Shown: positions 1 through 64,000 of the stretch, piece after piece
How positions within the stretch are numbered: the first letter of the stretch is position 1
Layout: every line of letters starts with the position of its first letter
Translations under genes and position numbers: made by a program
Notes under the pieces: model-generated
Seen by the model: the letters and a program-made list of their open reading frames with translations, nothing else
The model's database searches: none
Told to the model about the DNA's origin: nothing
Origin: Candidatus Aenigmatarchaeota archaeon
Lineage (GTDB): Archaea > Aenigmatarchaeota > Aenigmatarchaeia > QMZP01
Direction: 5' to 3'
Length of the DNA stretch: 64,000 nucleotides
NCBI GenBank assembly: GCA_043824495.1
Contig: JBDRSV010000010.1
Location: forward strand, 1 to 64,000

Positions 1-1
1 G

Positions 2-820
2 CTCGAAGTTGGTGTCACTCCAGTTTTTGTTTTTGATGGAAAAGCTCCTGACTTCAAAGCTTCTGTACAAGAAGAAAGAGCAAAAATACGTAAGGAAGCA
101 GAAGTTAAGTGGAGAAAAGCTGTGGAAGACGGAGACTTGGAAAAAGTAAGAATGTATTCGCAGGGATCATCTAAACTCACATCATCTATGATAGATGAAG
201 CTAAAGAGCTTCTAGGGTTAATGGGAATTAGTTGGATACAAGCTCCAAGCGAGGGAGAAGCACAAGCTTCATATTTCGCTAAACAAGGAAAGGTTTGGGC
301 AGCAGGTTCTCAGGACTGGGATTCTTTACTATTTGCAACACCGAGGTTGATTAGAAATCTATCTATAAGCGGAAGAAAAAAAGTTCCAATGAAGGAGAGA
401 TATATCACAGTAAACCCTGAGATAATAGATCTTGAAGAAGTATTATCGCACTTGGGTATAACACAAGACCAATTGATTATTCTAGGCATGCTTGTAGGAA
501 CAGATTATAATCCAGGCGGAATAAAAGGCGTAGGGCCTAAAGGGGCTCTAAAGCTTGTTAGAGAGGAAAAAACACTGGAAAATGTTTTGAAGAAAGTGAA
601 GTGGGAAGCTGAATCTTCTCCTGAAAAGGTTTTTGATTTCTTCAAAAATCCACCAGTAGAGGACCTGGAAATAAAAAAAGAAAAATATAACTATGAAGCT
701 TTAAAAGAAATGCTTATGGATCATGATTTCTCAGAAGAGAGAATAGAAAACACACTGAAAAAGTTAGATGAGAAAAAGAAGAAGGGTCAATCAAATCTAG
801 GTAAATTTTTTGGAACTTAA
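2..820 (+). CDS. fen: Flap endonuclease 1 (5' truncated by window edge)
   Basis: Frame is open from base 2 (LEVGVTPVFVFDGKAP). Contains APSEGEAQA, SQDWDSLLF, GTDYNPGGIKGVG and a C-terminal PIP box QSNLGKFF. Confidence 0.96.
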   Translation, partial: LEVGVTPVFVFDGKAPDFKASVQEERAKIRKEAEVKWRKAVEDGDLEKVRMYSQGSSKLTSSMIDEAKELLGLMGISWIQAPSEGEAQASYFAKQGKVWAAGSQDWDSLLFATPRLIRNLSISGRKKVPMKERYITVNPEIIDLEEVLSHLGITQDQLIILGMLVGTDYNPGGIKGVGPKGALKLVREEKTLENVLKKVKWEAESSPEKVFDFFKNPPVEDLEIKKEKYNYEALKEMLMDHDFSEERIENTLKKLDEKKKKGQSNLGKFFGT

Positions 821-860
821 TTCTATTGTAATTTATAAAATCTCAGACTATTCATAAATC

Positions 861-1229
861 ATGGGTAGTTATATTGAACTCAATGATACATTACAAATAA
901 CAACAGAGCAAGGATTTCCTGTAGAATTGGATTTGAGGAAGCATAAGGAAGTTCCGTTTACAGTGGATGATTTCGAAAATAAAGTGTTCGAATTCCAGAA
1001 AAAACCCGGAGCAAGAGTGTATCACATTCCACCAAATCGAAATTTCTTGGTTCATAATACAGAAGGAAAATGGTTGTACTGGGGAAAAATATTAATCATA
1101 GAGCAAACTATACAGAGAGAAGAAGGAAGACAAACAACATCTGGAAAATTTAAAATTATTGAAATATTCGATCCTAAATATCAAGAACATACAAAACACA
1201 ATTCTCCTGAGGATCTAAGTTATTTCTAA
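861..1229 (+). CDS. Conserved-looking hypothetical protein
   Basis: 122-aa ORF with protein-like composition and an upstream TATA-like tttataaaa. No motif recognised. Confidence 0.7.
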   Translation: MGSYIELNDTLQITTEQGFPVELDLRKHKEVPFTVDDFENKVFEFQKKPGARVYHIPPNRNFLVHNTEGKWLYWGKILIIEQTIQREEGRQTTSGKFKIIEIFDPKYQEHTKHNSPEDLSYF

Positions 1230-1239
1230 TGAAAAATTA

Positions 1240-1350
1240 AGCAGAGTGGGGGAATTGAACCCCCGTGCGCCGGAATCTAACAATCATAAGGCTTGAAACA
1301 AGCCCTCTTAATTCCTGCAGCCGACTACCTAGCCACTCGGTCAACTCTGC
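1240..1350 (-). tRNA. tRNA-Cys(GCA) with 40-nt intron at 37/38 (1275-1314)
   Basis: Minus strand folds as GCAGAGT...GTCGG-CTGCAG-[intron]-T-CCGGC...GGGGG-TTCAATT-CCCCC-ACTCTGC with U73 discriminator. The intron has a GGCTTG/CAAGCC hairpin and a relaxed BHB. Confidence 0.93.
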
Positions 1351-1395
1351 ATGGTATAGGAATTGTATTATGTGTTTTAAAAAGTAATTCTTAGA

Positions 1396-2079
1396 TTAAA
1401 CTACCCATGTAAGAGCTATTATAATAGTATAGATTATTATACCAAATATAAAAAAGAATGGATTTCCTTCTCTTTCCTTTGGTAAGGATTCTACCACTAT
1501 TATATACAATAAAGTTCCAACAACAAAACCAAATAAAATGTTGTACATGAATGCATTGATCTCTAAATAAATTCCAATCAATACACCGATAAGCGTGGAT
1601 ATTGAAAGAAGGAATCTAATTTTTCTCTTTTCTGTTATGATTTCATGAATTTCCTTAAGAGAAATACTACTTATTGCTGTGAATAAGAAAATTGGAATGA
1701 ATAGAAGAACACCGCTAACCAAATCGAATCTAGTCAGAGTTACAAGAATTATACCTATTATTATGTGATATGCGAAAAACATTATTGAATGAGCTCTTCT
1801 CAAGTCTTTCTTAAGTCTAGGACCCGATTCATGTTGATATATGTATTTTTCAAGTGTGTGGAATAGAGCAAAACCGATCAATAGAGACATGACGGCAACT
1901 CTTGTCATAAATAAATTCTCTTGATATACTTGTGGAAGTAGATGGAGAATCAGATAAGTGATGAAAATACCACCTGTGAAAGAAATGGTCTTCATTCTGT
2001 GATCTCCGTGCTTGATGTGTATTTTAGAACTGAAGTAATGCGCAAAGGCGATTATCAATCCAAAGACAATTTCTATCAT
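1396..2079 (-). CDS. Multi-pass membrane protein, ZIP metal-transporter-like
   Basis: About 7 TM segments with ISFTGG..ITYLILHLLP, a His-containing loop and LLYIIVVESLP. Start moved to MIEIVF to avoid overlapping the ATPase. Confidence 0.6.
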   Translation of the reverse strand: MIEIVFGLIIAFAHYFSSKIHIKHGDHRMKTISFTGGIFITYLILHLLPQVYQENLFMTRVAVMSLLIGFALFHTLEKYIYQHESGPRLKKDLRRAHSIMFFAYHIIIGIILVTLTRFDLVSGVLLFIPIFLFTAISSISLKEIHEIITEKRKIRFLLSISTLIGVLIGIYLEINAFMYNILFGFVVGTLLYIIVVESLPKEREGNPFFFIFGIIIYTIIIALTWVV

Positions 2080-2116
2080 TGTATAATATTTATATTCTGG
2101 GATTATATGTATATCT

Positions 2117-3076
2117 ATGGCGTTGAAGGATCTTGTCAAGAAAAAAAGAGAAACCGACTTCTATTTCTTCTCAGGAAAAGGAGGAGTTGGCAAGACATCT
2201 GCATCAGCAGCAACAGCTTTATGGTTATCACAAAAGCAGAAGAAAAAAGTCTTGGTTATATCAGTGGATCCTGCACATTCTCTTTCAGACTCAGTTGAAA
2301 TGAAGATTGGTCATGAAGTAAAAAAATTAAAAAATAATCTATATGGTTTAGAGATAGATCCTAAAAAAGCAGTTGCAGAATACAAAGAGAGATTCTCTCC
2401 GCAATTAGAAAAGATTGAATTCTTGAAAGGTGCTGGATTAGAAGACATGTTTGACATGGCAGGTATGACTCCAGGAATAGATGAAATAGCAGCTTTTGAT
2501 AAATTCTTACACTACATGAACTCAGATGATTATGATGTAATAATATTTGATACGGCCCCAACAGGTCATGCTTTACGTTTCCTTTCCCTGCCAGATGTAT
2601 TAGATTCTTGGATAGGTAAGATGATCAAACTGAGAATGAAATTCTCAGGAATGGTGGGTATATTCAAAAAACTAATCCCTTTCGCAGAAGATCAAGGTAA
2701 TGATAGTATGGGAACAGAGCAGTTAGATGCTATGAAAGAAAGAATACAGGAAGCAAATAAACTCTTATCTGATCCTAAAAGAACACACTTCAATATAGTT
2801 ATGATACCCGAAAACATGAGTATTTTTGAATCAGAAAGATTGATAGGGACATTAAAGGAGTACAACATCCCTGTTAATACAATAATTATTAATCAATTGA
2901 TACCAGACAATCCTACTTGTAAATTCTGTACAGAAAAAAGAAAGATACAACAGGAGAGAGTGAAATTAATAAAAGAAAAATTCAAGGGATTGAAAATTCT
3001 AGAAATGAGTTTATTCAAAGAAGAAGTAACAGGATTTGACATGCTTGAAAAGGCAGCAGAAAAATTATACTCCTAA
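2117..3076 (+). CDS. ArsA/Get3(TRC40)-family ATPase
   Basis: GKGGVGKT deviant Walker A, SVDPAHSLSD, DTAPTGH switch II and a C-terminal CKFC. Single domain. Confidence 0.93.
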   Translation: MALKDLVKKKRETDFYFFSGKGGVGKTSASAATALWLSQKQKKKVLVISVDPAHSLSDSVEMKIGHEVKKLKNNLYGLEIDPKKAVAEYKERFSPQLEKIEFLKGAGLEDMFDMAGMTPGIDEIAAFDKFLHYMNSDDYDVIIFDTAPTGHALRFLSLPDVLDSWIGKMIKLRMKFSGMVGIFKKLIPFAEDQGNDSMGTEQLDAMKERIQEANKLLSDPKRTHFNIVMIPENMSIFESERLIGTLKEYNIPVNTIIINQLIPDNPTCKFCTEKRKIQQERVKLIKEKFKGLKILEMSLFKEEVTGFDMLEKAAEKLYS

Positions 3077-3472
3077 TTCTATTTTTTTCTCAGCTCTAGT
3101 GAGAATCACTTCAGATATTATTATTCTCTTCTTTCTTTCAGAGATTCTTTCTTGTTCTTTTTCAATACTCTTTCTTACAGTATCCAAGAATCGTGTAGAT
3201 CCAATTTTCAGGAAAACAACACTTCTTATTAGTTGAGGTATCAGAGAATCCGTTTTAGTTTCTAGATTCCTCAATTCTTTTATCTCGGGGGACATATACA
3301 GCGAATCTTCATCGTCATTTAAGGAAAATGAACCAGGAACCACACCAGATTTATACGGGTTCATTCTGCTGTTCTTTCTCAAATAAGTAGTCTTGTAAGG
3401 ATTCTTCGTAGGATTATTGTTTATATCGCCGGGATCGTCTTCATCGTGTGTTTCATAAGTAGTTTGTGACAT
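3065..3472 (-). CDS. Hypothetical protein
   Basis: 135-aa ORF filling the gap between genes, with a coiled-coil-like C-terminus. Confidence 0.55.
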   Translation of the reverse strand: MSQTTYETHDEDDPGDINNNPTKNPYKTTYLRKNSRMNPYKSGVVPGSFSLNDDEDSLYMSPEIKELRNLETKTDSLIPQLIRSVVFLKIGSTRFLDTVRKSIEKEQERISERKKRIIISEVILTRAEKKIELGV

Positions 3473-3509
3473 ACTATAAACCCTTGGTTATCTACGTTAA
3501 AAGTTCCCC

Positions 3510-3857
3510 CTAAAAGATAAACTTAACTACGACTATGATAATTAGTAAAATCAATACAACTAGAACTCCGATTAGGGGGAAGAATACATCTATACATTCA
3601 TCTACTTCTCCATCGCAGTTGTCATCTACACCATTTCCACACACTTCGGAAATCGCATCAACAGAATCGGTGCATGGACCCCAATCCCCATTATAACAAG
3701 TTCTGGTTCCAGCTTGACAGACTCCTATATTGCTTCCACAAAATTTTGTTTCGTCTCCAACACATGGTAAGAGTTCTTTCCATGCCTGAGCATCTACAGA
3801 TGCAGATAGAAGTATAGAGAAAAGAAATATCATGATAATTGTAGATTTTATCTCCAT
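3510..3857 (-). CDS. Small secreted, C-terminally anchored Cys-rich protein with MopE-like metal-binding repeat
   Basis: Signal peptide, CGSNIGVCQAGTRTC and EVCGNGVDDNCDGEVDE motifs, C-terminal TM helix. Confidence 0.75.
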   Translation of the reverse strand: MEIKSTIIMIFLFSILLSASVDAQAWKELLPCVGDETKFCGSNIGVCQAGTRTCYNGDWGPCTDSVDAISEVCGNGVDDNCDGEVDECIDVFFPLIGVLVVLILLIIIVVVKFIF

Positions 3858-3867
3858 GATTAACTAT

Positions 3868-4311
3868 TTATCTCATCATTTTTATTCCTGATATTATGTT
3901 TGCTATACCTGCAACAAAAGTAAGTAGAATTATTATGAATACAAGGAGTTGTGACATTTCATATGTAATAATAGTTGATGCATAATCAGTTGCAATTTTA
4001 GAACTGAATATTGAAATATCAACTAAAAATATGAAAACAGCGATTAATAACAACAAGAATCCTGTGAGTAAATTACCTATTCCATGAAGAGCTCCACCAC
4101 CAGAACTCTTTGATTTCTTTTTCTTATCCTTTTCTGGTTGTTCTTCTTGTGATAAACTATTCAAAGCTTCTCTAACGATTTCATCGATCTCATCTACATG
4201 CCAACCTCTTTCTACTAAAGCGTCTTTTATCTGTGCTTCAGAAAATCCGCCCCGTAATTGAGATCTTGCATAATCTATAATTGATTGATCTATCATATTA
4301 TTTATTTGCAT
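3868..4311 (-). CDS. Hypothetical membrane protein
   Basis: Soluble N-terminal helical domain plus 2 TM helices. Tightly spaced with its neighbours. Confidence 0.7.
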   Translation of the reverse strand: MQINNMIDQSIIDYARSQLRGGFSEAQIKDALVERGWHVDEIDEIVREALNSLSQEEQPEKDKKKKSKSSGGGALHGIGNLLTGFLLLLIAVFIFLVDISIFSSKIATDYASTIITYEMSQLLVFIIILLTFVAGIANIISGIKMMR

Positions 4312-4328
4312 GGACTTGCTTATAAGTT

Positions 4329-5330
4329 CTAATCAAGCTTGTTTAGCTTGATCTGTTTCAATTCTTCTATATTTCTTGCCCCACATAAGAACATAGTCAT
4401 TTTCAATTCTTTTATGATCTGATCTATCTTTTCTTTTACAGCATCTGATGATATGTTACCTGGTCTTAACATAGGCAAAGCAAATCCTGCTAAAGAAGCT
4501 CCTAAAGCAAGTGCTTTAGCTGCATCTACTCCTGTTCTCATCCCACCAGATGCGATAAGAGGTATTTTAACATTTTCTTCTCTACACTGTCTTAAACATT
4601 CTGCTGTTGGTATACCCCACTCAAAAAAATTCTCAGCATGCTTTCCGCCCCTATAGTATTCTACTTTTATCCAGTTGGTTCCACCAGCTCCTGCAACGTC
4701 TATTGCATCTACACCGGATTCTTCTAATTTCTTTGCCAGCTTTCCTGATATTCCATTACCCACTTCTTTTACTACGATAGGAAAATCAACTAATGAGCAT
4801 ACATTTTTTAGAGTGACTAAAACTCTTTCCCAGTTTGTATCGCCTTCTGGTTGTGCAGCTTCTTGTCCTGGGTTAAGATGTATTGCAAGGCCATCTGCTT
4901 TTATCATGCTTACAGCTTTCTTAATCAAATCAATTCCATACTCTTCTAGCTGTGCCCCTCCAAGATTTCCTAGCAAGAAAACATTAGGAGCTACATCTCT
5001 AACTTGATATGTGTGTTCAACTTCTGGGTGTCTTATAGCTGTTCTCTGTGATCCGACACCCATACCAATACCTTTCTCTTCTGCTGCTTTTGCGATATTC
5101 AAGTTTATTGTTTTTGATTGATCTGTTCCTCCAATCATCCCCTCTATGTATATTGGAGCTGTGAACTTCTTACCAAGAAAAGTGGTGGAGATATCTATGT
5201 CATCTAATTTCATTTCAGGTAAGGCAACATGTTCAAATTCATATTTTTCAAACCCATTTCCCTTTTCAAATTCTATAGGTTTTTCTAAACAAATCTTGAT
5301 GTGGTCTGCTTTTCTGTCTTTTAATGGCAT
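4329..5330 (-). CDS. fni: Type 2 isopentenyl-diphosphate delta-isomerase
   Basis: RKADHI, GSQR, HLNPGQE, KEVGNG, DVAGAGGTNW and SGGMRTG motifs. Confidence 0.96.
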   Translation of the reverse strand: MPLKDRKADHIKICLEKPIEFEKGNGFEKYEFEHVALPEMKLDDIDISTTFLGKKFTAPIYIEGMIGGTDQSKTINLNIAKAAEEKGIGMGVGSQRTAIRHPEVEHTYQVRDVAPNVFLLGNLGGAQLEEYGIDLIKKAVSMIKADGLAIHLNPGQEAAQPEGDTNWERVLVTLKNVCSLVDFPIVVKEVGNGISGKLAKKLEESGVDAIDVAGAGGTNWIKVEYYRGGKHAENFFEWGIPTAECLRQCREENVKIPLIASGGMRTGVDAAKALALGASLAGFALPMLRPGNISSDAVKEKIDQIIKELKMTMFLCGARNIEELKQIKLNKLD

Positions 5331-5444
5331 AAAATCTCAACTTTAAAATATAATTTATGTCTTATATCATCTAGTTATATGATAAGCTTAAATATCTACT
5401 ATCCAATTTAATCTTATTAATCAAAGCCTGCTGCGAGGTGTTTC

Positions 5445-6827
5445 ATGAAGAATTTTTTACTAATAATCTCAATTTTTATGTCGCTTTCTATCATTCTTAC
5501 ACAAGTTTATGCAATTGATTATGCTCCAATTTTAATCGAACCAGTTTCCGATTCTATAACCACACACTCAGGTAGGTACGTCGCCTATGAATTTTTTGTG
5601 ACCAACAACCAAGATACCCCAGACGATCTTGCAGTTAGGATAAGTGGTGATCGTCTGGAGTGGGTCATTTCAAGTATAATTCTCATGCACCTAGAACCGG
5701 GTCAGACGAAGAAATTAGAAATCGGATTATTACCAAGACTCATAGATGATAGAGAGCATACATACATCTTAACAATGGAATCAATTAGATCTTCTGCCAA
5801 AGAGACGCAGAGATTTCATTTAGACATTCTTGAGCCATTCAAGATAACAGCATTCGATTCTGTAAAAGAGGGTAATGCAATTAAATTTGCGTTCTCATAT
5901 GACACGTCAATTAATCAAGATGTTAATATTCAAATGAAAGTTGTAGATAAGATGGGGAATGAGATTGTATCATCATCATCTTCAGCTCTTCTGTCTGAAA
6001 CAGGCACAATCACAAAGTATTTACAGCTTCCTGACGATGCTCTTGCGGGTGATTATGATTTTAGTGTAGATTTTCAACCAACTCAGGTTGGTGAAATGTC
6101 TTCTTCAAAAGAATCTTTTATAATTGAAGAGATTCATGATGTCCAAGAAACAGAACAAAGAATTGTGACACCTTTGTATGAAGAAGTTACGGTCACAGTC
6201 GTAAATAGAGGAAATGTGAAAGAAGAGGGATATCCAATATACCAAACAGTTAGAAGCGACTTCCTTACAGGATTCTTAACAAAACCTAGTGAGTGTGACA
6301 CTTCAGGTGGTCAAACAACTTGTAAATATTTGGTAGCAGATCTTGAACCAGATGAGATAAAAACAGTTACATACAGAGTGGAATTCTGGCCTATAATCCT
6401 ACAGTTTGTAGTAGTTATTGTAATAGCAATTGCCTTAGTAACATACTCTTTTACAAGAGCAACAAGCCCTACCATAAAGAAATACAACAGAAAGAAAGGG
6501 AACACAAAGCATAGTGTGGTCTTGTATGTGAAGAATCCTTATAGACAGCATCTAAAGAATGTAATGATCAGAGATTGGGTCTCTCCTCTAGCTGTTGTGA
6601 AGAACGAAGATTTCTATAATATGAAGCCTACAATAAGAAAATCAGAAGCAGGTACAGAGCTTCTGTGGAAAGTGGATAACATAAAGCCAAAGGAAGAAGT
6701 TATAATCAACTACAACATCAATACCCTTGTAGAGGGTAACATAAAGTTATCCAGAGCAACAATGAGATACTTTGACAAAATAGGCAACAAAACAGAGATT
6801 TATTCTAATCCACTGTATATTGAGTAG
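5445..6827 (+). CDS. Secreted/membrane-anchored beta-rich surface protein
   Basis: Signal peptide, Ig-like beta composition, one TM near residue 320 and a C-terminal DUF11-like segment. Confidence 0.75.
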   Translation: MKNFLLIISIFMSLSIILTQVYAIDYAPILIEPVSDSITTHSGRYVAYEFFVTNNQDTPDDLAVRISGDRLEWVISSIILMHLEPGQTKKLEIGLLPRLIDDREHTYILTMESIRSSAKETQRFHLDILEPFKITAFDSVKEGNAIKFAFSYDTSINQDVNIQMKVVDKMGNEIVSSSSSALLSETGTITKYLQLPDDALAGDYDFSVDFQPTQVGEMSSSKESFIIEEIHDVQETEQRIVTPLYEEVTVTVVNRGNVKEEGYPIYQTVRSDFLTGFLTKPSECDTSGGQTTCKYLVADLEPDEIKTVTYRVEFWPIILQFVVVIVIAIALVTYSFTRATSPTIKKYNRKKGNTKHSVVLYVKNPYRQHLKNVMIRDWVSPLAVVKNEDFYNMKPTIRKSEAGTELLWKVDNIKPKEEVIINYNINTLVEGNIKLSRATMRYFDKIGNKTEIYSNPLYIE

Positions 6828-6883
6828 ACCGGTTGTATTGGTTCTATAAGCTTTTAAATCCTTTCAGATAAACATTTAGATAT

Positions 6884-6994
6884 CCGGTGGTAGCTCAATG
6901 GTAGAGCACTCGGCTGTAGTCGGTCTTTTTATGACTTAGGTCAGAAGAGAACCCAGAGACCGGGGTGTTGGGAGTTCAAATCTCTCCCACCGGA
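6884..6994 (+). tRNA. tRNA-Tyr(GTA) with 39-nt intron at 37/38 (6920-6958)
   Basis: CCGGTGG...CTCGG-CTGTAG-[intron]-A-CCGGG...GGGAG-TTCAAAT-CTCTC-CCACCGG-A. C1-G72 and A73 match archaeal tRNA-Tyr. Confidence 0.94.
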
Positions 6995-7107
6995 TTCTTC
7001 CTTTTTAATCAAAATAGAGTGAGTATAACCTTTATAAACCCAAGTACCTTTAATACAAGAATAACACGGAGATGTTTAGTTCTTTTGTGTTTTTAAAGGA
7101 GATTAGT

Positions 7108-7338
7108 ATGTCAGATTTCGAAAGACGCGATGGCAGAAGAGATGGTGGCCGAAGAGACGGTGGCCGAAGAGACGGTGGCGGAAGAGATGGTGGCGGATTT
7201 AGAAGAGATTCTGGACCACGAGAAGTGCACAAAACAAAGTGTTCTGAATGTGGAAAAGATTGCGAAGTTCCATTCAAGCCAGCACAAGACAGACCAGTTT
7301 ACTGCAAAGAGTGTTTCATGAAGAAAAAGAGTTATTAG
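7108..7338 (+). CDS. CxxC-x17-CxxC domain protein with RDGG repeats
   Basis: AAGGAG upstream of the ATG at 7108. Motif CSECGKDCEVPFKPAQDRPVYCKECF. Confidence 0.9.
   Translation: MSDFERRDGRRDGGRRDGGRRDGGGRDGGGFRRDSGPREVHKTKCSECGKDCEVPFKPAQDRPVYCKECFMKKKSY
7138..7197 (+). repeat. Four tandem 15-nt coding repeats (AGAGAYGGTGGCSGA)
   Basis: Units at 7138, 7153, 7168 and 7183 encode RDGGR/RDGGG. Confidence 0.85.
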
Positions 7339-7352
7339 TTTTAATTCTATAG

Positions 7353-7604
7353 TTGAGAATAATAATTTATTCTCTGTTTTTTTTATTTTATTATCCTTAT
7401 TAAACGTTAGACCAATATGATACATGGGATAAACCGGCACCTAGAACATTGTGTATACAGAAAGCAGCAACAAGTTGTAGTGTAATTGATTCTGTGCCTG
7501 CCGATTGGGACTATGTTTTGAAATATAAAGATAATGGTGTTATAAAAGAAGCTTCTTGCGCAGAAATTGTAGGTTGTAATAGTTGCGAATCCTGTGGATT
7601 CTAG
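7353..7604 (+). pseudogene. Possible interrupted small secreted Cys-rich protein
   Basis: TTG start and a hydrophobic N-terminus, then an in-frame TAA at 7401, then a protein-like frame (LCIQKAATSCSV...SCAEIVGCNSCESCGF*). Confidence 0.3.
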
Positions 7605-7606
7605 CG

Positions 7607-8053
7607 CTACTCCACACCGAGCAGCTTCCTGAAGAACATTGTTCCAGGGATTGTTATTACTATGTACCACCAGAACCAGTTAAGAGATTGAGCTAAGTAA
7701 ACGTATGGAAAGTCCCATCCAAGGAGAGGAACTCTGGTTGGTGTTAAAACCTCTAAATCTGCGTATTGTGCTCCAACGTAACCAACAAAAACTATGAATA
7801 AGATGAAAGAGACAATCATGGGCTTCATCATTAGTCCTGTTTGCTTTTGCGTTACTTTCAAAGCTTCCATCTGATGTTTCTGAGCTCCCTCAGCGTCTCC
7901 ACTTTTTCTAGCTTTACTTGCTTTGTCTTGATGGAATTTAGCTTCAGCTTTAATCTTCTTAATTTCTGAAGGCTTTATCAAGAGTCTGTAAGCTATTGAT
8001 ATGACTATAGAGAGCGCAATTGAAAACAACAAAACAATTTCAAATCCTTCCAT
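7607..8053 (-). CDS. DUF106 / EMC3-TMCO1-Get1 (Oxa1-superfamily) membrane insertase
   Basis: TM, coiled coil, then 2 TM. WFWWYIVITIP motif. Conserved position after secY-adk. Confidence 0.88.
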   Translation of the reverse strand: MEGFEIVLLFSIALSIVISIAYRLLIKPSEIKKIKAEAKFHQDKASKARKSGDAEGAQKHQMEALKVTQKQTGLMMKPMIVSFILFIVFVGYVGAQYADLEVLTPTRVPLLGWDFPYVYLAQSLNWFWWYIVITIPGTMFFRKLLGVE

Positions 8054-8054
8054 T

Positions 8055-8630
8055 TTATCTACCTAAATGATACTCCAATGTTTTTGATAATTCTTTTAGT
8101 GCGTACTTTATATTCCCATGCCTTACTTTTATTGTTTTTACAGTTGTACCAGTCAAAGTAGCTAAAGATACAGCCATGATTCTATTTGTTTCTTGATGTT
8201 TTAAGATGCCAGCAATTTCAGGCATGTCTTTAGGTTTAGGTTTATCAGGTGCTCTCATTTCTAAATTGATTATCACGTCAGGAGAGAATTTTTTAAAGAA
8301 CTTCTCTGATATCAAAGGTATGTATCCTTGTTTAGCTCTGATTGTGAAATATCCACTGATTATCAAGTTCTGAGATTTAGCAAGTCGTGTAAATTCTGCT
8401 ATTGCGTTTTTCTCAAAATTACTCTTTATATCACTAATCTGTTTTGCGTTGAAGTTATCAAAAGATGTTGCCTTTCTGATCACGTCTCTCTCTTTTGGTA
8501 AAGACTTCTTCATGATGTCGTGAAATCTTGAATATTCAAATCTAGGAAGAAGTTTTCTAGAGCCCTCTAAAACAAGATCTAGTATGGCGTCCTTTCCAGA
8601 TTCTCTTGTGCCAGTAATTAAAATTTTCAT
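8055..8630 (-). CDS. Archaeal adenylate-kinase-like protein with degenerate P-loop
   Basis: Sits between secY and DUF106. HQETNR...A.LTG.TVK tail resembles AdkA, but the P-loop reads GTRESGKD. Confidence 0.7.
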   Translation of the reverse strand: MKILITGTRESGKDAILDLVLEGSRKLLPRFEYSRFHDIMKKSLPKERDVIRKATSFDNFNAKQISDIKSNFEKNAIAEFTRLAKSQNLIISGYFTIRAKQGYIPLISEKFFKKFSPDVIINLEMRAPDKPKPKDMPEIAGILKHQETNRIMAVSLATLTGTTVKTIKVRHGNIKYALKELSKTLEYHLGR

Positions 8631-8657
8631 TCAATTATCTTTTTGGTTTTTATCCTA

Positions 8658-10223
8658 TTATCCTTTACCTAGAAGTTTTCTGATTGCAGGATGTACATCT
8701 TCCATCTGTTGTTGTGCAATTTCCTCATATAATTGGAAGATTATCATTGTTGAAAGAAGTATTCCTGTACCTGTTCCTAGTGCTCCAGTGAAATCTGCAT
8801 AAGCTGCAAGAGCTCCAACCGCAGCTCCACCAAGAACTGCTAAAGAAGGAATGTATCTATCCAGAACTCTTTCTATTATTCTTACATCTCTTCTGTAGCC
8901 AGGTATCTGCAGACCTGTTGATTCTATTTGCTCAGCAACAGCTTTAGAGCTCATACCAGCTGTTGTGACCCAGAATATAGAGAATATTACAGATCCACAT
9001 ATCATGAATGCTGCATATGTGATCATTCTAAGAATGTCAGTTGGAGCTATGTATCCAAGAGATCCTAGACCCAAAAATGGCACCATTGCAAACCATACAA
9101 TGCCACCTAGGATAGCAAATAATATAGTTAATTTTAGTGCACTTTTCTTTGTGAAGTAAGCTAATATTGCGCCTACCAAAGCAAACAGACCTATGAATAC
9201 CATGACACCACCAAGAGCCTGGTTATTCGTAGGCGCTGACAAAAAGTAGACTAGACCACTTGTTGCTTGACCGTTCGCATCAAATGTTCCTAAGAACGTT
9301 ATTCCTCTCTGCGCCAGCATATTACCCATTAATTGTACATTGGCTAACAGAGCTGCAATAAGTATAACTGGAATGTTTGAGGTGTAGAAGAACTTCAATG
9401 GCCATCTTCTTCCGAATCCTCTTACCGAACCAAATGCTAGAGGAACTTCAACCTTTATAGCATTTGCATACACAACAAGCAAGAACACTACAACTGTAGC
9501 TATGAGCGGCAGCATTGCTAAGAATGCTTGAAGTGGTTCAGTTCCAATGAAGAAGAATACTTGTGGAAGCAATCCAACAGGTGCATTGTCTATTGTAGGT
9601 AAACATAATCTTGCTCCATCGATACAGTTAGTTGCGAATGGGTTAAATGCTCTTGTTATGATACCTGAGGATACACCAGCAACAATGAACAATCCAATAC
9701 CTGAACCGAATCCCCACTTTGATATGACCTCATCCATGTAAATTACAAGTATTCCACCTAGAGCTAGTTGACCAACAACTATCCATATCAGTTCGGGAGC
9801 TGATGCTGGTACTGCACCCATAAGTACGAATACAATTGCTTCTACTATAGATAAAGTAATACCTAAGAGCTTCTGAGATCCTTGGAAAAGCATTTTACCT
9901 TCTTCTGTTTTGAGATCCCATGGTATGATCTTCGAACCTACCATCAGTTGTAGTATAATGGATGCTGTAACTATAGGTCCAATACCTAAGCTCATTAAGG
10001 AACCAAACTTAGCTCCAAGAATCAATTCGAATAAACCGAAAGCTTGAATTCTAGCTGTATCCGCACCGAATACAGTTAACTGTGACATTACGAAATAGAT
10101 TAGAAGAATTATTACTGTCCATTTTACTTTTTGTTTAAACGTCATTCTCTTTATAGGACTCGCTATTGACGGTAGTCTTTTTAACACGTTCAGATAAGAG
10201 TTCTCGAATCCCATAAAAATCAA
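8658..10223 (-). CDS. secY: Preprotein translocase SecY (Sec61-alpha)
   Basis: GSLMSLGIGPIVTASIILQL, SGIGLFI, PLKFFYTSNIPVI and GTGILL motifs. Confidence 0.97.
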   Translation of the reverse strand: MIFMGFENSYLNVLKRLPSIASPIKRMTFKQKVKWTVIILLIYFVMSQLTVFGADTARIQAFGLFELILGAKFGSLMSLGIGPIVTASIILQLMVGSKIIPWDLKTEEGKMLFQGSQKLLGITLSIVEAIVFVLMGAVPASAPELIWIVVGQLALGGILVIYMDEVISKWGFGSGIGLFIVAGVSSGIITRAFNPFATNCIDGARLCLPTIDNAPVGLLPQVFFFIGTEPLQAFLAMLPLIATVVVFLLVVYANAIKVEVPLAFGSVRGFGRRWPLKFFYTSNIPVILIAALLANVQLMGNMLAQRGITFLGTFDANGQATSGLVYFLSAPTNNQALGGVMVFIGLFALVGAILAYFTKKSALKLTILFAILGGIVWFAMVPFLGLGSLGYIAPTDILRMITYAAFMICGSVIFSIFWVTTAGMSSKAVAEQIESTGLQIPGYRRDVRIIERVLDRYIPSLAVLGGAAVGALAAYADFTGALGTGTGILLSTMIIFQLYEEIAQQQMEDVHPAIRKLLGKG

Positions 10224-10267
10224 CTTTGTATTGTATAATTATAAGTTACTTCAATAAAAAGTCTTCC

Positions 10268-10666
10268 TCAAACTTCTACTGCTTTCCCCTTTGCCTTCTC
10301 TATTTTTTCTTTAGCAATTTTAGAAAATTGGTTAGCTTTGATTGTGAGTACTTGTGTTATCTGTCCAGTTCCAATAACTTTTTGATAACCAAACTTGGTT
10401 ACATCGATTTCTGTATCGTTTGTAAGTCCTACTAAATCTCTCAGGCCAATTGATTTCTTAGCTGAAGAGAATCCCTTTTGTTTTAATGATCTGAATCCAC
10501 GACTTCCTATATGATTAGGCTCATTTTTGAATATCCAGAATTTTTTATGTTTCAAAGATCCTGCATATCCTCTTCCGCCTCTTGATCCTGCTCCTCGATG
10601 CTTCTTTTTGCTACCATAACCATGAGTTTTTGTTCCTCTCATCTTGACGTTTTTCTTTCTTACCAT
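10268..10666 (-). CDS. rpl15: 50S ribosomal protein L15 (uL15)
   Basis: RGTKTHGYGSKKKHRGAGSRGGRG motif. Confidence 0.96.
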   Translation of the reverse strand: MVRKKNVKMRGTKTHGYGSKKKHRGAGSRGGRGYAGSLKHKKFWIFKNEPNHIGSRGFRSLKQKGFSSAKKSIGLRDLVGLTNDTEIDVTKFGYQKVIGTGQITQVLTIKANQFSKIAKEKIEKAKGKAVEV

Positions 10667-10677
10667 ACGGATCCTTC

Positions 10678-11109
10678 TTAAATCATTTTATTTAGTAGAA
10701 TGTTTATGTTATCTCCTCTATATCCAAGAGATCCTCTTGGGTATGAAGATCTAACTGATTTGTATCCTTTTGATGGAGGAGATAATCTGAAAACCGGTTT
10801 CAAATCTTTAACATTTTTAGTTGATTTATTTTTCAGTATTTCTTTGACAACTTCTTTTGACATCTTTTCTTCTATCTTCTTATCACCAACTAATCTACCC
10901 CTTTTTGCTACCAGTTTTTCTAATGTTTTATCATCAATTTCGCCCCATGTGATGTAATCTTTAGTTTTTCTTAGCATGCCTGTCATGTTTAGTGTCTCGT
11001 TAATTACAACACAATGATTGACCCTGTTAAGTCTAAGCATACTTAAAGTATCTTTTATTTCTTGAGAAAGATGAACTTCACCTCTAATACGGATTACTGC
11101 CAGCATCAC
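10678..11109 (-). CDS. rpl30: 50S ribosomal protein L30 (uL30)
   Basis: AVIRIRG, TLSMLRL, YITWGE and PVFRLSPP motifs. Confidence 0.96.
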   Translation of the reverse strand: MMLAVIRIRGEVHLSQEIKDTLSMLRLNRVNHCVVINETLNMTGMLRKTKDYITWGEIDDKTLEKLVAKRGRLVGDKKIEEKMSKEVVKEILKNKSTKNVKDLKPVFRLSPPSKGYKSVRSSYPRGSLGYRGDNINILLNKMI

Positions 11110-11918
11110 AAATCACCCTTAGTTTTATTTAATTGCTTCAAGGCTTCGAAAATTGCGTAGGCAAGATTGGTTCTAGTTCCTGTTTGTCCACGTGTTTTAA
11201 CCCACACATCACTTATTCCTGATAAACCTAAAATCTTTCTCGATTCTTTGTCAGCTACAATACCAAGTCCTTTTGGTGCAGGCATTAATTTAACTGTCAC
11301 AGAACCGAATTTAACTTCTGTTTTAAATGGAATTGAGTGTGATCCATCGCATCCGCATTCCCAGCTTCCGCAACCCTTCACAACTCTAAGAACATTAAGC
11401 TTGGCTTGTTTTGTTGCTTTTTCTATTGCAACTCTGTGTTCTCTTGAAGAAGCTTTTCCTACACCGACTATGTTTCTCCCGTCGCCAACAACAATTACTG
11501 CAGTTAGTTTGAATCTTCTTCCGGATTTGTGTACTCTCACAGTTCTCTTTGTTGCAGTTCTTCTAATACCTCCGCCCTTTCCTGGGCTTCCGCCAATATA
11601 AATGACCTCTGTTTGTAGGTCAGGAACCAGAGTCTCAACGATTTCTGGTTCAAGAATAGTTTCTCCTTTCATGAGCAAATCTTCTAAACTAGCGAATTCG
11701 CCTTTCAAAACTCTATGACCAAGTTGTGTTTTAGGAATCCATTCTTCTGCGGGTGCTCTTCTTTGGTGTTTTCTGTCCCCTCTGGATGCAAATGATCCTT
11801 TACCACGAGGTTTTTTTTCTATGACATTTTCTACAATTTCTTCCTTTGTACCCATGTCTTGTTTAGGCTTTTCTTCTTGCTCTTTCACTTTTTCTTTAGT
11901 TTCTTTTTTATCTACCAT
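11106..11918 (-). CDS. rps5: 30S ribosomal protein S5 (uS5)
   Basis: WIPKTQLG, GCGSWECGC and PAPKGLG motifs. Confidence 0.96.
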   Translation of the reverse strand: MVDKKETKEKVKEQEEKPKQDMGTKEEIVENVIEKKPRGKGSFASRGDRKHQRRAPAEEWIPKTQLGHRVLKGEFASLEDLLMKGETILEPEIVETLVPDLQTEVIYIGGSPGKGGGIRRTATKRTVRVHKSGRRFKLTAVIVVGDGRNIVGVGKASSREHRVAIEKATKQAKLNVLRVVKGCGSWECGCDGSHSIPFKTEVKFGSVTVKLMPAPKGLGIVADKESRKILGLSGISDVWVKTRGQTGTRTNLAYAIFEALKQLNKTKGDL

Positions 11919-12557
11919 TTAATCACCGAGGTAACGTCGTCTTTTCTTGATCTTCTCGATTTGCTTACTCACTTCTTTGGATCTTGTATATTTATCTTTA
12001 TAAACATTTAAAAGCGTGTTCCAGGTCTCTTCTAGACGTTTGAAATGAGCTGCCTTCAGTGCTTCGTATAAAAGATGTAAATCGACAGCTTGGTCCTCTA
12101 TTTTCTGCGAGAATCTACCCAAACCAAAATCAATCAGATATAGCTCATACGCTCCAGGCTTACTGTTTTTGAGAATCATGTTGCTAGTTGTGAGATCTCC
12201 GTGGATCACACTAGAAGAATGTAGGGATGCTATGGATTCTCCTATAAGCTTATAGACTTGCATCCTCTTTGTTTTGTCATAAGAATCTAAAGTATTTTTC
12301 AGTTTATCACCTTTGATATATTCCATTATGATTTTGAATTCTTCTAATTCTAGTACTCTGGGTACATGAACACCAGCTCTTCTAGCTCGTTCAAGAAGTC
12401 TATTCTCGTTCTTAGTTCTCTGTCTTCGCATAGTCTTGTCTAAATCAGGGACTCTGTATCCCTTTTCTATCCTCTCTTTTACAAGAACTTCTTTCCCTTC
12501 AAACTTATCCAAATAAAGAATAGCTTCTGCGCCTTGCTGGATGATTTTCATAGGCAT
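11919..12557 (-). CDS. bud32: KEOPS complex kinase Bud32
   Basis: QGAEA, KERIEKGYR, HGDLTTSNM and LIDFGL motifs. Confidence 0.95.
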   Translation of the reverse strand: MPMKIIQQGAEAILYLDKFEGKEVLVKERIEKGYRVPDLDKTMRRQRTKNENRLLERARRAGVHVPRVLELEEFKIIMEYIKGDKLKNTLDSYDKTKRMQVYKLIGESIASLHSSSVIHGDLTTSNMILKNSKPGAYELYLIDFGLGRFSQKIEDQAVDLHLLYEALKAAHFKRLEETWNTLLNVYKDKYTRSKEVSKQIEKIKKRRRYLGD

Positions 12558-12592
12558 ACTATTATTTAAGACATTCTGTTTAAAAGAATGAT

Positions 12593-14041
12593 ATGGCTAA
12601 AGAGGAAGGAGTGGGACTCAAATACCCTAAATCTAATTTTTCTGAGTGGTATAATGAGCTCTTAATGAAGGCAGAGTTAGCTGATTTGAGATATAATGCT
12701 AAAGGATTCTTGGTTCATAGACCTACAGCAGTTTTGACAATGAGAGAAATGTATAAATTATACGAGGCTGCTCTTGAGAGAAAAGGACATCAGCCTGTGC
12801 TGTTCCCTGCTGTTATCCCAGAAGAAAACTTCTTGAAAGAAGCAGAACATGTAAAAGGCTTCCAGCCAGAAGTTTTCTGGATAACAGTTGGCGAAGGTAA
12901 AGACAAAGAGAGACTAGCTCTTAGGCCAACATCAGAAACTGCTATGTATAGAATGTATTCTTTGTGGATAAGAAGCTGGAGAGATTTGCCTCTAAAACTC
13001 TACCAATCTGTTCAAGTTTGGAGATGTGATACAAAAGCAACAAGACCTTTCATCCGCGGAAGAGAATTTTATTGGTTAGAAGCTCATGATGTTTTTGCAA
13101 CAAAAAAAGAATCAGAAGATCAGGTAATAGAAGATATGCAGACAACTGAAGAAGTTCTTCACCAGGAATTTGGCATACCTTTCATTCCTTTCCAAAGACC
13201 AGAATGGGACAAGTTCCCAGGAGCTGTTCATACTTTTGCAGCTGATTGTTTAATGCCTGATGGGAAGATTATACAACAGCCTTCTACTCATCTACTAGGA
13301 CAAAATTTTGCAAAATCATTTAATGTGAAGTTTAAAGACAAGAATGAGAAAGAACAATTAGCTTGGCAGACCTGTTATGGTCCAGCTGTTTGGAGAATGA
13401 TATCATCTGTAATAGCTACGCATGGTGATGATCAAGGCTTAATCTTACCTTTCAAAATTGCACCAATTCAAGTTGTTTTAATTCCAGTAGTTCTAGATAA
13501 CCAAATCCTGAAAAAATGTGAACAACTTGAAAAAAATCTAAGAGACAAAGGACTTCGTGTGAAAACAGACACTACAGATAACAGAGCTGGTTGGAAATTC
13601 AATCAATGGGAATTAAAAGGCGTGCCAATTAGATTAGAAATTGGAAACAATGAGATTAGGGAAAAGAAAATAACTCTTGCAAGAAGAGACATGAAAGACA
13701 AGATAAAAATTGACGAGAAAAAACTATACGAAACCATAATAAAGGAAGGACAAAAACTTTCTTCAAATTTGTTAGAAAAAGCAGATAAAGATTTCAATAG
13801 TAGAATTCATTCCGCAAAAAACATGAAAGAACTTGAAGAAAAATTAAAAGGGGGTGGTTTTGTAAAAATTAGCTTTTGTTCAATTGATTCTGATGGAGAG
13901 AAATGTGCAGGTAAGCTACAAGAAAAAACGCATGCACACGTAAGAGGAAGGAGAATAGACATAAAAGAAAAGGCTGCAGGTGAATGCCTCTTCTGTGGCA
14001 AAAAAGCAAAAGAAATTGTTTATGTTGGAAAGCAGTATTAG
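12593..14041 (+). CDS. proS: Proline--tRNA ligase (archaeal/eukaryotic type)
   Basis: FSEWY, LRPTSET, FIRGREF.W.EAH motifs and a C-terminal Zn domain. Confidence 0.96.
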   Translation: MAKEEGVGLKYPKSNFSEWYNELLMKAELADLRYNAKGFLVHRPTAVLTMREMYKLYEAALERKGHQPVLFPAVIPEENFLKEAEHVKGFQPEVFWITVGEGKDKERLALRPTSETAMYRMYSLWIRSWRDLPLKLYQSVQVWRCDTKATRPFIRGREFYWLEAHDVFATKKESEDQVIEDMQTTEEVLHQEFGIPFIPFQRPEWDKFPGAVHTFAADCLMPDGKIIQQPSTHLLGQNFAKSFNVKFKDKNEKEQLAWQTCYGPAVWRMISSVIATHGDDQGLILPFKIAPIQVVLIPVVLDNQILKKCEQLEKNLRDKGLRVKTDTTDNRAGWKFNQWELKGVPIRLEIGNNEIREKKITLARRDMKDKIKIDEKKLYETIIKEGQKLSSNLLEKADKDFNSRIHSAKNMKELEEKLKGGGFVKISFCSIDSDGEKCAGKLQEKTHAHVRGRRIDIKEKAAGECLFCGKKAKEIVYVGKQY

Positions 14042-15141
14042 TTTTTGTTGATCACATGATACGACATGGGCTTATTTTTTCTATATAGCCAATTCTTTAC
14101 ATTATGAATAGGCAAATCCAATTTTTGTGCTATTTTATATGCTGATAAGCCTTTTTTTCTCATTTGAAGAGATTTTTCGTATTTACTTATTTTATCCAGT
14201 TCTTTTTTGGCACAGACTCCAATCCTTCTGGAATATTTCATCATTTGATTCTTTCTTTCCGTGTTGTGCAAAAATCCTATATTCTGAATGAATTTGTTCA
14301 AATTTATGTAATTACTATGAATAACAAAATACAATTGTACCATAGTACTATTGTCTCTTGATCTAGTATATAATCGATCAATTTTTACGTCTGTAGTTGA
14401 TACACCAAATTCTGATATAAGTTTTCTTAGTTGATTTAAATAAAATATTCCCGAATCGACTTGATTTTTAGTTTTTATAGAATAGAACTTAAGGGACTGG
14501 AATGCAAATCTGTTTTTAAATATCAGTTTTATATTACTCAACTCACTGTCACATAAGCCTTGTAAAAATTTCCTTTTTAGTTCGCTCTGATTTTCTGTGT
14601 CCAATATCCATTTAGGAACAGAAAAATCAGATTTTGTTTTGTCCCCAACAGTGCAACCTAGGCACATCATAAAACGTGTGAAAGCATTATCACTAATACA
14701 CATTTTTCCATTGTGTATTTTATAAACATGTATTTGTCCTCTAACCGAGAAAGATTCAAGTAATTCATTAAAGACAGGCAAATCATCTGAATGTCCGTAG
14801 AACCAAGTATTGCATAATTTCCTATGTATATTACCATCACCTAGACAATAGCCCACTAGATAAGCAAGTTTTTCTGCATCTTTTGAAGCTCTAGAAACAG
14901 AAAAATAACCTCTTTTTTGTGCCTTTAAAAGACATTTAACAGATGATGGAACACTTTTTTCTTTCCTAATCCAATTACTTAATCTATGTTCTGATATACC
15001 TGTTTTTTGAATAATTTCCGCTCGTCTAAAGCCTCTATCCATCCATACCTTCGCACTGAAATAATCATCTAACAGACTCTGATGAAAAGAATCAAAAGTT
15101 TTAACAAAATCCTCCTTTTCCAGTAGATATTGTTTCCTCAT
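14038..15141 (-). CDS. Free-standing double-motif LAGLIDADG endonuclease-like protein with terminal HTHs
   Basis: LAYLVGYCLGDGNI and FLQGLCDSEL motifs, HTH-like segments at both ends, no intein splicing motifs. Confidence 0.85.
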   Translation of the reverse strand: MRKQYLLEKEDFVKTFDSFHQSLLDDYFSAKVWMDRGFRRAEIIQKTGISEHRLSNWIRKEKSVPSSVKCLLKAQKRGYFSVSRASKDAEKLAYLVGYCLGDGNIHRKLCNTWFYGHSDDLPVFNELLESFSVRGQIHVYKIHNGKMCISDNAFTRFMMCLGCTVGDKTKSDFSVPKWILDTENQSELKRKFLQGLCDSELSNIKLIFKNRFAFQSLKFYSIKTKNQVDSGIFYLNQLRKLISEFGVSTTDVKIDRLYTRSRDNSTMVQLYFVIHSNYINLNKFIQNIGFLHNTERKNQMMKYSRRIGVCAKKELDKISKYEKSLQMRKKGLSAYKIAQKLDLPIHNVKNWLYRKNKPMSYHVINKN

Positions 15142-15306
15142 AGATATATATTGATCTATATGTATTTAAGTATTTATTCATAAAAACCAACAGGAAAATG
15201 TGTAGTATGTGGATCCAAAAAAACAGAACACGTCGTCTACATTTCTAAAGCATATTAACTACGTGTGATCTATACATTATTAAAGTTCATTCTTGTCAGT
15301 TAAAAC

Positions 15307-15573
15307 ATGTTAATATTTGATGGAGAGGTTCCTTTGCCTGTAGTTCATGATACTACAGTTATCTATCATGTGGATCCGAAATCAGGTGATAATTCTCTTG
15401 AATGGACTCATCTTTACGCTTCTAATCTTTATGCTGATCGTAGAGAGATTGGTAAATTTCAAGTTTTTGAAGATCCAACAGACGATGATATGGTAGCAGC
15501 GTCTAGATATTTTATGAGACATATTTCACCGATTCTTATCCAGTACCTTTGGAGAGAGCGAGTTATCGGGTAG
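15307..15573 (+). CDS. Hypothetical protein
   Basis: 88-aa ORF between the endonuclease and valS. Confidence 0.5.
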   Translation: MLIFDGEVPLPVVHDTTVIYHVDPKSGDNSLEWTHLYASNLYADRREIGKFQVFEDPTDDDMVAASRYFMRHISPILIQYLWRERVIG

Positions 15574-15679
15574 TGGAGGATGATGTAACAGGTCGAAACG
15601 AAAGAGTTTTGGGTCATGGAGAGGTAAAAGATCTATTCGAGGATTAACACTTATTTAATTCTGAAACCAATTACATGAT

Positions 15680-18088
15680 ATGGTCGATACAAACGAACCT
15701 GAATTGAAAGGAAAGAGATGGGATAAAGAGTTTGAAGATCCAATAAGAGCAGCATGGAGAGATGACAAAAAATTCACTTTCCGTCCCAATACAAAGAAAC
15801 CTGTTTTTTCTATAGATACGCCGCCACCATATGTAAATGCACCTGTTCATATAGGTCAGGCTGCAACATACACTATCATGGATATGATTGCCAGATTCAA
15901 GAGAATGACGGGACATCAAGTTTTATTCCCCTTAGGCTTAGATAGAAATGGTTTACCTGTGGAAGTTGAAACGGAAAAGAAGTTCAAAGTTTCTATTCAT
16001 GATGTCTCAAGACAAGAATTCATAAACATGTGCAGGAAATTGCTTGAGAAATCAAGTATGAAATCTGTAGAGTCTTTTTACAGATTAGGACATTCTTATA
16101 ACTCCTGGAAATTGGGAACGAGTATAGGAGATGTTTATCATACTGATTCGGATGATTACAGAAAACTTACACAAAATACATTCATAGATCTATGGGAAAA
16201 GGGAATGATATATTCGGATACAAAAGTAAATAATTATTGTCCAAAATGTAGAACAACAATAGCTGATTCTGAAATAGAATATGAAAACAAAAGTACAAAA
16301 TTCAATCACATAAAATTCAAAGTTAAACAAGACGGAAGAGAAATTCTGATTGCAACTACAAGACCAGAGCTTCTTGCTGCTTGTAAAACAGTTATTTACA
16401 ATCCTAAAGATGAAAGATACAAAGATTTGAAAGGAAAGACAGCCATAGTTCCTATATACGATATAGAAGTTCCTATAATACCTCATACTTATGCAAAAAT
16501 AGATTCTGGAACAGGTCTCGCTATGATGTGTTCTTTTGGTGATTACACAGATATAAGATTGTTTAGGGAGCTAAAATTAGATCCAGTTATACTCATAGAT
16601 GAAGATGGAAAAATGAATGATAAAGCTGGTTTCTTAGAAGGAAAAACAGTTAAAGAAGCAAGAGAATCTATCATACTTGAACTAGAATCCAAAGATTTGT
16701 TATACAAGCAAGAGACCATAACACACAGAACTCCTATTTGTGAAAGAAGTAAAACAGAAATAGAATTCATAGGATTACCTGAATTATATTTGAAACAGAT
16801 GGACTTCAGAGATGATATCAGGAAAATGGGAAAGACAACCAAGTTCTTTGCTCCTAGATCTCGTAAATTCTTGATGGACTGGATAGATAACCTATCCATG
16901 GATTGGGCAATTTCTAGAAGAAGATACTACGCAACTGAAATACCCTTATGGTATTGTGGTGGATGCAATGAACCAATAGTTCCTAAGAAAGGAAAATATT
17001 ACAAACCTTGGAAAGAGAGTCCTCCTATTAAAAAATGTCCTAGATGCGGAAGCATAGAGTTCAGACCTGAGACACGTGTATTTGATACATGGTTTGATTC
17101 TTCTATTTCACCTCTATACATATTACAATATGATAAAGATTACAGATTCTTCGGAAGAACTGCTCCATGTAGTCTGAGACCACAGGGAAAAGAAATTGTG
17201 AGAACATGGCTATACTATACTCTTCTCAGAACGTACCAATTAACAAAGAGACCAATATTTGAAAATGCGTGGATTCATTATCATGTGTTAGATGAAAAAG
17301 GAAACAAGATGAGTAAGTCCCTAGGAAATGTTATAGATCCTATGGAAGTTATAGAGAAATTTGGTGCAGAACCTTTCCGAATATGGTGCTCCATAGAGGG
17401 AAACATAACAAATTCAGATTTGAAATGTTCTTTTGACAGGATAGAAGGAGCTTCAAAATTCTTAACCAAGTTATGGAATGTTGCTCGTTTCATTTCCATG
17501 TTCAAACATTCAACAAAAACCAAAACTCTAACAAAAACAGATTATTGGATACTAAAAGAAATGCACAAACTCATAGAAAAAACAACAAAATCTTACGAGA
17601 ATTATGATTTCCACACACCAATGATTGAAATAAAACACTTTATTTGGGAAACACTTGCATCACATTATATAGAATTAGTAAAGAGCAGAGCTTACAATCA
17701 GGACGGGAAATTCACAAAAACAGAACAGAGAGCTGCCATATTTACATTAAATGAGGTTCTAGACGGGTTGTTAATACTTCTATCACCGGTAGCCTGTTTC
17801 ATAACACACAAGATATACAAAGATATTAGAAACAAGATCATAGAAGATGAAGAATTTGTGAAAGTAAATAATCATTATCTAAAAGAAAAAGTAGATTTCA
17901 AAACAAAAGATTTAACCGAACTTAATAGTAGAATCTGGAAGAAGAAGAAAGACAAGGGATTGTCTCTTAAAATCCCAATTAAACATGCAATACTTCCAAC
18001 TAAATTCAAAACAATAGCAAAAGATTTACAGGCAACGCATAACATAGAGAAGCTAGAGTTCGGAGCAAAGTTCGGTATTTGGTTCTAA
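15680..18088 (+). CDS. valS: Valine--tRNA ligase
   Basis: IDTPPPY, HIGQ, DWAISRRRY, DTWFDSS and KMSKS motifs. Confidence 0.96.
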   Translation: MVDTNEPELKGKRWDKEFEDPIRAAWRDDKKFTFRPNTKKPVFSIDTPPPYVNAPVHIGQAATYTIMDMIARFKRMTGHQVLFPLGLDRNGLPVEVETEKKFKVSIHDVSRQEFINMCRKLLEKSSMKSVESFYRLGHSYNSWKLGTSIGDVYHTDSDDYRKLTQNTFIDLWEKGMIYSDTKVNNYCPKCRTTIADSEIEYENKSTKFNHIKFKVKQDGREILIATTRPELLAACKTVIYNPKDERYKDLKGKTAIVPIYDIEVPIIPHTYAKIDSGTGLAMMCSFGDYTDIRLFRELKLDPVILIDEDGKMNDKAGFLEGKTVKEARESIILELESKDLLYKQETITHRTPICERSKTEIEFIGLPELYLKQMDFRDDIRKMGKTTKFFAPRSRKFLMDWIDNLSMDWAISRRRYYATEIPLWYCGGCNEPIVPKKGKYYKPWKESPPIKKCPRCGSIEFRPETRVFDTWFDSSISPLYILQYDKDYRFFGRTAPCSLRPQGKEIVRTWLYYTLLRTYQLTKRPIFENAWIHYHVLDEKGNKMSKSLGNVIDPMEVIEKFGAEPFRIWCSIEGNITNSDLKCSFDRIEGASKFLTKLWNVARFISMFKHSTKTKTLTKTDYWILKEMHKLIEKTTKSYENYDFHTPMIEIKHFIWETLASHYIELVKSRAYNQDGKFTKTEQRAAIFTLNEVLDGLLILLSPVACFITHKIYKDIRNKIIEDEEFVKVNNHYLKEKVDFKTKDLTELNSRIWKKKKDKGLSLKIPIKHAILPTKFKTIAKDLQATHNIEKLEFGAKFGIWF

Positions 18089-18121
18089 GCGTTATTAAAC
18101 AGTAAAACTAATTCTAATTAT

Positions 18122-19030
18122 ATGATTGAAATAGTCATGCTAGGAACAGTATCAGGCATTCCTACGAAAAAAAGAAATCACCCTTCAATTTATTTGAGAT
18201 TCGAGGGAGAATCATTTTTGTGGGATTGTGGAGAAGGAACGCAAAGACAGTTAACAATAGCTCGATTGAATTTCATGAAATTAGAAAGAATTTTTATTAC
18301 ACATTGGCATGCAGATCACTGGGCTGGATTGATTGGTTTGATGCAAACAATGAATTTAGAGGGAAGAAAAAAACCTCTTTACATATATGGTCCAGAAGCA
18401 GAAAGATTTGTTGGAGACTTGCTAGATCTAGATTACTGGGGACCAGGATTTAAAATCATTCCTATCAACGTGCCTTTTGAAGGAATAGAAGAAAGTGTTA
18501 TATACAAAGCAGACAACTATGAAATTTTAAGTATACCAGTAAATCATACAGTACCTTCAGTAGCTTATGCTTTCAGAGAATATGATGTAAAGAATGTGGA
18601 CATAAAGAAAGCAACTAAACTATATGGACTAAAACAAGGACCTTTGGTGGGTCAACTAAAAGAAAAGGGAAATATAGAATACAAAGGAAAGAAAATCAAA
18701 TTAGATGATGTTGCTGTAATAAAAAAGGGAATTAAAGTTGTCTATTCTGGTGATACAAGAAAATGTGATACTCTAGTCAAGCTTTCAAAAAAAGCAGACA
18801 TACTTATTCATGATTCAACCTTTGGTGAAGATGATGCAGAAAACAAGATGCATACCGGAGCTAAAGATGCTGCATTAGTAGCTAAGAAAGCTGGGGTAGA
18901 TCAATTGATATTAACTCATTTTTCAAGAAGATATTTGGATGTAAAGCCTCTAGAAGATGAAGCTAAGAAAGTGTTCAAAAACACAAAAGCTGCATATGAC
19001 TTCATGAAAATAACTCTGAAAAGGAAATAA
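18122..19030 (+). CDS. rnz: Ribonuclease Z
   Basis: DCGEGTQ, THWHADH, YSGDT, IHDSTF and LTHFS motifs. Confidence 0.95.
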   Translation: MIEIVMLGTVSGIPTKKRNHPSIYLRFEGESFLWDCGEGTQRQLTIARLNFMKLERIFITHWHADHWAGLIGLMQTMNLEGRKKPLYIYGPEAERFVGDLLDLDYWGPGFKIIPINVPFEGIEESVIYKADNYEILSIPVNHTVPSVAYAFREYDVKNVDIKKATKLYGLKQGPLVGQLKEKGNIEYKGKKIKLDDVAVIKKGIKVVYSGDTRKCDTLVKLSKKADILIHDSTFGEDDAENKMHTGAKDAALVAKKAGVDQLILTHFSRRYLDVKPLEDEAKKVFKNTKAAYDFMKITLKRK

Positions 19031-19099
19031 TATTTACAAAAACCATAATCTTTTTATATCACGGTTTCAGAGAATCATATACCAAAATAAAGTGATCTC

Positions 19100-19417
19100 A
19101 TGAGTAAATTTAGATACATAACAAAAAGAGTCTTGAAAGATAAAGACGGTTTAGATAAAGGAAGAATTGTTGTTATAGTAAGAACTGGTTCTGATATGGC
19201 AGAAGTTGATTACACATGCCCTGAATGTGAAAAAGCAGAACACATAGAAGTGCCATGGGTGAGACCTTTCAAAACAAGATGTACTGGTTGTAACTGCTTG
19301 ATGAAAATAACAAAACTGAAAGACGATATCAAGAGAGAGAAGAAAGCTGAAGCTAAAAGAGAAGCAAAAAAAGCCCAAAAAGCAAAAGATGCCCAAGAAG
19401 TAACCCCAGAAGCTTAA
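19100..19417 (+). CDS. Small zinc-ribbon hypothetical protein
   Basis: CPEC...CTGC pairs and a Lys-rich tail. Confidence 0.75.
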   Translation: MSKFRYITKRVLKDKDGLDKGRIVVIVRTGSDMAEVDYTCPECEKAEHIEVPWVRPFKTRCTGCNCLMKITKLKDDIKREKKAEAKREAKKAQKAKDAQEVTPEA

Positions 19418-19451
19418 ACTATTTTTATTCCAGGAAATCAAATCATAAAAC

Positions 19452-20294
19452 ATGTTCAGGTATCTTTACGAAGCGTTGTTCATTGTTGTTGGTATAGTTA
19501 TACTTGTAGTAAATAACATTTTTATAGTAGAATTTGCTGAAATCATAGTCCCTATTGTTAATATGATAGGAGGACTGATAGTTGTTGTCCCTCCAACTCT
19601 TGTTTTCTATGCTACTTATAAAAAAAACAAACAAATAGAGCAGCAGTTTCTAGTTTTCATAAGAGAGTTAACAGAATCTATAAACACTGGAATGACTCTA
19701 CCAATGGCTCTTCAATACACAGCTAAGAAAAATTATTTGGCTCTCACACCAATGGTGAAAAACCTTGCAGCTCAAGTTGATTGGGGGATACCATTTGAAA
19801 GAGCTCTGGAAACATTCGCGAAAACAACAAATTCAGTTCCAATAAGAAGAGCAATAAGCACCATAATCCAGACCTATAAAATGGGAGGAAAGATATCTGA
19901 CACTCTAGCTGCTATTGGAAAATCTCTTCTAACAATAGAACGAATAAGAACGGAGAGATCCACATCTGTAAGAGCACAGATCATGACTGTATATCTCATA
20001 TATTTTGTTTTCATATTCATACTTATTACATTACAAGTTTTCTTGATACCAAGTTTACAAGTATCAGAAGATCTACCCGGTATAACAGCAAATCCTGCTG
20101 CAGTTGGAGTTACAGATCAGGTGTTTGTGGATAACTTTATCATTTTCATTATAATTCAAGGATTCTTTGCAGGCATAGTAGCAGGAAAGATGTCTGAGGG
20201 ATCTGTAGTAACAGGGTTTAAGCACTCTATACTACTCATAATAGCTGGATATACCATATTCACTCTAGCTATACAGATCCAGATACCTCTGTAA
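19452..20294 (+). CDS. Type II/IV secretion system F-family platform protein (TadC/FlaJ-like)
   Basis: G.TLPMAL, DWGIPFERALE, GGKISDTL and MSEG motifs. Confidence 0.9.
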   Translation: MFRYLYEALFIVVGIVILVVNNIFIVEFAEIIVPIVNMIGGLIVVVPPTLVFYATYKKNKQIEQQFLVFIRELTESINTGMTLPMALQYTAKKNYLALTPMVKNLAAQVDWGIPFERALETFAKTTNSVPIRRAISTIIQTYKMGGKISDTLAAIGKSLLTIERIRTERSTSVRAQIMTVYLIYFVFIFILITLQVFLIPSLQVSEDLPGITANPAAVGVTDQVFVDNFIIFIIIQGFFAGIVAGKMSEGSVVTGFKHSILLIIAGYTIFTLAIQIQIPL

Positions 20295-20326
20295 AGCATA
20301 TTAATGAGTCAGGAGAATAATATTAT

Positions 20327-20842
20327 ATGCACTCTAGGAAAGGAGTCTCACCTATAATTTCAGCTGTTCTACTTATAGCGGTTGCGGTTTCAGTTGGAAT
20401 ACTAGTTACTACTTGGGTGACTTCTTGGGTAACAACACAAACAGGCTCTAATGACATTTCTTGCGCAATAGACACTAATTACGTAATAGACAGTGCACAA
20501 TTCAAGAATACTTCAGCGGAAAATACTCTCCTTGTCAGAATCACAAACAAAGGAAAGCAATCACTTTACGGATTTGGAATGATCCTAGATAATGGAACAA
20601 ACGTATTACAAGTAAATGAAACGACAAATATGAGTGCTCATTTTACTTACGTGTCACTTAATCCTACTATTACTCAATCAAATCCTCTAAGTAGAGAAGC
20701 TTCTATGTACATTAGTATCAACTTATCTAATTCAACTCTGGGTAATACTGTTTTTGGAGGAAGTCTAACTAGTGTGAGGGTTACAAACAAAGCTTGTGAT
20801 GCGATATCAGCGGCCATAGCCAGTGTTACACAGGTTTCATAG
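20327..20842 (+). CDS. Archaeal type IV pilin
   Basis: Class III signal RKG/VSPIISAVLLIAVAV. Confidence 0.9.
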   Translation: MHSRKGVSPIISAVLLIAVAVSVGILVTTWVTSWVTTQTGSNDISCAIDTNYVIDSAQFKNTSAENTLLVRITNKGKQSLYGFGMILDNGTNVLQVNETTNMSAHFTYVSLNPTITQSNPLSREASMYISINLSNSTLGNTVFGGSLTSVRVTNKACDAISAAIASVTQVS

Positions 20843-20875
20843 TTTATAAGTAATTAAAAATAATAGTATGATATA

Positions 20876-21328
20876 ATGGAGAAGAAAAGAATGGGTTTAA
20901 AGGGAATCTCACCTCTCGTTGCAGTGATTATGTTAATCGCATTTACATTGGTAGTTGCAGGAATATTAGCAGGGTGGGCAGTTCAATTCTCTCAAGACCA
21001 AACAAGAAACATACAAAGTTGTACAGACGCAAGGGTTATAATTTATTCTGCAAGTTTTGATCAAACAAGTAACAGCATAAGTCTTGTTGTTTACAATAAT
21101 GGAAAGATTCCTCTAAATTTCAATACACTTGTTAGTTACACTAACGGTTCTGTAGAAATAGTATCAGACACATTAGATATAACAGTAGAAGCAGGTTCTG
21201 TAGAAACATTCACAATAGCAGATAGTACTGGTAATAGCTTCGGAACATTATCAGAAATTACAGTGCAAGCTGATCAGTGTAACGGAGCTCAGGACTTCAT
21301 ACAATCAAGAGACATTAGAGACTTGTAA
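20876..21328 (+). CDS. Archaeal type IV pilin
   Basis: Class III signal KG/ISPLVAVIMLIAFTL. Confidence 0.9.
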   Translation: MEKKRMGLKGISPLVAVIMLIAFTLVVAGILAGWAVQFSQDQTRNIQSCTDARVIIYSASFDQTSNSISLVVYNNGKIPLNFNTLVSYTNGSVEIVSDTLDITVEAGSVETFTIADSTGNSFGTLSEITVQADQCNGAQDFIQSRDIRDL

Positions 21329-21363
21329 GCTATTTTTATTTCACATCTACCGTATATTAGTAT

Positions 21364-21714
21364 ATGAGTAAGTATAAGCAAGTGATTGTAATACGCACTG
21401 ATTTGAAAATGGGAAAAGGTAAGTTAGCAGCTCAAGTGGCTCACGCTTCTTTAGAATCATACAAAAGAACAGATAGTAGAACACGAGAAAAATGGGAAGA
21501 CGAAGGCTCCAAAAAAGTTGTAGTCAAAGTTGGAAGCTTAAAAGAATTGAAAGAGGTTCATGAAAAAGCCAAAAAGATCGGTGTGATATCTGCTGTAATA
21601 AGAGATGCGGGTAGAACACAAGTAGCAAGAGGAACTATTACTTGCTTGGGTATAGGACCTGATAAAGAAGAGAATGTAGATAAAATAACAAGTAATTTAA
21701 AGCTGCTAGGATAA
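21364..21714 (+). CDS. pth2: Peptidyl-tRNA hydrolase Pth2
   Basis: KQVIVIRTDLKMGKGKLAAQVAHA, DAGRTQ and GIGP motifs. Confidence 0.96.
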   Translation: MSKYKQVIVIRTDLKMGKGKLAAQVAHASLESYKRTDSRTREKWEDEGSKKVVVKVGSLKELKEVHEKAKKIGVISAVIRDAGRTQVARGTITCLGIGPDKEENVDKITSNLKLLG

Positions 21715-21732
21715 TGTAAAACACTGATAATT

Positions 21733-22182
21733 ATGGATCAAAAAGAAATGCAAGAAAAGGCATTGATGTATCAGCTTCTTCAAAGACAGTTAGAAGAATT
21801 TAATGAAAAAGGAATGCTTCTCGAAAGAAAAGCAGGAGAACTTGGACATACAAAAAATGCCATGGAAGAATTAAGTAAGATCAAAAAAGGAAATAAAGTT
21901 ATGATTCCTCTCGGTGGAGAATCATATACATACGGAACAGTGGAAGATCCAGAAAATATTATGGTAGAAATTGGTTCTAATCTGGTAATGAAGAAAACTA
22001 TCAAAGAAGCACAGGATGTTGTAAATGATAAGAGAGCTGATATAGAAACTCTAACAAAGCAAATACAAGAAGATATAACAAAAATGATTGCTAAGATGAA
22101 TGAGATTGCTCAAGAAGTACAAGCAGCACAACAACAGCCACAAGTCACAGTAGACGATGAACCTGAAAAATCAAAGAAGTAA
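21733..22182 (+). CDS. pfdA: Prefoldin alpha subunit
   Basis: Two coiled coils around IPLGG.SY..G...VEIG. Confidence 0.9.
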   Translation: MDQKEMQEKALMYQLLQRQLEEFNEKGMLLERKAGELGHTKNAMEELSKIKKGNKVMIPLGGESYTYGTVEDPENIMVEIGSNLVMKKTIKEAQDVVNDKRADIETLTKQIQEDITKMIAKMNEIAQEVQAAQQQPQVTVDDEPEKSKK

Positions 22183-22273
22183 TTAATTAGTCATTTCTCT
22201 TCTACTTCATCAAACTATTTCTCATGCTATTATTAAAATAATCGAAGTTCATAGTTATAGATTCTGCTAAATT

Positions 22274-22597
22274 TTAAATAGATTGTCTAGAAGTATTTTT
22301 TCTTTCTCTTAATGCGATTCCGAGAATACCAGCTCCAATAAGATCTTCTGCGAGTTCGCGACCACCAGCTCTATGACCGTCTTCATAACCTCTTTCATGA
22401 CCAGATTCGTCACCAGCATCGAAACTAGTATTAAAAATAAGAGCATAACGCTCTAACATTGTTTGATGATCTGTTGAATTTAATCCATCTATTTTTAAGG
22501 AAGCATAGAGATTTTCTAAAGCTGATCTATATCTAATATCATCTAATCGATTCTTATGTCCTCTACTCATTACATCTGAAAATTCATCAAATTCCAT
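22274..22597 (-). CDS. Hypothetical protein
   Basis: 107-aa ORF with GHERGYEDG repeats. Confidence 0.55.
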   Translation of the reverse strand: MEFDEFSDVMSRGHKNRLDDIRYRSALENLYASLKIDGLNSTDHQTMLERYALIFNTSFDAGDESGHERGYEDGHRAGGRELAEDLIGAGILGIALRERKNTSRQSI

Positions 22598-22642
22598 GAC
22601 TATAGATTCTTCTTGAGTTTAAATGTTTATGCCAGAAATAGC

Positions 22643-22978
22643 TTACTTGTGTTCGTATTTTTCTTTTAGTTCTATGTCAATTCGAACACCTTCAGGTATT
22701 GAGATTCTCACAACTTGTCTTAGAGCTCTTTCATTTGCTCCAATATCCATTATTCTTCTGTGAATTCTCATTTCCCATTTATCCCATGTGGCATTTCCGT
22801 GTCCTGTACCGTCACCGCATGGCGTTTTCATAGCTCTGATCATTAATTTTTTTGTTGGAAGTGGAATAGGTCCTCTAACAGAAACTCCTGCTTTCTTAGC
22901 GATTTCACTAATCTCATTACATATTCCCTTTATTTCTTCAATTTTTCTTCCAGCGAGTTTAATTCTTGCAAATTCCAT
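22643..22978 (-). CDS. rps10: 30S ribosomal protein S10 (uS10)
   Basis: GPIPLPTK, TPCGDG and WEMRIHRR motifs. Confidence 0.96.
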   Translation of the reverse strand: MEFARIKLAGRKIEEIKGICNEISEIAKKAGVSVRGPIPLPTKKLMIRAMKTPCGDGTGHGNATWDKWEMRIHRRIMDIGANERALRQVVRISIPEGVRIDIELKEKYEHK

Positions 22979-23009
22979 ACAATATCACCTGATGTTCGTC
23001 CTTATTAAA

Positions 23010-23432
23010 CTACCTCTTACTTCTCTGTTTGTGTCTTCTTGGACCTTGTGAAGATCTTGAAGGTTTGTGAGGTTCTGTTCTTCTAGGATCATAAACAAGC
23101 AAATTTCTATCATATGACATGAATTTCTCTTTTGCAGTGTCTCCGAATATTTCTACGAAGCCTCTTGCCAGAGCTTGTCTTGCTGCATCTGCTTGACCTA
23201 ATACACCACCGCCTGTGGCGTTTATTTTAACATCATAACCTTTCCATTCATCACCTAGAACCAAAAGAGGTTCTTGTATTTTTAATTTTACGAGCTCATT
23301 TGTAATTTTGTCAATAGGTTTTGAGTTCAGTTTTATTATACCCTTTCCAGGTTTGAATCGTGCTCGAGCAATTGCTTTTCGTCTTTTACCAATGGTGAAT
23401 ACAATGTTCTTATCAACCTTTTTCTCTACCAT
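23010..23432 (-). CDS. rps9: 30S ribosomal protein S9 (uS9)
   Basis: GKRRKAIARA, GGG..GQADA and DPRRTE motifs. Confidence 0.96.
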   Translation of the reverse strand: MVEKKVDKNIVFTIGKRRKAIARARFKPGKGIIKLNSKPIDKITNELVKLKIQEPLLVLGDEWKGYDVKINATGGGVLGQADAARQALARGFVEIFGDTAKEKFMSYDRNLLVYDPRRTEPHKPSRSSQGPRRHKQRSKR

Positions 23433-23851
23433 ATTTTCTTAGCTCCTAGTTTCAAGGATAAATCTCCAAGTGTTATGTATTTGTCTTTGAGATTATTTTC
23501 AGTATGTTTTAATTTAACTGTCTCTTTACCTACAAATTCTTCAGGTACAGAAATGTATGCTTTAATTCTTTTAAATGCTTCCATGCCCTGTGTTTTTTTG
23601 TAAGGTAGCATTCCCCTGACCGTTCTCTTTACAATTCGTTCAGGAGATTTTGGGTAAAATGGACCATGATATGGATCTCCTCTTACTACCTTTACTTTGT
23701 ACTCTCTGATTGTATGTTCAGGATCTCCTGATATAACAGCCTTTTCTGAGTTTATGATACTGACTGTTACGCCTTTTAATGCTTCTTTGACTACTCTTGA
23801 ACCGACTCTTCCTAATATCTGATCTGCTGCGTCAACAATTATTTCTGTCAT
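23426..23851 (-). CDS. rpl13: 50S ribosomal protein L13 (uL13)
   Basis: ILGRVGS, GPFYPKSP and RTVRGMLP motifs. Confidence 0.96.
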   Translation of the reverse strand: MTEIIVDAADQILGRVGSRVVKEALKGVTVSIINSEKAVISGDPEHTIREYKVKVVRGDPYHGPFYPKSPERIVKRTVRGMLPYKKTQGMEAFKRIKAYISVPEEFVGKETVKLKHTENNLKDKYITLGDLSLKLGAKKIW

Positions 23852-24201
23852 CCTAACACCCTTAAACCAGAACCCTTAGGCTCTTTTTCCATCATATCTT
23901 CAATAGATAAGCAGTGACCTCCTGCTTTTTCTATTTTCTTTTGAGCTGTTTCTGTAAACCTCAAAGCGGCTACTGTTATCGGTTTATCTATCTCACCTAT
24001 AGCCAAAACAACACCCGGAACTATTACCTTTTCTTTAGCTTTTGTTAATTTACTTAACCTTTGAACATTCATTTCATGTCCTATTCGTGACGGTCTGTTT
24101 AACCCTTTAGCTACCGCTTTCCATACGGGAGCTTTCAAGCCTTTTTCATTCAAATCAACTAATAGGCTTTTCAATACCGGGTTTTTGTCCCTGATTTTCA
24201 T
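23848..24201 (-). CDS. rpl18e: 50S ribosomal protein L18e
   Basis: VIVPGVVL and VAALRF motifs; position before rpl13. Confidence 0.94.
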   Translation of the reverse strand: MKIRDKNPVLKSLLVDLNEKGLKAPVWKAVAKGLNRPSRIGHEMNVQRLSKLTKAKEKVIVPGVVLAIGEIDKPITVAALRFTETAQKKIEKAGGHCLSIEDMMEKEPKGSGLRVLG

Positions 24202-24260
24202 AAGATCTTTCTTACTTTTTGTATTTATATATATAAATGCCTCTATCAGAGGCTAATTTA

Positions 24261-24421
24261 TGCGGGAGGCAGGATTTCCAGTTCTTTTTGGTCTGTATTC
24301 ATACCAAAAAATCCATTCGAACCTGCGAAGGCACTAAGCCACAGGATATCTCATAGTACTAACTCGATACTCAAGTAATCAAACTTGAGTCCTGCCCCTT
24401 TGACCGCTCGGGAACTCCCGC
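24261..24421 (-). tRNA. tRNA-Leu(CAA) with two introns (37/38: 24348-24383; T-loop 59/60: 24275-24315)
   Basis: GCGGGAG...CAGGA-CTCAAG-[36 nt]-A-TCCTG, long variable arm, GCAGG-TTCGAA-[41 nt]-T-CCTGC-CTCCCGC-A. Both junctions form BHB-type helices. Confidence 0.92.
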
Positions 24422-24472
24422 ATGCCTATTATTTTGAATTTTCTCTATAAATAGTTATAAGGCTAAAATAAG

Positions 24473-24910
24473 TTATTCGTCATCAAAGGTTCTCATATCA
24501 GACTTAATTTTTTCCATTTGGTTGTATAATCCTTTAATATGATTATCTAGTTCGTCTGGAACATCATCAAGATCATTGCTTTCTACGCCCTGTATCCTCA
24601 AGAATTTGGCGTCTAATAGGGAAACAACAGAGCTGAAGTGATCTAAAGCTTTCTGAGCGAGAGACAACCCGTTTTTTAACTCATTTTCTATGTCAACGAG
24701 AGCATCTAAAGCGTCTCTTAGACCAAGAGAATATGATTTGAGTCTTTGAATTTCTTTAACAACGTCTTTGTATCTATCTATTTTGATAAAAAGTGGAGGA
24801 GAATCTCTAGGTGTTCCTGTAGGAGGTGTTGGTGGTTGTTCAGTTGGCATTGGTGGTTGAGGTATTGCAAACCCTTCATTTTCTTTTTTTAGAGATCTAT
24901 TCAGTTTCAT
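24473..24910 (-). CDS. Hypothetical coiled-coil protein with Pro-rich N-terminus
   Basis: PLFIKIDRYK motif followed by heptads. Confidence 0.7.
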   Translation of the reverse strand: MKLNRSLKKENEGFAIPQPPMPTEQPPTPPTGTPRDSPPLFIKIDRYKDVVKEIQRLKSYSLGLRDALDALVDIENELKNGLSLAQKALDHFSSVVSLLDAKFLRIQGVESNDLDDVPDELDNHIKGLYNQMEKIKSDMRTFDDE

Positions 24911-25002
24911 CTATAATATAAATTGTATTCTAATGATTAAATATCTTTATTGGAATAACCAAGATATAGAACTTATATGCTATGAATTCTTAATAATAAA
25001 CA

Positions 25003-25392
25003 ATGAAAATAACATTTTTATCTGGACTTGCTTTATTGGTTATCCTCGTCGGAATCGGATTTTCCGGATGGTTAACATCAGGAAGTTTATCTGGATCATG
25101 TCCAATAGATGAAGGTTGTCCATCATTTTTGGGATATCCTGCATGCATCTATGGTCTTGTGATGTATGCAATTCTTCTAATACTGTTCTTAGTTACATGG
25201 AAGGGTAAAATTGCACATGAGACAGGACTTAAAGCAATGCTTGCTATTTCCATAATAGGCATGTTGTTTGCAGGATCGTTATTGATACAAGAATACTTGA
25301 TACAAAGACCACTATCTGTGTGTGCAATGGGTTTTGTGATGTATTTATTAATATTCCTGTTAACTATTGTGCAGTGGATTAAGAGGAAGTAA
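25003..25392 (+). CDS. VKOR-like membrane protein
   Basis: 4 TM, loop Cys pair CPIDEGC, GYPAC..GL, and LSVC in place of the TM4 CxxC. Adjacent to a VKOR-type Trx domain. Confidence 0.65.
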   Translation: MKITFLSGLALLVILVGIGFSGWLTSGSLSGSCPIDEGCPSFLGYPACIYGLVMYAILLILFLVTWKGKIAHETGLKAMLAISIIGMLFAGSLLIQEYLIQRPLSVCAMGFVMYLLIFLLTIVQWIKRK

Positions 25393-25393
25393 C

Positions 25394-25885
25394 ATGTCCA
25401 AGAAAAATAAGAGAAAGATTCAGAAACAGCAGAACATGCAGAATGTGCAACAAAACGTGCAAAATAAACCTAAGGAATCAAAGAAAGGTAAAGGAATTAT
25501 AATCTTCGGTGTAGTTATAGTAATCTTGGTTGCTGTAGGATTTTTTGTAACAACAAATCTAGGAACTCTTCAAGGACAATATGATGAATTTGCGCAGTGC
25601 CTAAATGACAACGGAGCTGTGATGTATGGGGCTTACTGGTGTAGTAATTGCCAGAGACAAGAACTTATGTTAGGTCCTTCATTCGAATTTGTAAACTATG
25701 TTGAATGTGATGTTAATGGAGCTGGCAGAGTACAATCTCATGTAGTTCCTCAACCTGAGAAATGTACAGAAGATGGAATAACAGGATATCCTACATGGAT
25801 ATTTGCTGACGAGAGCAGAGTAGTTGGTGCACAAACCTTACAGGTATTGTCACAAACAACTGGATGCGAATTACCTGAAGTATAA
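25394..25885 (+). CDS. Membrane-anchored thioredoxin-like protein (VKOR-associated type)
   Basis: YGAYWCSNCQRQ...YVEC...C...GITGYPTW resembles the Trx domain fused to cyanobacterial VKOR. Confidence 0.85.
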   Translation: MSKKNKRKIQKQQNMQNVQQNVQNKPKESKKGKGIIIFGVVIVILVAVGFFVTTNLGTLQGQYDEFAQCLNDNGAVMYGAYWCSNCQRQELMLGPSFEFVNYVECDVNGAGRVQSHVVPQPEKCTEDGITGYPTWIFADESRVVGAQTLQVLSQTTGCELPEV

Positions 25886-25952
25886 ACATATTTCTAGTAT
25901 TAAACACAAATTATTAATACTAGTGTATGGATTATATATCCAGGTGATTATC

Positions 25953-26096
25953 ATGACAAAATGCGATAACTGTGGAAAAAATGTTGGAGACAAGAAGGTT
26001 GAAAGATTAGGAAAGAATTTCTGCGATGCTGGTTGTATGAGAGAATACGGAAAAAAACATCCGCCAGAGAACAAAAATGTTTGTGAATTTTGTTAG
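25953..26096 (+). CDS. 47-aa Cys-rich protein (TRASH/YHS-like metal binder)
   Basis: GGTGAT SD. CDNC...FCDAGC...CEFC. Confidence 0.7.
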   Translation: MTKCDNCGKNVGDKKVERLGKNFCDAGCMREYGKKHPPENKNVCEFC

Positions 26097-26103
26097 TTTG
26101 GAC

Positions 26104-27183
26104 TCAAATACCACTACCAACAGCTTCTGAGATATTCTTAAACCCATCCTTTTTTAGTAGTTCGACTAGACCTTTGTTAATGTTCTTAACTACAGCAGGT
26201 CCTTCATACACCATTCCTGTAATAAGTTGGACAAGAGAAGATCCAAGTTTAATTTTCTCATATGCGTCTTCTGCTGTGAAAACACCACCACAACCAATTA
26301 TTATATATTTGCCTTTTGTTTTCTTGTATATCTGTTTGATTAACTGATTGCTCTTTTCCCTTGTTGGTAATCCGCTAATACCACCCTCGACTTTACTCAG
26401 TTCTTTTTTAGGGGTCTTTAGATTTTCTCTGTTCTTAGACAGATTACTTACGATCAGTCCTGAAACAAAATTAAATTTATTAATTATAGCAAGTGTTTTA
26501 CCTAGCTCAGTTGAAGTGAGATCGGGCTTTATTTTCAAGAAAATAGGATTCTTTATTTTGAATTTGTTTATTTCTTTTAGAAGCTTCTGTAAATTATCTG
26601 GATGACAAAAACTTCTCCCATCAGAGGTGTTAGGACAGCTGATGTTGATTGTTGTGTAAGAACCAATACAATGAAGTTTTTTGAAAGCTTTAACGTAATC
26701 TGCTATTCCGTCCTTTGTGTTTATACCATCTTTGTTTATCTTGGCAATACTCACTCCTACAGGAAATTTGAACTTCTTGTTTTTCAGTTTATCATAAATC
26801 TTTTCTGAACCCTCGCTTTTGAGACCATAATTTACTACAAGTGATTTATCCTTTGGTAGTCTGAAAAGTCTTGGTTTAGGATTTCCTTCACATGGATCTC
26901 CTGTAACAGAACCAATTTCTTCAAATCCAAATCCAATGTAATATAAAATGTCTGTGAGTACGGCATCTTTGTCAAAACCAGCAGCAAGACCAATAGGGTT
27001 TGCGAGTTTTATTCCAAGAACTTCTTGTTCAAGCATCGGGTTCTCATATCTAAGAAAATGTCCAGCCATGTCTCTGGCACCAGGTACATGTCCAAGAAGA
27101 GATCCTGTTCTTGTAATCATGTCATGAACATGTTCAGGATCCATCCTAAATAACATTGGTCTTAATACTTGCTTATACATCAA
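26104..27183 (-). CDS. pyrD: Quinone-dependent (class 2) dihydroorotate dehydrogenase
   Basis: LFRMDPEHVH N-terminal membrane domain, NPIGLAAGFDK, GNPKPRLFRL, NISCPNT and GGISG motifs. Confidence 0.95.
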   Translation of the reverse strand: MMYKQVLRPMLFRMDPEHVHDMITRTGSLLGHVPGARDMAGHFLRYENPMLEQEVLGIKLANPIGLAAGFDKDAVLTDILYYIGFGFEEIGSVTGDPCEGNPKPRLFRLPKDKSLVVNYGLKSEGSEKIYDKLKNKKFKFPVGVSIAKINKDGINTKDGIADYVKAFKKLHCIGSYTTINISCPNTSDGRSFCHPDNLQKLLKEINKFKIKNPIFLKIKPDLTSTELGKTLAIINKFNFVSGLIVSNLSKNRENLKTPKKELSKVEGGISGLPTREKSNQLIKQIYKKTKGKYIIIGCGGVFTAEDAYEKIKLGSSLVQLITGMVYEGPAVVKNINKGLVELLKKDGFKNISEAVGSGI

Positions 27184-27986
27184 ACACCTTCTATTATATC
27201 AACCCAAACTCTCATTTCAATTTCTGGATTCAGTGGATCATTACTACCTACAAACACAGTTCTGCTGAATCTATCTATTGGTTCCTCGTGAAAATCTGGA
27301 TCAAATACCACTTTAAGTAGTGTTTCCTCACCTGGGTTTAAATTCTTTTTCTCCATTTCAGCTGTTGTGCACCCACACGACGTACTAATGTAATCTACAA
27401 TTAGATCTTCCGAACCCGTGTTTTTAACAACGAATTCAGTTGAAACAGTCCCCCCAAATTGAGGAACTTCTCCAAAATCATGACTTTCTATATCAACTTC
27501 TATCATAGCAGACTGTGTACTCGCGATTCCTTGAGGGGATGTTGAATAGCTACCAGTTTCTACTGGATATCCTTCTTCACCCCAGTGTATTATTCCTCCT
27601 CCAAGGCTCTTAACATTTGTATATCCGAGAGCTTTGAGTGTGTTGTATGCTGTTTCGCTTCTCCTCCCTGATCCACAATAAACAATTATTTCATCTGTTT
27701 TCTCAAGTCCTACTTCATCTAAATTTTCTTGAGACAAACTATTCACGGATAAGAGTAGAGTATTATAATCTATATGACTTTCTTCGTACTCATTGTCTTC
27801 TCTAACATCCAATAGCTTGAAATTTTCTTTGTTGTTTATTTTGGTAGATAGCTGGGTTGGAGATATTTCAAAGTCTTTTAAATTGTCTTGATGTCCCATT
27901 TCTTCCATCTGAACAGAAGTACATCCTGATAGAAGAATTACAGGAACAATCAATAATAATATTAGTTTTTTCGATAACATATACAA
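27180..27986 (-). CDS. Lipoprotein with rhodanese domain and DUF1573 Ig-like domain
   Basis: LLSGC lipobox, LLDVRE, YCGSGRRS and STSCGCT motifs. Confidence 0.85.
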   Translation of the reverse strand: MYMLSKKLILLLIVPVILLSGCTSVQMEEMGHQDNLKDFEISPTQLSTKINNKENFKLLDVREDNEYEESHIDYNTLLLSVNSLSQENLDEVGLEKTDEIIVYCGSGRRSETAYNTLKALGYTNVKSLGGGIIHWGEEGYPVETGSYSTSPQGIASTQSAMIEVDIESHDFGEVPQFGGTVSTEFVVKNTGSEDLIVDYISTSCGCTTAEMEKKNLNPGEETLLKVVFDPDFHEEPIDRFSRTVFVGSNDPLNPEIEMRVWVDIIEGV

Positions 27987-27988
27987 TC

Positions 27989-28552
27989 CTATATTTGATT
28001 CAAGTCAATTCTGATTACAGAAACTGGGTTCTTAGGGTCATTTGAATATACATTTACAGTTCTTGTAACTCTTCCAGTTAGATCTGGGTGGACATTAGGG
28101 TCATAATAAACTCTTAGTGTGGCTTCTTCATTTGGTTTTATTGGTGTTGACCATCCCATTGGATTGATTCCATGCCCTGCCATGCCAAATTTAGGTCCCT
28201 CTACATTATTTGTTACTATACTTGCCTTAGTGCACATACATGAAGTATCCATACCCATCATAATCAAGTCATTGTCTCCGGTATTCTTTATTTTGAAATC
28301 AGTTGAAACAATTCCATTGAATCTATTGACAGTACCGAAATTGTGTGTTGTGCTTTCTATTCCCATCACAGGAGCTCCTTCTACAGGAGCAGAGTAAACA
28401 TAAAGATAACCTGCAATAGCTATGAACACTATGATCGGTATCGTCATAATTTTTATTTTACCGAACATGTTCTTTCTTCCAATTTCTTTTTGAGCTTGCT
28501 CTTTCCTCATTTCTCTTCTTAATCTTCTTCTCTCACCTTTTGACATTTCCAT
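27989..28552 (-). CDS. Membrane-anchored DUF1573-domain protein
   Basis: TM helix, HNFG, DTSCMCT and V.YDP motifs. Confidence 0.8.
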   Translation of the reverse strand: MEMSKGERRRLRREMRKEQAQKEIGRKNMFGKIKIMTIPIIVFIAIAGYLYVYSAPVEGAPVMGIESTTHNFGTVNRFNGIVSTDFKIKNTGDNDLIMMGMDTSCMCTKASIVTNNVEGPKFGMAGHGINPMGWSTPIKPNEEATLRVYYDPNVHPDLTGRVTRTVNVYSNDPKNPVSVIRIDLNQI

Positions 28553-28584
28553 AAAATCACCTCATAAAGAGTAAGGAAGGGGCC

Positions 28585-28827
28585 TTAGCAGCCACCAACC
28601 ATACCTGCTAAATCACTTAAAGACTTTGTGCTTGTTTTTTCTGGTACATTCTTTGGGGAATCTGTTGTAGTTGCACTGGATGGTAACACTGTTTTCTGAT
28701 CTCCTGCTATTGCATTTCCTGTAAAGGAGGAGTCCAACTTTTCACTTAACGACATGACTGTGACAGCTTGTAATATTGATACAACCGTCAAAATCACAAA
28801 TAATGCACCTATTATTTCAGTTCTCAT
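28585..28827 (-). CDS. Small membrane-anchored protein ending GMVGGC
   Basis: GGTG-type SD, N-terminal TM, low-complexity linker, C-terminal MVGGC. Confidence 0.75.
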   Translation of the reverse strand: MRTEIIGALFVILTVVSILQAVTVMSLSEKLDSSFTGNAIAGDQKTVLPSSATTTDSPKNVPEKTSTKSLSDLAGMVGGC

Positions 28828-28846
28828 ATTTCATCTCCTTTTATTT

Positions 28847-29599
28847 TTAACATGCTCCTACCATTCCGCTTAACTGACCGATAGAAGATGTGTCCCCTGA
28901 TGATATTTTGGTTAATAACTCATGATCATTCAATGCATCAGGTGTTATTTCCATATCATTTTCTATCAATGCAACAGCTTTCTCAACTGTGTTTCTTGGA
29001 AAGAATAGATTTTTCCATTTTGTCATTTCCATCATTATATCTTCGTCCGAATATTCATCTCCATATTCCACTAGCAAATATTTTGCAAGTCCTCTCATTG
29101 CATACGAGTGTGCACATCCACATGCTGGTGCTCCATTGGGAAACACGATCATTTTTGCACTACAACAATATTCACATGAGATGTGTGTTCCTAGATAAAT
29201 GTATCTCTGAAGCTGGTCTTCTGTTAGAGATTCTGTTGTTATTCCAATGTCAGCTGCTTTTAATATATTAATCCCGCCAACAACATCGTCATAAGATAAC
29301 TCTCCGTTTCCATAAGGTGTTACTCCTGTAGGTATCACAGCTTCCAATGCAGCGGAAACAACATCTCCACCAACACTGAACGTAAATACGTTTTTCTTTT
29401 GTATTGTTTGTGTAGAATCAAATGACATGATTCCGGTTCGTGTGAAGCCATCGATTTTGGATTGGACCTGATTTATATTGTACTGATTAAATCCGACGAA
29501 CAATACACCAACTATCAAAAGAGCTATTAATACAACACTGGTTGTAGATTTATCGTTTTCTTTGTCTTTATTTTTTGTTTCAATGTTTTCGTTTTTCAT
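28847..29599 (-). CDS. Membrane-anchored Cys/His-cluster protein ending GMVGAC
   Basis: GGAGG SD, TM helix, HISCEYCC...ACGCAHS cluster. Confidence 0.8.
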   Translation of the reverse strand: MKNENIETKNKDKENDKSTTSVVLIALLIVGVLFVGFNQYNINQVQSKIDGFTRTGIMSFDSTQTIQKKNVFTFSVGGDVVSAALEAVIPTGVTPYGNGELSYDDVVGGINILKAADIGITTESLTEDQLQRYIYLGTHISCEYCCSAKMIVFPNGAPACGCAHSYAMRGLAKYLLVEYGDEYSDEDIMMEMTKWKNLFFPRNTVEKAVALIENDMEITPDALNDHELLTKISSGDTSSIGQLSGMVGAC

Positions 29600-29626
29600 T
29601 TTAACCTCCTTGTTTATTCAAATATG

Positions 29627-29658
29627 GTGTGAAACCGTATATATTGGTTCGTGAAACC
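29627..29658 (-). promoter_or_regulatory. 32-bp promoter/operator element, copy 1
   Basis: GTGTGAAACCGTATATATTGGTTCGTGAAACC, identical to 31830-31861. On the minus strand a TATA-like AATATATA is flanked by two GGTTTCAC boxes. Confidence 0.8.
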
Positions 29659-29659
29659 C

Positions 29660-31165
29660 TCAATGTGTGTGAGCAGCGTTCATAGGAAGCCCAAATATGT
29701 AAAGTCCCACTAACATTATTATAATGGTAAATACGATCATTGGAATGAATGTTCTAAATCTTTTTTCTCCATATCTCAGAGAGAGTTTGTGACCTATTAA
29801 CAAACTAAGGAAATATCCAGCAAACAAAATAAATGATTGAATCCAGAATACTGTTTCGTTTTGAACAGGTGAAACAGCAATTAGTTTATGTGTTGTGGCA
29901 CCAAAACTAAATGCAGCTGCTGGTATTATCTGAAAACCTTCTACTAAAAGATGTGCAACATTGTGTGCTAGATGGATTGCAATACCTAATGGCATGAACA
30001 TTAACCCATAAACAGAGAATGTTTTAGCAAAGGACTCTTTCGTTCCAGAGAGCTTGTTTGACATGAAAACGAAAATAGCATATGCTCCAAGAGGAAGACC
30101 AATTACTATCAAAAAGAAAGACAGTAGATAAACAATACTAGGATTGAATATTCCAGATACAGACGCTATGGTGTTCTGAAAAGCTGGCCATGGCCCCATC
30201 ATTGCAACTGTTTGTATGATGCTTACACCTATGATCAAGAGGGCTGCTATTGAGCCTGCGATTCCCATATTTGTAGACCAGAGATCACTACCAAAATTTC
30301 TAAACCTCAAAACAATGTTATTTTTAGGGCATGCCTTAACACAATCCATACAGAAATTACAATTATAATTAGATTTCATGTTTCCTATATATTCGCCCAT
30401 CGAACAGGATTCAAAACAATTCTTTTTTAGATGACTTTTACAAGTATCACAATCTTTTGATCTAAGTTCTATAGGTGAAACCATGGAATATAATCCTGTA
30501 ACAGCTCCTATAGGACATATATATCTACAGAATGCGCGCTTCTCAAAAATCAAAGCGAATCCAACCGCAGCTACAGAGAGAACTATTATGAAATATGAAG
30601 TGTATATGGGACTTGATAATACACCAAAAAAAACAAATGATAGAGTGAATATTAAAAATAAAGGCATTTGTATTTTCAGTCCATTTTCTCTTCTAGGAAA
30701 TTTCTTTCTTAAACTAAAGACTTTCTGCGAAATATCTCCCAGAAAACCAAAAGGACATGCTGTACACCAAAGTCTTCCAGCTAAAACAAATGTAAATATA
30801 ACAGCAGCCCACCATATTGTCCATGTCAAAATTGTATTCACATTTAAAGCTGAGTTAACAGGACCAAAAAATCCGAAGAAAAGAACAACAAGAAAAATCA
30901 GAAGTGTGGGAATTTGTAAGAATAACTTGTAGTATTTCCATCTAACAAATCTGTTTATTATTCCTATTTCAAGTAAGTTTCGATTCTTTTTTTCAGGAGA
31001 CTCCCTAAGAGCAAACAATGATGCCACAAAAACTAATCCTATTATAATAGCTACTTGTCTGAGTAATTTTGAATAGGACTCTATTGTTCCTTGTAATAGA
31101 AAAATCAGACTAATTAGTATGACAAAGAAGAGGAGAGCGATGGTGACATGAATCCTGGGGTTCAT
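29660..31165 (-). CDS. Membrane 4Fe-4S polyferredoxin (NapH/FixG/YccM-like)
   Basis: GRLWCTACPFG, RAFCRYICPIG and CNFCMDCVKACP motifs; many TMs. Confidence 0.88.
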   Translation of the reverse strand: MNPRIHVTIALLFFVILISLIFLLQGTIESYSKLLRQVAIIIGLVFVASLFALRESPEKKNRNLLEIGIINRFVRWKYYKLFLQIPTLLIFLVVLFFGFFGPVNSALNVNTILTWTIWWAAVIFTFVLAGRLWCTACPFGFLGDISQKVFSLRKKFPRRENGLKIQMPLFLIFTLSFVFFGVLSSPIYTSYFIIVLSVAAVGFALIFEKRAFCRYICPIGAVTGLYSMVSPIELRSKDCDTCKSHLKKNCFESCSMGEYIGNMKSNYNCNFCMDCVKACPKNNIVLRFRNFGSDLWSTNMGIAGSIAALLIIGVSIIQTVAMMGPWPAFQNTIASVSGIFNPSIVYLLSFFLIVIGLPLGAYAIFVFMSNKLSGTKESFAKTFSVYGLMFMPLGIAIHLAHNVAHLLVEGFQIIPAAAFSFGATTHKLIAVSPVQNETVFWIQSFILFAGYFLSLLIGHKLSLRYGEKRFRTFIPMIVFTIIIMLVGLYIFGLPMNAAHTH

Positions 31166-31174
31166 CCTATCACC

Positions 31175-31819
31175 TCAAACTCCAAAAAGTTCCATTAAAA
31201 ATGCTGTGATACCCGTGAACACATCGAATTCGGTATATATCATTTCATCATGTCCATGACCTTCGTCATGTTCGTGATAATCTTCGTCTGTCTTATCTGT
31301 ATCTGGATAGTTGCTCAAATCTGGAGTAAATACAACAGGACCTGCACCCAAACCGCATCCTACACCATAAACTTCTCCAGTTTTTGTGTCTACAAACATA
31401 GGATATGCTTTACTGTCGTATGATTCTCCTTCAACTAGGAAAGAGTAAGATATTGTTCCGTGAGTGTCTTGTATTCTTCCATGACCGTGAGTGTGTTCTT
31501 CATGACCGGGAATTTCTGTGTTTGTTGCTGTTGAGAGATGTGTCCCTTTACCGTCTTGTTCAAGATAATCTTCAAGTATGTGTTTTGCTTGATGTTCTGT
31601 TATTTTGATATCAGTCTTTTCAACAATAACTAAATTATCTCCGTCTGTTGGGAAAAATGTTTTTGAACATGCAGATTTTATCATAACAGTTTCTGCTTCA
31701 CCTAGACTATCTACTAACTTAACATCTCTCTCCCCACAGGCAAAAACACTACCTGAAAATATCAGGGCGATAGTAAATGTCAAAATTCCAACGACAAACA
31801 TTTTTTTCATAACAATCAC
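31175..31819 (-). CDS. Secreted His-rich protein
   Basis: Signal peptide, HEEHTHGHG, GVGCGLG and HEHDEGHGHDE. Start may be the ATG at 31810. Confidence 0.75.
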   Translation of the reverse strand: MIVMKKMFVVGILTFTIALIFSGSVFACGERDVKLVDSLGEAETVMIKSACSKTFFPTDGDNLVIVEKTDIKITEHQAKHILEDYLEQDGKGTHLSTATNTEIPGHEEHTHGHGRIQDTHGTISYSFLVEGESYDSKAYPMFVDTKTGEVYGVGCGLGAGPVVFTPDLSNYPDTDKTDEDYHEHDEGHGHDEMIYTEFDVFTGITAFLMELFGV

Positions 31820-31829
31820 TTAATTCTCA

Positions 31830-31861
31830 GTGTGAAACCGTATATATTGGTTCGTGAAACC
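31830..31861 (-). promoter_or_regulatory. 32-bp promoter/operator element, copy 2
   Basis: Exact repeat of 29627-29658, with a third GAAACCGT half-site at 31874. Confidence 0.8.
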
Positions 31862-31928
31862 GTCCATCGTTTAGAAACCGTAATATACAGGGCATACATT
31901 TTTAACTAGAAGAATTCAATTTAGATTC

Positions 31929-32438
31929 ATGTCAGAACAATCTCATAACAAAAAACTGATTTCATCTATAATTTTAGTTGTAGGACTTCTCATATTTATT
32001 GTTGCAGTTTCATCTGTTTTGAGATATGACCTTAATCAATCAGGATTATCTTGTGGAGAAGATTGTCCCCATGAAGGTCAAGTAGAGTTCTTACTAAATA
32101 TAATACCTCTTCTAGTAGGATTCGGAATAATGGCCGGAGCAGGCACGTATTATTTGATGTCACAAAGACTTGAAGTAAAAGAAGATTTACTAAAAAGAAA
32201 TTCTCAAGTACTTATGAAATTTCTCACACCAGCAGAAAGAAAGGTTGTAGACATGTTAATAGAGGGTCATGGAAAAATTTTACAAGCAGAAATTACACGT
32301 CTTCCAGGAATGACTAAAGTTAGTTCTCATAGAACAATAAAGAGATTGATGGAAAAGGGTGTGATAGAATCTGGTCATTTTGGAAAAACAAATATAGTAA
32401 AATTAACAAAAGAAGTAAAAGAAGGTCTTTTGTTATAA
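31929..32438 (+). CDS. Membrane-anchored winged-helix transcription regulator
   Basis: TM, loop SCGEDCPH, TM, then wHTH (LTPAERKVV...ILQAEI...TKVSSHRTIKRLMEKG). Confidence 0.8.
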   Translation: MSEQSHNKKLISSIILVVGLLIFIVAVSSVLRYDLNQSGLSCGEDCPHEGQVEFLLNIIPLLVGFGIMAGAGTYYLMSQRLEVKEDLLKRNSQVLMKFLTPAERKVVDMLIEGHGKILQAEITRLPGMTKVSSHRTIKRLMEKGVIESGHFGKTNIVKLTKEVKEGLLL

Positions 32439-32876
32439 CTTCTTCTTGGTCTTAAATCCACCATTCATGTGAATTGAAAACAACATTAATGCGATGCTTA
32501 ACAACAAGAATATAGGTCCGTAGATTGCCAGAGTTGAAACAACTCCTATTGGTAACAATAATCCAGCGAATCCTATACAACCAGGACAAACGCCAACTAT
32601 AAATGCAAATGCAGCTCCAATTCCGCCTCCGCTAGTACTCTTAATATCACAAACTTTAGGTCCTCTGTATCTGTATATAATGAATGAGACAAACGCACCA
32701 AAAAGTGCTACGAACACTACGAATAGCGCTAATTGAATCGGTGGTATTATTTGATACCACAGATCAGTTTGTAATCCAAGTGTTTGCACATAAGGCAGGA
32801 AAAAGAACATAAACACGGCAGCAACTACTGCTATTGTAAAGTATGTTCTCTGTCTAAGTGCAATAATAATTTCCAT
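32433..32876 (-). CDS. Membrane protein with CPGC motif (MerT/heavy-metal-transport-like)
   Basis: 4 TM with Cys in KVCD and GVCPGC. Confidence 0.65.
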   Translation of the reverse strand: MEIIIALRQRTYFTIAVVAAVFMFFFLPYVQTLGLQTDLWYQIIPPIQLALFVVFVALFGAFVSFIIYRYRGPKVCDIKSTSGGGIGAAFAFIVGVCPGCIGFAGLLLPIGVVSTLAIYGPIFLLLSIALMLFSIHMNGGFKTKKKL

Positions 32877-33015
32877 GGTATACCTTTCTGCTCATTAAAT
32901 AATACAGTGCTGTAGCGCTATTAATATAATGACTTTAAGCCCTAAAATATGCTTTAATTAATTGTTTTAATATTCAAGTATAATCTTTATTATAAACCAG
33001 GAGAATTATCTTATT

Positions 33016-33708
33016 ATGACAAAAATAGCATTGGTTACGGGAGCAAACAAGGGAATAGGATTCGAAATAGTCAAACAGCTAGCAGAAAAAGAAATAACAG
33101 TAATTCTCACGGCTAGAGACGAAACAAAAGGAAAGAAAGCTATAGAAAAACTAAAAAAGAAAAATATAATCTTTTGTCAACTTGACGTAAATGATCAAAA
33201 GAGTATAGACAAGGCTTTTGAATTTGTAGAAAAGAAATTTGGAAGATTGGACATTCTTGTTAATAACGCCGGTGTTTATCTTGATGAGAAAAAGACTCCT
33301 CTTAATGTGGATAGAGAGACTGTAAGAAAAACACTAGAAACAAATACAGTCGGTCCCCTATTCATGAGTCAAAAATTCATTCCTCTAATGAAGAAAAACA
33401 AATATGGCAGAATTGTTAATATCTCGAGTGGTGCAGGACAATTATCAAGTATGGATGATTACTATTCGGCTTATGCTATATCCAAAACCGCACTAAATGC
33501 TATCACACGAATGTTAGCAGCAGCAACAAAGGGGACAGATATACTAGTCAATTCTGTGTGTCCTGGATGGGTTAGAACAGACATGGGTGGGTCAGATGCA
33601 GAGAGAGACGTAGAAAAAGGAGCAGAAACTCCTGTATGGCTTGCAACACTTCCAGTTAATGGTCCTACTGGAAAATTCTTCAGAGATAAAGAAGAAATAG
33701 AGTGGTAA
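33016..33708 (+). CDS. Short-chain dehydrogenase/reductase (carbonyl reductase-like)
   Basis: TGANKGIG, NNAG, YAISK and CPGWVRTDMGG motifs. Confidence 0.93.
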   Translation: MTKIALVTGANKGIGFEIVKQLAEKEITVILTARDETKGKKAIEKLKKKNIIFCQLDVNDQKSIDKAFEFVEKKFGRLDILVNNAGVYLDEKKTPLNVDRETVRKTLETNTVGPLFMSQKFIPLMKKNKYGRIVNISSGAGQLSSMDDYYSAYAISKTALNAITRMLAAATKGTDILVNSVCPGWVRTDMGGSDAERDVEKGAETPVWLATLPVNGPTGKFFRDKEEIEW

Positions 33709-33712
33709 TTAA

Positions 33713-34852
33713 ATGCTCTTCGAAGCTTTTCTCATTTGGACAGTTTTTGTGTATTTAGTTGAGATAGTCAATTTCAGAAACGTCTTTGGTTTTGTAAGAA
33801 ATCTGGAAGAAATAACAGAACAAAAATACAAATCATATAATCCTCTAGTAAGTGTAATAATACCATTCAAAGGTTTAGATTATGAATTAGAGAAAAACAT
33901 AAAATCTATTCTAAGCCAAAATTATAAAAAAAGAGAATTCATTTTTGTTTATGATGGCGTAAAAGATCCTGTATATAAAATACTCAGGAAATTTAAGGGA
34001 AAAGCCAAACTAATAAAATCGAAACATATCAAGACATGCTCAGGAAAAGTTGCAGCTTTGATTAGTGGAGTAGAAAAATCCAAAGGGTCTGTTTTAGTTT
34101 TCGGAGATTCTGACATAAGACCAACAAAGAATTGGTTGGCAGAACTTATAAAACCCTTGAGCGACAAATCAATAGGCGTCACCACCTCATATAGATTGTA
34201 TTTTCCAATAAAAAACAAATTCATTTCAGCTTTGAAATATACTTGGGATGCAAGTCACATTGGTCTTATGATTAGTAAATATAGATTTGTGTGGGGAGGA
34301 AGCTTTGCTCTCACAAGACAAAACTTTGACAAATTAAAAATAATAAGTCAGTGGAAGACGTCTATAAGCGATGATATAGTTATCACGAAAAATATGAGAA
34401 AATCTGGTTTAGATATAAGATTCTCGCCAAAATCCATAGTTGCTACATATGAAGACACAAATTGGGAAGAATTAAAAGAATGGTCTAACAGACAAATGTT
34501 CTTTGTAAAAAATTATGACAAAAAAACATGGAAATCTGCTTTTTATATATATGGTTATTTCAATTTAGTCTGGTTGATAGGAATTGTTTCTATGGTGATA
34601 GGGATATTCACTCCAATTTATCTAGTATTTGCTTCCTTCTTGTTGTTCACTCTAGTGCTGATAATGATAAGAGATTCTATGCGTGAATCAGCGATACAGA
34701 AGGTATTGCCAGAGTACAGAGAAGAGTTCGGGAAATACAAAACTAAGAAAATATTATCTAGCATTCTCACAAAACCACTAACCATGTACAACATTTTCAA
34801 AGTGAGAAAATTAGATGAGATATCCTGGAGAGGAAGAAAATACTCTGTCTAG
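33713..34852 (+). CDS. GT2/GT21-like glycosyltransferase (ceramide glucosyltransferase/HpnI-like)
   Basis: VIIPFKG, SGKVAAL, DSD, WGGSFA, SDD and W..RQ motifs; N- and C-terminal TMs. Confidence 0.85.
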   Translation: MLFEAFLIWTVFVYLVEIVNFRNVFGFVRNLEEITEQKYKSYNPLVSVIIPFKGLDYELEKNIKSILSQNYKKREFIFVYDGVKDPVYKILRKFKGKAKLIKSKHIKTCSGKVAALISGVEKSKGSVLVFGDSDIRPTKNWLAELIKPLSDKSIGVTTSYRLYFPIKNKFISALKYTWDASHIGLMISKYRFVWGGSFALTRQNFDKLKIISQWKTSISDDIVITKNMRKSGLDIRFSPKSIVATYEDTNWEELKEWSNRQMFFVKNYDKKTWKSAFYIYGYFNLVWLIGIVSMVIGIFTPIYLVFASFLLFTLVLIMIRDSMRESAIQKVLPEYREEFGKYKTKKILSSILTKPLTMYNIFKVRKLDEISWRGRKYSV

Positions 34853-34853
34853 T

Positions 34854-34878
34854 TTATTGGCATACTGGCACGGTCCTA
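34854..34878 (+). promoter_or_regulatory. Dispersed motif TTATTGGCA-TACTGGCA-CGGTCCTA upstream of a TATA box
   Basis: Also present at 57608-57640 with one extra 8-nt unit. Lies 9 bases before TTTTAAAC. Confidence 0.6.
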
Positions 34879-34933
34879 CCCTCAGAGTTTTAAACAAAGC
34901 ATACTATTTTAATCTAAGTGCTAACAAGAATCT

Positions 34934-36139
34934 ATGATATACTCACACTCTCGTTTGAAATGTTTTGAACAGTGTCCATACAAGTTTAAGTTGAAGTATA
35001 TAGAAAAAATAAAACCCAAACTTGAGCAAAGTATAGAATCTTTCCTTGGTTCTAGAGTTCATGATACATTAGAAAAGCTTTACAATGACTTGAAATTTAA
35101 GAAATTTAATTCTCTAGAGGAATTGCTAATACATTTCAATGATGAATGGAAAAGAAATTGGAATTCAGAGATATTGATTGTTAGAAAGGATTATGTACCA
35201 GAGAATTATAGGAAGATGGGAGAACAATTCATAACAGATTACTACAAAAGATATTATCCTTTCAGGGATGGAAAAATTATTGGTTTAGAAAAAAGAATTA
35301 TGATCAATCTAGATTCAGAAGGAAAATATAAACTCCAAGGTTTCATAGACAGATTAATGACGACGGGTGACGGAAAATATGAGATTCATGATTACAAAAC
35401 CAATGCAGATCTTCCTCTAGAAGAATATATGAAAGAAGATAGACAACTAGCTTTGTATGCTCTTGCTGTCTTACATGGATATCAAGATGCAAATAAAATA
35501 AAATTGATTTGGCACTTCTTAGCTACAGATAAAGAGATTGTAGTAGAGAAAACAAAAGAAGAATTAGATAAGCTAAGAAAAGATACTATTGAATTAATAC
35601 AGAAAATAGAAAATGAAAGAGAGCATAAGACTCGAGTTTCTAAATTATGTGATTGGTGTGAGTTTAGAGAGCAGTGTCCTGAGTGGAGTCACATAGTTAA
35701 AACAGAAAATCTAGAACCAAATAAATTCTTGGATGAGCCTGGAATCAAGCTAGTGAATAGGTACGCGGAACTACAAAATGAAAAAACTAAACACTGTGAA
35801 AAGATTGATAAAGAAATGGATCAAGTAAAAGAAGCACTGATAAAAGTTTCAGAAAAAGAGAATGCTTCTGTAATCAATGGATCAGACCACATTGCAAAAA
35901 TATGGATAAAAGAGTGTTCGAAACTTCCTGGAAAAAATGATCCGACACGTGATGATCTTGAAAAAATACTAAAAGCTTTTGGTGAGTGGAATAGTGTTGC
36001 ACAGTTGGATACTTTCAAATTATCCAGAATGATTGATGATGAGCAAGTACCTCCAGACGTAATGAAAGAGATAGAGAAGTTCATAGAAAAAACAAAAGTA
36101 GAAAGGATTTACTTGAGAAAGAAGAATGAAAAAGTCTAA
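34934..36139 (+). CDS. PD-(D/E)XK RecB/AddB/Cas4-like nuclease with Fe-S staple
   Basis: CPYKF, GFIDRL, IHDYKT, QLALYA and CDWCEFREQCP motifs, plus a C-terminal extension. Confidence 0.9.
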   Translation: MIYSHSRLKCFEQCPYKFKLKYIEKIKPKLEQSIESFLGSRVHDTLEKLYNDLKFKKFNSLEELLIHFNDEWKRNWNSEILIVRKDYVPENYRKMGEQFITDYYKRYYPFRDGKIIGLEKRIMINLDSEGKYKLQGFIDRLMTTGDGKYEIHDYKTNADLPLEEYMKEDRQLALYALAVLHGYQDANKIKLIWHFLATDKEIVVEKTKEELDKLRKDTIELIQKIENEREHKTRVSKLCDWCEFREQCPEWSHIVKTENLEPNKFLDEPGIKLVNRYAELQNEKTKHCEKIDKEMDQVKEALIKVSEKENASVINGSDHIAKIWIKECSKLPGKNDPTRDDLEKILKAFGEWNSVAQLDTFKLSRMIDDEQVPPDVMKEIEKFIEKTKVERIYLRKKNEKV

Positions 36140-36190
36140 TGATGTTGGATGCATCTGTGGAATAACATTTATTTTTGGTAGAATATAATC

Positions 36191-36514
36191 CTAAGAGAAA
36201 ACGCCTGTAAATGTTTTACAGAATTGTGCTTTAGCAATCTTGAGATGTCTCTTTCCATCTTCTGTTAAAGTGTAAGTGATTGTTTTGCCCTCTTTTTTTT
36301 CATTTAGGAGCCCATACATTTTCAAGCCCTTAAGAGCTGGATAGATAGTTCCAGGACTAGGCTTTTCGCCCTTTCTTTTTTCAATCTCTTTAGCTATTTC
36401 TTGACCATTCATTGCTTTCTTAGAAAGCAAGAAGAGTATAAGAAAAGAAAGCATGCCTCTCATATCACAGTAACAACCGTGTTTCTCTCTTTCATGACCT
36501 TTCGTACTATCCAT
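36191..36514 (-). CDS. PadR-family transcription regulator
   Basis: PSPGTIYPALK...Y.LT..G motif. Confidence 0.9.
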   Translation of the reverse strand: MDSTKGHEREKHGCYCDMRGMLSFLILFLLSKKAMNGQEIAKEIEKRKGEKPSPGTIYPALKGLKMYGLLNEKKEGKTITYTLTEDGKRHLKIAKAQFCKTFTGVFS

Positions 36515-36520
36515 ATTATA

Positions 36521-36536
36521 TATTGGATATACGATA
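36521..36536. promoter_or_regulatory. Putative PadR operator TAT(T/C)G-N6-CGATA
   Basis: TATTG-GATATA-CGATA between the divergent padR and methyltransferase genes. Matches 37165-37180 and 37206-37221. Confidence 0.6.
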
Positions 36537-36568
36537 CATTTAAATGTATTGTTATCCTAGATTATCGT

Positions 36569-37162
36569 ATGCCTCGAGGATTTCCTAATTGGGACGATGT
36601 GTACAAGAATGAAGACCCAGAAAAAATGCCCTGGTTTAGCAGAGAGTTGGATTCTGATTTAGATGAGACCATTAAAAAAATGAATATAAATTCTGGTAGT
36701 TTTCTCGACTTAGGAACAGGACCTGGTTCACAAGCAATTAGATTATCCGAGAAGGGTTTCGAAGTAACTGGTTCTGATATATCAGAACATGCAATAGAGA
36801 AAGCCAAAAAGCTCGAATCTAAAATCAATTTTGTTGTAGATGACATACTAGATACAAAACTTCCAAAAGAATCTTATGATTACATATTTGATAGAGGATG
36901 CTTTCATGTTCTAGAACCTGAACAAAGAGAAAAATATATAGAAAATGTTTTGAGTATACTGAAAACTGGTGGAATATTATTCCTAAAACTGTTCAGTAAA
37001 AGGGAACCCGAGATACAAGGACCTCAAAAATTCGATCCAGATGAGATAAAAATCATGTTTGAAAAATATTTCGAGATAGAAAGTATAGAAGAAATCGAGT
37101 ATCAGAGCGATACTCTAACAGAGAAACCTAAAGCCTTATTTTGTATATTAAAGAAGAAATGA
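36569..37162 (+). CDS. Class I SAM-dependent methyltransferase (TPMT/TehB-like)
   Basis: FLDLGTGPG, GSDIS and FDRGCFH motifs. Start MPRGFPNW. Confidence 0.9.
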   Translation: MPRGFPNWDDVYKNEDPEKMPWFSRELDSDLDETIKKMNINSGSFLDLGTGPGSQAIRLSEKGFEVTGSDISEHAIEKAKKLESKINFVVDDILDTKLPKESYDYIFDRGCFHVLEPEQREKYIENVLSILKTGGILFLKLFSKREPEIQGPQKFDPDEIKIMFEKYFEIESIEEIEYQSDTLTEKPKALFCILKKK

Positions 37163-37164
37163 TA

Positions 37165-37223
37165 TATCGGGTAACCGATACATTTAAATACCTACTAAAC
37201 TAATATATCGTATACCCGATATA
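37165..37223. promoter_or_regulatory. Two palindromic operators TATCG-N6-CGATA flanking a TATA box
   Basis: TATCG-GGTAAC-CGATA (37165-37180), TTTAAATA, then TATATCG-TATACC-CGATATA (37204-37223). Confidence 0.65.
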
Positions 37224-37244
37224 AAATTCACAGGAGGTGAAAAT

Positions 37245-37406
37245 ATGAACGGAAAATGTGGTAGTAATGGTAGTTGTGGTTGTGGAACCGAAAGAAGCTT
37301 CGTAACAAAAGCAGAAAAAATAGAAATGTTAGAAGAATACAAAAAGAGTTTAGAAAATGAAGCTAAAGGTGTCGCTGAAAGGATTCAAGAGCTCAAGAAG
37401 AATTAA
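37245..37406 (+). CDS. DUF5320-like small protein (missed by the ORF track)
   Basis: GGAGGTGA SD. MNGKCGSNGSCGCGTERSFVTKAEKIEMLEEYKKSLENEAKGVAERIQELKKN. Confidence 0.85.
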   Translation: MNGKCGSNGSCGCGTERSFVTKAEKIEMLEEYKKSLENEAKGVAERIQELKKN

Positions 37407-37467
37407 TCCTTTCTTCTTTTTCTTTTCCCTGAAGGGAATTTATTATATTTATGATTAGAAGAAAGAG

Positions 37468-37588
37468 TGCGCCAGCCGGGAGTGTCGGTCTCCACCCGTT
37501 GATATAATATGTATTCATTCGGGAAGAGTCATTCGAACCCGGATCTCCACCGTGGCAGGGTGACGTCCTACCATTAGACTACTAGCGC
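37468..37588 (-). tRNA. tRNA-Gly(GCC) with 50-nt intron in the T-loop (59/60; 37482-37531)
   Basis: GCGCTAG...TCACC-CTGCCAC-GGTGG...CCGGG-TTCGAA-[intron]-T-CCCGG-CTGGCGC-A. Confidence 0.92.
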
Positions 37589-37623
37589 ATTATTGAATGA
37601 TATTATTATTGGTGATTTAAATG

Positions 37624-38445
37624 TTATTCCTCTAATCCTAGTTGAAAAAACGGTCTCATAAATTCAGTCAAAGCGTATTTTTTTTCATTCGCATCGACAA
37701 CGAAAAGAGACCCATAATCATCAGAGTATAATCTATCCCAAGGCTCTGTGCATCTCCTCATCATAACTTTTGCTATTGCATAATATGCTAAATCGAGAAC
37801 ATCAGCTCCTTTAGAGTTGTATTCGGTTTTTAATTCTTGCTGAAGAGCAATTTCATCATCCATTTCTCCATCAATCGAGTATATGAAAGAATTGACACCT
37901 TTACGCCAAACAGAAAGAACGTCTTTTTTATCAAATTCATAAAGAGCTTCTAGGAGCGCGGATTCATATTCCCCTACCAACTGTCTCACGCGATGATTTT
38001 TCATCCAACCATCTTGAAGAATTTCAGCTACATCTGGCCTTTCTGTATAAAAAGTTCCAGCAGAATTTAGATCTATTATAAGTCCCTCGCTCATTACTAC
38101 AGGGGTTACTAAAGTAGAAGGACTAGTATCTATCAAAGAAATTGAACCTCTTGCAATTTCTCTGGCTCCTTGTAGAAATGCTAAATGCATCATCGTTTCT
38201 TTTCTAAGCCATGTTGGTCCTAATACACCCATCATGGTTTGTGGATCGTCTCCGTCAAAATAACAACCATCATTTAGAAGTACTCTTCTAAGAAATTCGC
38301 TCTTAGGAAAATTATCGAGTATCCATTCTACTCTTTCATCCATAGCTACAACTTTGTCCATTAAAGCTTCAGCTACGTCGTCGGTTGTACCTCCTGGTAG
38401 ATCTAGCATAATTGGATACTTAGCTAAAAACTTATCTCTGTCCAT
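37624..38445 (-). CDS. Hypothetical protein
   Basis: 273-aa acidic ORF, no motif recognised. Confidence 0.65.
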   Translation of the reverse strand: MDRDKFLAKYPIMLDLPGGTTDDVAEALMDKVVAMDERVEWILDNFPKSEFLRRVLLNDGCYFDGDDPQTMMGVLGPTWLRKETMMHLAFLQGAREIARGSISLIDTSPSTLVTPVVMSEGLIIDLNSAGTFYTERPDVAEILQDGWMKNHRVRQLVGEYESALLEALYEFDKKDVLSVWRKGVNSFIYSIDGEMDDEIALQQELKTEYNSKGADVLDLAYYAIAKVMMRRCTEPWDRLYSDDYGSLFVVDANEKKYALTEFMRPFFQLGLEE

Positions 38446-38477
38446 ATCAGAAAATTAAAACTAACTTTTATAAACGC

Positions 38478-38597
38478 TTATTCCTTCTTGATTTTCTTAA
38501 CATTTATACTTCTACAATTAGGACAAAGTCGTGTAGCTGGTTCCATGAATAATGGTTTTCCAGTCCATCCACAACTTTCACATTCATATTTAGCCAT
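38478..38597 (-). CDS. 39-aa zinc-ribbon protein (missed by the ORF track)
   Basis: MAKYECESCGWTGKPLFMEPATRLCPNCRSINVKKIKKE. Confidence 0.7.
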   Translation of the reverse strand: MAKYECESCGWTGKPLFMEPATRLCPNCRSINVKKIKKE

Positions 38598-38626
38598 ATA
38601 TATCACTAGATTGTAATTTTTATAAA

Positions 38627-39952
38627 TCAACCACTCATACCGAATTGTTTAGCAATGTTTGCAAGAGGTCCACGCTTCAAGCCTTTTCCACCCTTTGTCA
38701 TCTTCATAATTTTCTTAGATTGCTTGTAGTGCTTTAGGAGATCGCGAACTTCAGATTCTGATATTCCTGATCCCTTTGCTATTCTTTGTATTCTCTGTGC
38801 CTTGATTAAATCAGGCTCTCTTTTCTCTTTAGGAGTCATTGATTGTATAGCAAATTCCCATTTCTTCATTTTTTCTTCTTGAACATCAAGCATACCCTTT
38901 GGTATCTTCATCTTGCTTGCGCCTGGGATCATTTCCATGATACCGGATAAAGAGCCCATTTTCTTAACAGATTTGATCTGATCAAAGAATTCCTCTAAAG
39001 TGAACTCTCCTTCAAGCATTTTCTTTGCAGTTTCGCTATCAACACCAAGTTCCTTTGCTTTATCAAGCAATCCCTGTATATCTCCATAACCAATAAGCTT
39101 GGATACGAATCTCTTAGGATCATATACCTGGAAATCATCGGTTTTCTCTCCTAGACCAATAAACTTGATCTTAGCTCCTGAAACAGATGTAGCTACTAGA
39201 GCTCCACCACCTTTAGCTGTACCATCGAGCTTGCTAACGATTACACCTGTAATACCTACAAGTTTTGTGAATTCTTCGCTCTGTCTCCTAGCTGCTTGAC
39301 CTATATCAGCTGGTATAACTAGGATGACCTCGTCTGGCTTGATTATATCGCTCAGATTCTTGAGTTCTTTGGCTAGATCTTTGTCTAGAGCGTCTCTACC
39401 TGCAGAATCAAAGATGATTACATCGTCCTTACTCTTCTCCAGGGCTTTCTTGGCTATATCCTCGGGCTTTTTACCCTCTCTATAAACAGGGACTTCGAGT
39501 TTATCTCCCAATTGGTTGAGCTGGTCTTGAGCAGCTGCTCTGTGTGTATCACAAGCAACCAAACCCGGTTTCAAACCTCTAACCTTAAACCACTTGGCTA
39601 GCTTGCCTATGGTTGTGGTTTTTCCTGAACCGAAAAGGCCAATAACAAGGATTTTCTGTTTTTTGAGCTCTATTTCACCTTTTTCTTCACCTAAAAAGCT
39701 AACAAGCTCGTCATATAAAATTTTGACAAAATGCTCTTTCAGAGTCATTCCTACTGGAGGTTTCTCATCTAGAACTTTCTTCTTAATTTTTGTAGATAAT
39801 TCAGAAACTAGGGCTACGTCTACGTCTGCTAGTAGTAATGCTCTTTGTAAATCCTTAACAATTTCCTCTACAGCAGCCTTATCCACGATACCTAAGCCTG
39901 TGATTCTCTTGAGTGTGCCTTTCAAAGATGAACCTAGATTTTCTAAGACCAT
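38627..39952 (-). CDS. srp54: Signal recognition particle protein SRP54
   Basis: GLFGSGKTTT, DSAGR, KLDGTAKGGGAL motifs and an M-domain. Confidence 0.96.
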   Translation of the reverse strand: MVLENLGSSLKGTLKRITGLGIVDKAAVEEIVKDLQRALLLADVDVALVSELSTKIKKKVLDEKPPVGMTLKEHFVKILYDELVSFLGEEKGEIELKKQKILVIGLFGSGKTTTIGKLAKWFKVRGLKPGLVACDTHRAAAQDQLNQLGDKLEVPVYREGKKPEDIAKKALEKSKDDVIIFDSAGRDALDKDLAKELKNLSDIIKPDEVILVIPADIGQAARRQSEEFTKLVGITGVIVSKLDGTAKGGGALVATSVSGAKIKFIGLGEKTDDFQVYDPKRFVSKLIGYGDIQGLLDKAKELGVDSETAKKMLEGEFTLEEFFDQIKSVKKMGSLSGIMEMIPGASKMKIPKGMLDVQEEKMKKWEFAIQSMTPKEKREPDLIKAQRIQRIAKGSGISESEVRDLLKHYKQSKKIMKMTKGGKGLKRGPLANIAKQFGMSG

Positions 39953-40001
39953 ATATAATCCTGTCTATGCTTATTTAAAAAGGCTAAAATAAGAGTAAAA
40001 G

Positions 40002-40760
40002 CTATTCAGCGAGCTCGAAGCTTGCTTCTCCGCCGTTCTTGTTAATATCTCTTACTATGTTCTTGCTAACTTCTGTTACTTTGGCTTCAATTTCTTTGTA
40101 GTTTCCACCAGTTCCCTGAAGAGTGTACCTAGGAGCTGATACATACTTGATCGTCAATTCATCATCTTTGATTTTAGATAAAACATCCTTGATTATGTTT
40201 ATGCCATTTGGTTTGTAACAGACTATATTCAAAATAGATGTAACTATGTAGGTTTTACTTCCTCTGTTCTTTTTAGCTACTTCCTCTATGAATGATAACC
40301 ATTCACTCTTAATTTTTTTAGTCTTCAAAAGATCAGGATTTTTCACAGCCATTTCAAAAGCTTTTGTGAGAGAACCAAATCCGTCCTGTAGATCATAACC
40401 AATTTCATCATATGCTTGATCCAATGTTTTATTCATTTTCTTTGCAATAATCTCAAGCATTTTCTCTGCTTTTCTTTCTCTTTTGAATTCATTCAGCTTG
40501 CTGTTTACCTGTTCTTTATGAACCCTCTTAATAGATAGGTTTATACCGTCTTTATCAACTCCCATTACCTTACAAACAACATACTGATTTTCTTTTAAGA
40601 AATCTCTAATGTTTCTTACCCATTTGCTTGCAACTTCAGAAACCTGGATCAATCCAGTTTTATTATACTCTACGAGATTTGCTATAGCAGAATTAGGATG
40701 GATTTTTAATATTTTACAGACTACAATTTCGTTGAATTGTGGACTTCCACTCTTCTTCAT
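40002..40760 (-). CDS. eif2a: Translation initiation factor 2 alpha subunit
   Basis: S1 domain ([11 protein letters not shown]), DLS.KRV-like and YVSAPRY motifs. Confidence 0.93.
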
Positions 40761-40921
40761 TTAGCTTCTCCTAGTACCGTGGCTAAGATTTTAGCTTTAC
40801 CGCCTGTTGGTTCTGCAAGTGTCTTACCACAAACCAAACACTTCACTTCTGAAGATGGTTTTTCAAATATCACTTGTTCATTTTTGCATTCACACTTAAC
40901 CTTCAAAAATTTACCTGTCAT
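40757..40921 (-). CDS. rps27e: 30S ribosomal protein S27e (missed by the ORF track)
   Basis: [45 protein letters not shown]. Confidence 0.93.
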
Positions 40922-40923
40922 AA

Positions 40924-41319
40924 TTATCCTTCCCCTTTTACGTAATTACTATAATTTCCGATCTCACCATCCACAAATGAATGATGAGGTAGGGTGTCTC
41001 CGTCATTCCCATATATGAAATGACCGAAGTCCATATCTCTAAATTTCATCACTCTGTTTTCAGGTCCTAATTCAGTCTGCAATATCTTGTAATCATGAAT
41101 TTCGGAATCTAATATTCTCAATGATTCGTTTTCCCCATCCAAAACGGATATGACACCGTTGCCATACCCTGAGACCATATAAATTTCTGGGAACATATTA
41201 ACCCCGTCCCAGTTTCTAATACGGGAAGTTGGTATTATCAAAGCTCCTATTCGAATATTATCCATGGATAGCATTTCTAATTCTTTGCCCCTGACCTGAT
41301 ATCCTGCAAACATAATCAC
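40924..41319 (-). CDS. Hypothetical protein between rpl44e and rps27e
   Basis: 131-aa ORF abutting both neighbours. Confidence 0.6.
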
Positions 41320-41607
41320 CTACGTTAATTCTAACTTTTTTACTCTGAAACCCTTCTTGGTGTGCATTTTCTTACATTCATTACACTTGAATCTTAAATC
41401 AACCTTTTGTGTAGGTTTTTTAGCTACAGCAGGTTTTGAATATTTACCATGACCACCATATCCCCTCTTGATTCTGTCTTTTCTTTTGTTGCTTTGTGAG
41501 TTAGGGTGAGCAGTTCCTCTACCTCTTTGCTTTCCCTGTTTCACTACGTGTTCTGTGTGTTTCTTGCACTTTGGGCAATATGTGTTTACATTCTTTGGAT
41601 ACTTCAT
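41320..41607 (-). CDS. rpl44e: 50S ribosomal protein L44e
   Basis: TYCPKCKKHT, GYGG and RFKCNEC motifs. Confidence 0.95.
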   Translation of the reverse strand: MKYPKNVNTYCPKCKKHTEHVVKQGKQRGRGTAHPNSQSNKRKDRIKRGYGGHGKYSKPAVAKKPTQKVDLRFKCNECKKMHTKKGFRVKKLELT

Positions 41608-41668
41608 ACTATCACTTCTAATATCTGTTATTAAGAGATATTTATATATAAAAAGATATGTGCAGGGC

Positions 41669-42178
41669 CTAAATATCCATTTTTCTGGCTATTTTCTTAT
41701 CTATTAATAGATTTGCATTCTCTTCAGGTATGTTAGCAACATCCCCTTTCCTGAATGGGCCATAATTCTCCATATCTATACCAACAAATTCGGGTAAATC
41801 ATCAAGTAATGCTATAGATCCTAATTTTCTAGGTTCTCCCTCTGTCGATACCTTTCTCTTTTTCTGAAAATCTTTTATATTTTTCACAACAATTTCGAAG
41901 AACTCTTGTTCTTCTGATGTCATATTATCTGAAATTACACCAGATCTTATGAAAGATAAGCTAAGAGAAAGAAGCTTTCTCTCCCTCACTTCCAATAAAT
42001 CTTGAACTATTCTTTTTATAGATTCAAGCTCCCACACTTCTTCTTTTCCTGAGATTTTAGATTTATTTTCTATATAACTCTTTACATCAGTAAAGAAGCC
42101 TTCTGGAAGACTTGTTAGGCTTTTTGCAGCCTTTTCATCATTTACGATTTTCATTATTGTTTCGTACGTTAGAAGCAT
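41669..42178 (-). CDS. GINS complex protein (Gins51-like)
   Basis: LTSLPEGFF, R.RKL and FVGIDMENYGPFRKGDVA motifs; next to the primase. Confidence 0.85.
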   Translation of the reverse strand: MLLTYETIMKIVNDEKAAKSLTSLPEGFFTDVKSYIENKSKISGKEEVWELESIKRIVQDLLEVRERKLLSLSLSFIRSGVISDNMTSEEQEFFEIVVKNIKDFQKKRKVSTEGEPRKLGSIALLDDLPEFVGIDMENYGPFRKGDVANIPEENANLLIDKKIARKMDI

Positions 42179-43451
42179 ATTTTCTCCTCTTTTTAATTGG
42201 CGTTGCTTTTTTAATAGAGTAATTTACAGGATTTTTAATTGTTTTCTTGTGGCCTCCACATTGCGAATCTGGTTTACATACCCCAAAGTCAGTGTACCAT
42301 CCCTTATATTCACAGTTTGGTGGAAGTAATATCTTATTTCTGTTTTTATGCCATCTTACCTGCATTCTTATGTAATTCTCATTGATTGGTGGATTATTCT
42401 TTGTGTTCCACTCAAAAATCTTAGCTTCTATTTCTTCCCAGCTCCACTTCAGCGAAGAGAAGAAATTTATCAGTGTGAAAACAGATCGCTTTTTCCCATC
42501 AGATAAACCATTCAGAATATTATGAATGCATGGTGGAGCAAAGTCCAAAGGAATTTTTTTAGTTATCTGAGCTCTTTGTACTAGCTCTTTTGTTTTTTGT
42601 TTTTCATATTTAGAGCTCCAATCAATTGCCTCTGCGACTAAAACTTGGGCTTCGTTTTCTTTTTTATGAATTAGAAAGTTTTCTTTTACTTTTATTTTAG
42701 CTGGATCAGCTGTTTCTCTTTTGAATCCTGGAAGATCATGAACTGAGAGTGGTAAAGAAAAGAATCCGCTTGTTTTGTGTAGAGAATATGGCATGCGAAC
42801 TAAATGTCTAGGTGAAATCATTACAGGATCAACGTCAACTATTTCATATGGTTTCAGTTCCTCGCCATCCAATATTTCTTCTTTACTTTTTCCTGTTTTT
42901 TCTACGAGTTCTTCTATAGAAAAACTCTTTAAAATAGCGTCTCTAAGAATGTCTTTTGTAAAATCTTTCAAATAAGAAACTATGCTTCTAGGCAAATCTG
43001 GATACATTTCAACTGTTGGTTTGTAGTCTATTTTATCAGGAATTGCTTCCCATGGAATACCCAGATGAAATCCTTTATTTCCAGAGAATTTAATAGAAGG
43101 AATGATACCATGTTTTTTCAATACTTGAACAAAAACTAAAGCGCCTATTTTTCCATGCTCAAAGTCCTTACAATCGAGATCAAGTAATAGGTCCCATCCA
43201 GATCTCATTTTTGAATAATTGTCAGTTTTTAGAGCCATTGGATTTGACCATCTTTCAATAGAATAGTGAAATTCAACTACACCCGATCTAGCCATGGATA
43301 CAATATCTTTTGGGTATCTGATTGTGTTGGGTCTTGTTCCAAATCCCCCATTCCTGAAAACACCCACAACTTCTCTGCCTTCAGCTGATTTCAGCATAGC
43401 TTGTTGTACATCATCTCTAGAATAGTATTCATAGATCTTTCCAAGATTCAT
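42138..43451 (-). CDS. Fused DNA primase PriS-PriL
   Basis: WDLLLDLD and SGNKGFH (PriS) followed by APPCI...LPPNC...CKPD..C (PriL Fe-S domain). Confidence 0.88.
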   Translation of the reverse strand: MNLGKIYEYYSRDDVQQAMLKSAEGREVVGVFRNGGFGTRPNTIRYPKDIVSMARSGVVEFHYSIERWSNPMALKTDNYSKMRSGWDLLLDLDCKDFEHGKIGALVFVQVLKKHGIIPSIKFSGNKGFHLGIPWEAIPDKIDYKPTVEMYPDLPRSIVSYLKDFTKDILRDAILKSFSIEELVEKTGKSKEEILDGEELKPYEIVDVDPVMISPRHLVRMPYSLHKTSGFFSLPLSVHDLPGFKRETADPAKIKVKENFLIHKKENEAQVLVAEAIDWSSKYEKQKTKELVQRAQITKKIPLDFAPPCIHNILNGLSDGKKRSVFTLINFFSSLKWSWEEIEAKIFEWNTKNNPPINENYIRMQVRWHKNRNKILLPPNCEYKGWYTDFGVCKPDSQCGGHKKTIKNPVNYSIKKATPIKKRRKYASNVRNNNENRK

Positions 43452-43483
43452 GTAGAAAAATTGTAATAAAGAAATAAAAGAGC

Positions 43484-44647
43484 TTATTTTCTGAAAATCA
43501 TGAAGACAAGTCCAGATATTACAATAAAGGTTATAATTGCATATACGTACATGCTTTGCACTCCAATCAAATCTGCAGTTATACCAAATACAAATAGTAG
43601 AGCAGCTAGTAAAGGCTGCTTTGTGAAACTAGATATTGATAAAATAGTGGTTCTGTTATTTGATTTTATATTCTTATTTATCTCGTCCTCGAGAACTATT
43701 CTATTAAATCCTTCAGCAAATCTAGTTATAATCACAGCTATGATAATTATTAATCCAAATCCAAATGCCTGGCCTAAGAAGCTGAGTAGAATCAAACCAA
43801 AGCCCAAAAATAAGAGGCCCTTGAATCCGATATGTTTTTCTAATCTGTGAATTGTCTCTCCGCCTAATCCCATAACTACTCGCATAATAGCGTATATAAC
43901 ACCGAAATAAATAACACTTAGGCCTGAGATTAGAAGTAATGGTTGTGTAAATGTAGCACTCATGAAAATGAAAGAAGCTACAATCGTATTCACCAATAAA
44001 GCAAATAATAATTTTTTATTTGAACCAATTTCTTTGAAAGATTCGAGTAATTTCTTATTGTAAAGGGAAAGAGTATCTTTCTGTTTCTTCAGTTTTGTAG
44101 GTTCAACAAAAAGTGATGCAGATATGAAAGATCCTACAAAAAAGAAAATTCCTATCAAGAAAGGAAGTTTAGTATCAATCACATAAATTACAGGAATGGT
44201 AAGCAGAACAAGCGCATTTATGACATGAGAATATAGCACAACCCGTCCATTGAATTTCTTAAATTCTGATGTTCTTTTCAGTTTAACTAGAGTGTCATAA
44301 AGTAGAGCATTCCTGGTTCCTGTTACAAAGGCTCCTGCAATGCCATATGCGAGGGCTGCTAGCAAGAAATAAGCAAAAGAATCTCCTATGAAATAGAGAA
44401 ACATTGTTAATGCACCGAAAACTGAATGAAGAAGAAGGGATTTTTTCTTTCCATGTAAATCAGCGAAAACTCCTCCATGAAGTTCTGTGCTTAGAACAAC
44501 AACAGCTGTAACAGCTAATAATATTCCTATTTGTGTATAGTTCAGGTTGTTTAATAAAAAATATATAATAATTATAGGCATCGAGACTCTTTTTATCAAA
44601 GCGCTGTATACGTAGAGTAACGGTATATTCCTATAATAATTAACCAT
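43484..44647 (-). CDS. MFS transporter
   Basis: About 12 TM, G.FADLHGKKKS motif. Confidence 0.9.
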   Translation of the reverse strand: MVNYYRNIPLLYVYSALIKRVSMPIIIIYFLLNNLNYTQIGILLAVTAVVVLSTELHGGVFADLHGKKKSLLLHSVFGALTMFLYFIGDSFAYFLLAALAYGIAGAFVTGTRNALLYDTLVKLKRTSEFKKFNGRVVLYSHVINALVLLTIPVIYVIDTKLPFLIGIFFFVGSFISASLFVEPTKLKKQKDTLSLYNKKLLESFKEIGSNKKLLFALLVNTIVASFIFMSATFTQPLLLISGLSVIYFGVIYAIMRVVMGLGGETIHRLEKHIGFKGLLFLGFGLILLSFLGQAFGFGLIIIIAVIITRFAEGFNRIVLEDEINKNIKSNNRTTILSISSFTKQPLLAALLFVFGITADLIGVQSMYVYAIITFIVISGLVFMIFRK

Positions 44648-44677
44648 AACATAGGTTTGGTTCTCTGAAAATAAAAA

Positions 44678-44995
44678 CTACTTGTGAGCTAATCCAAATA
44701 GTATGGAGTAAACCCCTTTCAGTATTACAATTATTCCGATGTATAGGAAGAAGTGGAAATGCATGCCTGTGAATACTAAATACAAGAATATTCCTGCAAC
44801 AAGATCAAACACTCCTAGAAGATCAAAGTAGAATCCAGCGCCTGCTGCTGTTAATATTGAATATACTCCTTTCAAAATAGCTATGATGAATAAGAAGAAT
44901 ATGAGAGAATTTCCAGTGAAATCAATAATTCCACTAAGGGCTAACGTGAATCCTAACAATAAGTCCAATAATCCTAGTATCATCAGTACAGCCAT
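44678..44995 (-). CDS. Small 4-TM hypothetical protein
   Basis: Internal duplication GLLDLL.G...KGVYSIL. Confidence 0.7.
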   Translation of the reverse strand: MAVLMILGLLDLLLGFTLALSGIIDFTGNSLIFFLFIIAILKGVYSILTAAGAGFYFDLLGVFDLVAGIFLYLVFTGMHFHFFLYIGIIVILKGVYSILFGLAHK

Positions 44996-45025
44996 AACTG
45001 TGTTTTAACAGAAGTATTAATAAGT

Positions 45026-45703
45026 TTACCTGTGATTGTAAGCATCAACAAGTGCTATACTCTGAGTAACACGAGATCCTAGTCTTTTATGTAAAGGAAC
45101 AGGAAAATCATCATCTCCGAATGCGTGATACATGCCGCCTGTGTGGAATTGGGAATCAACTCGAATAATTTCACTAGCTTGAATGTTTTCTCTCTCTTCT
45201 TGGAAAGCTGGATCATCTAGAGGATTGTCACCGATAATTTCAGGTCTTAACATTTCATCAAACCAAGCTGCAATTTCAGGATTTGTATAACTAGCGTCAG
45301 CAAGACTGACAAATAGAGCTCTGAAAGTTTTATAGTCTAGTCTTTCACCTATCGAATTTGAAAGATCAGGAATATTGAAAACAGGAAGAGGTAACTTTGG
45401 ATGATCTACGAAATGAACTTCTGCTCCAGTACTTCTCGCATAATCTATGGCTGCTATAACTTCGTATCCTCCATTACGTTCAATGTCTAGAACCATTTTC
45501 TCATAACCAGGATCGAGTCCATAACTTCTAATTTGTCTTGCTTTCTGATCTCTGATATTCATTATTGTCTCTCTGGCCTGTTCAGGAGAATCTCCTTTAG
45601 GAAATTCAACAGATATAACTTTAGGGCTGTATACACCTAAGAGATAACTAATTCTATTGTATCCTTCTAAGTCAATCTTATGATGTGTTCCTACTATTAT
45701 CAT
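45026..45703 (-). CDS. Hypothetical protein (possible TraB/ChaN-like fold)
   Basis: IIVGTHH, ISVEFP and GGMYH motifs only loosely suggest the fold. Confidence 0.55.
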   Translation of the reverse strand: MIIVGTHHKIDLEGYNRISYLLGVYSPKVISVEFPKGDSPEQARETIMNIRDQKARQIRSYGLDPGYEKMVLDIERNGGYEVIAAIDYARSTGAEVHFVDHPKLPLPVFNIPDLSNSIGERLDYKTFRALFVSLADASYTNPEIAAWFDEMLRPEIIGDNPLDDPAFQEERENIQASEIIRVDSQFHTGGMYHAFGDDDFPVPLHKRLGSRVTQSIALVDAYNHR

Positions 45704-45740
45704 GTGTAGCGGTACACGCGCTTACTTTTAAAGTTTATAC

Positions 45741-46259
45741 TTAATTCTTCAGAACTTTGTAATGAAGCTGAAATTCATCTTCAGAAATAATCTTAGTTTC
45801 TAGTAACTTCATTTTAATTTCAAAATCCTCATCTGCTGATATCTTAATACCATTTCCTATTAAGACAGGTTCAACATCAAAATATACTTCATCTACAAGA
45901 TTCTCCTTCAAGAAAGATGCATTTATTTTTCCTCCGCCTCCAACAAATGCGATTTTAAATCTCTTTTCTTCAAGAAGCTTCAAAACCTCTTTTGGAGATT
46001 TGTCAGTGAAAATAACATTGTCTCCCCATTTATTTTTTATTTTTTTATTTGTCATAACTACATTAAGGCGATCAGGATACGGAAAATTACCATCCTTAAC
46101 ATCACGATCAAATGTTCTTTTCCCTACAATTATATTACCTGCTTTTCTAGTCATTTCATCAAAACATTTCCAAGCGTTCTCAGAAATAAAGCTTGTATCA
46201 TCGTTCTTTGTTGCAATCATGCCATTGGCACTAATTTCCATATATAGTATTACTTTCAT
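45741..46259 (-). CDS. Dihydrofolate reductase/RibD C-terminal family protein
   Basis: [24 protein letters not shown] and PVLIGNG motifs. Confidence 0.88.
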
Positions 46260-48910
46260 ACAACCTCTATACCAGGTTTCCCTGGCTCGGCTCTTAATGC
46301 TTTTAGGGCGCGAGATTCATAACCATGATGAACTTCTATTTTACATTTGAATTCTTTCTCGAGCAATCCTTTTGATTCATCTAAAGCAGTGAATTCTTCA
46401 TTTTCTGATAGAATTTCCTTCATCTTTCCTAAATCTTTTGTGAGGGTTTGAGCAAATCTTAGTGTATCCTTTCCATATTTATTGAATTTAGGATTCTTCA
46501 TTATTGTTGAAACAATTTCTTTAGGATCTTTAGATTCTAGAATTTCTTTGTGAACTTCATATTTCCATGTTGGGCTTACGTATATGATTATTTTTTCATG
46601 TTTCTTATTGACAATTTTTAGTATGTCGTATATGTCTGATTTTGTTTGTTTTACTAAATCTTCCATTTTCATTATTCTATTGTCTATGAGTTTTACATCA
46701 GCTTTAGGCCATGATTCTTGTGAAACAAATCCCTTTCCTATTTTCTCCCAAGATTCTTCCATCATGTGAGGAGCAAATGGAGAAAGTAGTATCACAAAAT
46801 TTTTCAATGCGTAACCAAGTACATTTTTATCCCCGTCAAATTTTTGTAAATCTCCAAAGAATCCCATCAAGCTTCCAACAGCTAGATTGAACTTGAAATT
46901 ATCCATGTAATCTGAAATGTCTTGTATCAGCTTGTTGGTTTTGCTTAATAATATCTTCTCTTTATTTCCAATTTTATTTACATCAAATTTACCAAATGAA
47001 AAATTATTGTCCTGTACGTAGCCATATACACGCATCAAGAATCTATAAGATCCTGCAACACCTTCATCGTTCCATTCTAGTTCTTTTTCTGGAGAAGCTA
47101 AAAAGAGCAAGAAGATGCGAGCAGTATCTATTCCATATTTTTTAGAAATATCTTCTTGACTAACAACATTACCAAATGATTTACTCATCTTCTTACCGTC
47201 TTTTATCACCATGCCCTGAGTGAATAATCTTTTGAAAGGCTCATCAACTTTAGATAAACCAAGTTCTTGGAGAACCTTTGTAATGAATCTAGCATACATA
47301 AGATGTAATATGGCGTGTTCTATTCCGCCTATATATTGATCTACTGGCATCCAATATTTTGCTTTCTCTTTGTCAAACATCGCGTTCTTAGTTGCGCCTG
47401 TATATCTAAAGAAATACCAAGAAGAATCAACGAATGTGTCCATAGTATCTGTTTCTCTTTTTGCTTTTCCACTACATTTTGGACACTTCACATCAGCAAA
47501 AGAAGCAGAAGTTTCTAAAGGGTTTCCTTTGCCAGTGAATTTAACATCTTCTGGAAGCATCACAGGAAGCTGGTTTTCAGGTACAGGAACGATTCCGCAT
47601 TTATCACAATATATGATTGGTATTGGTGTTCCCCAATATCTTTGTCTTGAAATCAGCCAATCTCGAAGCTTGTATTGAGTTGTTTTAGCTCCGAATTTCC
47701 TATCTTCCAACCAGTCAGCCATTTCAGGCAAAGCTTTCCTGTTATTCATTCCGCTGAAATGACCAGAGTCAAATAATATTCCATCGTCTGTGAATGCGTC
47801 TTTGTAATCCTTAGGGTCAATTGATTTACCTTCAGGACTGATAACAAACTTTAATGGAATTTTGTATTTCCTTGCAAATCTGAAATCTCTTTTATCGTGA
47901 GCATCACACATGACTATACCAGAACCATACATGAGAGCAAAGTTTGCAATGTAAATAGGAACTCTTTCTCCATTCACAGGATTAATTGCATATCTGCCTG
48001 TAAAGAACCCTTCTTTCTCTTTTTCTTCATTTACTCTATCTTCAACTTTCTGTTTCAACATTTTCTTTACAAACTCTTTTGCACTCTTTTCATACTTAGT
48101 TCCACCCACAAGATTTTCTATTAAAGGATGTTCAGGAGCTATTCCAAGAAATGTAACACTGTATATAGTGTCACATCTGGTTGTAAACGTAGGTAAAACA
48201 ATCTTGGAATTCTCGAGTTTGAAATGAATATCAATCCCACGACTTCTACCAATCCAGTTTCTTTGCATTGTTTTGACGTTCTCAGGCCAATCTAGCTTAT
48301 CTAAATCGTCTAAAAGTTGATCTGCATATCGGGTTGTTTTGAAGAACCACTGGCTGAGGATTTTCAACTTAACTTTGCTTTTACATCTCCAACATTTTCC
48401 TTGTTCAACTTGCTCATTAGCTAGTACAGTTTTACAATGATTACACCAATTCACTGGAGCTTCTTTTTTGTAAGCTAGTTCTTTCTTATACATCTGTAAA
48501 AATAACCACTGATTCCATTTGTAGTATTGAGGATCACATGTGGATACTTCTCTTGTCCAATCATAACTTAATCCAAGAGCCTTTTGTTGTGCTCTTATAT
48601 TGTCAATTGCTTGCAGAGTGTATTTTTTTGGGTGAGAATTGTTCTTAATTGCAGCATTCTCTGCTGGTAAACCGAGAGCATCATATCCCATTGGATATAA
48701 CACATTAAATCCTTGCATTCTCTTGAATCGAGCAAAACAATCTCCCATTGCATAATTTCTTACGTGACCCATGTGTAATCCGCTTCCAGATGGATACGGA
48801 AACATCTCAAGAACATAATATTTCTTTTTCTTAGAATCTTCTTTCACTTGAAAAATATTAGCTTTCTCCCACTTGTCTTGCCATTTCTTCTCAAGTTTTT
48901 TGAAGTCCAT
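46256..48910 (-). CDS. leuS: Leucine--tRNA ligase, bacterial-type core
   Basis: [36 protein letters not shown] and KMSKS motifs. Confidence 0.96.
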
Positions 48911-49002
48911 GTAAATCCTGTTATTATATTGTGTTTAGTATAATATTACTGCTTCTCCTGAGGATTTATACAATTTATATTGGAAAAAACACAAATAAAA
49001 TT

Positions 49003-49131
49003 ATGGAGAAAGCACAATCAACTAATAGTATGGTCTGGTTCGCTATAATATTCATAATAGCAGCTGCAATTGTTATCAGCTTTCAAATGGCAGATCCTGT
49101 TGGTTCTTTTCTAGCATTTCTAGGAATTTAG
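49003..49131 (+). CDS. Small membrane peptide with class-III-signal-like start
   Basis: MEKAQ followed by a hydrophobic stretch. Confidence 0.4.
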   Translation: MEKAQSTNSMVWFAIIFIIAAAIVISFQMADPVGSFLAFLGI

Positions 49132-49173
49132 CATGATATTTATTCTTTCAATGCAAATCGTTTAAAGGGTAAA

Positions 49174-51135
49174 ATGAGTTTTAAAGATCAGAGTCAGGCT
49201 TCAACAATAGTTATCTTCATAATTCTGATAATTGTGGCTACATTCTTCACTTTATTTCAAGCTTCATCCCCTTCTGGATATTTTAGGTCAGTTTTAGAAC
49301 CTATTGATAGCGGTACAGTAAATAAGCAAATTCAGTCCATTGAATCATGGGATATGAGAATGGTAGACGGTTTCCCAAAAACCCTATCGGGTGGAGAGAT
49401 TGTATACTCTGGAATCCCAGAACAAAAAGCTGAAGTTTTTGTTACTGAACATTCTTCTCTTTTTGGAATTGGGTATGTAGAAAATGTTTTAGAACAAAAT
49501 ATTCCGGGAGGAAATAAGATCACTTTTAGACAGATGGAAAACAACCTCCCTGTTATAGATTCTTATATTGGTGTTATTGTCTCGGGTGAGGGCGTGGTAT
49601 ATGCTGTCTCGTCCACAAAAGAAATTCCGAGAGTAAGCCCCTTTCCTAGCATAACTCCTGAGCAATCTTTAGAATTTGCCCTTGCAGATATTGGAGCAAG
49701 CGAAGTTTTAGGAAAAAAAGTAACACTCTCTATATTCCCATCAGATCCACCTAGACTATCTTATGAAATATTCTTATCAGTTGACAACGGGTACATAGAA
49801 CCCTGGAGATTTGTTGTAGATGCACATGACGGTTCCATATTATTAAAGAGTAAATTGGTGCTAGAAGTTGATGGTCAAGTGTTTGATCCAAATCCGATCG
49901 TAAAATTAAATGATGATGATTTAAGGGACACTGATCCTGATGAAGATTTTGAGAATGCTTATTTTGTGAGAGAACTAAAAAATTTAGATCCACCAGTTGG
50001 GGGGTTGTACAGTCTGACAGGAAAATATGTGAATATGACGAATATGATGATTCCAACCAATTATCCACCAACGTCTCCAGACAATTTCATATTTCCTAGA
50101 AGTGATAAAGGTTTTGAAGAAGTGATGGGTTACTATCACATTAATAGAAATCAAGAGTATATACAGAGCCTGGGTTTTGAGATATTAAATATGCCAATAA
50201 GAGTAGATGCTCATGGCCTTTTTAATATGGATAGTTCTTCTTACTTCGGAGAACCTTTTGGGGCAGGATACATTGCCCTAGGAGATGGAGGAGTGGACGA
50301 TGCAGAGGACGCTGATATAATTATTCATGAATATGGGCATGCTATACAAGACAATCAGACAGTTGGTATTTATTTTGGTCGTAATAATAATGGATATGGT
50401 GATGAAACAGGAGCAATGTCCGAGGGGTTTGGTGATTACTGGGCCTTTAGTGTTGGTTATGAAAAATCTCAAGGAACAACATTTGAGACATATATAGGAG
50501 AGTGGGATGCCAAGGGATACACTGATCCGGACACAGATGAACTAACACCCGGAGATTATTTGAGAAGAGTAAATGAAAATAAATACTATCCAAGTAGTAT
50601 GGTTGGTAAAAAACATAATGATAGTGAAATATGGTCTAGATCATTATATGATATATTCACTCAGATAGGAAAAGAAAAAACTGACAGAATTGTTTTATAT
50701 TCACATTATCTTGTTCCAACAAATCCTGATTTTGAGGACGGCGCATTTGCAATAGTTGATGCAAATGAGATATTATATCCTGCATTTGAGCTTGATGGAA
50801 GTGTAATAGGACTGCATCATAATGAAATATGTATTTCTTTTGTTGCAAGAGGAATTCTAACCTCCACCGAGTGTCCTAATATTGATGATATTTCATTATG
50901 CTATGCTGATGAAGTAGGATGTACTGATACTAGTGGATTGCCTTATGATCATTTTTGTAGTGGTCATTCAAGTAAGATATGGGCATGTTCTGCAGAAGAA
51001 ACATGTGTTGTGACAGATGGAGAGTTCTGTGAGCATGGATGTATAGATGGAGTATGTCAAGAAACATCTACTGAAGGAGAGATAGAACAAGACTGTGTAT
51101 ATGATAAGAGACTAGGTATTTGGATCTGCCATTAA
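49174..51135 (+). CDS. Secreted M4/M36-type zinc metalloprotease with FTP/PepSY propeptide and Cys-rich tail
   Basis: HEYGH...GAMSEGFGDY, H.DSEIW and VDAHDG motifs. Confidence 0.9.
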   Translation: MSFKDQSQASTIVIFIILIIVATFFTLFQASSPSGYFRSVLEPIDSGTVNKQIQSIESWDMRMVDGFPKTLSGGEIVYSGIPEQKAEVFVTEHSSLFGIGYVENVLEQNIPGGNKITFRQMENNLPVIDSYIGVIVSGEGVVYAVSSTKEIPRVSPFPSITPEQSLEFALADIGASEVLGKKVTLSIFPSDPPRLSYEIFLSVDNGYIEPWRFVVDAHDGSILLKSKLVLEVDGQVFDPNPIVKLNDDDLRDTDPDEDFENAYFVRELKNLDPPVGGLYSLTGKYVNMTNMMIPTNYPPTSPDNFIFPRSDKGFEEVMGYYHINRNQEYIQSLGFEILNMPIRVDAHGLFNMDSSSYFGEPFGAGYIALGDGGVDDAEDADIIIHEYGHAIQDNQTVGIYFGRNNNGYGDETGAMSEGFGDYWAFSVGYEKSQGTTFETYIGEWDAKGYTDPDTDELTPGDYLRRVNENKYYPSSMVGKKHNDSEIWSRSLYDIFTQIGKEKTDRIVLYSHYLVPTNPDFEDGAFAIVDANEILYPAFELDGSVIGLHHNEICISFVARGILTSTECPNIDDISLCYADEVGCTDTSGLPYDHFCSGHSSKIWACSAEETCVVTDGEFCEHGCIDGVCQETSTEGEIEQDCVYDKRLGIWICH

Positions 51136-51411
51136 TTATCTTCCTCTGATTTCAAAATTAGTGAATTCTCCTCTGTATGGGCTCTCTTTTGTTTCAACAG
51201 CTTTTACTAATGCTCCATTAGGACCAATTCTACAAAAATCGAGAAGTTCTGTTATTACGTCATCGTCGCCTTCAAAAACAACCTCTACACCTTCTGGTAT
51301 GTTCTTAACCCAGCCACGTACGCCCATAAGATTAGCTTTGCTCAGGATGCCCATTCTGAAGAAAACACCCTTTACATCACCTTTTATTAGAGCTTGAACT
51401 CGAGTTTTCAT
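51136..51411 (-). CDS. acyP: Acylphosphatase
   Basis: G.VKGVFFR, GWVKN and GP.GA.V motifs. Confidence 0.9.
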   Translation of the reverse strand: MKTRVQALIKGDVKGVFFRMGILSKANLMGVRGWVKNIPEGVEVVFEGDDDVITELLDFCRIGPNGALVKAVETKESPYRGEFTNFEIRGR

Positions 51412-51459
51412 ACCTTTATCTTTATAATAGTAAATTTTAAATTATTGTTATGAGTTTTC

Positions 51460-53610
51460 ATGGATCCTGTCAATAAAGTTCTAGAACTTTCTGGTTATGA
51501 AAAATTGAATCCCGCACAAGAACTAGCTGTTAAAATGGGTTTAGTTGGAGATAAAAATTTAGTAGTGGCGGCTCCAACAGCTTCTGGTAAAACTCTGATG
51601 GCTGAAATAGCTGCTTTAGATACAATACAAAAAGGTGGAAAGGTTATTTACATTGTTCCTTTGAAAGCTCTGGCAAGTGAAAAATATGAAGATTTCAAAA
51701 AGAAATATGAACCTCTAGGAACAATGGTTGGAATGAGTATAGGAGATTCAGATTCTTCAGATACTTGGTTAGCTAAATATGATCTAATAATTGTTACAAG
51801 TGAGAAACTAGATTCTTTACTAAGACATGGAATTTCTTGGTTAGATCAGGTAAAGCTAGTTGTAGTAGATGAAGTTCATCTACTAAATGATCCATCAAGA
51901 GGTCCAACACTAGAAATGGTTTTGACAAGATTGAGAAAATTTATAAACCCGCGTATATTGGCCCTGTCTGCAACAATAAATAATTACAAAGAGTTAGCAG
52001 ATTGGTTAGATGCTGAAACAGTCAAGTCAGATTATAGACCTGTCCAGTTGTATAGAGGTATCTCTTTTGAGAAGAAAATTACTTTTATTCCTCAAAGAGT
52101 TGTTGAGATCACAGCTAAAAATGATTTAGAATTCATAGTTGAAGATACTCTAAAAAAGAAGAAACAAGTTCTGTTCTTCGTTTCAACTAGAAGAAGTACA
52201 GAAGCTCTAGCAGAAAACTTAGGAAAATTTTTACAACCTAAAATTAAACCAGATGAATTAGAAAAACTATCGGAAATTGCAAATAAAGTTTTGAAAGCAG
52301 TGGAGAGTCACACAAAACAATGTGATCGTCTTGCAAGATGTATAGTAACGGGAACAGCTTTTCATCATGCAGGTTTAGTTAGTAAACAAAGAAAATTAAT
52401 TGAAGAAGCATTCAAAACAGGTCTGATAAAAGTTCTAACAGCTACACCAACTTTAGCAGCTGGAATAAACTTACCAGCTTATAGAGTTGTAATTCGCGAT
52501 CTCAAAAGATTTAATTCAATTAGGGGAACTGATTACTTACCAAACTTAGAAGTTGAACAAATGGGTGGACGTGCAGGAAGACCAGCTTATGATACAGAAG
52601 GAGAAGCCATTATTATAGCAAAAAATATGGCAGATGCTCAATATGCTTGGGAGAATTACATAAATGGGGAACCAGAGAAAATCTACTCAAAACTTGGAGT
52701 AGAACCAGTACTCCGCACACATGTTTTAGCTTTGATAGCTTCTGGTACAACTCCATCTAAACCAGCATTATTCGATTTCTTTTCCAAAACTTTCTATGCT
52801 CATCAGTATCAAGATTTGACACAACTAAACTTCAACTTAGAAAAAGTTCTAACTATGTTAGAGAAGTTCAAGTTCATAGAAATGACAAATTCTGTATCAG
52901 ATACGATGCCTAACAGTGAGTTCAAACCAGCTAGTCTAATAGACGATGACATAAAACTTAATGCAACAAAAATTGGAAGAAGAGTTTCTGAATTATATAT
53001 AGATCCAATAACTGCAAATAATATAACATCTTCTTTGACTAAGATGACTCCTACTCACATAGCTATCCTACAAACCATATGCGATTGTCTAGAAATGAAA
53101 CCTTTACTAAATATGAGAAAAGGTGATGCAGAAGAAATAAACGAATTCTTGATAGAGCATCAGGATGATTTTGTAAAGAAACCACCAAATGAATGGGAAA
53201 TAGAATATGATGAATATTTCAGATTAGCTAAAACTGTTTCCATGTTTAAATCCTGGACAGAAGAAGATGGAGAAAATAAACTTCTAGATAAATTCAACAT
53301 AGCTCCTGGAGAGCTGCGTGTTAGACTAGAAAACGCAGACTGGCTTCTTTATTCAACACAAGAACTAGCTCTACTCATGGGTTTAATGGACACGATTAAA
53401 TATATAAGAAAAACAAGATTGAGAGTAAAACACGGCATAAGAGAAGAACTTTTGCCACTCATAAAAATCAAAGGTATAGGACGAAAAAGAGCAAGAAAAT
53501 TATACGGCTCTCAAATCAAATCAGTTTTAGATCTTAGAAAAGTCCCGCTAGAAACTCTATCGCGCCTAGTCGGTCCAAAAACAGCGAGTGAAATAAAGAG
53601 ACAAGTTTAA
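51460..53610 (+). CDS. hel308: Ski2-like helicase Hel308/Hjm
   Basis: APTASGKT, DEVH, LSATI, HHAGL, QMGGRAGRP motifs and a C-terminal HhH. Confidence 0.93.
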   Translation: MDPVNKVLELSGYEKLNPAQELAVKMGLVGDKNLVVAAPTASGKTLMAEIAALDTIQKGGKVIYIVPLKALASEKYEDFKKKYEPLGTMVGMSIGDSDSSDTWLAKYDLIIVTSEKLDSLLRHGISWLDQVKLVVVDEVHLLNDPSRGPTLEMVLTRLRKFINPRILALSATINNYKELADWLDAETVKSDYRPVQLYRGISFEKKITFIPQRVVEITAKNDLEFIVEDTLKKKKQVLFFVSTRRSTEALAENLGKFLQPKIKPDELEKLSEIANKVLKAVESHTKQCDRLARCIVTGTAFHHAGLVSKQRKLIEEAFKTGLIKVLTATPTLAAGINLPAYRVVIRDLKRFNSIRGTDYLPNLEVEQMGGRAGRPAYDTEGEAIIIAKNMADAQYAWENYINGEPEKIYSKLGVEPVLRTHVLALIASGTTPSKPALFDFFSKTFYAHQYQDLTQLNFNLEKVLTMLEKFKFIEMTNSVSDTMPNSEFKPASLIDDDIKLNATKIGRRVSELYIDPITANNITSSLTKMTPTHIAILQTICDCLEMKPLLNMRKGDAEEINEFLIEHQDDFVKKPPNEWEIEYDEYFRLAKTVSMFKSWTEEDGENKLLDKFNIAPGELRVRLENADWLLYSTQELALLMGLMDTIKYIRKTRLRVKHGIREELLPLIKIKGIGRKRARKLYGSQIKSVLDLRKVPLETLSRLVGPKTASEIKRQV

Positions 53611-54293
53611 TTTATTTTCCTGTGTTTTTCGCTCCACTGCGTATATTTTTTCCAGAACCCTGCAGCTTGTCCTGTTACACTGACTTTTCCTATTTTTCCA
53701 TATTTTGCATAAGATGTTATTAAGCCACGAAGTCTTGTCTGAGTCGCTTCAAATTGTGCGTTAGCTCCCCTTCTAGCTTCAGTCCCTTTGGGATTTCCTT
53801 TTATTTCATTATAATCATGTTCAAGTTGCATAAAAGCATCTTCTATTTCTTTTCGCATATCTTTCTGATCGTGTGTAAATACTTCAGTTAATTGGCCCTT
53901 TGCAAATTGACCAATTGCCCCTCCACCTACGCCAGGCATACCACCAGAGGATCTACCTCCTCCCATAAATTTTTTGAAGAAGACGTATGTACCGAATATT
54001 ATGATTACTGCTATATACCAGAATTGGCTTATCGTTAGTATAATTGAATACCAATTTGAAAGAACAATGAACATGTAGAAAGCTATTGCTAAAATGAGTC
54101 TGATTCCTTTGTTTGTGAAGCTTCCTATGGCATCGCTCAGTATGAATATGAAAAGTATAATGAAAACTGTGGGAAAGAAGAAGAAAAAGAATAACTGATA
54201 CAACTCATTTGGTTGTTGTTGTATAAACTGAGTACACGTAGAAACTGTGTTCCCTTGGCATAATAGGTTAACAAGTACATCAATTATAGCCAT
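53607..54293 (-). CDS. Hypothetical membrane protein
   Basis: 3 TM, Gly-rich linker, helical tail. Confidence 0.65.
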   Translation of the reverse strand: MAIIDVLVNLLCQGNTVSTCTQFIQQQPNELYQLFFFFFFPTVFIILFIFILSDAIGSFTNKGIRLILAIAFYMFIVLSNWYSIILTISQFWYIAVIIIFGTYVFFKKFMGGGRSSGGMPGVGGGAIGQFAKGQLTEVFTHDQKDMRKEIEDAFMQLEHDYNEIKGNPKGTEARRGANAQFEATQTRLRGLITSYAKYGKIGKVSVTGQAAGFWKKYTQWSEKHRKIN

Positions 54294-54336
54294 ATAATAG
54301 TTTTGGTTAAGAACGCTTATATTTGGATTATGAAAC

Positions 54337-55254
54337 TCAAGCTGCTTGGCTTGCAGGAGTAATATCTATTGTTTCTGCTTCTTGAGTTCTATATCCTCTC
54401 AGTTCTGTTAAGTCGAATGTAAGTGGTGTTGATGTTCTAGGGTTAAACAAGCTCCTTCTAATACCCGCAATCATTTTATATTCTTCCTTTGTCAAATATT
54501 GCCTGAATGCAGGAGGCGACTTAGCTATTAATTGTTCTTGTATTGTATCGAAAGGTGCGTCTATAATATCGTATATCTTGTCACCGATAGCCCAGTACCA
54601 GAAAGAGTTCCATTTATCTGGTAAACTATATTCTCTTACAGTAAAGTCACCACCTTCAGCAGAAACTTTTCTCTCTTTCATTTCTCCGTATTGTTGCATT
54701 CTCCACATATCATCTTTTATAAACCATCCTCTAAATCTAAGAGGCTCAGGGAAAAGTTTTTCATTTTCAATATCACCTCTTGTAAATTTAGGAGCAGCAA
54801 CAGCACCAAATTCTGAATCATAGAAATTCTCTACTTTAGCTCTTTGATCATAAGGAGATACATCAGTATCTCTTACAACCTTAATGTTATCTGCAAGCAT
54901 GCTATCAGTTGGTCTTGGATCATTTGAATCTCTGAGATAAATAGGAAGTTCATGACCTTTATGAACCACAGTATACATGGTCTCTAAATTTGTCGGATTG
55001 TTAAAAAATCCTCTATAAGCACTGAGTTTAGGGAAGGTTTTGTTAAATCCTGTAAGTGCTCTCTGAAAATATTGTTCTTCAATCCAGTCTAGACCAGCAT
55101 GAAGAGCCTTATCAAATTTGCTTATTCTTTCTTCTGGAGGCTTGGAAAAACCTTTCGCTGCTATATGAATAGCATAATGGAACGGAACTTGCCAACCGCC
55201 ATCATCAAATAATTCTTTTGTATCAACCAAAGGATATTTTTTTAGTTCTATCAT
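54337..55254 (-). CDS. Hypothetical protein
   Basis: GGAGGT SD before MIELKK at 55254. Confidence 0.65.
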   Translation of the reverse strand: MIELKKYPLVDTKELFDDGGWQVPFHYAIHIAAKGFSKPPEERISKFDKALHAGLDWIEEQYFQRALTGFNKTFPKLSAYRGFFNNPTNLETMYTVVHKGHELPIYLRDSNDPRPTDSMLADNIKVVRDTDVSPYDQRAKVENFYDSEFGAVAAPKFTRGDIENEKLFPEPLRFRGWFIKDDMWRMQQYGEMKERKVSAEGGDFTVREYSLPDKWNSFWYWAIGDKIYDIIDAPFDTIQEQLIAKSPPAFRQYLTKEEYKMIAGIRRSLFNPRTSTPLTFDLTELRGYRTQEAETIDITPASQAA

Positions 55255-55255
55255 T

Positions 55256-55813
55256 TTAATCAACCTCCGCAAAAGCATAAGCATGATCAGGTATATCATC
55301 TTCGAGTATTGATTTTGCATAATTTTTGATGTCATTCCATAGTGTACCATATTTCTTTGCTGCGTCTCTTACGTTGTCCTTTATTTTGAAATATCCATCA
55401 ACTGCTTTACTGAAACCACCACCGTTTCCATATCTCATGTCATGTAAAGCTAGTCCTGTGAGATAACTCATTAAGCTATCACCTTCTATTCCTCTATCTG
55501 CATTATACTTCAATTCTTTCATATATGCCGCTTCTAAAGGAATTTCTGCTTTGTCTGTTTCTGGTCTTCCATACCATTCAACTTGAAGCTCATGACCAAG
55601 TAAATATGATTGTATACCTTTAGCTACACTTGCTAGGAATGTATCTCCGCTGTTTTTAGCAGTTTGATAAGCTCCTGAAAAATCTGGTATCTTAATTACA
55701 CCATCGTTGAATCTAGCTTCAGCTAGTCTGTCTTTGTTTATCCTGTTCCCCGAAACCATTTGAATTTCAGGCTCTTCGTATAGTTCATTTTGTCTGCTCA
55801 TATCACTCGCCAT
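55256..55813 (-). CDS. Hypothetical protein
   Basis: 185-aa ORF coupled to the next gene. Confidence 0.65.
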   Translation of the reverse strand: MASDMSRQNELYEEPEIQMVSGNRINKDRLAEARFNDGVIKIPDFSGAYQTAKNSGDTFLASVAKGIQSYLLGHELQVEWYGRPETDKAEIPLEAAYMKELKYNADRGIEGDSLMSYLTGLALHDMRYGNGGGFSKAVDGYFKIKDNVRDAAKKYGTLWNDIKNYAKSILEDDIPDHAYAFAEVD

Positions 55814-55953
55814 AATTTCCGCTTAACTTGTAGTTTTTAATAGTCTAAGTGCTGCAATTAGTTGTCACTGATAAATAGTTACAATAAGGGTATTTAAAGC
55901 TTTCTGATGGTCTATATATAGCGCTTTTGGACCAAAAATAGCTCATTTTTGGC

Positions 55954-56475
55954 TTATTTTTGCCTTTTTTTCACATGTTTCCAAATAAAGAAGGTAATTA
56001 AGAATCCTAGAGCAGAACCAGCAACAACGTCGCTTATTGTGTGAACTCCTAATATAACTCTAGACGCAGCTACTAGCGCTGGTATTATGAATAGAGGAAT
56101 TAGCTTCTTTCTCCTAGAAGCTAGTATTACAGAAGTGAATATGACAAAAGCTATTGTAGAATGTCCTGAAGGGAACGAGTAATCCTCAGTACAGAAAGGA
56201 TTACATGCGCTTATAGTTTCTGTTAAACATGGAGTGCATGGTCTTGGAATCTCAGTTATGGCCTTAATACCACCCACAGCAATATACGCGATGAGGAGAC
56301 TTGCTACTAAAACTATTACAAATTTCTTGAAATTCTTCTTTCTTTTCTGTAGTTTCTGGTTCTTGAATACAGTGTCCAGAGAGATCAAAAAGAAGAATAT
56401 GAATACCCCTATCAATACGGTCCATATATAGGGATCTCCTATCAATGTAATAATATACCATGGATTACCAATCAT
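55954..56475 (-). CDS. PAP2-family membrane phosphatase
   Basis: K....PRP, SFPSGHS and SRVILGVH..SDV motifs. Start uncertain. Confidence 0.9.
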   Translation of the reverse strand: MIGNPWYIITLIGDPYIWTVLIGVFIFFFLISLDTVFKNQKLQKRKKNFKKFVIVLVASLLIAYIAVGGIKAITEIPRPCTPCLTETISACNPFCTEDYSFPSGHSTIAFVIFTSVILASRRKKLIPLFIIPALVAASRVILGVHTISDVVAGSALGFLITFFIWKHVKKRQK

Positions 56476-56532
56476 AATTATACTTCCTTTGGGAACAATA
56501 AAAATTAAGCATTTGCTTACCAATAGAATGTT

Positions 56533-57567
56533 ATGTATGAAGATAAGCCAATAATCAAGAATTCAGAAGTCTTTACAGACGAATTTCTCCCAAACACAAT
56601 TAACCATAGAGATGGGCAAATGAAAGCAGTGAGAGATGATCTAAATCCACTTCTAAATAATAAACCAGGAAGAAGCGTGTTCATTTTCGGTGCTCCAGGG
56701 ACAGGAAAGACTTCAACATCTAAATACATAATAAATGAGCTAGCTTCACAGTCTGTTTTTACAAGTTACATAAATTGTTGGAATACGAGTTCAAGATTCA
56801 AAATATTATACACAATTCTTCAGAATTTTGGAGAATCTCTGTCTATACACACAAAAGGAACTCCAACGCATGATCTTTTAGAATTACTTAAGAAAAAAGT
56901 CCAAGAAAAACAAGCAGTGATAATCTTAGATGAAGTGGATCAATTAGAAGATGATAAAATTTTGTATGATTTAATTATGATAGCAAATGTTAGTGTAATT
57001 CTAATAGCTAATTCAGAAACAGCATTACATGACAATGATCCTAGAATAAGAAGTAGATTAGCGTCTGCAGATACAATAGAATTTCCTAAATACAAGTCAG
57101 ATGAAATAACAGAGATACTCAAAGAAAGAGCAGAACTAGGTCTAGTTCCTGGTGTTGTGAAAAATGCACAACTAGAGAAAATAGCAGAGAGATCTTTAGG
57201 TGATTCTAGAATTGCAATTAATATTCTTAAAATAGCTTCGGAAGAAGCTGAGAAAAAAGATGAAGGAAAAATAACCGATGATGACGTAGAGAAAGCTTCT
57301 CCAAAAGCGATAGAACAAGGAAAGAAAAAGAGTATAGAAACATTGAATGATCACCAGAAATTGATATACTCTGTAATTAGTATGGGTGTCAAAACAGAAC
57401 CTTCTGAACTATACACAAAATATCAAGAAGAGTGTAAAAGAAAAGATATAGAACCTGTGAAAGACAGAACAATCAGAAAATATTTAGACAAAATGATACA
57501 ATATAAGTTAATTCTAGCTGAAGGCGAAGCTCGTTGGAGAACTTATTCTATCCAGAAAGCGCAATAA
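56533..57567 (+). CDS. cdc6: Orc1/Cdc6 replication initiator AAA+ ATPase
   Basis: GAPGTGKTS, YINC, LDEVDQL and DPRIRSRL motifs, C-terminal wHTH. Confidence 0.93.
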   Translation: MYEDKPIIKNSEVFTDEFLPNTINHRDGQMKAVRDDLNPLLNNKPGRSVFIFGAPGTGKTSTSKYIINELASQSVFTSYINCWNTSSRFKILYTILQNFGESLSIHTKGTPTHDLLELLKKKVQEKQAVIILDEVDQLEDDKILYDLIMIANVSVILIANSETALHDNDPRIRSRLASADTIEFPKYKSDEITEILKERAELGLVPGVVKNAQLEKIAERSLGDSRIAINILKIASEEAEKKDEGKITDDDVEKASPKAIEQGKKKSIETLNDHQKLIYSVISMGVKTEPSELYTKYQEECKRKDIEPVKDRTIRKYLDKMIQYKLILAEGEARWRTYSIQKAQ

Positions 57568-57570
57568 ACT

Positions 57571-57640
57571 CTTATTGGCACGAGTATCTAAACCACATCA
57601 ATAGAGCTTATTGGCATACTGGCATACTGGCACGGTCCTA
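57571..57640 (+). promoter_or_regulatory. Two copies of the TTATTGGCA-(TACTGGCA)n-CG motif upstream of the dead recombinase
   Basis: CTTATTGGCACG at 57571 (n=0) and 57607-57640 (n=2), then TTTATAT at 57649. Confidence 0.6.
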
Positions 57641-57685
57641 GGATCCAGTTTATATCTGATGAAAATCTACTCTAAAGTGATCCCT

Positions 57686-58423
57686 ATGCGTCTAGTACCC
57701 CAACTCTTAGATAAAATCGAACCCTTCGTTGATGAATTTAGGCAGTGGCCTAAAGGAGACATTCCTTCTTCCAAAGAAGGTAAGTGGCTTCAAGTTCAAA
57801 TGTCTCAATTCACACCACCTTTTGTCATTGAGAAGAATTATGAAAATAGTTTCATATCTTCTTCACATGTGGTAGATACAGAATTACTTGATGCTACCTT
57901 GAAGAGAAAAACAAATCTTCTCTCCAAGCAAGAAATAAGAATACTTATTGGTTCAACAAAAAACTTGAAACATAAAATATTATTACAACTATTGTATGGT
58001 TGTGGTCTTCAGATATTCGAAGCTATTGAGCTAAAGATAGATGACATCAACCTGAAAGAGTGTAGAGTCAACGTAGGAACGAGAACAGTTCCTTTATCAA
58101 CAAAAATGGTTCCACAACTGGAATTCTTGTTTAGATACACACAAAAACCAGATAATAATCACCTGTTTCCCAACTGGAACGGAGGTCACGTAACACCAGA
58201 AGATGCAGAACAGATCGTGAAATATGCATTCGCTGCTGCTGGGTTGAGACCAGTTTCCCCACACGCTCTTAGACACAGCTTTGCTTCACACCTCCTCGAA
58301 TACGGCGTCAGAATAGGAATAATACAAACACTTCTAGGAAATTATGATGCAACAAAAATGAGACACATGAAAATTTCAGAAGAAATGATCAAGAACGTGA
58401 AGAGTCCTCTGGATAAACTTTAA
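57686..58423 (+). CDS. Catalytically inactive tyrosine-recombinase paralogue
   Basis: GLQ replaces GLR, GKGxK loop deleted, LLGN replaces LLGH, no nucleophile Tyr. HALRHS and KSPLD retained. Start could be 57659. Confidence 0.85.
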   Translation: MRLVPQLLDKIEPFVDEFRQWPKGDIPSSKEGKWLQVQMSQFTPPFVIEKNYENSFISSSHVVDTELLDATLKRKTNLLSKQEIRILIGSTKNLKHKILLQLLYGCGLQIFEAIELKIDDINLKECRVNVGTRTVPLSTKMVPQLEFLFRYTQKPDNNHLFPNWNGGHVTPEDAEQIVKYAFAAAGLRPVSPHALRHSFASHLLEYGVRIGIIQTLLGNYDATKMRHMKISEEMIKNVKSPLDKL

Positions 58424-58430
58424 TTTTCAT

Positions 58431-58649
58431 ATGAGTCACAAAATCATAAGATATAGCAAACATACCATTAGAAGAAAATTAGAAAGAAACATTTCAGAAG
58501 AAGAGATAGAAGAAACAATCAGAAACCCTAATTATGTTTTATCTTCATTTGAAGAAAGAAAAATAGCTGTTAAACAAATAGCAGAAAGAACTATTCATGT
58601 AATCTACAATGAGGAAAAAACCCATATAAATATAATAACCGTATATTAA
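58431..58649 (+). CDS. DUF4258-like putative toxin
   Basis: YSKH..R..ER.ISEEEIEETI..P...IITVY pattern. Confidence 0.8.
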   Translation: MSHKIIRYSKHTIRRKLERNISEEEIEETIRNPNYVLSSFEERKIAVKQIAERTIHVIYNEEKTHINIITVY

Positions 58650-58656
58650 ATGTAAT

Positions 58657-58863
58657 ATGAAAATGACATATGACAAAGAGGTGGATGCAGCATACATTTA
58701 CCTAAAAGACACAATAAAAAAAGGCGAAGTAAAAAGCACACAAACCATGAACGAAAACATCATCCTAGACTTCGACAAAGATAAAAAACTCATCGGAATC
58801 GAAATTCTTTCTGCAAGTAAAGTAATACCCAAAAAGTCAGTAAAAGCACTACAAACAGCCTAG
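58657..58863 (+). CDS. DUF2283-like putative antitoxin
   Basis: YDKEVDAAYI...IILDFD....LIGIEIL.AS pattern. Confidence 0.88.
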   Translation: MKMTYDKEVDAAYIYLKDTIKKGEVKSTQTMNENIILDFDKDKKLIGIEILSASKVIPKKSVKALQTA

Positions 58864-58883
58864 TTTCTTTCTCACACGATAAT

Positions 58884-59720
58884 ATGAAAGAACTCTTAAT
58901 ACGCTTGGAAAATGAACTAAAATCTCGCGGCTTCAGCAGAAAGACCGTAAAATCCTATTTATTTCACGTTTCAACTTTCTTGCGTCACATATCAACAGAT
59001 TCCACACAAGAAGAGATACAAAGATATTTCATACAATTAGCAGAAAACGCAGATCCCAGAACAGTTAATCTGCGCATAAGCGCAGTTAAATTCTTTTACA
59101 AGAACATCCTACACAGAAACCTCTACATAAACTACATGAAGAGACCCAGAAAAATACCTGAAGTTTTAACTGTACAAGAAGTCATGTATATGATATCGTC
59201 CACGACTAACCCAAAACACAGAACTATAATTGAAATGTTATACGGCTGTGGACTCCGGGTATCAGAAATAACTAAAATAAAAAAATCTGACATAAACATT
59301 CCAGAAAGAATAATATTCATAAGACAAGGAAAGGGAATGAAAGACAGAATTGTTCCTCTTCCTCTTACACTAAAAGAGATTGTATATAATTTCAGTGTAG
59401 ACGACTGTCCATATGTTTTCCAATCAGAAAGAGGAGGAAAGCTAACGGAAAAAACAATACAGGTGATAGTGAAAAATGCAGCCAAGAAAGCCGAAATAAA
59501 AAAGCGCGTATCTCCACATACTCTCCGTCACAGCTATGCAACCCATCTCCTCGAATCAGGAACAGATATTCGTATAATTCAACGTCTTCTAGGTCATTCC
59601 TCGGTCAAAACCACAGAACTCTATACTCATGTTTCAAGAGCTCTTCTGAAAAACATAAAAAGTCCTCTAGACTTCGTAAAAACATTCAATATAGAACATT
59701 CTAATCCAAACAATGCGTAG
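58884..59720 (+). CDS. Xer/IntI-like tyrosine recombinase (intact) without the IntI-specific insertion
   Basis: N-terminal SAM-like ELKSRGFSRKTVKSY. GLRVSE, GKGMKD, HTLRH and LLGH...TTELY all present. Short YVFQSERGGKL segment where IntI carries its extra domain. Confidence 0.93.
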   Translation: MKELLIRLENELKSRGFSRKTVKSYLFHVSTFLRHISTDSTQEEIQRYFIQLAENADPRTVNLRISAVKFFYKNILHRNLYINYMKRPRKIPEVLTVQEVMYMISSTTNPKHRTIIEMLYGCGLRVSEITKIKKSDINIPERIIFIRQGKGMKDRIVPLPLTLKEIVYNFSVDDCPYVFQSERGGKLTEKTIQVIVKNAAKKAEIKKRVSPHTLRHSYATHLLESGTDIRIIQRLLGHSSVKTTELYTHVSRALLKNIKSPLDFVKTFNIEHSNPNNA

Positions 59721-59737
59721 AAACACTAGTTATAAGA
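59716..59737 (+). other. attI-like site (core GTTATAA at 59729-59735)
   Basis: GTTATAAGA pairs perfectly with TCTTATAAC at 61685-61693. No upstream R''/L'' arm found. Confidence 0.7.
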
Positions 59738-59791
59738 AATCGTTGGTCTTGATTGGTTAAAGGAGATCGCCGCCATTTGGCTTCGCCAAAG
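59729..59791 (+). repeat. Cassette leader repeat, copy 1
   Basis: Identical to 63578-63630 apart from a 10-nt insertion. Contains TAAAGGAGATCGCCGCC and the hairpin TTTGGC-TTC-GCCAAA. Confidence 0.9.
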
Positions 59792-59923
59792 ATAGCCTGC
59801 CTTCGGCAGTATATAGAAAGGGTATTCTTTGTTTTCGAGGACATAGGGAAGTAGTACTCATAAATGGGCATAATAAAGATTAAAAATAACACAACACCTA
59901 TATACTACTAAGGGATTGATAAT

Positions 59924-60845
59924 ATGAATCAAATAGAAATTAATAGAGAAAATCTTGAAAAGAGACTTAAGCAAGTAGGGCTTAGTTCAGATATATACAG
60001 CGTCAAACCAAAAAAATTTATTAGAATTAATACGAGACATCCAGTGAAAATAAGAGAATTACAGGAAAGACTTAATAGAAATTATGGAATCGAAGTAGAA
60101 TTTATAGAAACATGTATTGAGGAAATTTATGAATCAACAAACTCGGATATTGGAGGGTGGATTAGTGGTAAAAAGAACGAATTCTTTAATAAAAATTATT
60201 TTATTCAAGATTTAGCAAGCGTTATTTGTGTTAAAGAACTTGATTTAAAAGAGGGTCAATCTCTTCTTGAAACATGTGCAGCGAGAGGTTTCAAGTCTAT
60301 TCTGGCTCATGATTTAACACATGGAAAATTAAGAATAACAGCATTAGATATAGATCCTAAAAAAATATCAAATAATGATGGGATTCTTTAAAAAATTTGG
60401 AATAAATGCAGAAACCCGATTAATGGATTCCACAAAATTTCAAGGTCAAAAATACGATAGAGTACTGGTTGATGCTCCTTGTTCTGGTGAAGGTGTGACT
60501 GTGGTGTATGATGAGAAATTGAGAAGAGATGTTAGTGGATTTGATAATGTTGTGCAATATTCACAAGAAGATGTTGAAAGATTTTCAGAATTACAAGGAA
60601 AACTTTTACAAAGCGGTTTTGACCACTTAAAGAAGAGTGGAATCCTAAATTACGCCACCTGTACCTTGAATAAGATTGAAAATGAAAGCGTAATCCACGA
60701 ATTTCTTCAAAGAAACGGCGATGCTTCAGTTGTTAACTCTAATATTGATAAATATGGTATCAAGCACAAGGTTTCTAATCTAGGGGTAAGAATCTTGCCT
60801 GGAAAAACTAAGGGCTTTTACTTTACAAAAATTATAAGGAGATAA
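59924..60845 (+). pseudogene. RsmB/NOP2 RNA m5C methyltransferase split by a +1 frameshift in an A7 run (60359-60365)
   Basis: ORF1 has motif I-like ETCAARGFKS. ORF2 has VDAPCSG and YATCT. Removing one A gives ...DPKKYQIMMGFF... Confidence 0.85.
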
Positions 60846-60877
60846 TCTTCAAAAGAAGACAAAGAATCTATCACCGA

Positions 60878-61210
60878 TTACCTTGTCCTAAAACCAAACC
60901 TTTTTTCATAATTCTTGTGGTCTAGCCATTCTAGAATAATTGCGATGACTTCAATCTTGTCCCTTCCAAGAGAGTATAATAATCTCCACCCATTTGGTAA
61001 ATCATACTTCCAGAGATTGTCTATTCCATATTTCTTGATATATTCCTTTGGAATCAGTTTTTGTTTTATATGAATGAAAGCATTCGGATTCTTCTCAATT
61101 TCCTTAAAGGCGTTGCTTATACTATCATATAACCATTTCTCTCCAGGAGAATCCTTAAGATTGTCATACGCCTTCTTCACATTTTCGTCTGCGAAAACTA
61201 ATCGTGTCAT
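60878..61210 (-). CDS. RelE-like putative toxin
   Basis: NLWKYDLPNGWRLLY motif, translationally coupled to the upstream gene. Confidence 0.75.
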   Translation of the reverse strand: MTRLVFADENVKKAYDNLKDSPGEKWLYDSISNAFKEIEKNPNAFIHIKQKLIPKEYIKKYGIDNLWKYDLPNGWRLLYSLGRDKIEVIAIILEWLDHKNYEKRFGFRTR

Positions 61211-61485
61211 TTAATCAACAGATGTGGTTTACTCATGTACTTCTTTACAAGTTCTGGATTCCAAATCCAAACTACATGTCCTTCTTTGTCTGTGACAATC
61301 TTACCTGAATCCATAAGGTAATCGAAAACTACACAGAATGTTTGGTACATCATTTTCTTTGGGAGATGTTCCCAAAGCTGCCTTTTCTTGTACTCTCCAC
61401 TGTTATTTTTGATAAACTTCTCTACCATAAGTACAGTATCCAACTGTGGATAATGCAAAATTCCTTTCTCCATTAATTGTGGCAT
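61207..61485 (-). CDS. Putative antitoxin (winged-helix-like)
   Basis: Small gene upstream of the RelE-like gene, with a palindrome over its promoter. Confidence 0.65.
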   Translation of the reverse strand: MPQLMEKGILHYPQLDTVLMVEKFIKNNSGEYKKRQLWEHLPKKMMYQTFCVVFDYLMDSGKIVTDKEGHVVWIWNPELVKKYMSKPHLLIK

Positions 61486-61493
61486 AAAATCAC

Positions 61494-61519
61494 CTTGTTA
61501 TATATATTTATATAACAAG
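61494..61519. promoter_or_regulatory. Perfect 11-bp palindrome over the TA promoter
   Basis: CTTGTTATATA-TATT-TATATAACAAG. Confidence 0.75.
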
Positions 61520-61578
61520 TATTTATAAAGGTTTCGGTTGAGCCTAAAACATATCATAAGACAAAGAATCTCGTCCGC

Positions 61579-61595
61579 GGCGGCGATCTCCTTTA
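61579..61595 (-). repeat. Inverted copy of the 17-bp leader motif
   Basis: GGCGGCGATCTCCTTTA is the reverse complement of 59758-59774 and 63597-63613. Confidence 0.9.
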
Positions 61596-61795
61596 TTAGT
61601 TATGTGCACAACGACTCTGCGGCTGCTTCGCAGCCTTGCCTCGCATGGCGAAACCATTTCAGAATAGGAGAAATCCATGCTCGGTCTTATAACAAGCAGC
61701 TTGGCGGTTCGCTGCTGCTCTCCCAAATTCGATCTTTGCTATGAAGGCGGTCTCTTAAAACTAAAACATTTATAAACTGGATACAAATTATTGTT

Positions 61796-61993
61796 ATGAG
61801 CGAATTGAAGATGCATGGAAAACACCAAACTCAATGGGTTACTATATCCCTTGATGAATATGAGAGCATGAAGGCTACTCTCGAGATTTTATCTAGCCCT
61901 AAGGCGATGGAGAAAATTAGACGCGGTGAACAGGAAAGACTAGCTGGAAAGGGGCAGAAACTAGAAGATGTGAAGAAAGAACTTGGAATTTAG
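61796..61993 (+). CDS. Phd/YefM-RelB-like antitoxin
   Basis: ISLDEYESMKATLEILSSP..M..I motif. Confidence 0.8.
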   Translation: MSELKMHGKHQTQWVTISLDEYESMKATLEILSSPKAMEKIRRGEQERLAGKGQKLEDVKKELGI

Positions 61994-62244
61994 AAATCAT
62001 CTTTATGTAATATAGTATCTATTTGAACTAATTTCTCTTTTTCAATGATTACGTAGATGATTCTCCATCGCTTTTCAAATCTTAATTCCCACTTTCCCAC
62101 CAGAGGCCATCTTAGTGGCTTACCATAAATATCTGGATATTCCTTTAACTTTTCAATTTTCTTGAAAAATCGTCTTTGCATTTCTGCATCAAATTTCTTC
62201 AGATCCTTCTTGGCCTCTGGCATTATCTCGATATCATAACTCAT
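61990..62244 (-). CDS. RelE/ParE-family toxin
   Basis: GKPLR..L.G.WELRF...WRIIY motif. Confidence 0.9.
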   Translation of the reverse strand: MSYDIEIMPEAKKDLKKFDAEMQRRFFKKIEKLKEYPDIYGKPLRWPLVGKWELRFEKRWRIIYVIIEKEKLVQIDTILHKDDF

Positions 62245-62328
62245 GAAATATAATTAAATTCTATACTAATAAATCGGCCGCCCTTTAAAAGACCGGACTT
62301 TGCCAACCTGCTGATGTTAAATAACATA

Positions 62329-62883
62329 TTACTCGGCAGACCGCATTTTGAATTCAGAATCTAAAATACTCATTATCAAATCATTGTAAAACTTCCCATC
62401 TATATAGGCGTTGTCTCTGAGAATCCCATCCACCTTGAAGCCGCATTTTTTATAAGCGGCAATTGCTCTTTTATTGAAATCTAAGACAACTAAGCTGATT
62501 TTATGGAGTTTTAATTGTATAAATCCGAATTTTAGAATGCAATTAATTGCATCGGTTCCATATCCCTTTCCGAAATAGTCTTGAAGAATTCCTATTGCTA
62601 ATCTGACATTTTTATCTTGTTTATTGATTTGATGGAGACGACAACTTCCAATATATTTGTTATCTGATTTTTTGATGATAGCAAATGACAATTCCGATTT
62701 CTGAGCAATTGCCTCTTTGAATCTTTCTTTTACTTTATTTAGTGGGGTAGGTTTCCATTTCTTTGAGCCTCCACACATTATAGTGAATTCTTTGCTTTCT
62801 CTTGTCTTTGCAAAATCTTTGAAATCGGATTCATGTAACTGTCTGATATAAACATTATCCCCATTAATTTTTGGAAGTTTCAT
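62329..62883 (-). CDS. RimJ/RimL-type GNAT acetyltransferase (cassette 62317-62988)
   Basis: YFGKGYGT..I, N.RAIAAYKKCGF..DG motifs. Confidence 0.92.
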   Translation of the reverse strand: MKLPKINGDNVYIRQLHESDFKDFAKTRESKEFTIMCGGSKKWKPTPLNKVKERFKEAIAQKSELSFAIIKKSDNKYIGSCRLHQINKQDKNVRLAIGILQDYFGKGYGTDAINCILKFGFIQLKLHKISLVVLDFNKRAIAAYKKCGFKVDGILRDNAYIDGKFYNDLIMSILDSEFKMRSAE

Positions 62884-62981
62884 GTATTTTAGTGGATTTT
62901 AGAGGTTATATGATTAACGGTCTGCCTCCGTCATACGCTTCGTCGCTTCGCTCCTCGGTCTCAAACCAAGGTTTTCGACTT

Positions 62982-63064
62982 ATTTAACAGAAGTTTAAAG
63001 GTTCCGCTACGCTGCACCCACATTTTTTCTAAAAGAAAAACGTCTTATAACCCTAACGTTAAGT
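62982..63064 (+). other. attC-like site 2 (83 nt)
   Basis: ATTTAAC-AGAAG-TTTAAA-GG ... TTTTTCT/AGAAAAA hairpin ... TC-TTATAA-CCCTAAC-GTTAAGT. Confidence 0.8.
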
Positions 63065-63111
63065 GAAATTGCTACGAGCAAATTTAAATGTCTATTCTCT
63101 TTACATTAATT

Positions 63112-63522
63112 ATGGTTGATTTTATCAGAAAGAAATCCGAAAAGCCCACATTTTCACAGAAAGGGCTTGATGGATATCAATTTCTTTTAGAAAACAAGAA
63201 TGTAGAAGTATATTTCGTGGACGTGAAAATGGGGCATGATAATTACATTATTAGTAAAAAAATTACTCACATCTATTTTGTTATAGAAGGCGAAGGATTT
63301 TTCGATATAAGCGGAACTAAATTTGATGTTAAACTTGGAGATTTCATAGAAGTTCCGCCAAATAAGGAATATTGTTATTCAGGAAAAATGAAATTGTTAC
63401 TTATCATGAACCCGCCGTGGTTTGAAGGAAACGAAGAGATTACTAAGAAAAATCTTCTGTTGAATAGTTTGCCCTCCGCAACTCTCCCTTCGGTCGTCAC
63501 GGATCACTTAACAAAAGATTAA
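63112..63522 (+). CDS. Cupin-domain protein (cassette 63059-63512)
   Basis: H.YFVIEGEG.F.I.G...GDFIEVPPN cupin motifs. Reads into the att site; stop lies in the L'' arm. Confidence 0.85.
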   Translation: MVDFIRKKSEKPTFSQKGLDGYQFLLENKNVEVYFVDVKMGHDNYIISKKITHIYFVIEGEGFFDISGTKFDVKLGDFIEVPPNKEYCYSGKMKLLLIMNPPWFEGNEEITKKNLLLNSLPSATLPSVVTDHLTKD

Positions 63523-63584
63523 GACACTCACTACGTTCGTCCTAATTTCCTAAAGGAAACTAGTCTTAACCTCGAATGTTATAA
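63506..63584 (+). other. attC-like site 3 (79 nt)
   Basis: ACTTAAC-AAAAG-ATTAAG-AC ... TTTCC/GGAAA hairpin ... GT-CTTAAC-CTCGAAT-GTTATAA. Confidence 0.85.
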
Positions 63585-63630
63585 GAAATCGTTGGTTAAA
63601 GGAGATCGCCGCCATTTGGCTTCGCCAAAG
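63578..63630 (+). repeat. Cassette leader repeat, copy 2
   Basis: GTTATAAGAAATCGTTGGTTAAAGGAGATCGCCGCCATTTGGCTTCGCCAAAG. Confidence 0.9.
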
Positions 63631-63669
63631 AGGTTTAATATAAATATGAATTAAAACAAAGTTTAATTT

Positions 63670-64000
63670 ATGAGTTGGAAATACAAAGTGCTTCAGCATA
63701 AGAATTTACTCTCCGTTCTTATGATAGTAGCGGTTGTTGTGATCAGTGGATGTACAACTCAACTCGAACCTACACCAACACCAGAACCAATTCCTACTCC
63801 AGAACCGGCACCTGAACCAGAAATTATAAATCAAAAACAAGTTACTTTAGCAAATGGAGTTATTGAAGCAAATAGCCTATTTGCATCAGATATTTATGAT
63901 AAATACAAATCAGAAGATGGAAATCTATTTTTCTCACCTTATAGTATTTCATCTGCACTGTCAATGACTTATGAGGGAGCAAAAGGACAAACAGCAGAAG
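63670..64000 (+). CDS. Serpin lipoprotein (3' truncated by window edge)
   Basis: Read manually: ISGC lipobox, PTPEP linker, NLFFSPYSISSALSMTYEGAKGQTAE serpin motif. Confidence 0.92.
   Translation, partial: MSWKYKVLQHKNLLSVLMIVAVVVISGCTTQLEPTPTPEPIPTPEPAPEPEIINQKQVTLANGVIEANSLFASDIYDKYKSEDGNLFFSPYSISSALSMTYEGAKGQTAE

Follow-up and report, generated by a model that had tools for sequence, protein, structure and literature searches.

The gene at 57686-58423 on the + strand of the window, that is, of the whole stretch of 64,000 nucleotides that was analysed from a Candidatus Aenigmatarchaeota archaeon, encodes a rare archaeal pseudo-recombinase, here called dead Xer, which has very probably been selected for a non-catalytic role. 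It derives from a Xer lineage linked to Orc1/Cdc6 genes and is followed on the same strand by an active XerA. The features of the locus are the following:

56533-57567, + strand, Orc1/Cdc6 paralogue of 344 aa (Pfam AAA_22, Cdc6_lid, Cdc6_C)
57572-57582, extra half-box TTATTGGCACG
57608-57655, + strand, promoter box consisting of TTATTGGCA TACTGGCA TACTGGCA (57608-57632), CGGTCCTAGGATCCAG and then a TATA-like TTTATAT (57649-57655)
57686-58423, + strand, dead Xer, pseudo-recombinase of 245 aa (PF00589, residue alignment, AF2 model, dN/dS)
58431-58649, + strand, DUF4258 protein of 72 aa (Pfam PF14076, E 8.7e-11)
58657-58863, + strand, DUF2283 protein of 68 aa (Pfam PF10049, E 6.5e-19), putative partner of the DUF4258 protein
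58884-59720, + strand, active XerA-type tyrosine recombinase of 278 aa with the complete R-K-H-R-H-Y set and a SAM-like core-binding domain
59729-59792, + strand, repeat, candidate site for recombination in the adjoining cassette region

A preliminary description of this DNA had placed a co-oriented dead recombinase 460 bp upstream of the intact one, and this reading was borne out. From the ATG at 57686 to the stop at 58423 the frame is open throughout (an alternative TTG start at 57611 would give a protein of 270 aa), its stop lies 460 bp before the XerA start at 58884, and the product is 39% identical to XerA over 174 residues (BLASTP, E 3e-32). Its sole Pfam domain is PF00589 (80.5 bits, cut-off 27.1), and Pfam gave no match to PF13495 or PF02899. 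In the AF2 model most of residues 76-245 reach a pLDDT above 90, with drops near 151-160 and 221-230. The best Foldseek matches of this model are XerA structures 5hxy and 4a8e (E about 1e-9), followed by matches to IntI, XerH, XerD and lambda Int, and both profile and fold place dead Xer within the tyrosine recombinase superfamily.

From its N-terminus onwards, the protein carries a peptide motif, what is left of the core-binding domain in degenerate form, the catalytic-domain fold and a C-terminal SPLDxL tail. The peptide, V-[DN]-[DE]-F-[RG]..P.G-D, is modelled by AF2 with low confidence and matches no recognised motif. The earlier suggestion that an unrelated N-terminus had replaced the core-binding domain is only partly right: the domain has indeed been lost, but the peptide is common to active relatives and the degenerate remnant is still present. 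A frameshifted full-length gene is ruled out, because just 119 bp separate the cdc6 stop from the dead Xer ATG and leave no space for a core-binding domain.

At the six catalytic positions R-K-H-R-H-Y the alignment gives Q / deleted / H / R / N / H for dead Xer and L / deleted / Y / R / N / H for two orthologues, and none of the three proteins holds the R-K-H-R-H/W-Y set expected of a competent enzyme. Aligned to XerA, GLRVSE around Arg-I reads GLQIFE, the GKGxK loop that carries the catalytic Lys has been deleted (VNV--GTRTV), LLGH at His-II has become LLGN and the Tyr of ELYTHV is replaced by His, while the HxLRHS box and the KSPLD tail are retained. These are the losses and the retained elements named in the preliminary description, now seen at aligned positions. 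As Arg-I, Lys, His-II and Tyr are lost, dead Xer cannot be a recombinase.

Arg-II and the LRHS box are invariant in the three dead proteins, whose most conserved stretch is the former active-site segment IQTLLGNYDAT..H, and the C-terminal S..MIK.VKSPLD.L is invariant or near-invariant across dead and active forms. The net charge of the catalytic domain lies between +2 and +6 in the dead forms as compared to a median of +12, with the domain still basic (pI 8.4-9.4), and the N-terminus carries -6 and -7 in the two orthologues and a near neutral -1 in the protein described here. These charges would fit a change from DNA binding to protein binding.

The two orthologues (loci L006 and L007) show the same losses and are 46-50% identical to dead Xer; taken together, the three intact frames share 46-71% identity. 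For the dead genes of L006 and L007 the dN/dS ratio is 0.21 (bootstrap 0.14-0.31), or 0.16 for the catalytic domain alone, which is similar to the 0.25 of the control cdc6; these values rest on this one pair only, dS between the gene described here and its orthologues being saturated. Intact orthologue frames and, for this pair, a dN/dS well under 1 after catalytic loss are what a selected pseudoenzyme should exhibit, and they agree with the selection for a non-catalytic role that had been proposed from the sequence. The same proposal was to fall if homologues were missing or decayed neutrally. Neither is the case, because the orthologues share the losses and dN/dS is 0.21, and dead Xer is not a decaying gene.

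The family is small and comprises three metagenomic sequences, none from a cultured host, among billions searched. When 1.84 billion representatives were searched with a profile, the two known clusters were the only matches above 370 bits and the next one scored 180 bits, and scans of the GTDB species genomes and of JGI metagenome contigs with the dead-specific patterns QTLLGNYD/IQTLLGNY and D[ND][VN]HLFPN provided no new member. With dead Xer as query, 301 genomes of the phylum yielded active Xer genes only. The 30 XerA-type genes taken from these 301 genomes all retain the Arg-I, His-Arg, His-II and Tyr positions, and in 29 of them a Lys also lines up with the catalytic one.

For the phylogenetic tree the catalytic domain was used, with 9 rows in the Cdc6-linked clade and 39 in the XerA clade. 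The dead trio falls within the Cdc6-linked clade of otherwise active Xer genes (support 100/98), which is monophyletic on this domain, and the XerA clade holding the neighbouring XerA is separate (support 100/98). The tree thereby rules out a tandem duplicate of XerA, and the local duplication implied when the gene was called a paralogue paired with the active integrase has to be replaced by a different, Cdc6-linked Xer lineage. All 8 clade members with known context (the locus described here, L006, L007, L009, L011, L012, L038 and L039) lie directly downstream of an Orc1/Cdc6 orthologue, and dead Xer shows the whole arrangement, being co-oriented, directly downstream and preceded by a box of repeats plus TATA. 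For the dead genes, linkage to Orc1/Cdc6 is found in 3/3 loci as compared to 2/3 for XerA. The dead trio, P0123, P0126 and P0006 carry the extension V-[DN]-[DE]-F-[RG]..P.G-[DG], L009 has a weaker version of it, and the clade members L011 and L012 have a different N-terminal extension. The core-binding domain adjoining this peptide has been deleted to varying extent, with the peptide itself retained. Active members of the clade are the sole full-length Xer in their genomes. The genome described here contains two Orc1/Cdc6 paralogues, the other copy being located on contig C13.

The 460-bp interval between dead Xer and XerA is not empty; it is occupied by the DUF4258 and DUF2283 genes, the former having a weak BrnT-toxin likeness. 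The spacers between dead Xer, DUF4258, DUF2283 and XerA measure 7, 7 and 20 nt. In L007 the gene order is the same, with DUF4258 and DUF2283 in the same places and 4-nt frame overlaps at dead/DUF4258 and DUF2283/XerA, and the contig ends inside XerA. In L006 the gene after dead Xer is DUF424, not XerA, and the contig ends 135 nt further. Taken together, the four genes look like one operon with XerA as its last member, which would be co-transcribed. XerA itself combines PF00589 with a SAM-like N-terminal domain (PF13495/PF02899) and scores 225.8 bits against NF040815 (cut-off 220). Against TIGR02249 it reaches 208.6 bits (cut-off 265), in two matched stretches which skip the IntI-specific insert, and this insert is absent from XerA. 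Scans for tRNA genes and Rfam families found nothing at the locus.

The promoter box ends, with its TTTATAT (57649-57655), 30 nt before the dead Xer ATG, and the same layout is found upstream of the dead orthologues as well as of active Cdc6-linked Xer genes. There are 7 such sites in this genome and none of the reversed pattern. Here the box precedes, among others, a PD-(D/E)XK nuclease and NreA, and in relatives it precedes radA, a radical-SAM/HhH protein and a bleomycin-resistance-like protein. The box of dead Xer is common with DNA-repair genes, from which we infer that it may mark a regulon.

The archaeal XerA proteins (4A8E, 5HXY; NF040815), which are chromosome-dimer resolvases, have the same fold, are the closest sequence family and share both the HxLRHS box and the SPLD tail. 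NF040815 is the best NCBIfam match of dead Xer, which nevertheless stays outside this equivalog with 101 bits (cut-off 220) over model positions 91-248 only, and which differs from archaeal XerA in the absence of the core-binding domain, Arg-I, Lys, His-II and Tyr. Nor does it belong to IntI (TIGR02249 / PRK15417), for which it scores 82 bits (cut-off 265). Tyrosine recombinases are subject to half-of-the-sites control, exerted through exchange of C-terminal tails in heterotetramers of the XerC/XerD type, where both proteins are catalytic and each binds its own half-site through two domains. Dead Xer and XerA resemble this pair as diverged Xer proteins that are encoded together, with the tail for subunit control retained, and the mechanism proposed below builds on this. 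Dead Xer, however, is inactive and has a single domain.

Another comparison is offered by YnbA, the 'XerD' of streptococci and lactococci, a degenerate yet conserved tyrosine recombinase that occurs alongside XerS, the only active one. YnbA is missing its extreme C-terminus and two of the four R-H-R-Y residues, and it neither binds difSL nor affects recombination by XerS (PMC1914069). Both are conserved recombinase-like proteins with an incomplete catalytic set in hosts with a single-recombinase Xer system; dead Xer however keeps its C-terminal tail, is devoid of the N-terminal domain and of four catalytic positions, is archaeal and of another lineage, and lies in a presumed operon with an active Xer. 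The Int(C) fragments of suicidal SSV-type archaeal integrases, which arise by a gene split at attP (PMC8371274), are likewise products with a catalytic domain only and may still join reactions run by a complete integrase. They still have their catalytic residues, and as genes they are not conserved, whereas dead Xer was shortened internally, has an inactive site and orthologues, and is under purifying selection. Finally, in PMC11840125 the Bacillus XerD is described as a non-catalytic SMC unloader at XDS sites (citing Karaboja 2021) and the Thermococcus XerA as dispensable for the boundary. The Bacillus protein is thus also a Xer serving chromosome biology without strand exchange, but it is complete, of the active type, and binds dif-like DNA, and nothing ties dead Xer to SMC.

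Our explanation, which as a whole we put forward as a serious candidate falling somewhat short of an even chance, starts from a lineage of Xer-type recombinases whose genes sit immediately after an Orc1/Cdc6 paralogue. Within a single small group of archaea an internal deletion removed the core-binding domain, 4-5 of the six catalytic residues were lost, and purifying selection has preserved the gene since. Heading what is probably an operon of four genes, dead Xer would neither cut nor clamp DNA and might instead act as a protein-binding catalytic-domain module, docking through its conserved C-terminal tail and catalytic-domain surface onto the co-transcribed XerA or onto XerA-DNA complexes. 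It could thus serve as a regulatory 'silent subunit' tuning the timing or direction of XerA recombination. This part, in which dead Xer is a partner or regulator of XerA, is our best guess at the role, yet tentative and, taken alone, somewhat doubtful. A heteromer of the two cannot be assumed because the lineages differ and the identity is 39%. Moreover, the third locus has DUF424 in the next position, the linkage to Orc1/Cdc6 is the tighter one (3/3 as compared to 2/3), and the best-known bacterial precedent, YnbA, had no effect on its active neighbour (PMC1914069). Prediction of the complex, with a score of 0.22 where 0.32 is the mark for a verdict, counts neither for nor against the partnership.

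A rival reading is a function independent of XerA, which we hold to be unlikely, if worth serious attention, and in which the N-terminal peptide and the catalytic-domain fold would have as binding partner the neighbouring Orc1/Cdc6 paralogue or a different factor of replication or repair, for instance as feedback on a Cdc6-type regulator of a repair regulon or as non-catalytic DNA marking like that of the bacterial XerD in SMC unloading. Position directly downstream of the Cdc6 orthologue in 8/8 contexts argues for it, as do the presence of the peptide in most active clade members (P0123, P0126, P0006 and L009, not L011 and L012), its retention despite the deletion of the adjoining core-binding domain and the promoter box common to repair genes. 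In Sulfolobales an Orc1/Cdc6 paralogue is known to act as a regulator upon DNA damage (PMC6061795), and the non-catalytic XerD, as cited in PMC11840125, provides a precedent. Gene order by itself is however no proof of binding, and the peptide is without recognised motif and modelled at low confidence. A combination of both ideas, improbable in our estimate, would have the Orc1/Cdc6 paralogue run a small DNA-repair regulon via the direct-repeat box and the pseudo-recombinase couple the damage response to site-specific recombination, checking or licensing XerA in dimer resolution, and perhaps also when cassettes are exchanged at the neighbouring array bounded by repeats.

Dead Xer might also still work on DNA at its own site, where it would be a site-specific binder, an architectural protein or even an enzyme with the conserved His in place of Tyr. 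The invariant Arg-II and LRHS, the strong conservation of IQTLLGNYDAT..H in the trio and the pI of 8.4-9.4 are consistent with this, but with the domain that would clamp DNA gone, the Lys hairpin deleted, Arg-I lost, the net charge halved and no conserved palindromic site beside the gene, such activity is quite improbable. The preliminary description had further suggested a structural partner that could replace I2 function. In this reading dead Xer would supply in trans what I2 does in IntI, and XerA, which has no I2, could then recombine folded attC-like sites in the array that follows. XerA does lack the IntI insert and is followed by repeats bounding cassette-like segments; yet nothing like the I2 of IntI was found in dead Xer, which has no insertion at that place and whose segment from the Lys loop to HxxR has the length of that in XerA, and the dead lineage is tied to Cdc6 rather than to arrays, its active relatives being the sole full-length Xer of each genome. 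We consider this role very improbable. Least credible is a functionless remnant, whether a pseudogene in slow decay or the Int(C) part of a 'suicidal' integrase, for which the absent core-binding domain, the destroyed active site and the known archaeal Int(C) fragments (PMC8371274) could be quoted. The three intact frames with their dN/dS of 0.21 speak against decay; a split at an internal att site with Int(N) elsewhere was not found, the native N-terminal peptide and conserved promoter pointing to an internal deletion instead, and synteny with the chromosomal cdc6 is conserved in the three genomes. This reading is already largely refuted.

Dead paralogues regulating their active relatives are familiar in kinases, proteases and methyltransferases. 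To our knowledge they are barely documented for tyrosine recombinases, with none known in Archaea, and we know of no described archaeal counterpart of a recombination 'silent subunit'. The present case is unusually clean, combining a traceable active Cdc6-linked ancestry, losses common to orthologues, measurable selection and a presumed operon with an active XerA. If dead Xer modulates XerA, this would be a new control of chromosome-dimer resolution or gene-cassette capture in organisms without FtsK-type control. In addition, the promoter box points to a candidate DNA-damage regulon that can be tested in DPANN archaea, a group for which we are aware of no regulatory biology.

Candidate recombination sites were also looked for. 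The Thermococcales-type dif pattern has 14 matches in the window where 10.7 are expected, which amounts to nothing, and the dif-like palindrome preceding XerA in relatives has only weak matches in this genome (5-6 mismatches). No palindromic site is conserved beside the dead gene, the conserved DNA there being the direct-repeat promoter box. As context, and separate from the dead gene, the repeat at 59729-59792 starts 9 nt after the XerA stop and recurs at 63578-63631, where it differs by an indel of 10 nt; an inverted copy of its 17-mer core lies at 61579-61595 (3 matches; chance 0.04).

The pseudo-recombinase (dead Xer) lies in a row of co-oriented genes with the following layout:

56533-57567, + strand: Orc1/Cdc6 paralogue
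119 bp: spacer between Orc1/Cdc6 and dead Xer
57686 (ATG) to 58423 (stop), + strand: dead Xer, 245 aa
58431-58649, + strand: DUF4258 gene
58657-58863, + strand: DUF2283 gene
58884-59720, + strand: complete tyrosine recombinase (XerA)

The four genes from the dead Xer to XerA probably form one operon, since the spacers between them are short (7, 7 and 20 nt) and the same gene order is found again at L007, the locus of one of two orthologues, where the reading frames of the dead gene and DUF4258 as well as those of DUF2283 and XerA overlap by 4 nt. At L006, the locus of the other orthologue, DUF424 follows the dead gene and the contig ends 135 nt further on. The preliminary description had characterised the dead frame correctly but had left both DUF genes out of the 460 bp in front of the integrase.

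The only profile match of the dead Xer is the catalytic domain PF00589, and it is 39% identical to the neighbouring XerA over 174 residues. At the aligned positions Arg-I is replaced by Gln, His-II by Asn and the Tyr nucleophile by His, and the GKGxK hairpin is missing together with its catalytic Lys; HxLRHS and KSPLDxL at the C-terminus are retained, which confirms both the losses and the preserved motifs originally noticed. In the AF2 model most of residues 76-245 have a pLDDT >90, with dips near 151-160 and 221-230, residues 1-75 are poorly modelled, and the top structural matches are archaeal XerA (5HXY, 4A8E) and IntI (2A3V). Judged from its sequence, the protein cannot recombine DNA, because it is without the clamp domain, the Lys hairpin, Arg-I, His-II and the Tyr.

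A search of 5.8 billion proteins returned two full-length relatives which also cover the N-terminus, P0004 from an NCBI MAG labelled Woesearchaeota and P0005 from a Logan assembly, with 50% and 46% identity to the window protein, respectively, and 71% to each other. Both carry Leu at Arg-I, a shortened Lys loop, Asn at His-II and His at the Tyr position, and additionally Tyr at the first His of HxxR. As these defects are common to the orthologues, the inactivation is older than the divergence of the three proteins (the dead trio), whose conservation is highest in the former active-site region (IQTLLGNYDAT..H) and in the tail (S..MIK.VKSPLD.L). In their N-terminal part the two orthologues are acidic (net charge -6 and -7) and the window protein is close to neutral (-1).

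For the closer orthologue pair dN/dS is 0.21 (NG86) or 0.17 (YN00), with a codon bootstrap of 0.14-0.31, and 0.16 for the catalytic domain alone; the adjacent cdc6, used as control, gave 0.25. Between the window copy and the orthologues dS is saturated, and dN (0.41-0.48) is similar to that of cdc6 (0.39-0.61). None of the 30 XerA-type genes drawn from 301 genomes of the phylum has lost the Arg-I, His-Arg, His-II or Tyr position, and in 29 of them a Lys is aligned at the catalytic Lys position. Neutral decay and a split 'suicidal' integrase are both ruled out by the selection, the intact N-terminus and the conserved synteny, and the dead Xer is a real, selected pseudo-recombinase; the initial supposition that this intact gene does not evolve neutrally is thereby borne out. 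Our searches show a very small family. Among 1.84 billion representatives a profile search recovered the two known clusters with 423 and 371 bits and a next match with 180 bits, and scans for signature peptides in GTDB genomes and JGI metagenomes yielded no further members.

The next-best matches are active full-length recombinases (P0123, P0126, P0006 and the Xer genes of the related genomes G178, G067 and G054), and each of those with known context lies co-oriented and directly downstream of an orthologue of the window Orc1/Cdc6. In a maximum-likelihood tree of the catalytic domain (48 rows, LG+C20) the dead trio falls within this Cdc6-linked clade (support 100/98), whereas the window XerA and its L007 orthologue belong to the other clade, the XerA clade (39 rows). 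The dead Xer thus did not arise by tandem duplication of its neighbour, and calling it a paralogue in the sense of a copy of the adjacent integrase is not supported. G178, G067 and G054 have no full-length Xer other than the Cdc6-linked gene, so the two lineages look like alternatives; they occur together only in the window's lineage, and there it is the Cdc6-linked gene that is inactive.

In several clade members the core-binding domain is preceded by an N-terminal extension that contains the peptide V-[DN]-[DE]-F-[RG]..P.G-[DG]. This architecture indicates that selection acts on the peptide and the catalytic domain but not on the DNA clamp, since the dead trio retains the peptide and has deleted the core-binding domain behind it, of which ~50 degenerate residues are left in the window protein and ~20 in the orthologues. 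P0126 (L039 6001-6870), otherwise a complete clade member that includes the whole core-binding domain, carries a Cys where the Tyr nucleophile would be, followed by a 4-residue deletion, which may be a second, independent catalytic loss in the clade or a sequencing error.

Upstream of the dead Xer lie three 8-nt direct repeats, TTATTGGCA TACTGGCA TACTGGCA, then CGGTCCTA and then TTTATAT, 30 nt before the ATG. This spacing is compatible with an archaeal TATA box and a near-leaderless mRNA, and because of it 57686 is favoured as start over 57611 or 57659. The orthologues and active clade members have this layout upstream as well, the repeats being (T)AGCGGAA in more distant relatives. The box spans ~40 nt (2-3 direct 8-nt repeats TA(C/T)TGGCA, CG..CTACC and a TATA-like box) and has seven sites in this genome, with none else above threshold and 0 in the reversed control. 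Besides that of the dead Xer, these are window 34854-34895, before the PD-(D/E)XK nuclease gene 34934-36139, and C1:19297, C15:34361, C24:851, C24:3108(-) and C10:71202(-) elsewhere in the genome. CTACC and a TATA-like box follow every site, and a gene lies downstream of all but C24:851, where no reading frame of >=50 aa starts within ~1.8 kb. The genes concerned are the nuclease, NreA, two LAGLIDADG proteins, a 306-aa protein without family match and the dead-Xer operon. The GGAA version of the box, in G054 and G067, is found ahead of radA, a radical-SAM/HhH protein, a glyoxalase/bleomycin-resistance-like protein, LAGLIDADG proteins and their own Cdc6-linked Xer. Together these genes look like a candidate DNA-repair regulon. 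In Sulfolobales the part of DNA-damage regulator falls to an Orc1/Cdc6 paralogue (PMC6061795), which by analogy makes the adjacent Orc1/Cdc6 a candidate regulator here.

We regard the ancestry and regulatory context of the dead Xer as solid; its role can be proposed more tentatively. In Cre, lambda Int, XerCD and XerA the C-terminal tail docks on the neighbouring subunit. The dead Xer retains the parts for such inter-subunit communication, namely the body of the catalytic domain and the docking tail, and might act as a silent regulatory subunit of XerA, which, given these parts and the operon link to XerA, is our first choice, held with well under even confidence. The main rival, a XerA-independent function that came down with the Cdc6-linked lineage, draws on the invariable Cdc6 linkage, the retained clade-specific N-terminal peptide and the repair-regulon promoter, and we hold it with only slightly less confidence. 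The protein may instead have kept some role in DNA binding, which we consider less likely; the net charge of the catalytic domain is +2 to +6 in the dead trio versus a median of +12 (minimum +6) in 45 active homologues. The idea in the preliminary description that the protein substitutes for the IntI I2 element is without support in the sequence.

The closest precedent is the degenerate streptococcal 'XerD'/YnbA, which coexists with the single recombinase XerS, is without two tetrad residues and the C-terminus, and showed no effect on XerS (PMC1914069). The dead Xer differs from it in lineage, in the parts lost and in its place in the same probable operon as the active enzyme. The SMC unloading that XerD performs without catalysis, as cited in PMC11840125, and the Int(C) fragments left by suicidal integrases (PMC8371274) are functional analogies only. 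We came across no description of a conserved, dead tyrosine recombinase from Archaea, and the review PMC8371274 mentions none.

The neighbouring XerA passes the NCBI XerA equivalog model (225.8 bits, cut-off 220), has the SAM-like core-binding domain and a complete R-K-H-R-H-Y, and the IntI-specific insert is absent. Other-clade XerA genes of the phylum (loci L018, L023, L026, L013, L015, L016, L017 and L010) have a conserved dif-like palindrome ~60-90 nt before the start, e.g. AACATGCTCATATCATGAC TTTGGT CATGATATGATG; none lies upstream of the window XerA, and a search of this 80%-complete genome gave no good copy. A second recombinase locus of the same genome (L003, C29:29236-30601) encodes a 213-aa recombinase consisting of the catalytic domain only, with R-K-H-R-H-Y complete; the palindrome TTATATCGTGAG GTTTAC TTTATGATATAA lies ahead of it, and a degenerate copy of 160 aa containing an in-frame TGA comes after it. 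Catalytic-domain-only frames of ~200 aa also occur in the related genomes G178, G099, G230 and G054.

A 64-bp repeat (59729-59792) begins 9 nt past the XerA stop. A second copy, differing by a 10-nt indel, lies 3.85 kb downstream (63578-63631), and between the two the 17-mer core TAAAGGAGATCGCCGCC is present in inverted orientation at 61579-61595 (-); the window has no other copies. The repeat borders cassette-like genes (a putative split methyltransferase, toxin-antitoxin pairs, GNAT and cupin). Directly after the first copy, at 59924-60845, two adjacent ORFs of 155 and 156 aa lie in different frames with a 17-nt overlap.

Follow-up and report, generated by a model that had tools for sequence, protein, structure and literature searches.

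The window, the whole stretch of DNA that was analysed, comprises positions 1 to 64,000 (64,000 nt) of contig JBDRSV010000010.1 from a Candidatus Aenigmatarchaeota archaeon. Two recombinase genes lie near its end, preceded by a gene of the Orc1/Cdc6 family and followed by an array of gene-bearing segments. The features upstream of the array are:

56533..57567, + strand: short Orc1/Cdc6-like AAA+ gene, 344 aa, neighbour of the proposed integron platform (Pfam AAA_22, Cdc6_lid, Cdc6_C)
57611..58423, + strand: catalytically dead paralogue of the integrase (BLASTP, 39% identity over 174 aa)
58431..58863, + strand: DUF4258 and DUF2283 gene pair, toxin-antitoxin-like, between both recombinase genes (Pfam PF14076, PF10049)
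58884..59720, + strand: tyrosine recombinase (integrase), 278 aa, catalytic residues intact, XerA/IntI superclade, without the IntI-specific insertion (Pfam PF00589, PF13495; NF040815 and TIGR02249 scores)
59713..59740, + strand: attI-like simple site GTAGAAAC-ACTA-G/TTATAAGAAAT, overlapping the end of the integrase gene (sequence)

As claimed in the first-pass annotation, an intact tyrosine recombinase near cdc6 points into an array beginning 9 nt past its own stop codon, the TAG stop lying at 59718-59720 and the first box, GTTATAAGA, at 59729. In L013 and L022 a Cdc6-like gene also immediately precedes the homologous integrase, and a second, longer Orc1/Cdc6 is encoded in the same genome (C13:17491-18489). 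The dead paralogue has Gln (GLQ) in place of Arg and Asn in place of His, no longer has the Lys hairpin or the Tyr, and reaches only 101 bits with NF040815.

A recombinase without the I2 insertion

The recombinase adjacent to the array lacks the IntI-specific (I2) insertion. Its PF00589 match is strong (3.8e-40), and the R-K-H-R-H-Y active site is intact, with R125, K150, H212, R215, H238 and Y247 invariant in an alignment of 19 homologues. With NF040815, the NCBI XerA model (XerA_Arch; family name 'site-specific tyrosine recombinase/integron integrase'), the protein scored 225.8 bits and passed the curated equivalog cut-off of 220, whereas its score with the NCBI IntI model, TIGR02249, was 208.6 bits (cut-off 265), with the match broken into two stretches. 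In agreement with the earlier reading of YVFQSERGGKL as a short Xer-like region in place of I2, residues 162-185 occupy the place of VchIntIA residues 172-240, and 63 residues (62-68 among homologues) separate the catalytic Lys from HxLRH, as opposed to 106-107 in true IntIs such as IntI1. The best PDB match, which is colinear, is Pyrococcus abyssi XerA (4A8E, E 3.7e-46).

By model and alignment, the insertion was also absent from all homologues of the enzyme in the 61 genomes scanned, which comprise the source genome (G000) and 60 relatives; TIGR02249 always matched these homologues in two pieces, skipping model positions ~181-236. No second XerA-type gene was found in the G000 assembly, which is 80% complete. 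Since the XerA cut-off is passed and no such second gene was found, a housekeeping Xer role cannot be excluded for this enzyme.

Cassettes and their boundaries

The array downstream of the recombinase consists of the following features.

59729..61693, + strand: cassette 1, with 9/9 R boxes and a 17-nt exact outer stem, both cassette-specific
59729-59835: leader 'E' of cassette 1, 107 nt
59924-60845: frameshifted RsmB/F-like methyltransferase of cassette 1 (Pfam)
60878-61485, reverse: two-gene module of cassette 1
61579-61595: outer-stem partner of cassette 1, pairing with 59758-59774; a hairpin-rich stretch is next
61685-61693: R'' of cassette 1, TCTTATAAC
61685..62327, + strand: expanded attC no. 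1 (sequence against family consensus), with R'' 61685-61693, L'' 61695-61705, conserved CCCAAAT 61722-61728, inner stem 61748-61759 / 62284-62295, L' 62302-62312 and R' GTTAAATAA 62316-62324
61796-61993, + strand: Phd-like ORF inside the second hairpin of attC no. 1 (Pfam, below cut-off)
61990-62244, - strand: ParE-like ORF inside the same hairpin (Pfam)
62316..62988, + strand: cassette 2, GNAT acetyltransferase (62329-62883, minus strand; Pfam), ends GTTAAATAA / TTATTTAAC
62980..63069, + strand: compact attC no. 2 (covariance model R1, 59.6 bits, E 6.7e-9 against the whole genome)
63058..63512, + strand: cassette 3, cupin-like ORF (63088-63522; weak Pfam match below cut-off), ends GTTAAGTGA / TCACTTAAC
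63504..63589, + strand: compact attC no. 3, TCACTTAAC-AAAAG-ATTAAGAC...GTCTTAAC-CTCGAAT-GTTATAAGAAAT (covariance model R1, 52.1 bits, E 2.6e-7)
63578..64000, + strand: last unit, opening with an incomplete copy of leader E (63578-63631; 10 nt deleted), then a serpin gene

Three complete segments bounded by perfect inverted 9-mers had been proposed, and the coordinates of all three hold at 9/9 positions: GTTATAAGA (59729) with TCTTATAAC (61685), GTTAAATAA (62316) with TTATTTAAC (62980) and GTTAAGTGA (63058) with TCACTTAAC (63504). The cargo is cassette-like, as had also been suggested; Pfam identified the split RsmB/F methyltransferase, the ParE-like protein, GNAT and serpin, while the Phd-like and cupin matches remained below cut-off. 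An intact paralogue of the frameshifted methyltransferase sits on C29. The serpin gene of the last unit runs from 63670 to 64977 on the contig, and no attC was recognised after it. With three sites at 61685, 62980 and 63504, the array meets an IntegronFinder-type criterion, under which two or more attC sites must lie within 4 kb of each other.

The start box of each cassette pairs with the end box of the same cassette and not with the box of the same site. Mean agreement of R boxes was 6.1/9 within sites (21 sites) as opposed to 8.2/9 within cassettes (20 pairs, several of them mis-parsed), and R'/R'' complementarity at the five variable positions averaged 4.30 for the own cassette, 2.38 for the same site and 2.17 for all boxes against all. 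Both the mismatch of core boxes within one foldback and the match of cassette starts to their own R'', expected from a G/TT crossover, had been noted earlier for the window and are borne out by these values. The outer stem follows the same rule, with a median of 13 exact pairs for the own cassette and a mean of 6.2 for mismatched cassettes; cassette 2 has nine exact pairs (GGCAGACCG).

Structure and folding of the attC sites

The junctions between cassettes are attC sites of the integron type, enlarged relative to bacterial attC. A covariance model was built from 16 sites of 10 genomes, all of which could be aligned to one R''-L''...L'-R' architecture with asymmetric spacers (3-6 nt and 5-8 nt), and compensatory changes were seen in 9 of the 12 pairs of the L stem. 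In the 1.01-Mb source genome the model matched only the two compact sites of this array; matches were present in 33 of the 61 genomes scanned, among them sites outside the training set within arrays of relatives. A 9-bp inverted repeat is by itself not significant in 5 kb, and the simple motif AAC-N-GTTA-N5-AAT occurred at chance level genome-wide (36 found, 39-54 in shuffled sequences). The signal becomes decisive once the covariance model is applied, the pairing of boxes within cassettes adding support. In attC no. 1, L'' and L' agree at 10 of 11 positions and the 5' half is a weak match to the model (L001 3685-3805, 12.1 bits); L''/L' pairing is imperfect in attC no. 2. The loop of attC no. 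1, more than 500 nt long and carrying genes, could be folded as a single strand only with difficulty.

Sites taken in their array context folded no better than shuffled sequences. Rejoining the two ends of the same cassette markedly lowered the predicted folding energy, for example from -25.4 to -45.5 kcal/mol, with z-scores down to -11.7 across arrays. For attC no. 2 of the window, z was -2.2 (top strand) and -3.6 (bottom strand) after rejoining as opposed to -0.7 in the array, and for attC no. 3 the values were -2.6 and -3.4 as opposed to -0.7, the bottom strands of rejoined sites folding slightly better than the top strands.

These results bear on the possibility that the gene is an ordinary dimer resolvase, XerA, that the box past its stop codon is dif-like and that the cassettes are duplex modules hijacking Xer, in the manner of IMEX or Acinetobacter pdif modules, with no folded single strand. 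The XerA-type score and structural match of the enzyme would be expected on this account, every R-L pair resembles a duplex simple site AAC-N4-8-GTT, whole genes occupy some of the supposed loops (61748-62295 here and ~740 nt in L013) and a dif-like palindrome lies between integrase gene and first box in several relatives. It is nevertheless improbable, as covariation specific to each cassette in the R, L and outer stems suggests that base pairing, and not fixed arms bound by protein, underlies recognition. Stable folding, moreover, needs the rejoined ends of the same cassette, and the gene is patchy within the order and went undetected in the closed genome G032. For IMEX/pdif modules in particular the picture is mixed: the AAC-N-GTT format is present, but arms that vary from cassette to cassette and covary are not predicted by that model. 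Published archaeal dif sites consist of 11-bp inverted arms around a 6-bp spacer and are not next to xerA (Cortez 2010, PMC2958812); no such arms and spacer were seen at the attI of the window, the format of which is common to relatives (e.g., TTTAAT-AGTT-GTTATAAGAAAT in G058).

Distribution and cassette turnover among relatives

Cassette replacement at the attI box was evident in a natural pair of strains. Assemblies L125 and L126 carry an identical integrase, homologous to that of the window, and share 11,043 nt with three mismatches up to GTTAGTTTCAAT, the GTTA box of attI, immediately past which they diverge completely; the new cassettes of both terminate with a matching GAAACTAAC, and a third contig, L127, stops at ...CTAGTTA. 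The first-pass annotation had suggested a comparison of related genomes for changes in cassette order; in this pair a change in gene content begins exactly at this box, although the evidence for attI as insertion point comes from a homologous locus and not from the source genome. Two of the findings that would have refuted the earlier proposal, a full I2 insertion in the enzyme and a fixed gene order without conserved foldbacks in related genomes, failed to appear.

Homologues of the integrase are 41-63% identical to it overall (41-51% in the relatives, 61-62% in assemblies). At 20 or more loci, from two clades, they directly adjoin attI and an array, in co-directional as well as divergent arrangements, and they occur beside arrays in many genera. 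Among the 60 relatives, 25 yielded a full-length gene, whereas no copy turned up in the one-contig genome G032, in G002 (six contigs) or in G010, a comparison limited by incomplete genomes. Such patchiness fits an accessory rather than a housekeeping role. Sites of the attC type were also present in 14 of the 35 relatives without a detected full-length integrase, as well as on other contigs.

Arrays without a detected integrase raise the possibility that a canonical IntI with I2, either unassembled or belonging to another organism, serves them in trans as CALINs, the Xer-like gene being a bystander. Such sites and contigs, the incompleteness of the assemblies and the ability of bacterial IntI1 to recombine 8 of 9 archaeal attC sites (Ghaly 2022, PMC9668308) speak for it. 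We consider it very improbable: no canonical IntI was found in the 61 genomes, where TIGR02249 never reached its cut-off, and it is the I2-less gene that abuts attI in both clades and both orientations and beside which cassette replacement begins.

Condition of the array in the source genome

The sites and integrase could be genuine in origin while the cassettes of the source genome are no longer mobile. Weak folding of its sites, the frameshifted methyltransferase with an intact paralogue elsewhere, the imperfect L''/L' of attC no. 2, the lack of a recognised attC beyond serpin and the dead integrase paralogue nearby are all compatible with an inactive relic. This remains a serious but unlikely explanation, given that the integrase keeps its open reading frame and all six catalytic residues and that three R'/R'' pairs still agree at 9/9 positions. 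Partial decay may nonetheless have occurred, as suggested by modest folding (z -2.2 to -3.6), frameshifted cargo and a last unit without attC; continued activity of this array is an inference.

Discussion

The locus is probably a chromosomal gene-capture array of the integron type in a DPANN archaeon, its catalyst, folded substrate and present activity being inferred. Every testable element of the integron-like system with an I2-less recombinase, as first proposed, held; catalysis by that enzyme is inferred from adjacency alone, there being no experiment, circular cassette or read-level junction. In the proposed mechanism, the I2-less recombinase of the XerA/IntI superclade would recombine the folded attC of circular cassettes with the attI-like site that overlaps the 3' end of its gene, single-stranded DNA being the presumed substrate. 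Strands would be exchanged between G and TT of the R' box, so that each cassette begins with TTA-N5 pairing with R'' at its own far end. An outer stem of ~13 bp is predicted between the first bases of the cassette and a stretch 40-60 nt upstream of R'', with one or two small hairpins between; inward of it would lie the R stem, an asymmetric unpaired spacer, the 12-bp L stem and two terminal hairpins separated by the conserved CCCAAAT.

Among archaea, clusters of attC sites were described in the orders Pacearchaeales and Woesearchaeales of the phylum Nanoarchaeota, with attI immediately 3' of intI and attC sites alike within a genome and within an order (Ghaly 2022, PMC9668308). The present arrays share the phylum, attI placement and attC likeness. 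Only IntIs with the IntI-specific domain were accepted in that study, six being found in 75 genomes, and Pace- and Woesearchaeales rows with no IntI appear as integrase-less CALINs in the accessible part of its Data S1; here, by contrast, the missing integrase is proposed to be the I2-less recombinase beside the array. As integrase-less arrays are already published for the phylum, novelty is confined to the identity proposed for the integrase and to the larger layout of the site; no published description of an I2-less integrase paired with an archaeal cassette array was found in the literature. The I2-less integrase may explain why most reported archaeal arrays appear to lack one. Our broader suggestion, that the 'missing' integrases of arrays filed as archaeal CALINs are recombinases of the XerA/IntI superclade without I2, which recognise an enlarged five-helix attC, and that canonical IntI is a later offshoot that gained I2, is tentative, with chances slightly short of even.

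The I2 insertion is the feature by which integron integrases are both defined and sought. Should true attC arrays be run by an enzyme without I2, then standard tools overlook the integrase and would report integrase-less arrays such as those published for this phylum, the I2 helix is not universally required for folded-site recombination, and a concrete pair of enzyme and site becomes available for testing whether integrons arose from Xer-like enzymes. Were IntI a later offshoot, these systems would show the rise of integrons from Xer-type recombination. The enlarged site, with its outer stem, extra hairpins and hairpin-nested genes, and the strain pair that differs at attI offer direct test substrates.

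The Pyrococcus abyssi XerA/dif system, the source of the closest solved structure, is likewise a single-recombinase system, and the protein of the window passes NF040815; unlike archaeal xerA serving a lone dif, the gene of the window adjoins a cassette array and is patchy among relatives. A recombinase without I2 that acts on a folded single strand is known from XerCD, which integrates CTX phage attP(+) at dif1 in this form, although a single phage genome enters dif there and no cassette array with covarying attC is involved. Plasmid pdif modules of Acinetobacter and IMEX, which use duplex Xer-binding sites with conserved arms, resemble the present cassettes as small accessory modules, toxin-antitoxin pairs included, with inversely oriented Xer-type flanks, whereas arms of the kind seen in the window vary and covary per cassette and follow the integron boundary rule.

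Closest in layout are bacterial sedentary chromosomal integrons (V. cholerae VchIntIA with VCR/attC) and class 1 integrons (IntI1/attI1/attC), in which a tyrosine recombinase also adjoins attI and then an array of small, mostly promoterless-looking cassettes, some with toxin-antitoxin genes. R''-L''...L'-R' boxes, a G/TT crossover with pairing of the cassette start to its own R'' and a C-terminal SPLD motif in the integrase are further common features. The archaeal enzyme differs by the absence of the I2 helix, which in IntI contacts extrahelical bases, and the archaeal site is about twice as large as bacterial attC, with conserved loops (CCCAAAT and ACTTC), hairpins on its 5' side and an additional outer stem. 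Archaeal cassettes can also hold several genes, and genes can sit inside an attC hairpin. Multi-gene cassettes of 2-4 kb were noted in L123 and L125.

Organization of the integrase locus

A real integron-type array adjoining an integrase that lacks the IntI-specific insertion (I2) is present in the window, which takes up the first 64 kb of a contig of 106 kb in an assembly of 1.01 Mb (35% G+C, approximately 80% complete). The link between enzyme and sites is inferred, as is present-day activity. In the window sequence, GTTATAAGA starts 9 nt past the TAG stop of the integrase gene, and a sequence check of the three downstream units found the coordinates assigned by the first-pass annotation to their perfect 9-bp inverted-repeat ends to be exact. 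The features of the locus are as follows.

56533–57567, short Orc1/Cdc6-like gene
57611–58423, recombinase paralogue, co-oriented with the integrase gene
between this paralogue and the integrase gene, DUF4258/DUF2283 pair
58884–59720, tyrosine recombinase (integrase) ORF, 278 aa, with Phage_integrase and SAM_4 domains
59729–59835, full copy of leader E, the 107-nt start of cassette 1
59924–60845, unit 1, RsmB/F-type methyltransferase, frameshifted into two overlapping frames
60878–61485, unit 1, two-gene module, reverse
61685–62327, attC no. 1, 5' and 3' halves normal
unit 2, GNAT acetyltransferase
junction at 62980, attC no. 2, compact
unit 3, cupin-like ORF (Pfam match under cut-off)
junction at 63504, attC no. 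3, compact
63578–63631, truncated copy of leader E, before the serpin gene
after the three units, serpin gene, continuing beyond the window end

Cassette boundaries and folding

In integrons, crossover takes place at G/TT within R', so each cassette start pairs with the R'' box of its own attC. That this boundary rule holds, as had been proposed from the sequence alone, was evident from matches at the five variable positions, which averaged 4.30 for own-cassette pairs as opposed to 2.38 for boxes of the same site and 2.17 for all-against-all comparisons. A few low own-cassette values reflected the parsing of two sites, and the three own-cassette pairs of the window each matched at 9/9 positions. 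Pairing also extended into an outer stem, formed by the first 12–17 bases past R'+AA with a stretch 40–60 nt upstream of R'', the median of which was 13 exact pairs as opposed to 6.2 in mismatched cassettes.

By themselves, the repeats in the window cannot be told from chance, since 9-bp inverted repeats are expected by dozens per 5 kb. Similarly, the motif AAC-N3-8-GTTA-N5-AAT occurred genome-wide at chance level and is therefore unusable by itself, and an Rfam search returned no relevant match. Junctions folded in their array context did no better than shuffles (z −0.8 to +0.6), which first suggested a chance origin. This reading was rejected, since in silico joining of a cassette's own ends, which mimics the excised circle, gave a multi-helix fold far more stable than in array context (in one example, −45.5 as opposed to −25.4 kcal/mol). 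The z-scores were −2.2 to −3.6 at the sites of the window and −5 to −11.7 in relatives. The null result in array context is thus ascribed to the hybrid R' box present there.

The 54-nt direct repeat (59729 and 63578) was considered as attL and attR of an integrated element, and a MITE or terminal-inverted-repeat element was likewise considered. Both readings were rejected because the repeat does not enclose the integrase and the cassette rule holds at the internal junctions.

Within the integron-type array, the second hairpin of attC no. 1 holds Phd-like and ParE-like ORFs inside its 12-nt inner stem (61748 and 62284), and the last unit starts with a 54-nt copy of the cassette 1 leader; no attC was recognised after the serpin gene. 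The gene-carrying attC no. 1, the leader copy without a final attC, the modest folding and the frameshift in the methyltransferase together suggest that the window array is partly decayed. A comparable arrangement was noted in a related locus (L013), in which the second hairpin of an attC carries a 740-nt insert with a reverse ORF, approximately 480–1230 nt past the integrase stop. The two ORFs in the window (within 61748–62295) are convergent, overlap by 4 nt and lie between intact L'' and L' boxes.

The attC family and its distribution

An alignment of 16 compact sites from ten genomes, the two of the window included, indicated a common plan: R'' (N5-TAAC), a 3–6-nt spacer, L'', hairpin 1, CCCAAAT, hairpin 2, ACTTC, L', a 5–8-nt spacer and R' (GTTA-N5-AAT). 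The L stem has 12 pairs, pairing being preserved by compensatory changes in 9. A covariance model built from these sites found only two places in the window's whole genome, both within the array, and detected further sites, absent from training, in arrays of relatives. Matches were present in 33 of 61 genomes (the window's own and 60 relatives); among the relatives, sites occurred in 18 of 25 with a full-length integrase as opposed to 14 of 35 without one, and the best-assembled genomes without the integrase gene also lacked sites. Since the genomes are related and incomplete, this co-occurrence is only consistent with linkage of sites and integrase. Outside the order, the model gave one match (L046) in 80 homologue loci (987 kb; mostly bacterial, five of them DPANN archaeal), and no claim is therefore made for this attC family in bacteria or CPR.

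Homologous loci

Recombinase homologues of 41–51% identity were found in many genomes of the order, frequently at contig ends. Records of homologues are labelled Pacearchaeota, Woesearchaeota, Nanoarchaeota and DPANN, and the host is inferred to be a DPANN archaeon. A GTTA-N5-AAT box adjoins the homologous genes; in co-directional arrangements it follows the stop directly, and in divergent ones it lies upstream. In the stretch examined of one relative (G058), the integrase gene is followed by a TTTAAT-AGTT-GTTATAAGAAAT box and then by six sites of approximately 95–140 nt, with single genes (GNAT, NUDIX, GmrSD and others) between them.

Two NCBI assemblies, a strain pair, carry the same homologous integrase (62% identity to that of the window) and have 11,043 nt in common with three mismatches. 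Their similarity ends directly after the attI box GTTAGTTTCAAT, beyond which the sequences are unrelated; the first cassettes differ, and each carries an outer stem of its own and has the matching GAAACTAAC at its end. Another, independent contig breaks off at ...CTAGTTA. Judged from sequence, this is the trace that cassette replacement at attI would leave, at a homologous locus and not in the window's genome. Among cassettes, only the reverse two-gene module recurred between the window and other arrays.

In Patescibacteria (CPR), three homologues of approximately 39–43% identity (L033, L036 and L110) have a dif-like palindrome, e.g., CTATACGAA-N5-TTCGTATAG, just upstream. Homologues from this group are often at contig ends, and the archaeal-family attC was not found there.

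The integrase

All catalytic residues are retained in the integrase. Its score against the NCBI XerA_Arch model (225.8; cut-off 220) was passing, and that against the integron-integrase model (208.6; cut-off 265) was not. Absence of the IntI-specific domain, which the first-pass annotation had asserted, is borne out by the latter match, which fell in two pieces, by VchIntIA residues 172–240, which have only 24 counterparts, and by the distance between the catalytic Lys and HxLRH, which is 62–68 residues in this enzyme and its relatives as opposed to 106–107 in five true IntIs, IntI1 among them. Pyrococcus XerA aligned colinearly with the integrase. No match to the integron-integrase model reached the cut-off in the 61 genomes of the order, and every match skipped model positions approximately 181–236.

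A quick maximum-likelihood tree separated E. coli XerC and XerD with full support, placed the I2-bearing IntIs in one clade nested among I2-less proteins and divided the array-linked DPANN enzymes into two supported clades. With its weak backbone and without a XerA reference sequence, the tree does not resolve whether I2 was gained or lost. The patchy distribution of the integrase argues against a housekeeping resolvase role, although such a role cannot be excluded because no second XerA-type gene was found in this assembly (approximately 80% complete).

Ghaly et al., 2022 (PMC9668308) report integrons in 75 archaeal MAGs, with only IntIs that have the IntI-specific domain accepted, of which six were found; the Pacearchaeales and Woesearchaeales rows examined in its Data S1 have attCs and zero IntIs. 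Our literature search found no paper tying these arrays to an I2-less recombinase.

Neighbouring genes and repeats

The paralogue at 57611–58423 has lost the Lys hairpin together with the first catalytic Arg, the second His and the Tyr. Its frame is still open, and both the HxLRHS helix and the KSPLD tail are preserved. A short Orc1/Cdc6-like gene directly upstream of the integrase is shared by other loci (L013, 243–1292; L022, 165–1181), so that three genera or more show this placement. In the relatives, direct repeats of the TAGCGGAA type occupy the interval between this gene and that of the integrase. Another Orc1/Cdc6, longer than the one in the window, is encoded on contig C13 of the window's genome. 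On these grounds, the array may be located at a replication origin or old replicon.

Leader E, which opens both cassette 1 and the final unit of the array, occurs three times in the genome. The copy outside the window (C4:29600–29706; L004 14600–14706; 96% identity) is preceded by the degenerate 3' half of an attC. In a different genus (L018, 2415–2524), a homologue of the leader is found after attI, and pairing in the first hairpin of the leader is maintained by 3 compensatory changes.

A 13-nt direct repeat, AGACAAAGAATCT, at 60856–60868 and 61561–61573 flanks the reverse two-gene module, as though the module were an insertion in cassette 1; the gene pair is also found beside integrase homologues in two other loci (L025 and L119) and again at C8:29689–30245 of the same genome. 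An intact paralogue of the methyltransferase (39–44% identity) is present at C29:20393–21187. Farther along the window's contig, a few kilobases outside the window, are an RVT_1 reverse-transcriptase ORF and a LAGLIDADG-like ORF (L001 15164–16051; C10 73164–74051).

Follow-up and report, generated by a model that had tools for sequence, protein, structure and literature searches.

A repeated non-coding leader beside a XerA-type recombinase gene, tentatively read as the flank of its docking site

Two unrelated cassettes in the window (the whole stretch of 64,000 nucleotides that was analysed) begin with the same non-coding leader, and a 17-mer within that leader recurs in inverted orientation between them. 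A sequence-only reading had described a shared leader of about 53 nt. The repeats are there, but the leader is longer: a third copy, 96% identical, on another contig of the genome (C4:29600-29706) reveals a full length of 107 nt with a second hairpin. No cargo gene is led by the C4 copy, which is intergenic between two minus-strand chromosomal (housekeeping) genes. Among 370 other genomes of the class, the element is missing in 369; a partial homologue that includes both hairpins is present in another genus (G042:C23). The parts of the leader are as follows.

59729..59835, + strand: full-length leader module, 107 nt, non-coding, starting at the putative G|TT crossover, 8 nt past the xerA stop codon
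59729..59744, + strand: Xer-type right arm or core, GTTATAAGAAATCGTT, 16 nt, common to all three leader copies
59748..59757, + strand: ten nucleotides, CTTGATTGGT, flanked by TTGGT repeats, in the two long copies and not in the serpin-side copy
59758..59774, + strand: 17-mer TAAAGGAGATCGCCGCC, direct copy 1
59776..59790, + strand: hairpin 1, TTTGGC-TTC-GCCAAA, with a second instance at 63615-63629
59797..59809, + strand: hairpin 2, CTGCC-TTC-GGCAG, in the long leader copies only
63578..63631, + strand: truncated leader copy with the arm, the 17-mer (63597-63613) and hairpin 1, lacking the ten nucleotides and all sequence past hairpin 1

The two window copies (59729-59792 and 63578-63631) are direct repeats with 3.85 kb of cassettes between them. 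They are 100% identical in two blocks, one of 19 nt (59729-59747 and 63578-63596) and one of 40 nt (59753-59792 and 63592-63631), which the ten extra nucleotides separate in the first copy. Hairpin 1 is present in both, as the sequence-only reading had it. The same reading took the ten nucleotides for an insertion in one copy. Since the C4 copy also has them, as CATGATTGGT, the difference is more simply explained by a deletion between the TTGGT repeats in the serpin-side copy, which appears to be a decayed leader, ten nucleotides shorter and cut off after hairpin 1.

One possibility is that the leader is a small transcription unit, with TTATAA as a TATA-like box, about 75 nt of structured RNA and an oligo-T stop. 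It would have been an integration target, as tRNA genes are for many integrases, and the partial copy would be a target duplication. The homology between the long window copy and C4 indeed spans the TATA-like box to TTTGTTTT and then stops, the C4 copy stands alone in its intergenic region, both hairpins recur in another genus, and a full copy at one end with a partial one opposite is what integration into RNA genes classically leaves. However, the leader matches no Rfam family and no tRNA, its fold is not better than that of shuffled sequence (z = +1.29), the two substitutions in hairpin 2 between the long window copy and C4 are not compensatory, and the integrase lies outside the repeats. 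Its absence from nearly all of the genomes compared would also be odd for a functional RNA gene, and we consider this origin unlikely. Perfect TTC/GAA-loop hairpins of this kind number 13 in the 1-Mb genome, and six of them are in leader copies or in the 169-nt module described below.

All three copies start at G|TTATAAG, by sequence a Xer-type binding arm. The left-hand boundary of homology is the G of GTTATAAG in every copy, and similarity upstream of it is at chance level (p = 0.28-0.98). The first copy begins 8 nt downstream of the recombinase gene, which is listed here with the array.

58884..59720, + strand: XerA-type tyrosine recombinase, 278 aa, pointing towards the array, without the IntI-specific insertion
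59924..60845, + strand: RsmB/F-type methyltransferase cargo in two overlapping ORFs, 59924-60391 and 60375-60845 (Pfam PF01189, E = 6.6e-24)
60857..60869, + strand: first copy of the 13-nt direct repeat AGACAAAGAATCT, equal to the first bases of the 169-nt module
60878..61485, - strand: two-gene module, 110 aa and 92 aa, of toxin-antitoxin-like layout
61796..62244, both strands: a convergent gene pair, Phd/YefM-like (+) and ParE/RelE-like (-), lying between CGGTCTCTTAAA (61748) and TTTAAAAGACCG (62284)
62316..63058, + strand: GNAT acetyltransferase cassette, beginning with GTTAAATAA (62316-62324), which complements the cassette's R'' TTATTTAAC (62980-62988) at 9/9 positions
63058..63578, + strand: cupin cassette, beginning with GTTAAGTGA (63058-63066), which complements the cassette's R'' TCACTTAAC (63504-63512) at 9/9 positions
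63670..64000, + strand: serpin gene that leaves the window and ends at contig position 64977 (the complete ORF matches Pfam PF00079 at E = 1.1e-122)

Of seven Phage_integrase-family matches in the MAG the recombinase ranks first, and it scores 225.8 bits against NCBIfam NF040815 (cut-off 220). IntI models match it in two pieces, skipping about 77 profile positions. Its best solved relative is XerA of P. abyssi (4A8E), and IntI4 (2A3V) matches in two stretches. Because two neighbouring cassettes, GNAT and cupin, start with nine nucleotides that exactly complement their own R'' boxes, we take G|TT as the putative crossover point. These boxes (cassettes 3 and 4) lie 66-78 nt before each cassette's end, and the chance of a 9-mer complement in a 150-nt window is about 0.0013 for each; the cupin cassette has ATTAAGAC (63518) as L'' and GTCTTAAC (63563) as L'. 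As single strands, the sites fold no more stably than shuffled sequence, and neither excision nor an empty-site junction was seen in the source-sample contigs.

The same boundary recurs outside this genome. A second strain in the source sample has GTTATAAGAAATCGTT at two junctions of its contig, where alignments stop at 59744 and 63593, and the content between and after those junctions differs. Past the xerA orthologue, the sequences of G004 and G005 agree completely through GTTAG and then diverge; G001 has a second copy of its 57-nt site, diverging directly after GTTA. In six relatives the contig breaks off 81-899 nt beyond the orthologue. The common start of all three leader copies supports a link between the leader and the recombination system. 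If it were instead a functionless local duplication, made by homologous or slipped recombination that did not involve XerA, leaving the inverted 17-mer as a leftover of rearrangement, then its boundaries would not be expected at G|TT in three independent contexts, nor the same 16-nt core at both junctions of the second strain. Such an event would account for the window copies being completely identical over 53 nt, a pattern suggestive of recent copying or gene conversion given that C4 is different. Another segment close by also lies between short direct repeats, a 13-nt pair starting at 60857 and 61559. On balance we regard it as quite improbable.

Our own reading, tentative and somewhat short of an even chance, is that the leader forms the right-hand flank of a XerA docking site and that a site-specific (Campbell-type) insertion duplicated it. 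With the same reserve, we see it as a non-coding module of XerA recombination sites and not of particular cargo. The first 16 nt would be the binding arm, starting at the crossover, and the remainder (17-mer, two TTC-loop hairpins and T-run) a species-specific flank. Through recombination at G|TT the module would have come to adjoin three different sequences on its left: the 3' end of xerA in one case, the cupin cassette's attC-like site in another, and on C4 a dif-like half-site (GGTATAAC-acctt-G). The direct repeats around the 3.85-kb block would then be the footprint of a circle with one copy that inserted into a resident copy, and also a ready substrate for excision of the block. The incoming circle would most likely have come from XerA recombining a docking site with a downstream site, so that the docking-site flank was carried along. 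Later, the serpin-side copy would have decayed by the microhomology deletion of ten nucleotides and the loss of everything past hairpin 1. The copies with their boundaries, the logic of the cassettes and the modularity are seen directly; the order of events, XerA as the enzyme at work and a role for the 17-mer are inferred.

Against the docking-site reading stand the variable arm spacing (7 to 9 nt), the unremarkable single-strand folds, the failure to see excision or an empty-site junction in the contigs, and two further observations. At its junctions the second strain has no more than the first 16 nt, so the 17-mer and the hairpins appear dispensable there and could instead be parts of cargo units. 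The other concerns the serpin, which is mobile cargo: it is 85% identical to a copy in G037:C26 versus 67-74% for neighbouring housekeeping genes. As junction-like boxes also follow the serpin at 65059 and 65393, the position of the truncated leader may be internal to the array rather than at its native end. Because the serpin of G037, a sister species, sits between quite different sites, separability of cargo and flanks is supported. As to the other cargo, the methyltransferase has a 39-44% identical paralogue as an unbroken gene at C29:21187-20393. The two-gene module, bracketed by AGACAAAGAATCT and its second copy at 61559-61571, matches no family in either protein and has a 41-46% identical paralogous pair on C8. 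A 74% identical copy of the Phd/ParE pair lies in non-array DNA of G037, beside a gene that looks SepF-like from its translation.

The inverted 17-mer falls in a unit of its own at the 3' end of the first cassette.

61560..61728, + strand: 169-nt 3' module ('trailer') of the first cassette, a separate node in the source-sample contigs
61579..61595, - strand: inverted copy of the 17-mer, 17/17, the best inverted repeat between the cassette ends (0/500 shuffles match it)
61599..61605, + strand: GTTATGT, a core-like box 3 nt past the inverted 17-mer
61621..61635, + strand: hairpin GGCTGC-TTC-GCAGCC
61684..61693, + strand: GTCTTATAAC, candidate R'' of the first cassette, its last 9 nt exactly complementing the leader start GTTATAAGA

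The inverted copy is exact, as first described. The 17-mer has only four copies in the genome, the three in the window and that in the C4 leader, and about 0.04 matches would be expected by chance even with three mismatches allowed. The pair is nested within the complementary pair GTTATAAGA (59729) and TCTTATAAC (61685), so that the first cassette is framed by a potential long-range stem; between 59 and 64.2 kb, TCTTATAAC occurs only in the candidate R'' and at 63043. The sequence-only reading placed GTTATGT in the register of an att right arm. Its position is confirmed, but it is probably not a true cassette boundary, because the complement GCACATAAC, expected where a cassette start complements its own R'', is missing from the array. 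The 169-nt module has a depth of 59.2 versus 33.5 and 34.7 on its two sides. Its second context is in the co-occurring second strain, with unrelated sequence on both sides that is not in this MAG and no exact leader. On the docking-site reading, the inverted 17-mer would belong to this different unit, and its 17-bp stem with the leader would concern one leader of three.

The sequence-only reading proposed instead that cassettes are built on a common empty scaffold, a 5' leader and 3' trailer folding back through the 17-mer with cargo caught in the loop. The first cassette has both halves in nested order, leader and trailer each occur with different neighbours, and the serpin has quite other flanks in G037. 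The GNAT ORF (9/9; GGCAGACCG at 62335, CGGTCTGCC at 62918) and the Phd/ParE pair (11/12) are framed by short inverted repeats of their own, though these are not significant alone (p = 0.16-0.4). However, the serpin cassette does not close with an inverted 17-mer: none, direct or inverted, was found in the 42 kb of contig past the serpin. Depth leaves no room for hidden copies, since that of the leader (110.6 = 36.5 + 33.5 + 40.7) matches a count of exactly three leaders, with a single inverted copy, in each genome; for two of the three leaders there is thus no partner. Empty leader-trailer units were found neither in the genome, nor in 370 genomes of the class, nor in metagenome and viral scans; the C4 leader has no cargo, and the second strain's trailer has no exact leader. 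The leader does not behave as a universal cassette scaffold, and the common scaffold is a weakly supported idea that we think doubtful. Alternatively, the 17-mers at 59758 and 61595 can be read as TA plus the 15-bp ends of a non-autonomous IS630/Tc1-type transposon. A transposase gene does exist elsewhere in the genome (C23:4162-4518), but it is of the Y1 type (PF01797, IS200/IS605-type), the only one found in the search, and such enzymes use subterminal hairpins, not TA-flanked inverted ends. No transposase lies between the repeats, and the other two of the four copies stand alone, each within the same extended leader, an arrangement that separate insertions would not produce. Given this pattern of copies, a transposon seems unlikely, and we would allow it only the slightest chance.

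How does the locus compare with known systems? It resembles integrons in that a docking site and a series of small cassettes come directly after a tyrosine recombinase gene, with R''-L''...L'-R' sites, G|TT crossover and cassette starts complementing their own R''. Archaeal integrons likewise carry attI right behind intI (Ghaly et al. 2022, PMC9668308). Unlike in integrons, the recombinase is XerA-type, without the IntI-specific domain, and a 53-107-nt stretch on the right-hand side of the crossover recurs on both flanks of the cassette block and once more at an orphan site, a pattern that canonical attI x attC exchange does not yield. Partial attI copies inside bacterial arrays are known and functional, and directly repeated like sites are efficient excision substrates (PMC12901181). 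The delta-attI-type cassettes and attI duplications of class 1 and 2 integrons resemble this locus in having a partial docking-site copy in the array beside an unrelated gene. They differ in that the integrase-proximal attI is repeated, in clinical mobile integrons with IntI1, whereas here it is the cassette side of the crossover, if the window repeat is attI sequence at all.

The arm TTATAAGAAAT resembles the dif arm of P. abyssi, TTATATCTAAA (PMC2958812). The array shares with Xer/dif and Xer-exploiting elements a host Xer-type recombinase, a dif-like arm, and inserted DNA between directly repeated dif-like sites with conserved core flanks. Elements that exploit Xer (IMEX) include the CTX phage and the gonococcal island, and Acinetobacter has pdif modules. 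The sites here differ from a classical dif site in that the arm spacing varies from 7 to 9 nt instead of 6, in an extra R''/L'' half like that of attC, and in adjoining xerA, which dif sites of Thermococcales do not. Sedentary chromosomal integrons have species-specific attC families, such as the Vibrio cholerae repeats. Like those, the locus has conserved non-coding modules common to unrelated cassettes in one host, and the same cargo with different host-specific flanks in sister species (the serpin of G000 and G037), but the module here is on the 5' side of the crossover product and in only some units.

The array lies on contig C10 (105,994 nt, of which the window is the first 64 kb) of a MAG of 1.01 Mb in 29 contigs, 80% complete, in which a 16S rRNA gene was not found. 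Directly 5' of the array is the gene of a 278-aa tyrosine recombinase, itself preceded by an Orc1/Cdc6 gene and by another recombinase paralogue, a weaker and catalytically dead one at 57611-58423. A profile search places the enzyme in the Xer family, with 225.8 bits to the archaeal XerA model NF040815 (cut-off 220), and its closest solved structure is P. abyssi XerA (4A8E, E = 3.7e-46). IntI4 (2A3V) aligns to it only as two stretches. The IntI-specific additional domain around patch III is absent: TIGR02249 and PRK15417 align only as two pieces, with about 77 profile positions left out at a point where the recombinase has 18 residues. The features of the array are as follows.

58884-59720 (+), xerA, the recombinase gene
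59729-59835, full leader, a non-coding module that begins at a G/TT junction 8 nt past the xerA stop codon
59924-60845, RsmB/F-type methyltransferase of the first cassette
60857-60869 and 61559-61571, 13-nt direct repeat AGACAAAGAATCT
60878-61485 (-), two-gene module
61494-61523, AT-rich palindrome CTTGTTATATATATTTATATAACAAG
61560-61728, 169-nt module (trailer), with the inverted 17-mer at 61579-61595
62316, start of the GNAT cassette, with its R'' box at 62980
63058, start of the cupin cassette, with its R'' box at 63504
63578-63631, truncated leader on the serpin side
63670 onwards, serpin gene
65059-65070 and 65393-65404, arm-like boxes GTTAGAAAGAAT and GTTATAATAAAT, on C10 past the window

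The sequence-only reading had proposed that two unrelated cassettes begin with a common leader, and this is borne out by direct repeats of 19 nt and 40 nt, each 100% identical and, in the first copy, set apart by 10 additional nt. Both copies in the window carry the TTTGGC-TTC-GCCAAA hairpin and a 17-mer (59758 and 63597, both +) that recurs at 61579 (-), where 0.04 chance matches are expected; the GTTATGT noted 3 nt past the inverted 17-mer is also there. The leader is not confined to these two sites, a possibility that had been raised. A third copy, at C4:29600-29706 on another contig of the MAG, is 96% identical over 59729-59835, so the full leader module is 107 nt. It has a second hairpin, CTGCC-TTC-GGCAG, and ends in TTTGTTTT, and the serpin-side copy stops after the first hairpin. 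The 10-nt difference between the copies is real, but it had been taken for an insertion in one of them, and the C4 copy carries the same 10 nt (CATGATTGGT) with TTGGT repeats on the flanks. Therefore, the serpin-side copy is best read as a 10-nt microhomology loss. The C4 copy heads no cargo gene and lies between two minus-strand genes, for an alpha/beta hydrolase and a dockerin-domain protein, which are preceded by PPDK, M42 peptidase, DsbA and Maf genes.

On the account with the best support, the leader represents the right-hand flank of the XerA docking site and was duplicated by site-specific insertion. That flank would comprise an arm and a species-specific structured region, and a circle carrying a leader copy would have inserted site-specifically and thereby duplicated it. 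The serpin-side leader would then be a decayed remnant and the C4 leader an orphan dif-like site. A duplication without function is a weaker explanation of the same copies. All three start at the G of GTTATAAG, and to the left of G/TT the similarity between them is not above chance. An empty site was not obtained from the C9 paralogue of the C4 flank. Among 46 family genomes and 370 class genomes, the leader was not found, save for a partial homologue with two hairpins at a contig end in G042.

Other roles for the leader were considered. A promoter or 5' UTR of the next gene was rejected, in that the C4 copy has no plus-strand gene following it, and the methyltransferase and serpin genes each have their own AT-rich upstream region. 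A micro-ORF was rejected because, in our reading of the alignment, both substitutions relative to C4 are non-synonymous. A small RNA gene acting as the integration target is a weaker rival for a module with two hairpins: as RNA or DNA, the leader, the 169-nt module and the att-like sites fold no more stably than shuffled sequence, and nothing relevant appeared among Rfam matches (E <= 1) and ARAGORN tRNAs in 58000-66500 and 58000-72000. A Y1 (IS200/IS605-type) transposase gene is present at C23:4162-4518 (-), on a 5.3-kb contig, and no link between it and the leader hairpins was seen.

The start of the GNAT cassette, GTTAAATAA, complements its own R'' box, TTATTTAAC, at 9/9 positions, and the start of the cupin cassette, GTTAAGTGA, does the same with TCACTTAAC (9/9). 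Each R'' box is 66-78 nt from the end of its cassette, and after it come a 5-nt spacer and an L''-like box. The chance of a random 9-mer meeting its complement in a 150-nt window is about 0.0013, so two such matches are not chance. By this complementarity, the array runs on integron-like logic despite its XerA-type enzyme. The complement of the leader start GTTATAAGA is found at 61685. As for folding, 63500-63590 (-) forms the expected two-box hairpin (z = -0.35), and the minimum-energy structure of 62975-63072 is without it. The hexamer CGGTCT/AGACCG occurs six times in 1.3 kb (61682-62956), with about 0.16 expected from the genome average of 124 per Mb on both strands, and several of its copies make up inverted repeats around cargo genes.

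The first cassette runs in the order GTTATAAGA, 17-mer, hairpins, cargo, inverted 17-mer and TCTTATAAC, with the 17-bp stem inside the outer complementary pair GTTATAAGA/TCTTATAAC. An extended inverted alignment of the leader with the 169-nt module gave nothing beyond the 17-mer. The repeat AGACAAAGAATCT frames the minus-strand two-gene module and has the sequence with which the 169-nt module begins, as though an insertion had split that module. Probably, the 169-nt block once came directly after the methyltransferase. The framing repeats of the GNAT ORF (9/9) and of the Phd/ParE pair (11/12) are not significant alone.

Several smaller observations concern the cargo. The methyltransferase of the first cassette consists of two overlapping ORFs, with a change of frame near 60375-60391, and an unbroken paralogue, 39-44% identical, is at C29:21187-20393. 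About 430 nt upstream of that paralogue, within what we read from the translation as a phosphoglycerate-kinase-like coding region, is an exact 12-mer GTTATAAGAAAT (C29:21618-21629, -), which may be a coincidence, with about 0.8 chance occurrences genome-wide. The near-perfect palindrome CTTGTTATATATATTTATATAACAAG, just upstream of the minus-strand two-gene module, is operator- or promoter-like in look and also holds GTTATA/TATAAC boxes. A Phd/ParE-like pair, 74% identical, occurs outside any array in G037, the same-genus genome (C39:1969-5424), where by our reading of the translation it adjoins a SepF-like gene.

The population comparison was confined to the contigs of the source sample. No excision or empty-site joint appeared in these contigs, which break at the repeats and are uninformative on that point. 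In the assembly graph, breaks fall at the leader and at each end of the 169-nt node 61560-61728, whose depth is 59.2 against 33.5 and 34.7 beside it. The node has a second context, with unrelated sequence on both sides that does not occur in the MAG. Therefore, the inverted 17-mer belongs to a separate, modular 3' block. The total depth of the leader 17-mer, 110.6, is fully accounted for by the three known copies (36.5 + 33.5 + 40.7); thus, this strain is without a fourth leader and has a single inverted 17-mer, and two of the three leaders are without a partner. Reading the 17-mers as transposon ends is a weaker rival. A second strain is represented by a contig of 5587 nt at depth 27. At its first junction, sequence like the end of xerA is joined to GTTATAAGAAATCGTT and then to 752 other nt; at its second, the right half of a cupin-type site is joined to GTTATAAGAAATCGTT and then to unlike sequence. 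Thus, the 16-nt arm GTTATAAGAAATCGTT recurs at the same two junctions of another genotype with different content, and these 16 nt are all of the leader that the second strain keeps.

The sequence-only reading had suggested that cassettes may arise from empty leader-trailer units that capture cargo, and its key test was whether the serpin cassette ends in the inverted 17-mer. It does not: neither the 17-mer nor TCTTATAAC occurs in 63.6-106 kb, and the searches found no empty leader-trailer units. The model keeps some credit because leader and trailer are both modular and cargo and flanks are separable. The DNA past the serpin is AT-rich and without GC-rich sites. The serpin is 85% identical to that of G037, against 67-74% for the flanking housekeeping genes, and by this comparison it is mobile cargo. 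In G037 (C26:1-2797), it lies between two copies of another GC-rich site, GAACCNATCATCGTGRGG...GTTA, with a short hairpin after each. On C10, a DUF1801 gene has the box GTTAGAAAGAAT 2 nt ahead of its start codon and the box GTTATAATAAAT 2 nt past its stop codon, and neither box has a matching R''. The array may continue past the serpin with eroded sites. Given these boxes and a mobile serpin, the truncated leader may be internal to the array and not its native end; the exact history is less sure.

Related genomes also vary downstream of xerA. In six of the family (G043, G003, G005, G012, G004 and G001), the contig breaks off within 81-899 nt past the xerA orthologue, a hint that the region is strain-variable or repeated. 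G004 and G005 share one sequence from the stop codon through GTTAG and diverge beyond it. G001 has a 57-nt site twice, right after xerA and right after radA (C1:32265-32321 among them). The two are the same up to GTTA and differ immediately past it, so G001 has two copies of the docking site.

Wider searches gave no further copies. The exact pattern of 17-mer plus hairpin had 0 matches in metagenome contigs, and two patterns had 0 matches in viral contigs. With one N in the 17-mer, genome contigs gave scattered single matches only, in bacteria and archaea that are unrelated, in keeping with chance for a pattern of 16 specified bases. Of 51 XerA loci from metagenomes (identity up to 55%), nearly all have ordinary genes downstream, and 0/51 show a repeated flank. 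The motif TAAC-N4-9-GTTANNAGAAAT showed no enrichment over its control in the family. A GTTA-N4-RAAT cluster on C15 falls within a coding region, which shows that chance can produce clusters of this kind.

Integron biology has yet to explain where gene cassettes get their recombination sites, and the present findings bear on this in three ways. The sequence just right of the crossover stands in two copies, one on each side of a cassette block, the 5' module and the 3' module are each found with different neighbours, and the serpin lies between unrelated flanks in the sister species. Taken as a whole, the findings show that cargo is exchanged separately from site modules in this XerA-based system, and they supply concrete junctions. 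It is possible, though we think it unlikely, that the leader is the birth scar of new cassettes. The recombinase would join the docking site with one farther downstream, and the flanking chromosomal DNA would leave as a circle. The newborn cassette would then have the docking-site flank 5' and the modular 169-nt trailer 3', sharing the 17-bp stem. If so, an intermediate of cassette genesis could be observed directly. If flank capture of this kind is right, it would give new cassettes a simple route that needs only the recombinase; if it is wrong, what remains is a local duplication within an integron-like array.

The array can be compared with several known systems. The target gene of an RNA family or a tRNA would match a curated RNA model, and none was matched here (Rfam E <= 1, tRNA). 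Transposons and MITEs have paired inverted ends and a target duplication at every copy, whereas here there are one pair and two solitary copies. As in integrons, the cassettes are bounded at G/TT with starts that complement their own R'' (GNAT, cupin), but the XerA-type recombinase of the array is without the domain around patch III that marks IntI. A Xer-family recombinase is shared with Xer/dif systems and IMEX. However, the Xer/dif site is 28 bp with two 11-bp inverted arms and a 6-bp spacer, whereas spacers here are 7-9 nt, and the palindrome ATTTC-N3-TAA-N5-8-TTA-N3-GAAAT does not occur in the genome. The best dif-like site, on C4, is AGTAGGTATAA-CACCTTG-TTATAAGAAAT, and the array arm TTATAAGAAAT is similar to TTATATCTAAA, the dif arm of P. 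abyssi (PMC2958812). IMEX-type insertions have directly repeated dif-like flanks, and the array has 53-nt direct repeats that start with the arm, at 59729 and 63578. In archaea, attI comes directly after intI (PMC9668308), and partial attI copies within bacterial arrays are known and functional (PMC12901181). The counterpart of such a delta-attI cassette, with its partial attI in the array, would be the truncated leader at 63578-63631, itself only a candidate attI.

Follow-up and report, generated by a model that had tools for sequence, protein, structure and literature searches.

Near its 3' end, the window (the whole stretch of DNA analysed here, 64,000 nucleotides of contig JBDRSV010000010.1 from a Candidatus Aenigmatarchaeota archaeon) carries a gene for a XerA-type tyrosine recombinase of 278 aa (58884..59720, plus strand), followed on the same strand by an attI-like docking site and three attC-like sites. 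Judged by score and alignment, the protein is an archaeal XerA recombinase: it matches the NCBIfam model XerA_Arch at 225.8 bits (cut-off 220) and aligns with XerA of P. abyssi (4A8E) in one continuous stretch (E = 3.7e-46), and its match to the IntI model TIGR02249 is split in two stretches and reaches 208.6 bits against a cut-off of 265. In the alignment with IntI4 (2A3V), query residues 5-161 correspond to 6-171 and residues 186-262 to 241-317, with about 45 residues missing. Six homologues likewise lack the IntI-specific insertion, bearing out the initial annotation's claim that recombinases neighbouring such sites are devoid of this element (I2). The recombinase appears intact, with all motifs aligned. 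A protein tree does not place the array-linked recombinases in a single clade; the label needs 4 changes, and the window protein lies on a long branch. The idea that the cell has no other XerA, and that the array enzyme is its housekeeping copy, was dropped, the genome being 80% complete.

The putative docking site (59715..59740, plus strand; ...GTAGAAACACTAG|TTATAAGAAAT) adjoins the recombinase gene so closely that it overlaps the stop codon. Informative attI loci came from the genomes of relatives and from contigs encoding closer homologues of the recombinase; past the stop codons of XerA homologues in the collection of species-representative contigs, no docking site was found. Four of the loci (L073, L069, L070 and L067) have the same layout as the window site and a similar left half (GTAGAA..CTA|GTTA), and the attI-like sites read as an arm, six nucleotides ending in G, and then TTA. 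Two of these loci, L069 and L070, share the same recombinase and upstream genes and are identical through GTTAGTTTCAAT, diverging just past the GTTA box of attI.

All three attC-like sites possess the inverted core boxes R'' (..AAC) and R' (GTT..), and their strings and positions had been reported correctly in every case. Site 1 reads AAC (61691-61693), AAGCA and GCTTGG (61699-61704) on one side and CCAACC (62303-62308), TGCTGAT and GTT (62316-62318) on the other. Its 5' half (61685..61745, plus strand) comprises R'' CTTATAAC, a single A, AGCAG-C-TTGGC and the interior motif TTCGC...CTCTCCCAAATT, which is also present, and conserved, in the consensus of the site family described below; its 3' half (62262..62327, plus strand) comprises GCCAA-C-CTGCT, the surplus bases GA, a T and R' GTTAAATAA, and the GAT at this position is the second commonest 3' loop of the family. 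Site 2 (62980..63069, plus strand) extends from R'' TTATTTAAC to R' GTTAAGTG and reads AAC (62986-62988), AGAAG and TTTAAA (62994-62999), then TTATAA (63045-63050), CCCTAAC and GTT (63058-63060). Site 3 (63504..63589, plus strand), bounded by R'' CACTTAAC and R' GTTATAAG, reads AAC (63510-63512), AAAAG and ATTAAG (63518-63523), then CTTAAC (63565-63570), CTCGAAT and GTT (63578-63580). In each of the three, the R''-L'' arm has TAA, six nucleotides and then the L arm; on the other arm, the corresponding distance is 8-9 nt.

The sites are linked to one another by a boundary signature: the tail after the GTTA of each site is the complement of the bases that precede the next TAAC, over 9, 8 and 8 nt in the window. 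The same relationship holds among 39 consecutive site pairs elsewhere, with a mean complementarity of 3.9 of the 5 variable bases and perfect matches in 20 of the 39, compared with 1.9/5 for random pairs (3% perfect) and 2.1/5 for pairs formed within a single site. This is the boundary of classical attC sites, in which whatever follows GTT is part of the next cassette and pairs with the R'' of that cassette. The leader of the first cassette, which starts at GTT (59729..59792, plus strand), recurs after the last site as a direct-repeat copy with a 10-nt deletion (63578..63631, plus strand); in this repeat comparison, the 54-nt repeat starts exactly at 59729 and at the GTT of site 3, and a fuller third copy at C4:29592-29706 shows 95% identity across 115 nt. 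Searches of the array region for tRNAs and against Rfam returned nothing relevant, so the repeat is not a tRNA target. According to Pfam matches, two convergent small ORFs lie within site 1 (61796..62244), one Phd/YefM-like with a weak hit (61796-61993, plus strand) and the other ParE/Gp49-like (61990-62244, minus strand). Cassette genes occur on either strand relative to the site, as exemplified by a GNAT gene at 62329-62883 on the minus strand. The first cassette carries a frameshifted gene for a NOP2/Sun-type methyltransferase.

The initial annotation described the three sites as foldbacks sharing a 5/7-nt register, with L arms paired in register and free of bulges. The shared register stands for sites 1 and 3: in an ungapped test over 11 bp, +2 is the best register for site 1, with 10/11 Watson-Crick pairs and a 1x3 loop, and for site 3, with 8-9 of 11 pairs, the outer helix being half eroded; neither best register requires an extrahelical L-box base. 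Site 2, by contrast, has a degenerate stem and an ambiguous register (7/11 pairs at +1, 6/11 at +2). The six-base L arms do pair in register without a bulge, but with mismatches (5/6, 4/6 and 5/6 pairs in sites 1, 2 and 3, respectively). As foldbacks, the sites fared less well. DNA folding of both strands of sites 2 and 3 gave energies no better than those of shuffled sequences (z = 0.6 and 0.04 for site 2; -0.3 and -0.8 for site 3); the core stem of site 3 is 7 bp long, TTAAGAC/GTCTTAA. Site 1 keeps its stem, but its arms are about 600 bp apart, with the antitoxin-like and ParE-like ORFs between them, so that it forms no compact foldback. Arm duplex energies for sites 1, 2 and 3 are -12.3, -5.5 and -7.2 kcal/mol; the family median is -13.9 kcal/mol. 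The bare 5/7 pattern itself holds little information, a loose version matching about 70 times on each strand of the 106-kb contig, and a structure-only scan for AAC...GTT hairpins was non-specific in this AT-rich genome and missed sites 2 and 3. What sets the sites apart from chance is the complementarity of the R tails, the 54-nt repeat starting at GTT and the homology to sites elsewhere. They are genuine sites, although they fold weakly, and belong to a widespread family of hairpins; with their stems eroded, they may recombine poorly or not at all.

This family emerged from the collection of homologous sites and the covariance model that the initial annotation had proposed as a check. The model, R1, was built from eight sites, window sites 2 and 3 among them, and was restricted to sites of similar length because MAFFT misaligned those with long loops. 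Among 121 related genomes, R1 identified about 110 homologous sites, distributed over 44 of them and often arranged in arrays, and in a phylum-wide sample of 151 genomes, 37 had sites; R1 scores sites 2 and 3 at 60.2 and 69.4 bits, respectively. A profile built without window sequences matched only these two sites (E = 1.7e-8 and E = 0.029) in the 1-Mb genome; the halves of site 1, split by 600 bp, match the family consensus by eye only. Of 84 distinct sites, 81-82 carry TAAC/GTTA, the R boxes consisting of these bases plus about 5 variable ones, and an interior motif, CTCC.CCCAAAT, is conserved across genera. A short pattern, TAACAGCSRTT, produced few matches and, in one genome, did not exceed its control. 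Double (compensatory) changes were observed in 11 of 11 stem pairs, with a covariation score of 0.49 versus 0.136 when shuffled and at most 0.074 when slid, the alignment (A4) having been fitted to the model; all these counts come from sites related by descent and are not independent. In at least 11 genomes (G000, G005, G008, G011, G013, G027, G028, G038, G054, G055 and G058), arrays are located no more than 3 kb from a XerA-type gene, which is either co-oriented or divergent. The family is one of conserved, attC-like hairpin sites that are common in Nanoarchaeia (Woese-/Pacearchaeota-type DPANN archaea).

The geometry of the family was measured on 66 well-formed sites. The stem begins 1 nt past AAC and is usually an unbroken helix of 11 bp: the first helix is uninterrupted in 41 of the 66 sites, with a median of 11 bp. 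Any bulge in the 5' arm was seen in just 11 of the 66, at no fixed position, compared with 5x6 or larger loops and single-base 5'-arm bulges in all four classical attCs analysed with the same parser. The reported absence of extrahelical L-box bases, therefore, holds for the window and extends to the family, the geometry of which is truly non-canonical and bulge-poor; because R1 recovers sites that resemble its seeds, the latter description applies to the R1 family and not to every attC-like site in these archaea, a classical, bulge-bearing attC site of Nanoarchaeota having been published already. The asymmetry of the site is constant in direction, with the 3' arm longer in 65 of 66 sites, but is not the fixed 2 nt originally suggested: the surplus is most often +3 (n=30), followed by +2 (n=21), +1 (n=8) and +4 (n=6), and the loops are mostly 1x4 (n=25) or 1x3 (n=17), with 2x3 and 1x5 accounting for 6 sites each. 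The surplus bases sit on the L'-to-R' arm, immediately before G|TTA. On the R''-to-L'' arm, a 6-nt central region separates TAA from the L arm (consensus TAA-CAGCGA-TTAA), and the five nucleotides originally regarded as a spacer are not unpaired in the family, four of them forming the outer stem. Sites of one array have the same surplus (1x3 in 8/8 sites of G058:C9, 1x4 in 5/5 of G105:C11, 1x5 in 3/3 of G094:C15), and its value changes from array to array; the uniformity may reflect common descent of the sites instead of enzyme specificity. Because the surplus amounts to anything from 1 to 4 bases depending on the array, the 5/7 register is one array-specific value, the +2 surplus of the window array, and the idea of a distinct, fixed 5/7 code falls at the family level on the kind of variable spacing that its own proposal had named as contrary to it.

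Many features of the archaeal family recall the attC/IntI systems of integrons, namely, core boxes in inverted orientation, one with AAC at its end and the other with GTT at its start, an imperfectly palindromic sequence able to fold, arrays on one strand that separate one- or two-gene cassettes, an R' tail that is part of the next cassette, a docking site adjoining the recombinase gene and a 3' spacer longer than the 5' one. The differences lie in the structure of the folded site and in the enzyme. In classical attC sites, the central spacer is an unpaired 5x6 loop and the R''-L'' arm bears 1-3 flipped-out bases (PMC8946536); archaeal examples of attC have been described (Ghaly et al. 2022, PMC9668308). 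In the archaeal family, by contrast, the stem, mostly continuous, begins a single nucleotide away from AAC and lacks the 5x6 unpaired spacer; the sole regular irregularity is 2-3 surplus bases adjoining G|TTA on the other arm; an interior motif is shared across genera; and the recombinase lacks the IntI insertion.

How such sites are used admits several explanations. On current evidence, we lean towards reading the three sites as recombination sites that bound the cassettes of a small, integron-like array beginning directly after the XerA-type gene. That they are, instead, ordinary attC sites on which a classical IntI, unassembled or encoded elsewhere, acts in trans (CALIN), with the odd spacing a product of meaningless drift, seems very unlikely. 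Most published archaeal arrays come without a detected IntI and are interpreted in this way (PMC9668308), the R boxes fit the attC consensus, and the genomes are incomplete (G000 at 80%). No IntI above the cut-off, however, was found in the 121 related genomes, of which 45 reach 90% completeness or more, in a search that also returned no hit from its control genomes, so that its sensitivity is not demonstrated; furthermore, arrays begin by XerA-type genes in the genomes listed above, and drift does not produce conserved geometry and covariation across a whole family. The XerA-like score of the enzyme, the attI-like sites with their arm, six nucleotides ending in G and TTA, and the 6-nt spacing of the R''-L'' arm, as in dif (review PMC8371274), could also suit duplex recombination of the kind seen at dif or in Xer-dependent modules, with the R''-L'' half as a plain Xer core and the hairpin incidental. 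We consider this unlikely: compensatory changes in every stem pair require selection for pairing of the two halves, the complementarity between an R tail and the next R'' would have no role, and the central regions vary among the sites of one array, by which a classical two-step Xer exchange would be blocked.

Possible, although we rather doubt it, is that the window array is a decayed relic that does not recombine at present, its ancestors having been functional and its +2 register being inherited history. Such decay would fit the shuffle-level folding of sites 2 and 3, their weak arm duplexes relative to the family median, the 600-bp insertion inside site 1, the frameshift in the methyltransferase gene of the first cassette and the lack of further sites in the genome, but it sits less well with the intact recombinase, with R boxes and tail complementarity that are perfect over 8-9 nt, and with the 10 of 11 stem pairs kept in site 1. 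Finally, covariation is as compatible with RNA as with DNA, and the elements are GC-rich islands within AT-rich genomes, so the hairpins could be imagined to act as RNA, as terminators or processing signals at cassette ends, and not as DNA recombination sites. This seems highly improbable given the empty Rfam search of the array region, the occurrence of cassette genes on either strand relative to the site, and the boundary signature and attI divergence point, both of which are DNA-level features.

If the sites do bound cassettes of an integron-like array, a single DNA strand would most likely fold so that the R and L helices imitate both arms of a Xer core site, the recombinase would cleave the R' side at TAA|C, which is also the integron pattern, and one strand would be exchanged with the attI-like site. 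By analogy, the surplus bases beside the crossover could serve as a polarity mark of the hairpin that determines strand and orientation. Flipped-out L-box bases would have no part in recognition, since the enzyme lacks the domain that reads them. We tentatively propose, as a conjecture that may well prove wrong, that a Xer-type enzyme without the integron-specific domain reads the polarity of the folded site from the 2-3 surplus bases of the central region, by the cleavage point, and not from L-box bases. 

There are partial precedents for such a scheme. In CTX-phage type integration by XerCD, a folded single-stranded attP is recombined at dif. The arrangement proposed for the archaeal sites is similar in that a Xer-type enzyme without an accessory domain would act on a folded strand, the halves of which imitate a core site with an irregular central region, and in that one strand would be exchanged; it differs in that cassette arrays, a dedicated docking site and a XerA-type enzyme take the place of a phage genome inserting into a bacterial chromosomal dif. 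The recombinase belongs to the same protein family as the archaeal XerA proteins of P. abyssi (4A8E) and T. acidophilum (5HXY), and a 6-nt central region, as in XerA/dif dimer resolution, is kept on one arm of the site; XerA/dif, however, uses a single duplex site per chromosome, whereas the archaeal family consists of many hairpin sites in arrays. As in pdif modules, small gene modules, including toxin-antitoxin pairs, lie between Xer-type sites. The pdif sites of Acinetobacter plasmids, in Xer-dependent modules, are short duplexes (11-6-11) without long conserved stems and alternate in orientation, and we know of no covariation or hairpin interior in them.

The accepted explanation of strand and orientation choice in classical integrons invokes flipped-out bases together with the IntI-specific domain. 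The family described here has neither, yet shows a regular asymmetry on the crossover side near Xer-type enzymes, which raises the questions of what is minimally needed for recombination of hairpin sites and whether integrons originated from such Xer systems. If the proposed reading of polarity is correct, cassette capture would have a second and simpler way of choosing strand and orientation, one that may resemble the condition that gave rise to IntI and its bulge-reading domain. For genome annotation, tools that require the IntI domain will label these arrays as orphan. With respect to the strand, the bottom one forms the more stable fold in 71 of 78 sites, a hint as to which strand is used.

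The assembly (G000) comprises 1.01 Mb at 35% G+C and is 80% complete, with the window taking up the initial 64 kb of its contig (106 kb). The host genome is archaeal, its nearest public relatives being MAGs of Woesearchaeota and Pacearchaeota. An Orc1/Cdc6 gene (56533-57567) is followed on its 3' side by a degenerate tyrosine-recombinase paralogue (57611-58423), a toxin-antitoxin-like small pair, an intact recombinase gene (58884-59720; 278 aa), and the site region. The paralogue lies upstream of the intact gene in the same orientation, and Xer models match its C-terminal half only (101 bits vs a cut-off of 220). The 278-aa recombinase passes the NCBI archaeal XerA equivalog model (225.8 bits vs a cut-off of 220) and stays below the cut-off of the integron-integrase model (208.6 vs 265), which it matches in two stretches. 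P. abyssi XerA aligns with it in one piece; V. cholerae IntI4 aligns in two, skipping IntI4 residues 171-241, and about 45 IntI4 residues, holding the IntI-specific domain, are missing from the recombinase. Six homologues with 58-63% identity show the same alignment behavior.

Beyond this gene, at 61687-63584, lie three attC-like cassette sites (sites 1-3). The strings quoted for them in the initial annotation were all recovered at their positions, and the spacing AAC + 5 + 6 ... 6 + 7 + GTT holds in each, counted from AAC and GTT. The inner arms, L'' and L', do pair in register and need no bulge, but they contain mismatches (5/6, 4/6 and 5/6 pairs). When the two arms were slid ungapped against each other over 11 bp, site 1 showed a sharp optimum with a 1x3 loop (1 nt 5', 3 nt 3'; 10/11 Watson-Crick pairs), and 1x3 was also the best register of site 3 (8-9/11 pairs), whereas site 2 was ambiguous (7/11 pairs with 2x3, 6/11 with 1x3), leaving the proposed common 5/7 (+2) register to sites 1 and 3. 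Because the loose 5/7 pattern recurs about 70 times per strand of the contig, this register alone carries little information. Site 1 does not form a compact foldback, its arms being separated by about 600 bp, and sites 2 and 3, folded on both strands as ssDNA, were no better than dinucleotide shuffles (z = 0.6 to -0.8). The interior of site 1 (61796-62244) contains two convergent small ORFs with a 4-nt overlap, one with a weak Phd/YefM match and the other ParE/Gp49-like.

Several observations nevertheless show that these sites are real. In each site, the sequence following GTT is exactly reverse-complementary to that preceding AAC in the next, pairing GTTAAATAA with TTATTTAAC, GTTAAGTG with CACTTAAC, and GTTATAAG (59729 and 63578) with CTTATAAC (61686-61693). 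Such complementarity between neighboring sites is a classical signature of integron cassettes. Moreover, a 54-nt direct repeat (with a 10-nt indel) starts exactly at the GTT at 59729, nine bases past the recombinase stop, and starts a second time at the GTT of site 3. Site 2, site 3 and the two halves of site 1 resemble one another in sequence, and a profile built solely from sites of other genomes matched site 2 (E = 1.7e-8) and site 3 (E = 0.029), its only matches in the whole assembly. The first cassette (59924-60845) carries an RsmB/NOP2/Sun-type RNA methyltransferase gene in two overlapping frames (59924-60391 and 60375-60845), likely a frameshift.

The relatives share a common layout, consisting of a recombinase gene, an attI-like docking site ...TA|GTTAnnnnnAAT, and then cassettes, and their contigs often end right at the docking site. 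Two contigs (L069 and L070) with identical recombinase and upstream genes diverge just past GTTAGTTTCAAT. Their first cassettes are unlike each other (L069:10870-18900, L070:10870-13434), one with two DNA methyltransferases and the other with two genes lacking a recorded family match; the two nonetheless share their 9-bp R box (GTTAGTTTC / GAAACTAAC), and the next cassette, which in L069 carries a GmrSD gene, starts identically in both contigs. The relatives' sites are strong hairpins, as in one with z = -3.2 and -3.4. A covariance model (R1) built from an alignment of eight sites of similar length found matches in 44 of 121 relatives and in 37 of 151 genomes sampled phylum-wide, often as same-strand arrays (12 matches in one genome, for example). 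At least 11 genomes have a site no more than 3 kb from a XerA-type gene, which is either co-oriented with the array, as in the window, or divergent from it; in classical integrons, the integrase gene is divergent from the array.

Across 84 distinct aligned sites, changes on both sides were found at 11/11 main-stem pairs, with 94% of cells pairing in the main stem. The covariation score was 0.49, compared to 0.136 for shuffled alignments (0/500 reaching 0.49) and at most 0.074 for slid partners; these numbers are generous given that the alignment was fitted to R1 and the sites are kin, although the gap to the slid controls is still large. Among 39 consecutive site pairs, the five variable bases following GTTA are complementary to those preceding the next TAAC at a mean of 3.9/5, perfectly in 20 pairs, whereas random pairs reached 1.9 and the two ends of a single site 2.1. 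The sites of this family bound cassettes and adjoin Xer-type genes, and their stem is under selection.

We determined the geometry of the family from the best duplex, by DNA parameters, between the 24 nt after AAC and the 28 nt before GTT, an approach independent of the alignment save for the two anchors. Both anchors were present in 78 sites, 66 of them well formed. The loop adjoining the R helix is 1x4 in 25 of the 66, 1x3 in 17, 2x3 and 1x5 in 6 each, 3x6 in 4, and 2x4 in 3. The 3' arm exceeds the 5' arm in 65/66, with a surplus of +1, +2, +3 and +4 in 8, 21, 30 and 6 sites, respectively. The first helix has a median of 11 bp and is uninterrupted in 41/66. In 48 sites, a lone A makes up the 5' loop, and the most frequent 3' loops are ATAT (15), GAT (13), CGA (5) and ATAC (5). 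The family consensus is TAA-C-A-GCGA-TTAAACG ... CGTTTAA-TCGC-ATAT-G-TTA. The R''-to-L'' arm spans 6 nt from TAA to TTA, the spacing of the Xer/dif core (PMC8371274), and the opposite arm 8 or 9 nt. An unpaired interior motif, CTCC.CCCAAAT, lies between two small hairpins and is conserved in sequence across genera (84 sites; window 63025-63035); to our knowledge, the variable interior of classical attC holds nothing like it.

A difference from classical attC, as the initial annotation had proposed, extends throughout the family in the form of distinct spacing, a bulge-poor stem and a one-sided surplus. The same parser, run on attC-aadA7 along with three attCs of archaea (PMC9668308 supplement), returned 5x6 or larger loops, whereas the family is mostly 1x4/1x3, and single-base 5'-arm bulges in 4/4, compared to 5'-arm bulges of any kind, within 11 bp and at no fixed position, in 11/66 family sites. 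The third difference is that the supposed "spacer" is mostly paired in the family. A fixed 5/7 code, however, is incompatible with a surplus spanning +1 to +4. Within arrays, the surplus is uniform (1x3 in 8/8 sites of G058:C9, 1x4 in 5/5 of G105:C11, and 1x5 in 3/3 of G094:C15), the contigs encoding the proteins P0018 and P0026 have mostly 2x3, and the two clear +2 sites of the window agree with this pattern, which may reflect tuning to the enzyme of each array or common descent of its sites.

The irregularity of the family is this one-sided surplus next to G|TTA. As happens in integrons and when XerCD integrates CTX phage, a folded single strand would mimic the arm-central region-arm core; cleavage would occur on the R' side, at TAA|C, and the surplus would mark polarity, replacing the bulges that I2 reads in classical integrons. 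Folding predictions give the bottom strand the lower energy at 71 of the 78 anchored sites (mean -17.3 vs -15.5 kcal/mol), a modeled preference that at most hints at strand use. Xer recombination acting purely on duplex DNA appears unlikely, and action of the hairpins as RNA highly improbable.

A classical IntI acting on the sites in trans is, in our estimate, a poor prospect: no IntI above the cut-off was found in the 121 related genomes, although the control genomes of that search were also without a match. All six IntIs of published archaeal integrons have the extra domain, most published archaeal arrays, including all the listed Nanoarchaeota ones, are without IntI, and the Nanoarchaeota attC tested there was classical and bulge-bearing (PMC9668308). 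Our literature searches found no paper on XerA-linked arrays or the present site geometry, and neither is mentioned in a 2021 review on the tyrosine recombinases of archaea (PMC8371274). Given the eroded stems of the window sites, the insertion within site 1 and the apparent frameshift in the first cassette, there is a fair chance that this particular array is a decayed relic, the likeliest of these alternatives and one compatible with the single-strand mechanism proposed above.

The array contains further elements. A 115-nt element (GTTATAAGAAATCG...GGAGATCGCCGCC...two small GC hairpins) is present at 59722-59835 and, with 95% identity, on another contig of the assembly (C4:29592-29706; L003:11593-11707), where it lies between unrelated genes after the palindrome GGTATAAC-ACCTT-GTTATAAG; a third, shortened copy is found at 63578-63631. 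This element may be a cassette leader, a second docking site or a small RNA. Outside the R boxes, cassettes also have another inverted repeat, likewise GC-rich (59758-59774 with 61579-61595; also L013, L016 and L107:1560-1990), with one arm near the cassette start and the other ~30-100 nt before the R'' box, which could allow a cassette, when circular or folded, to add an outer helix flanking the attC-like site.
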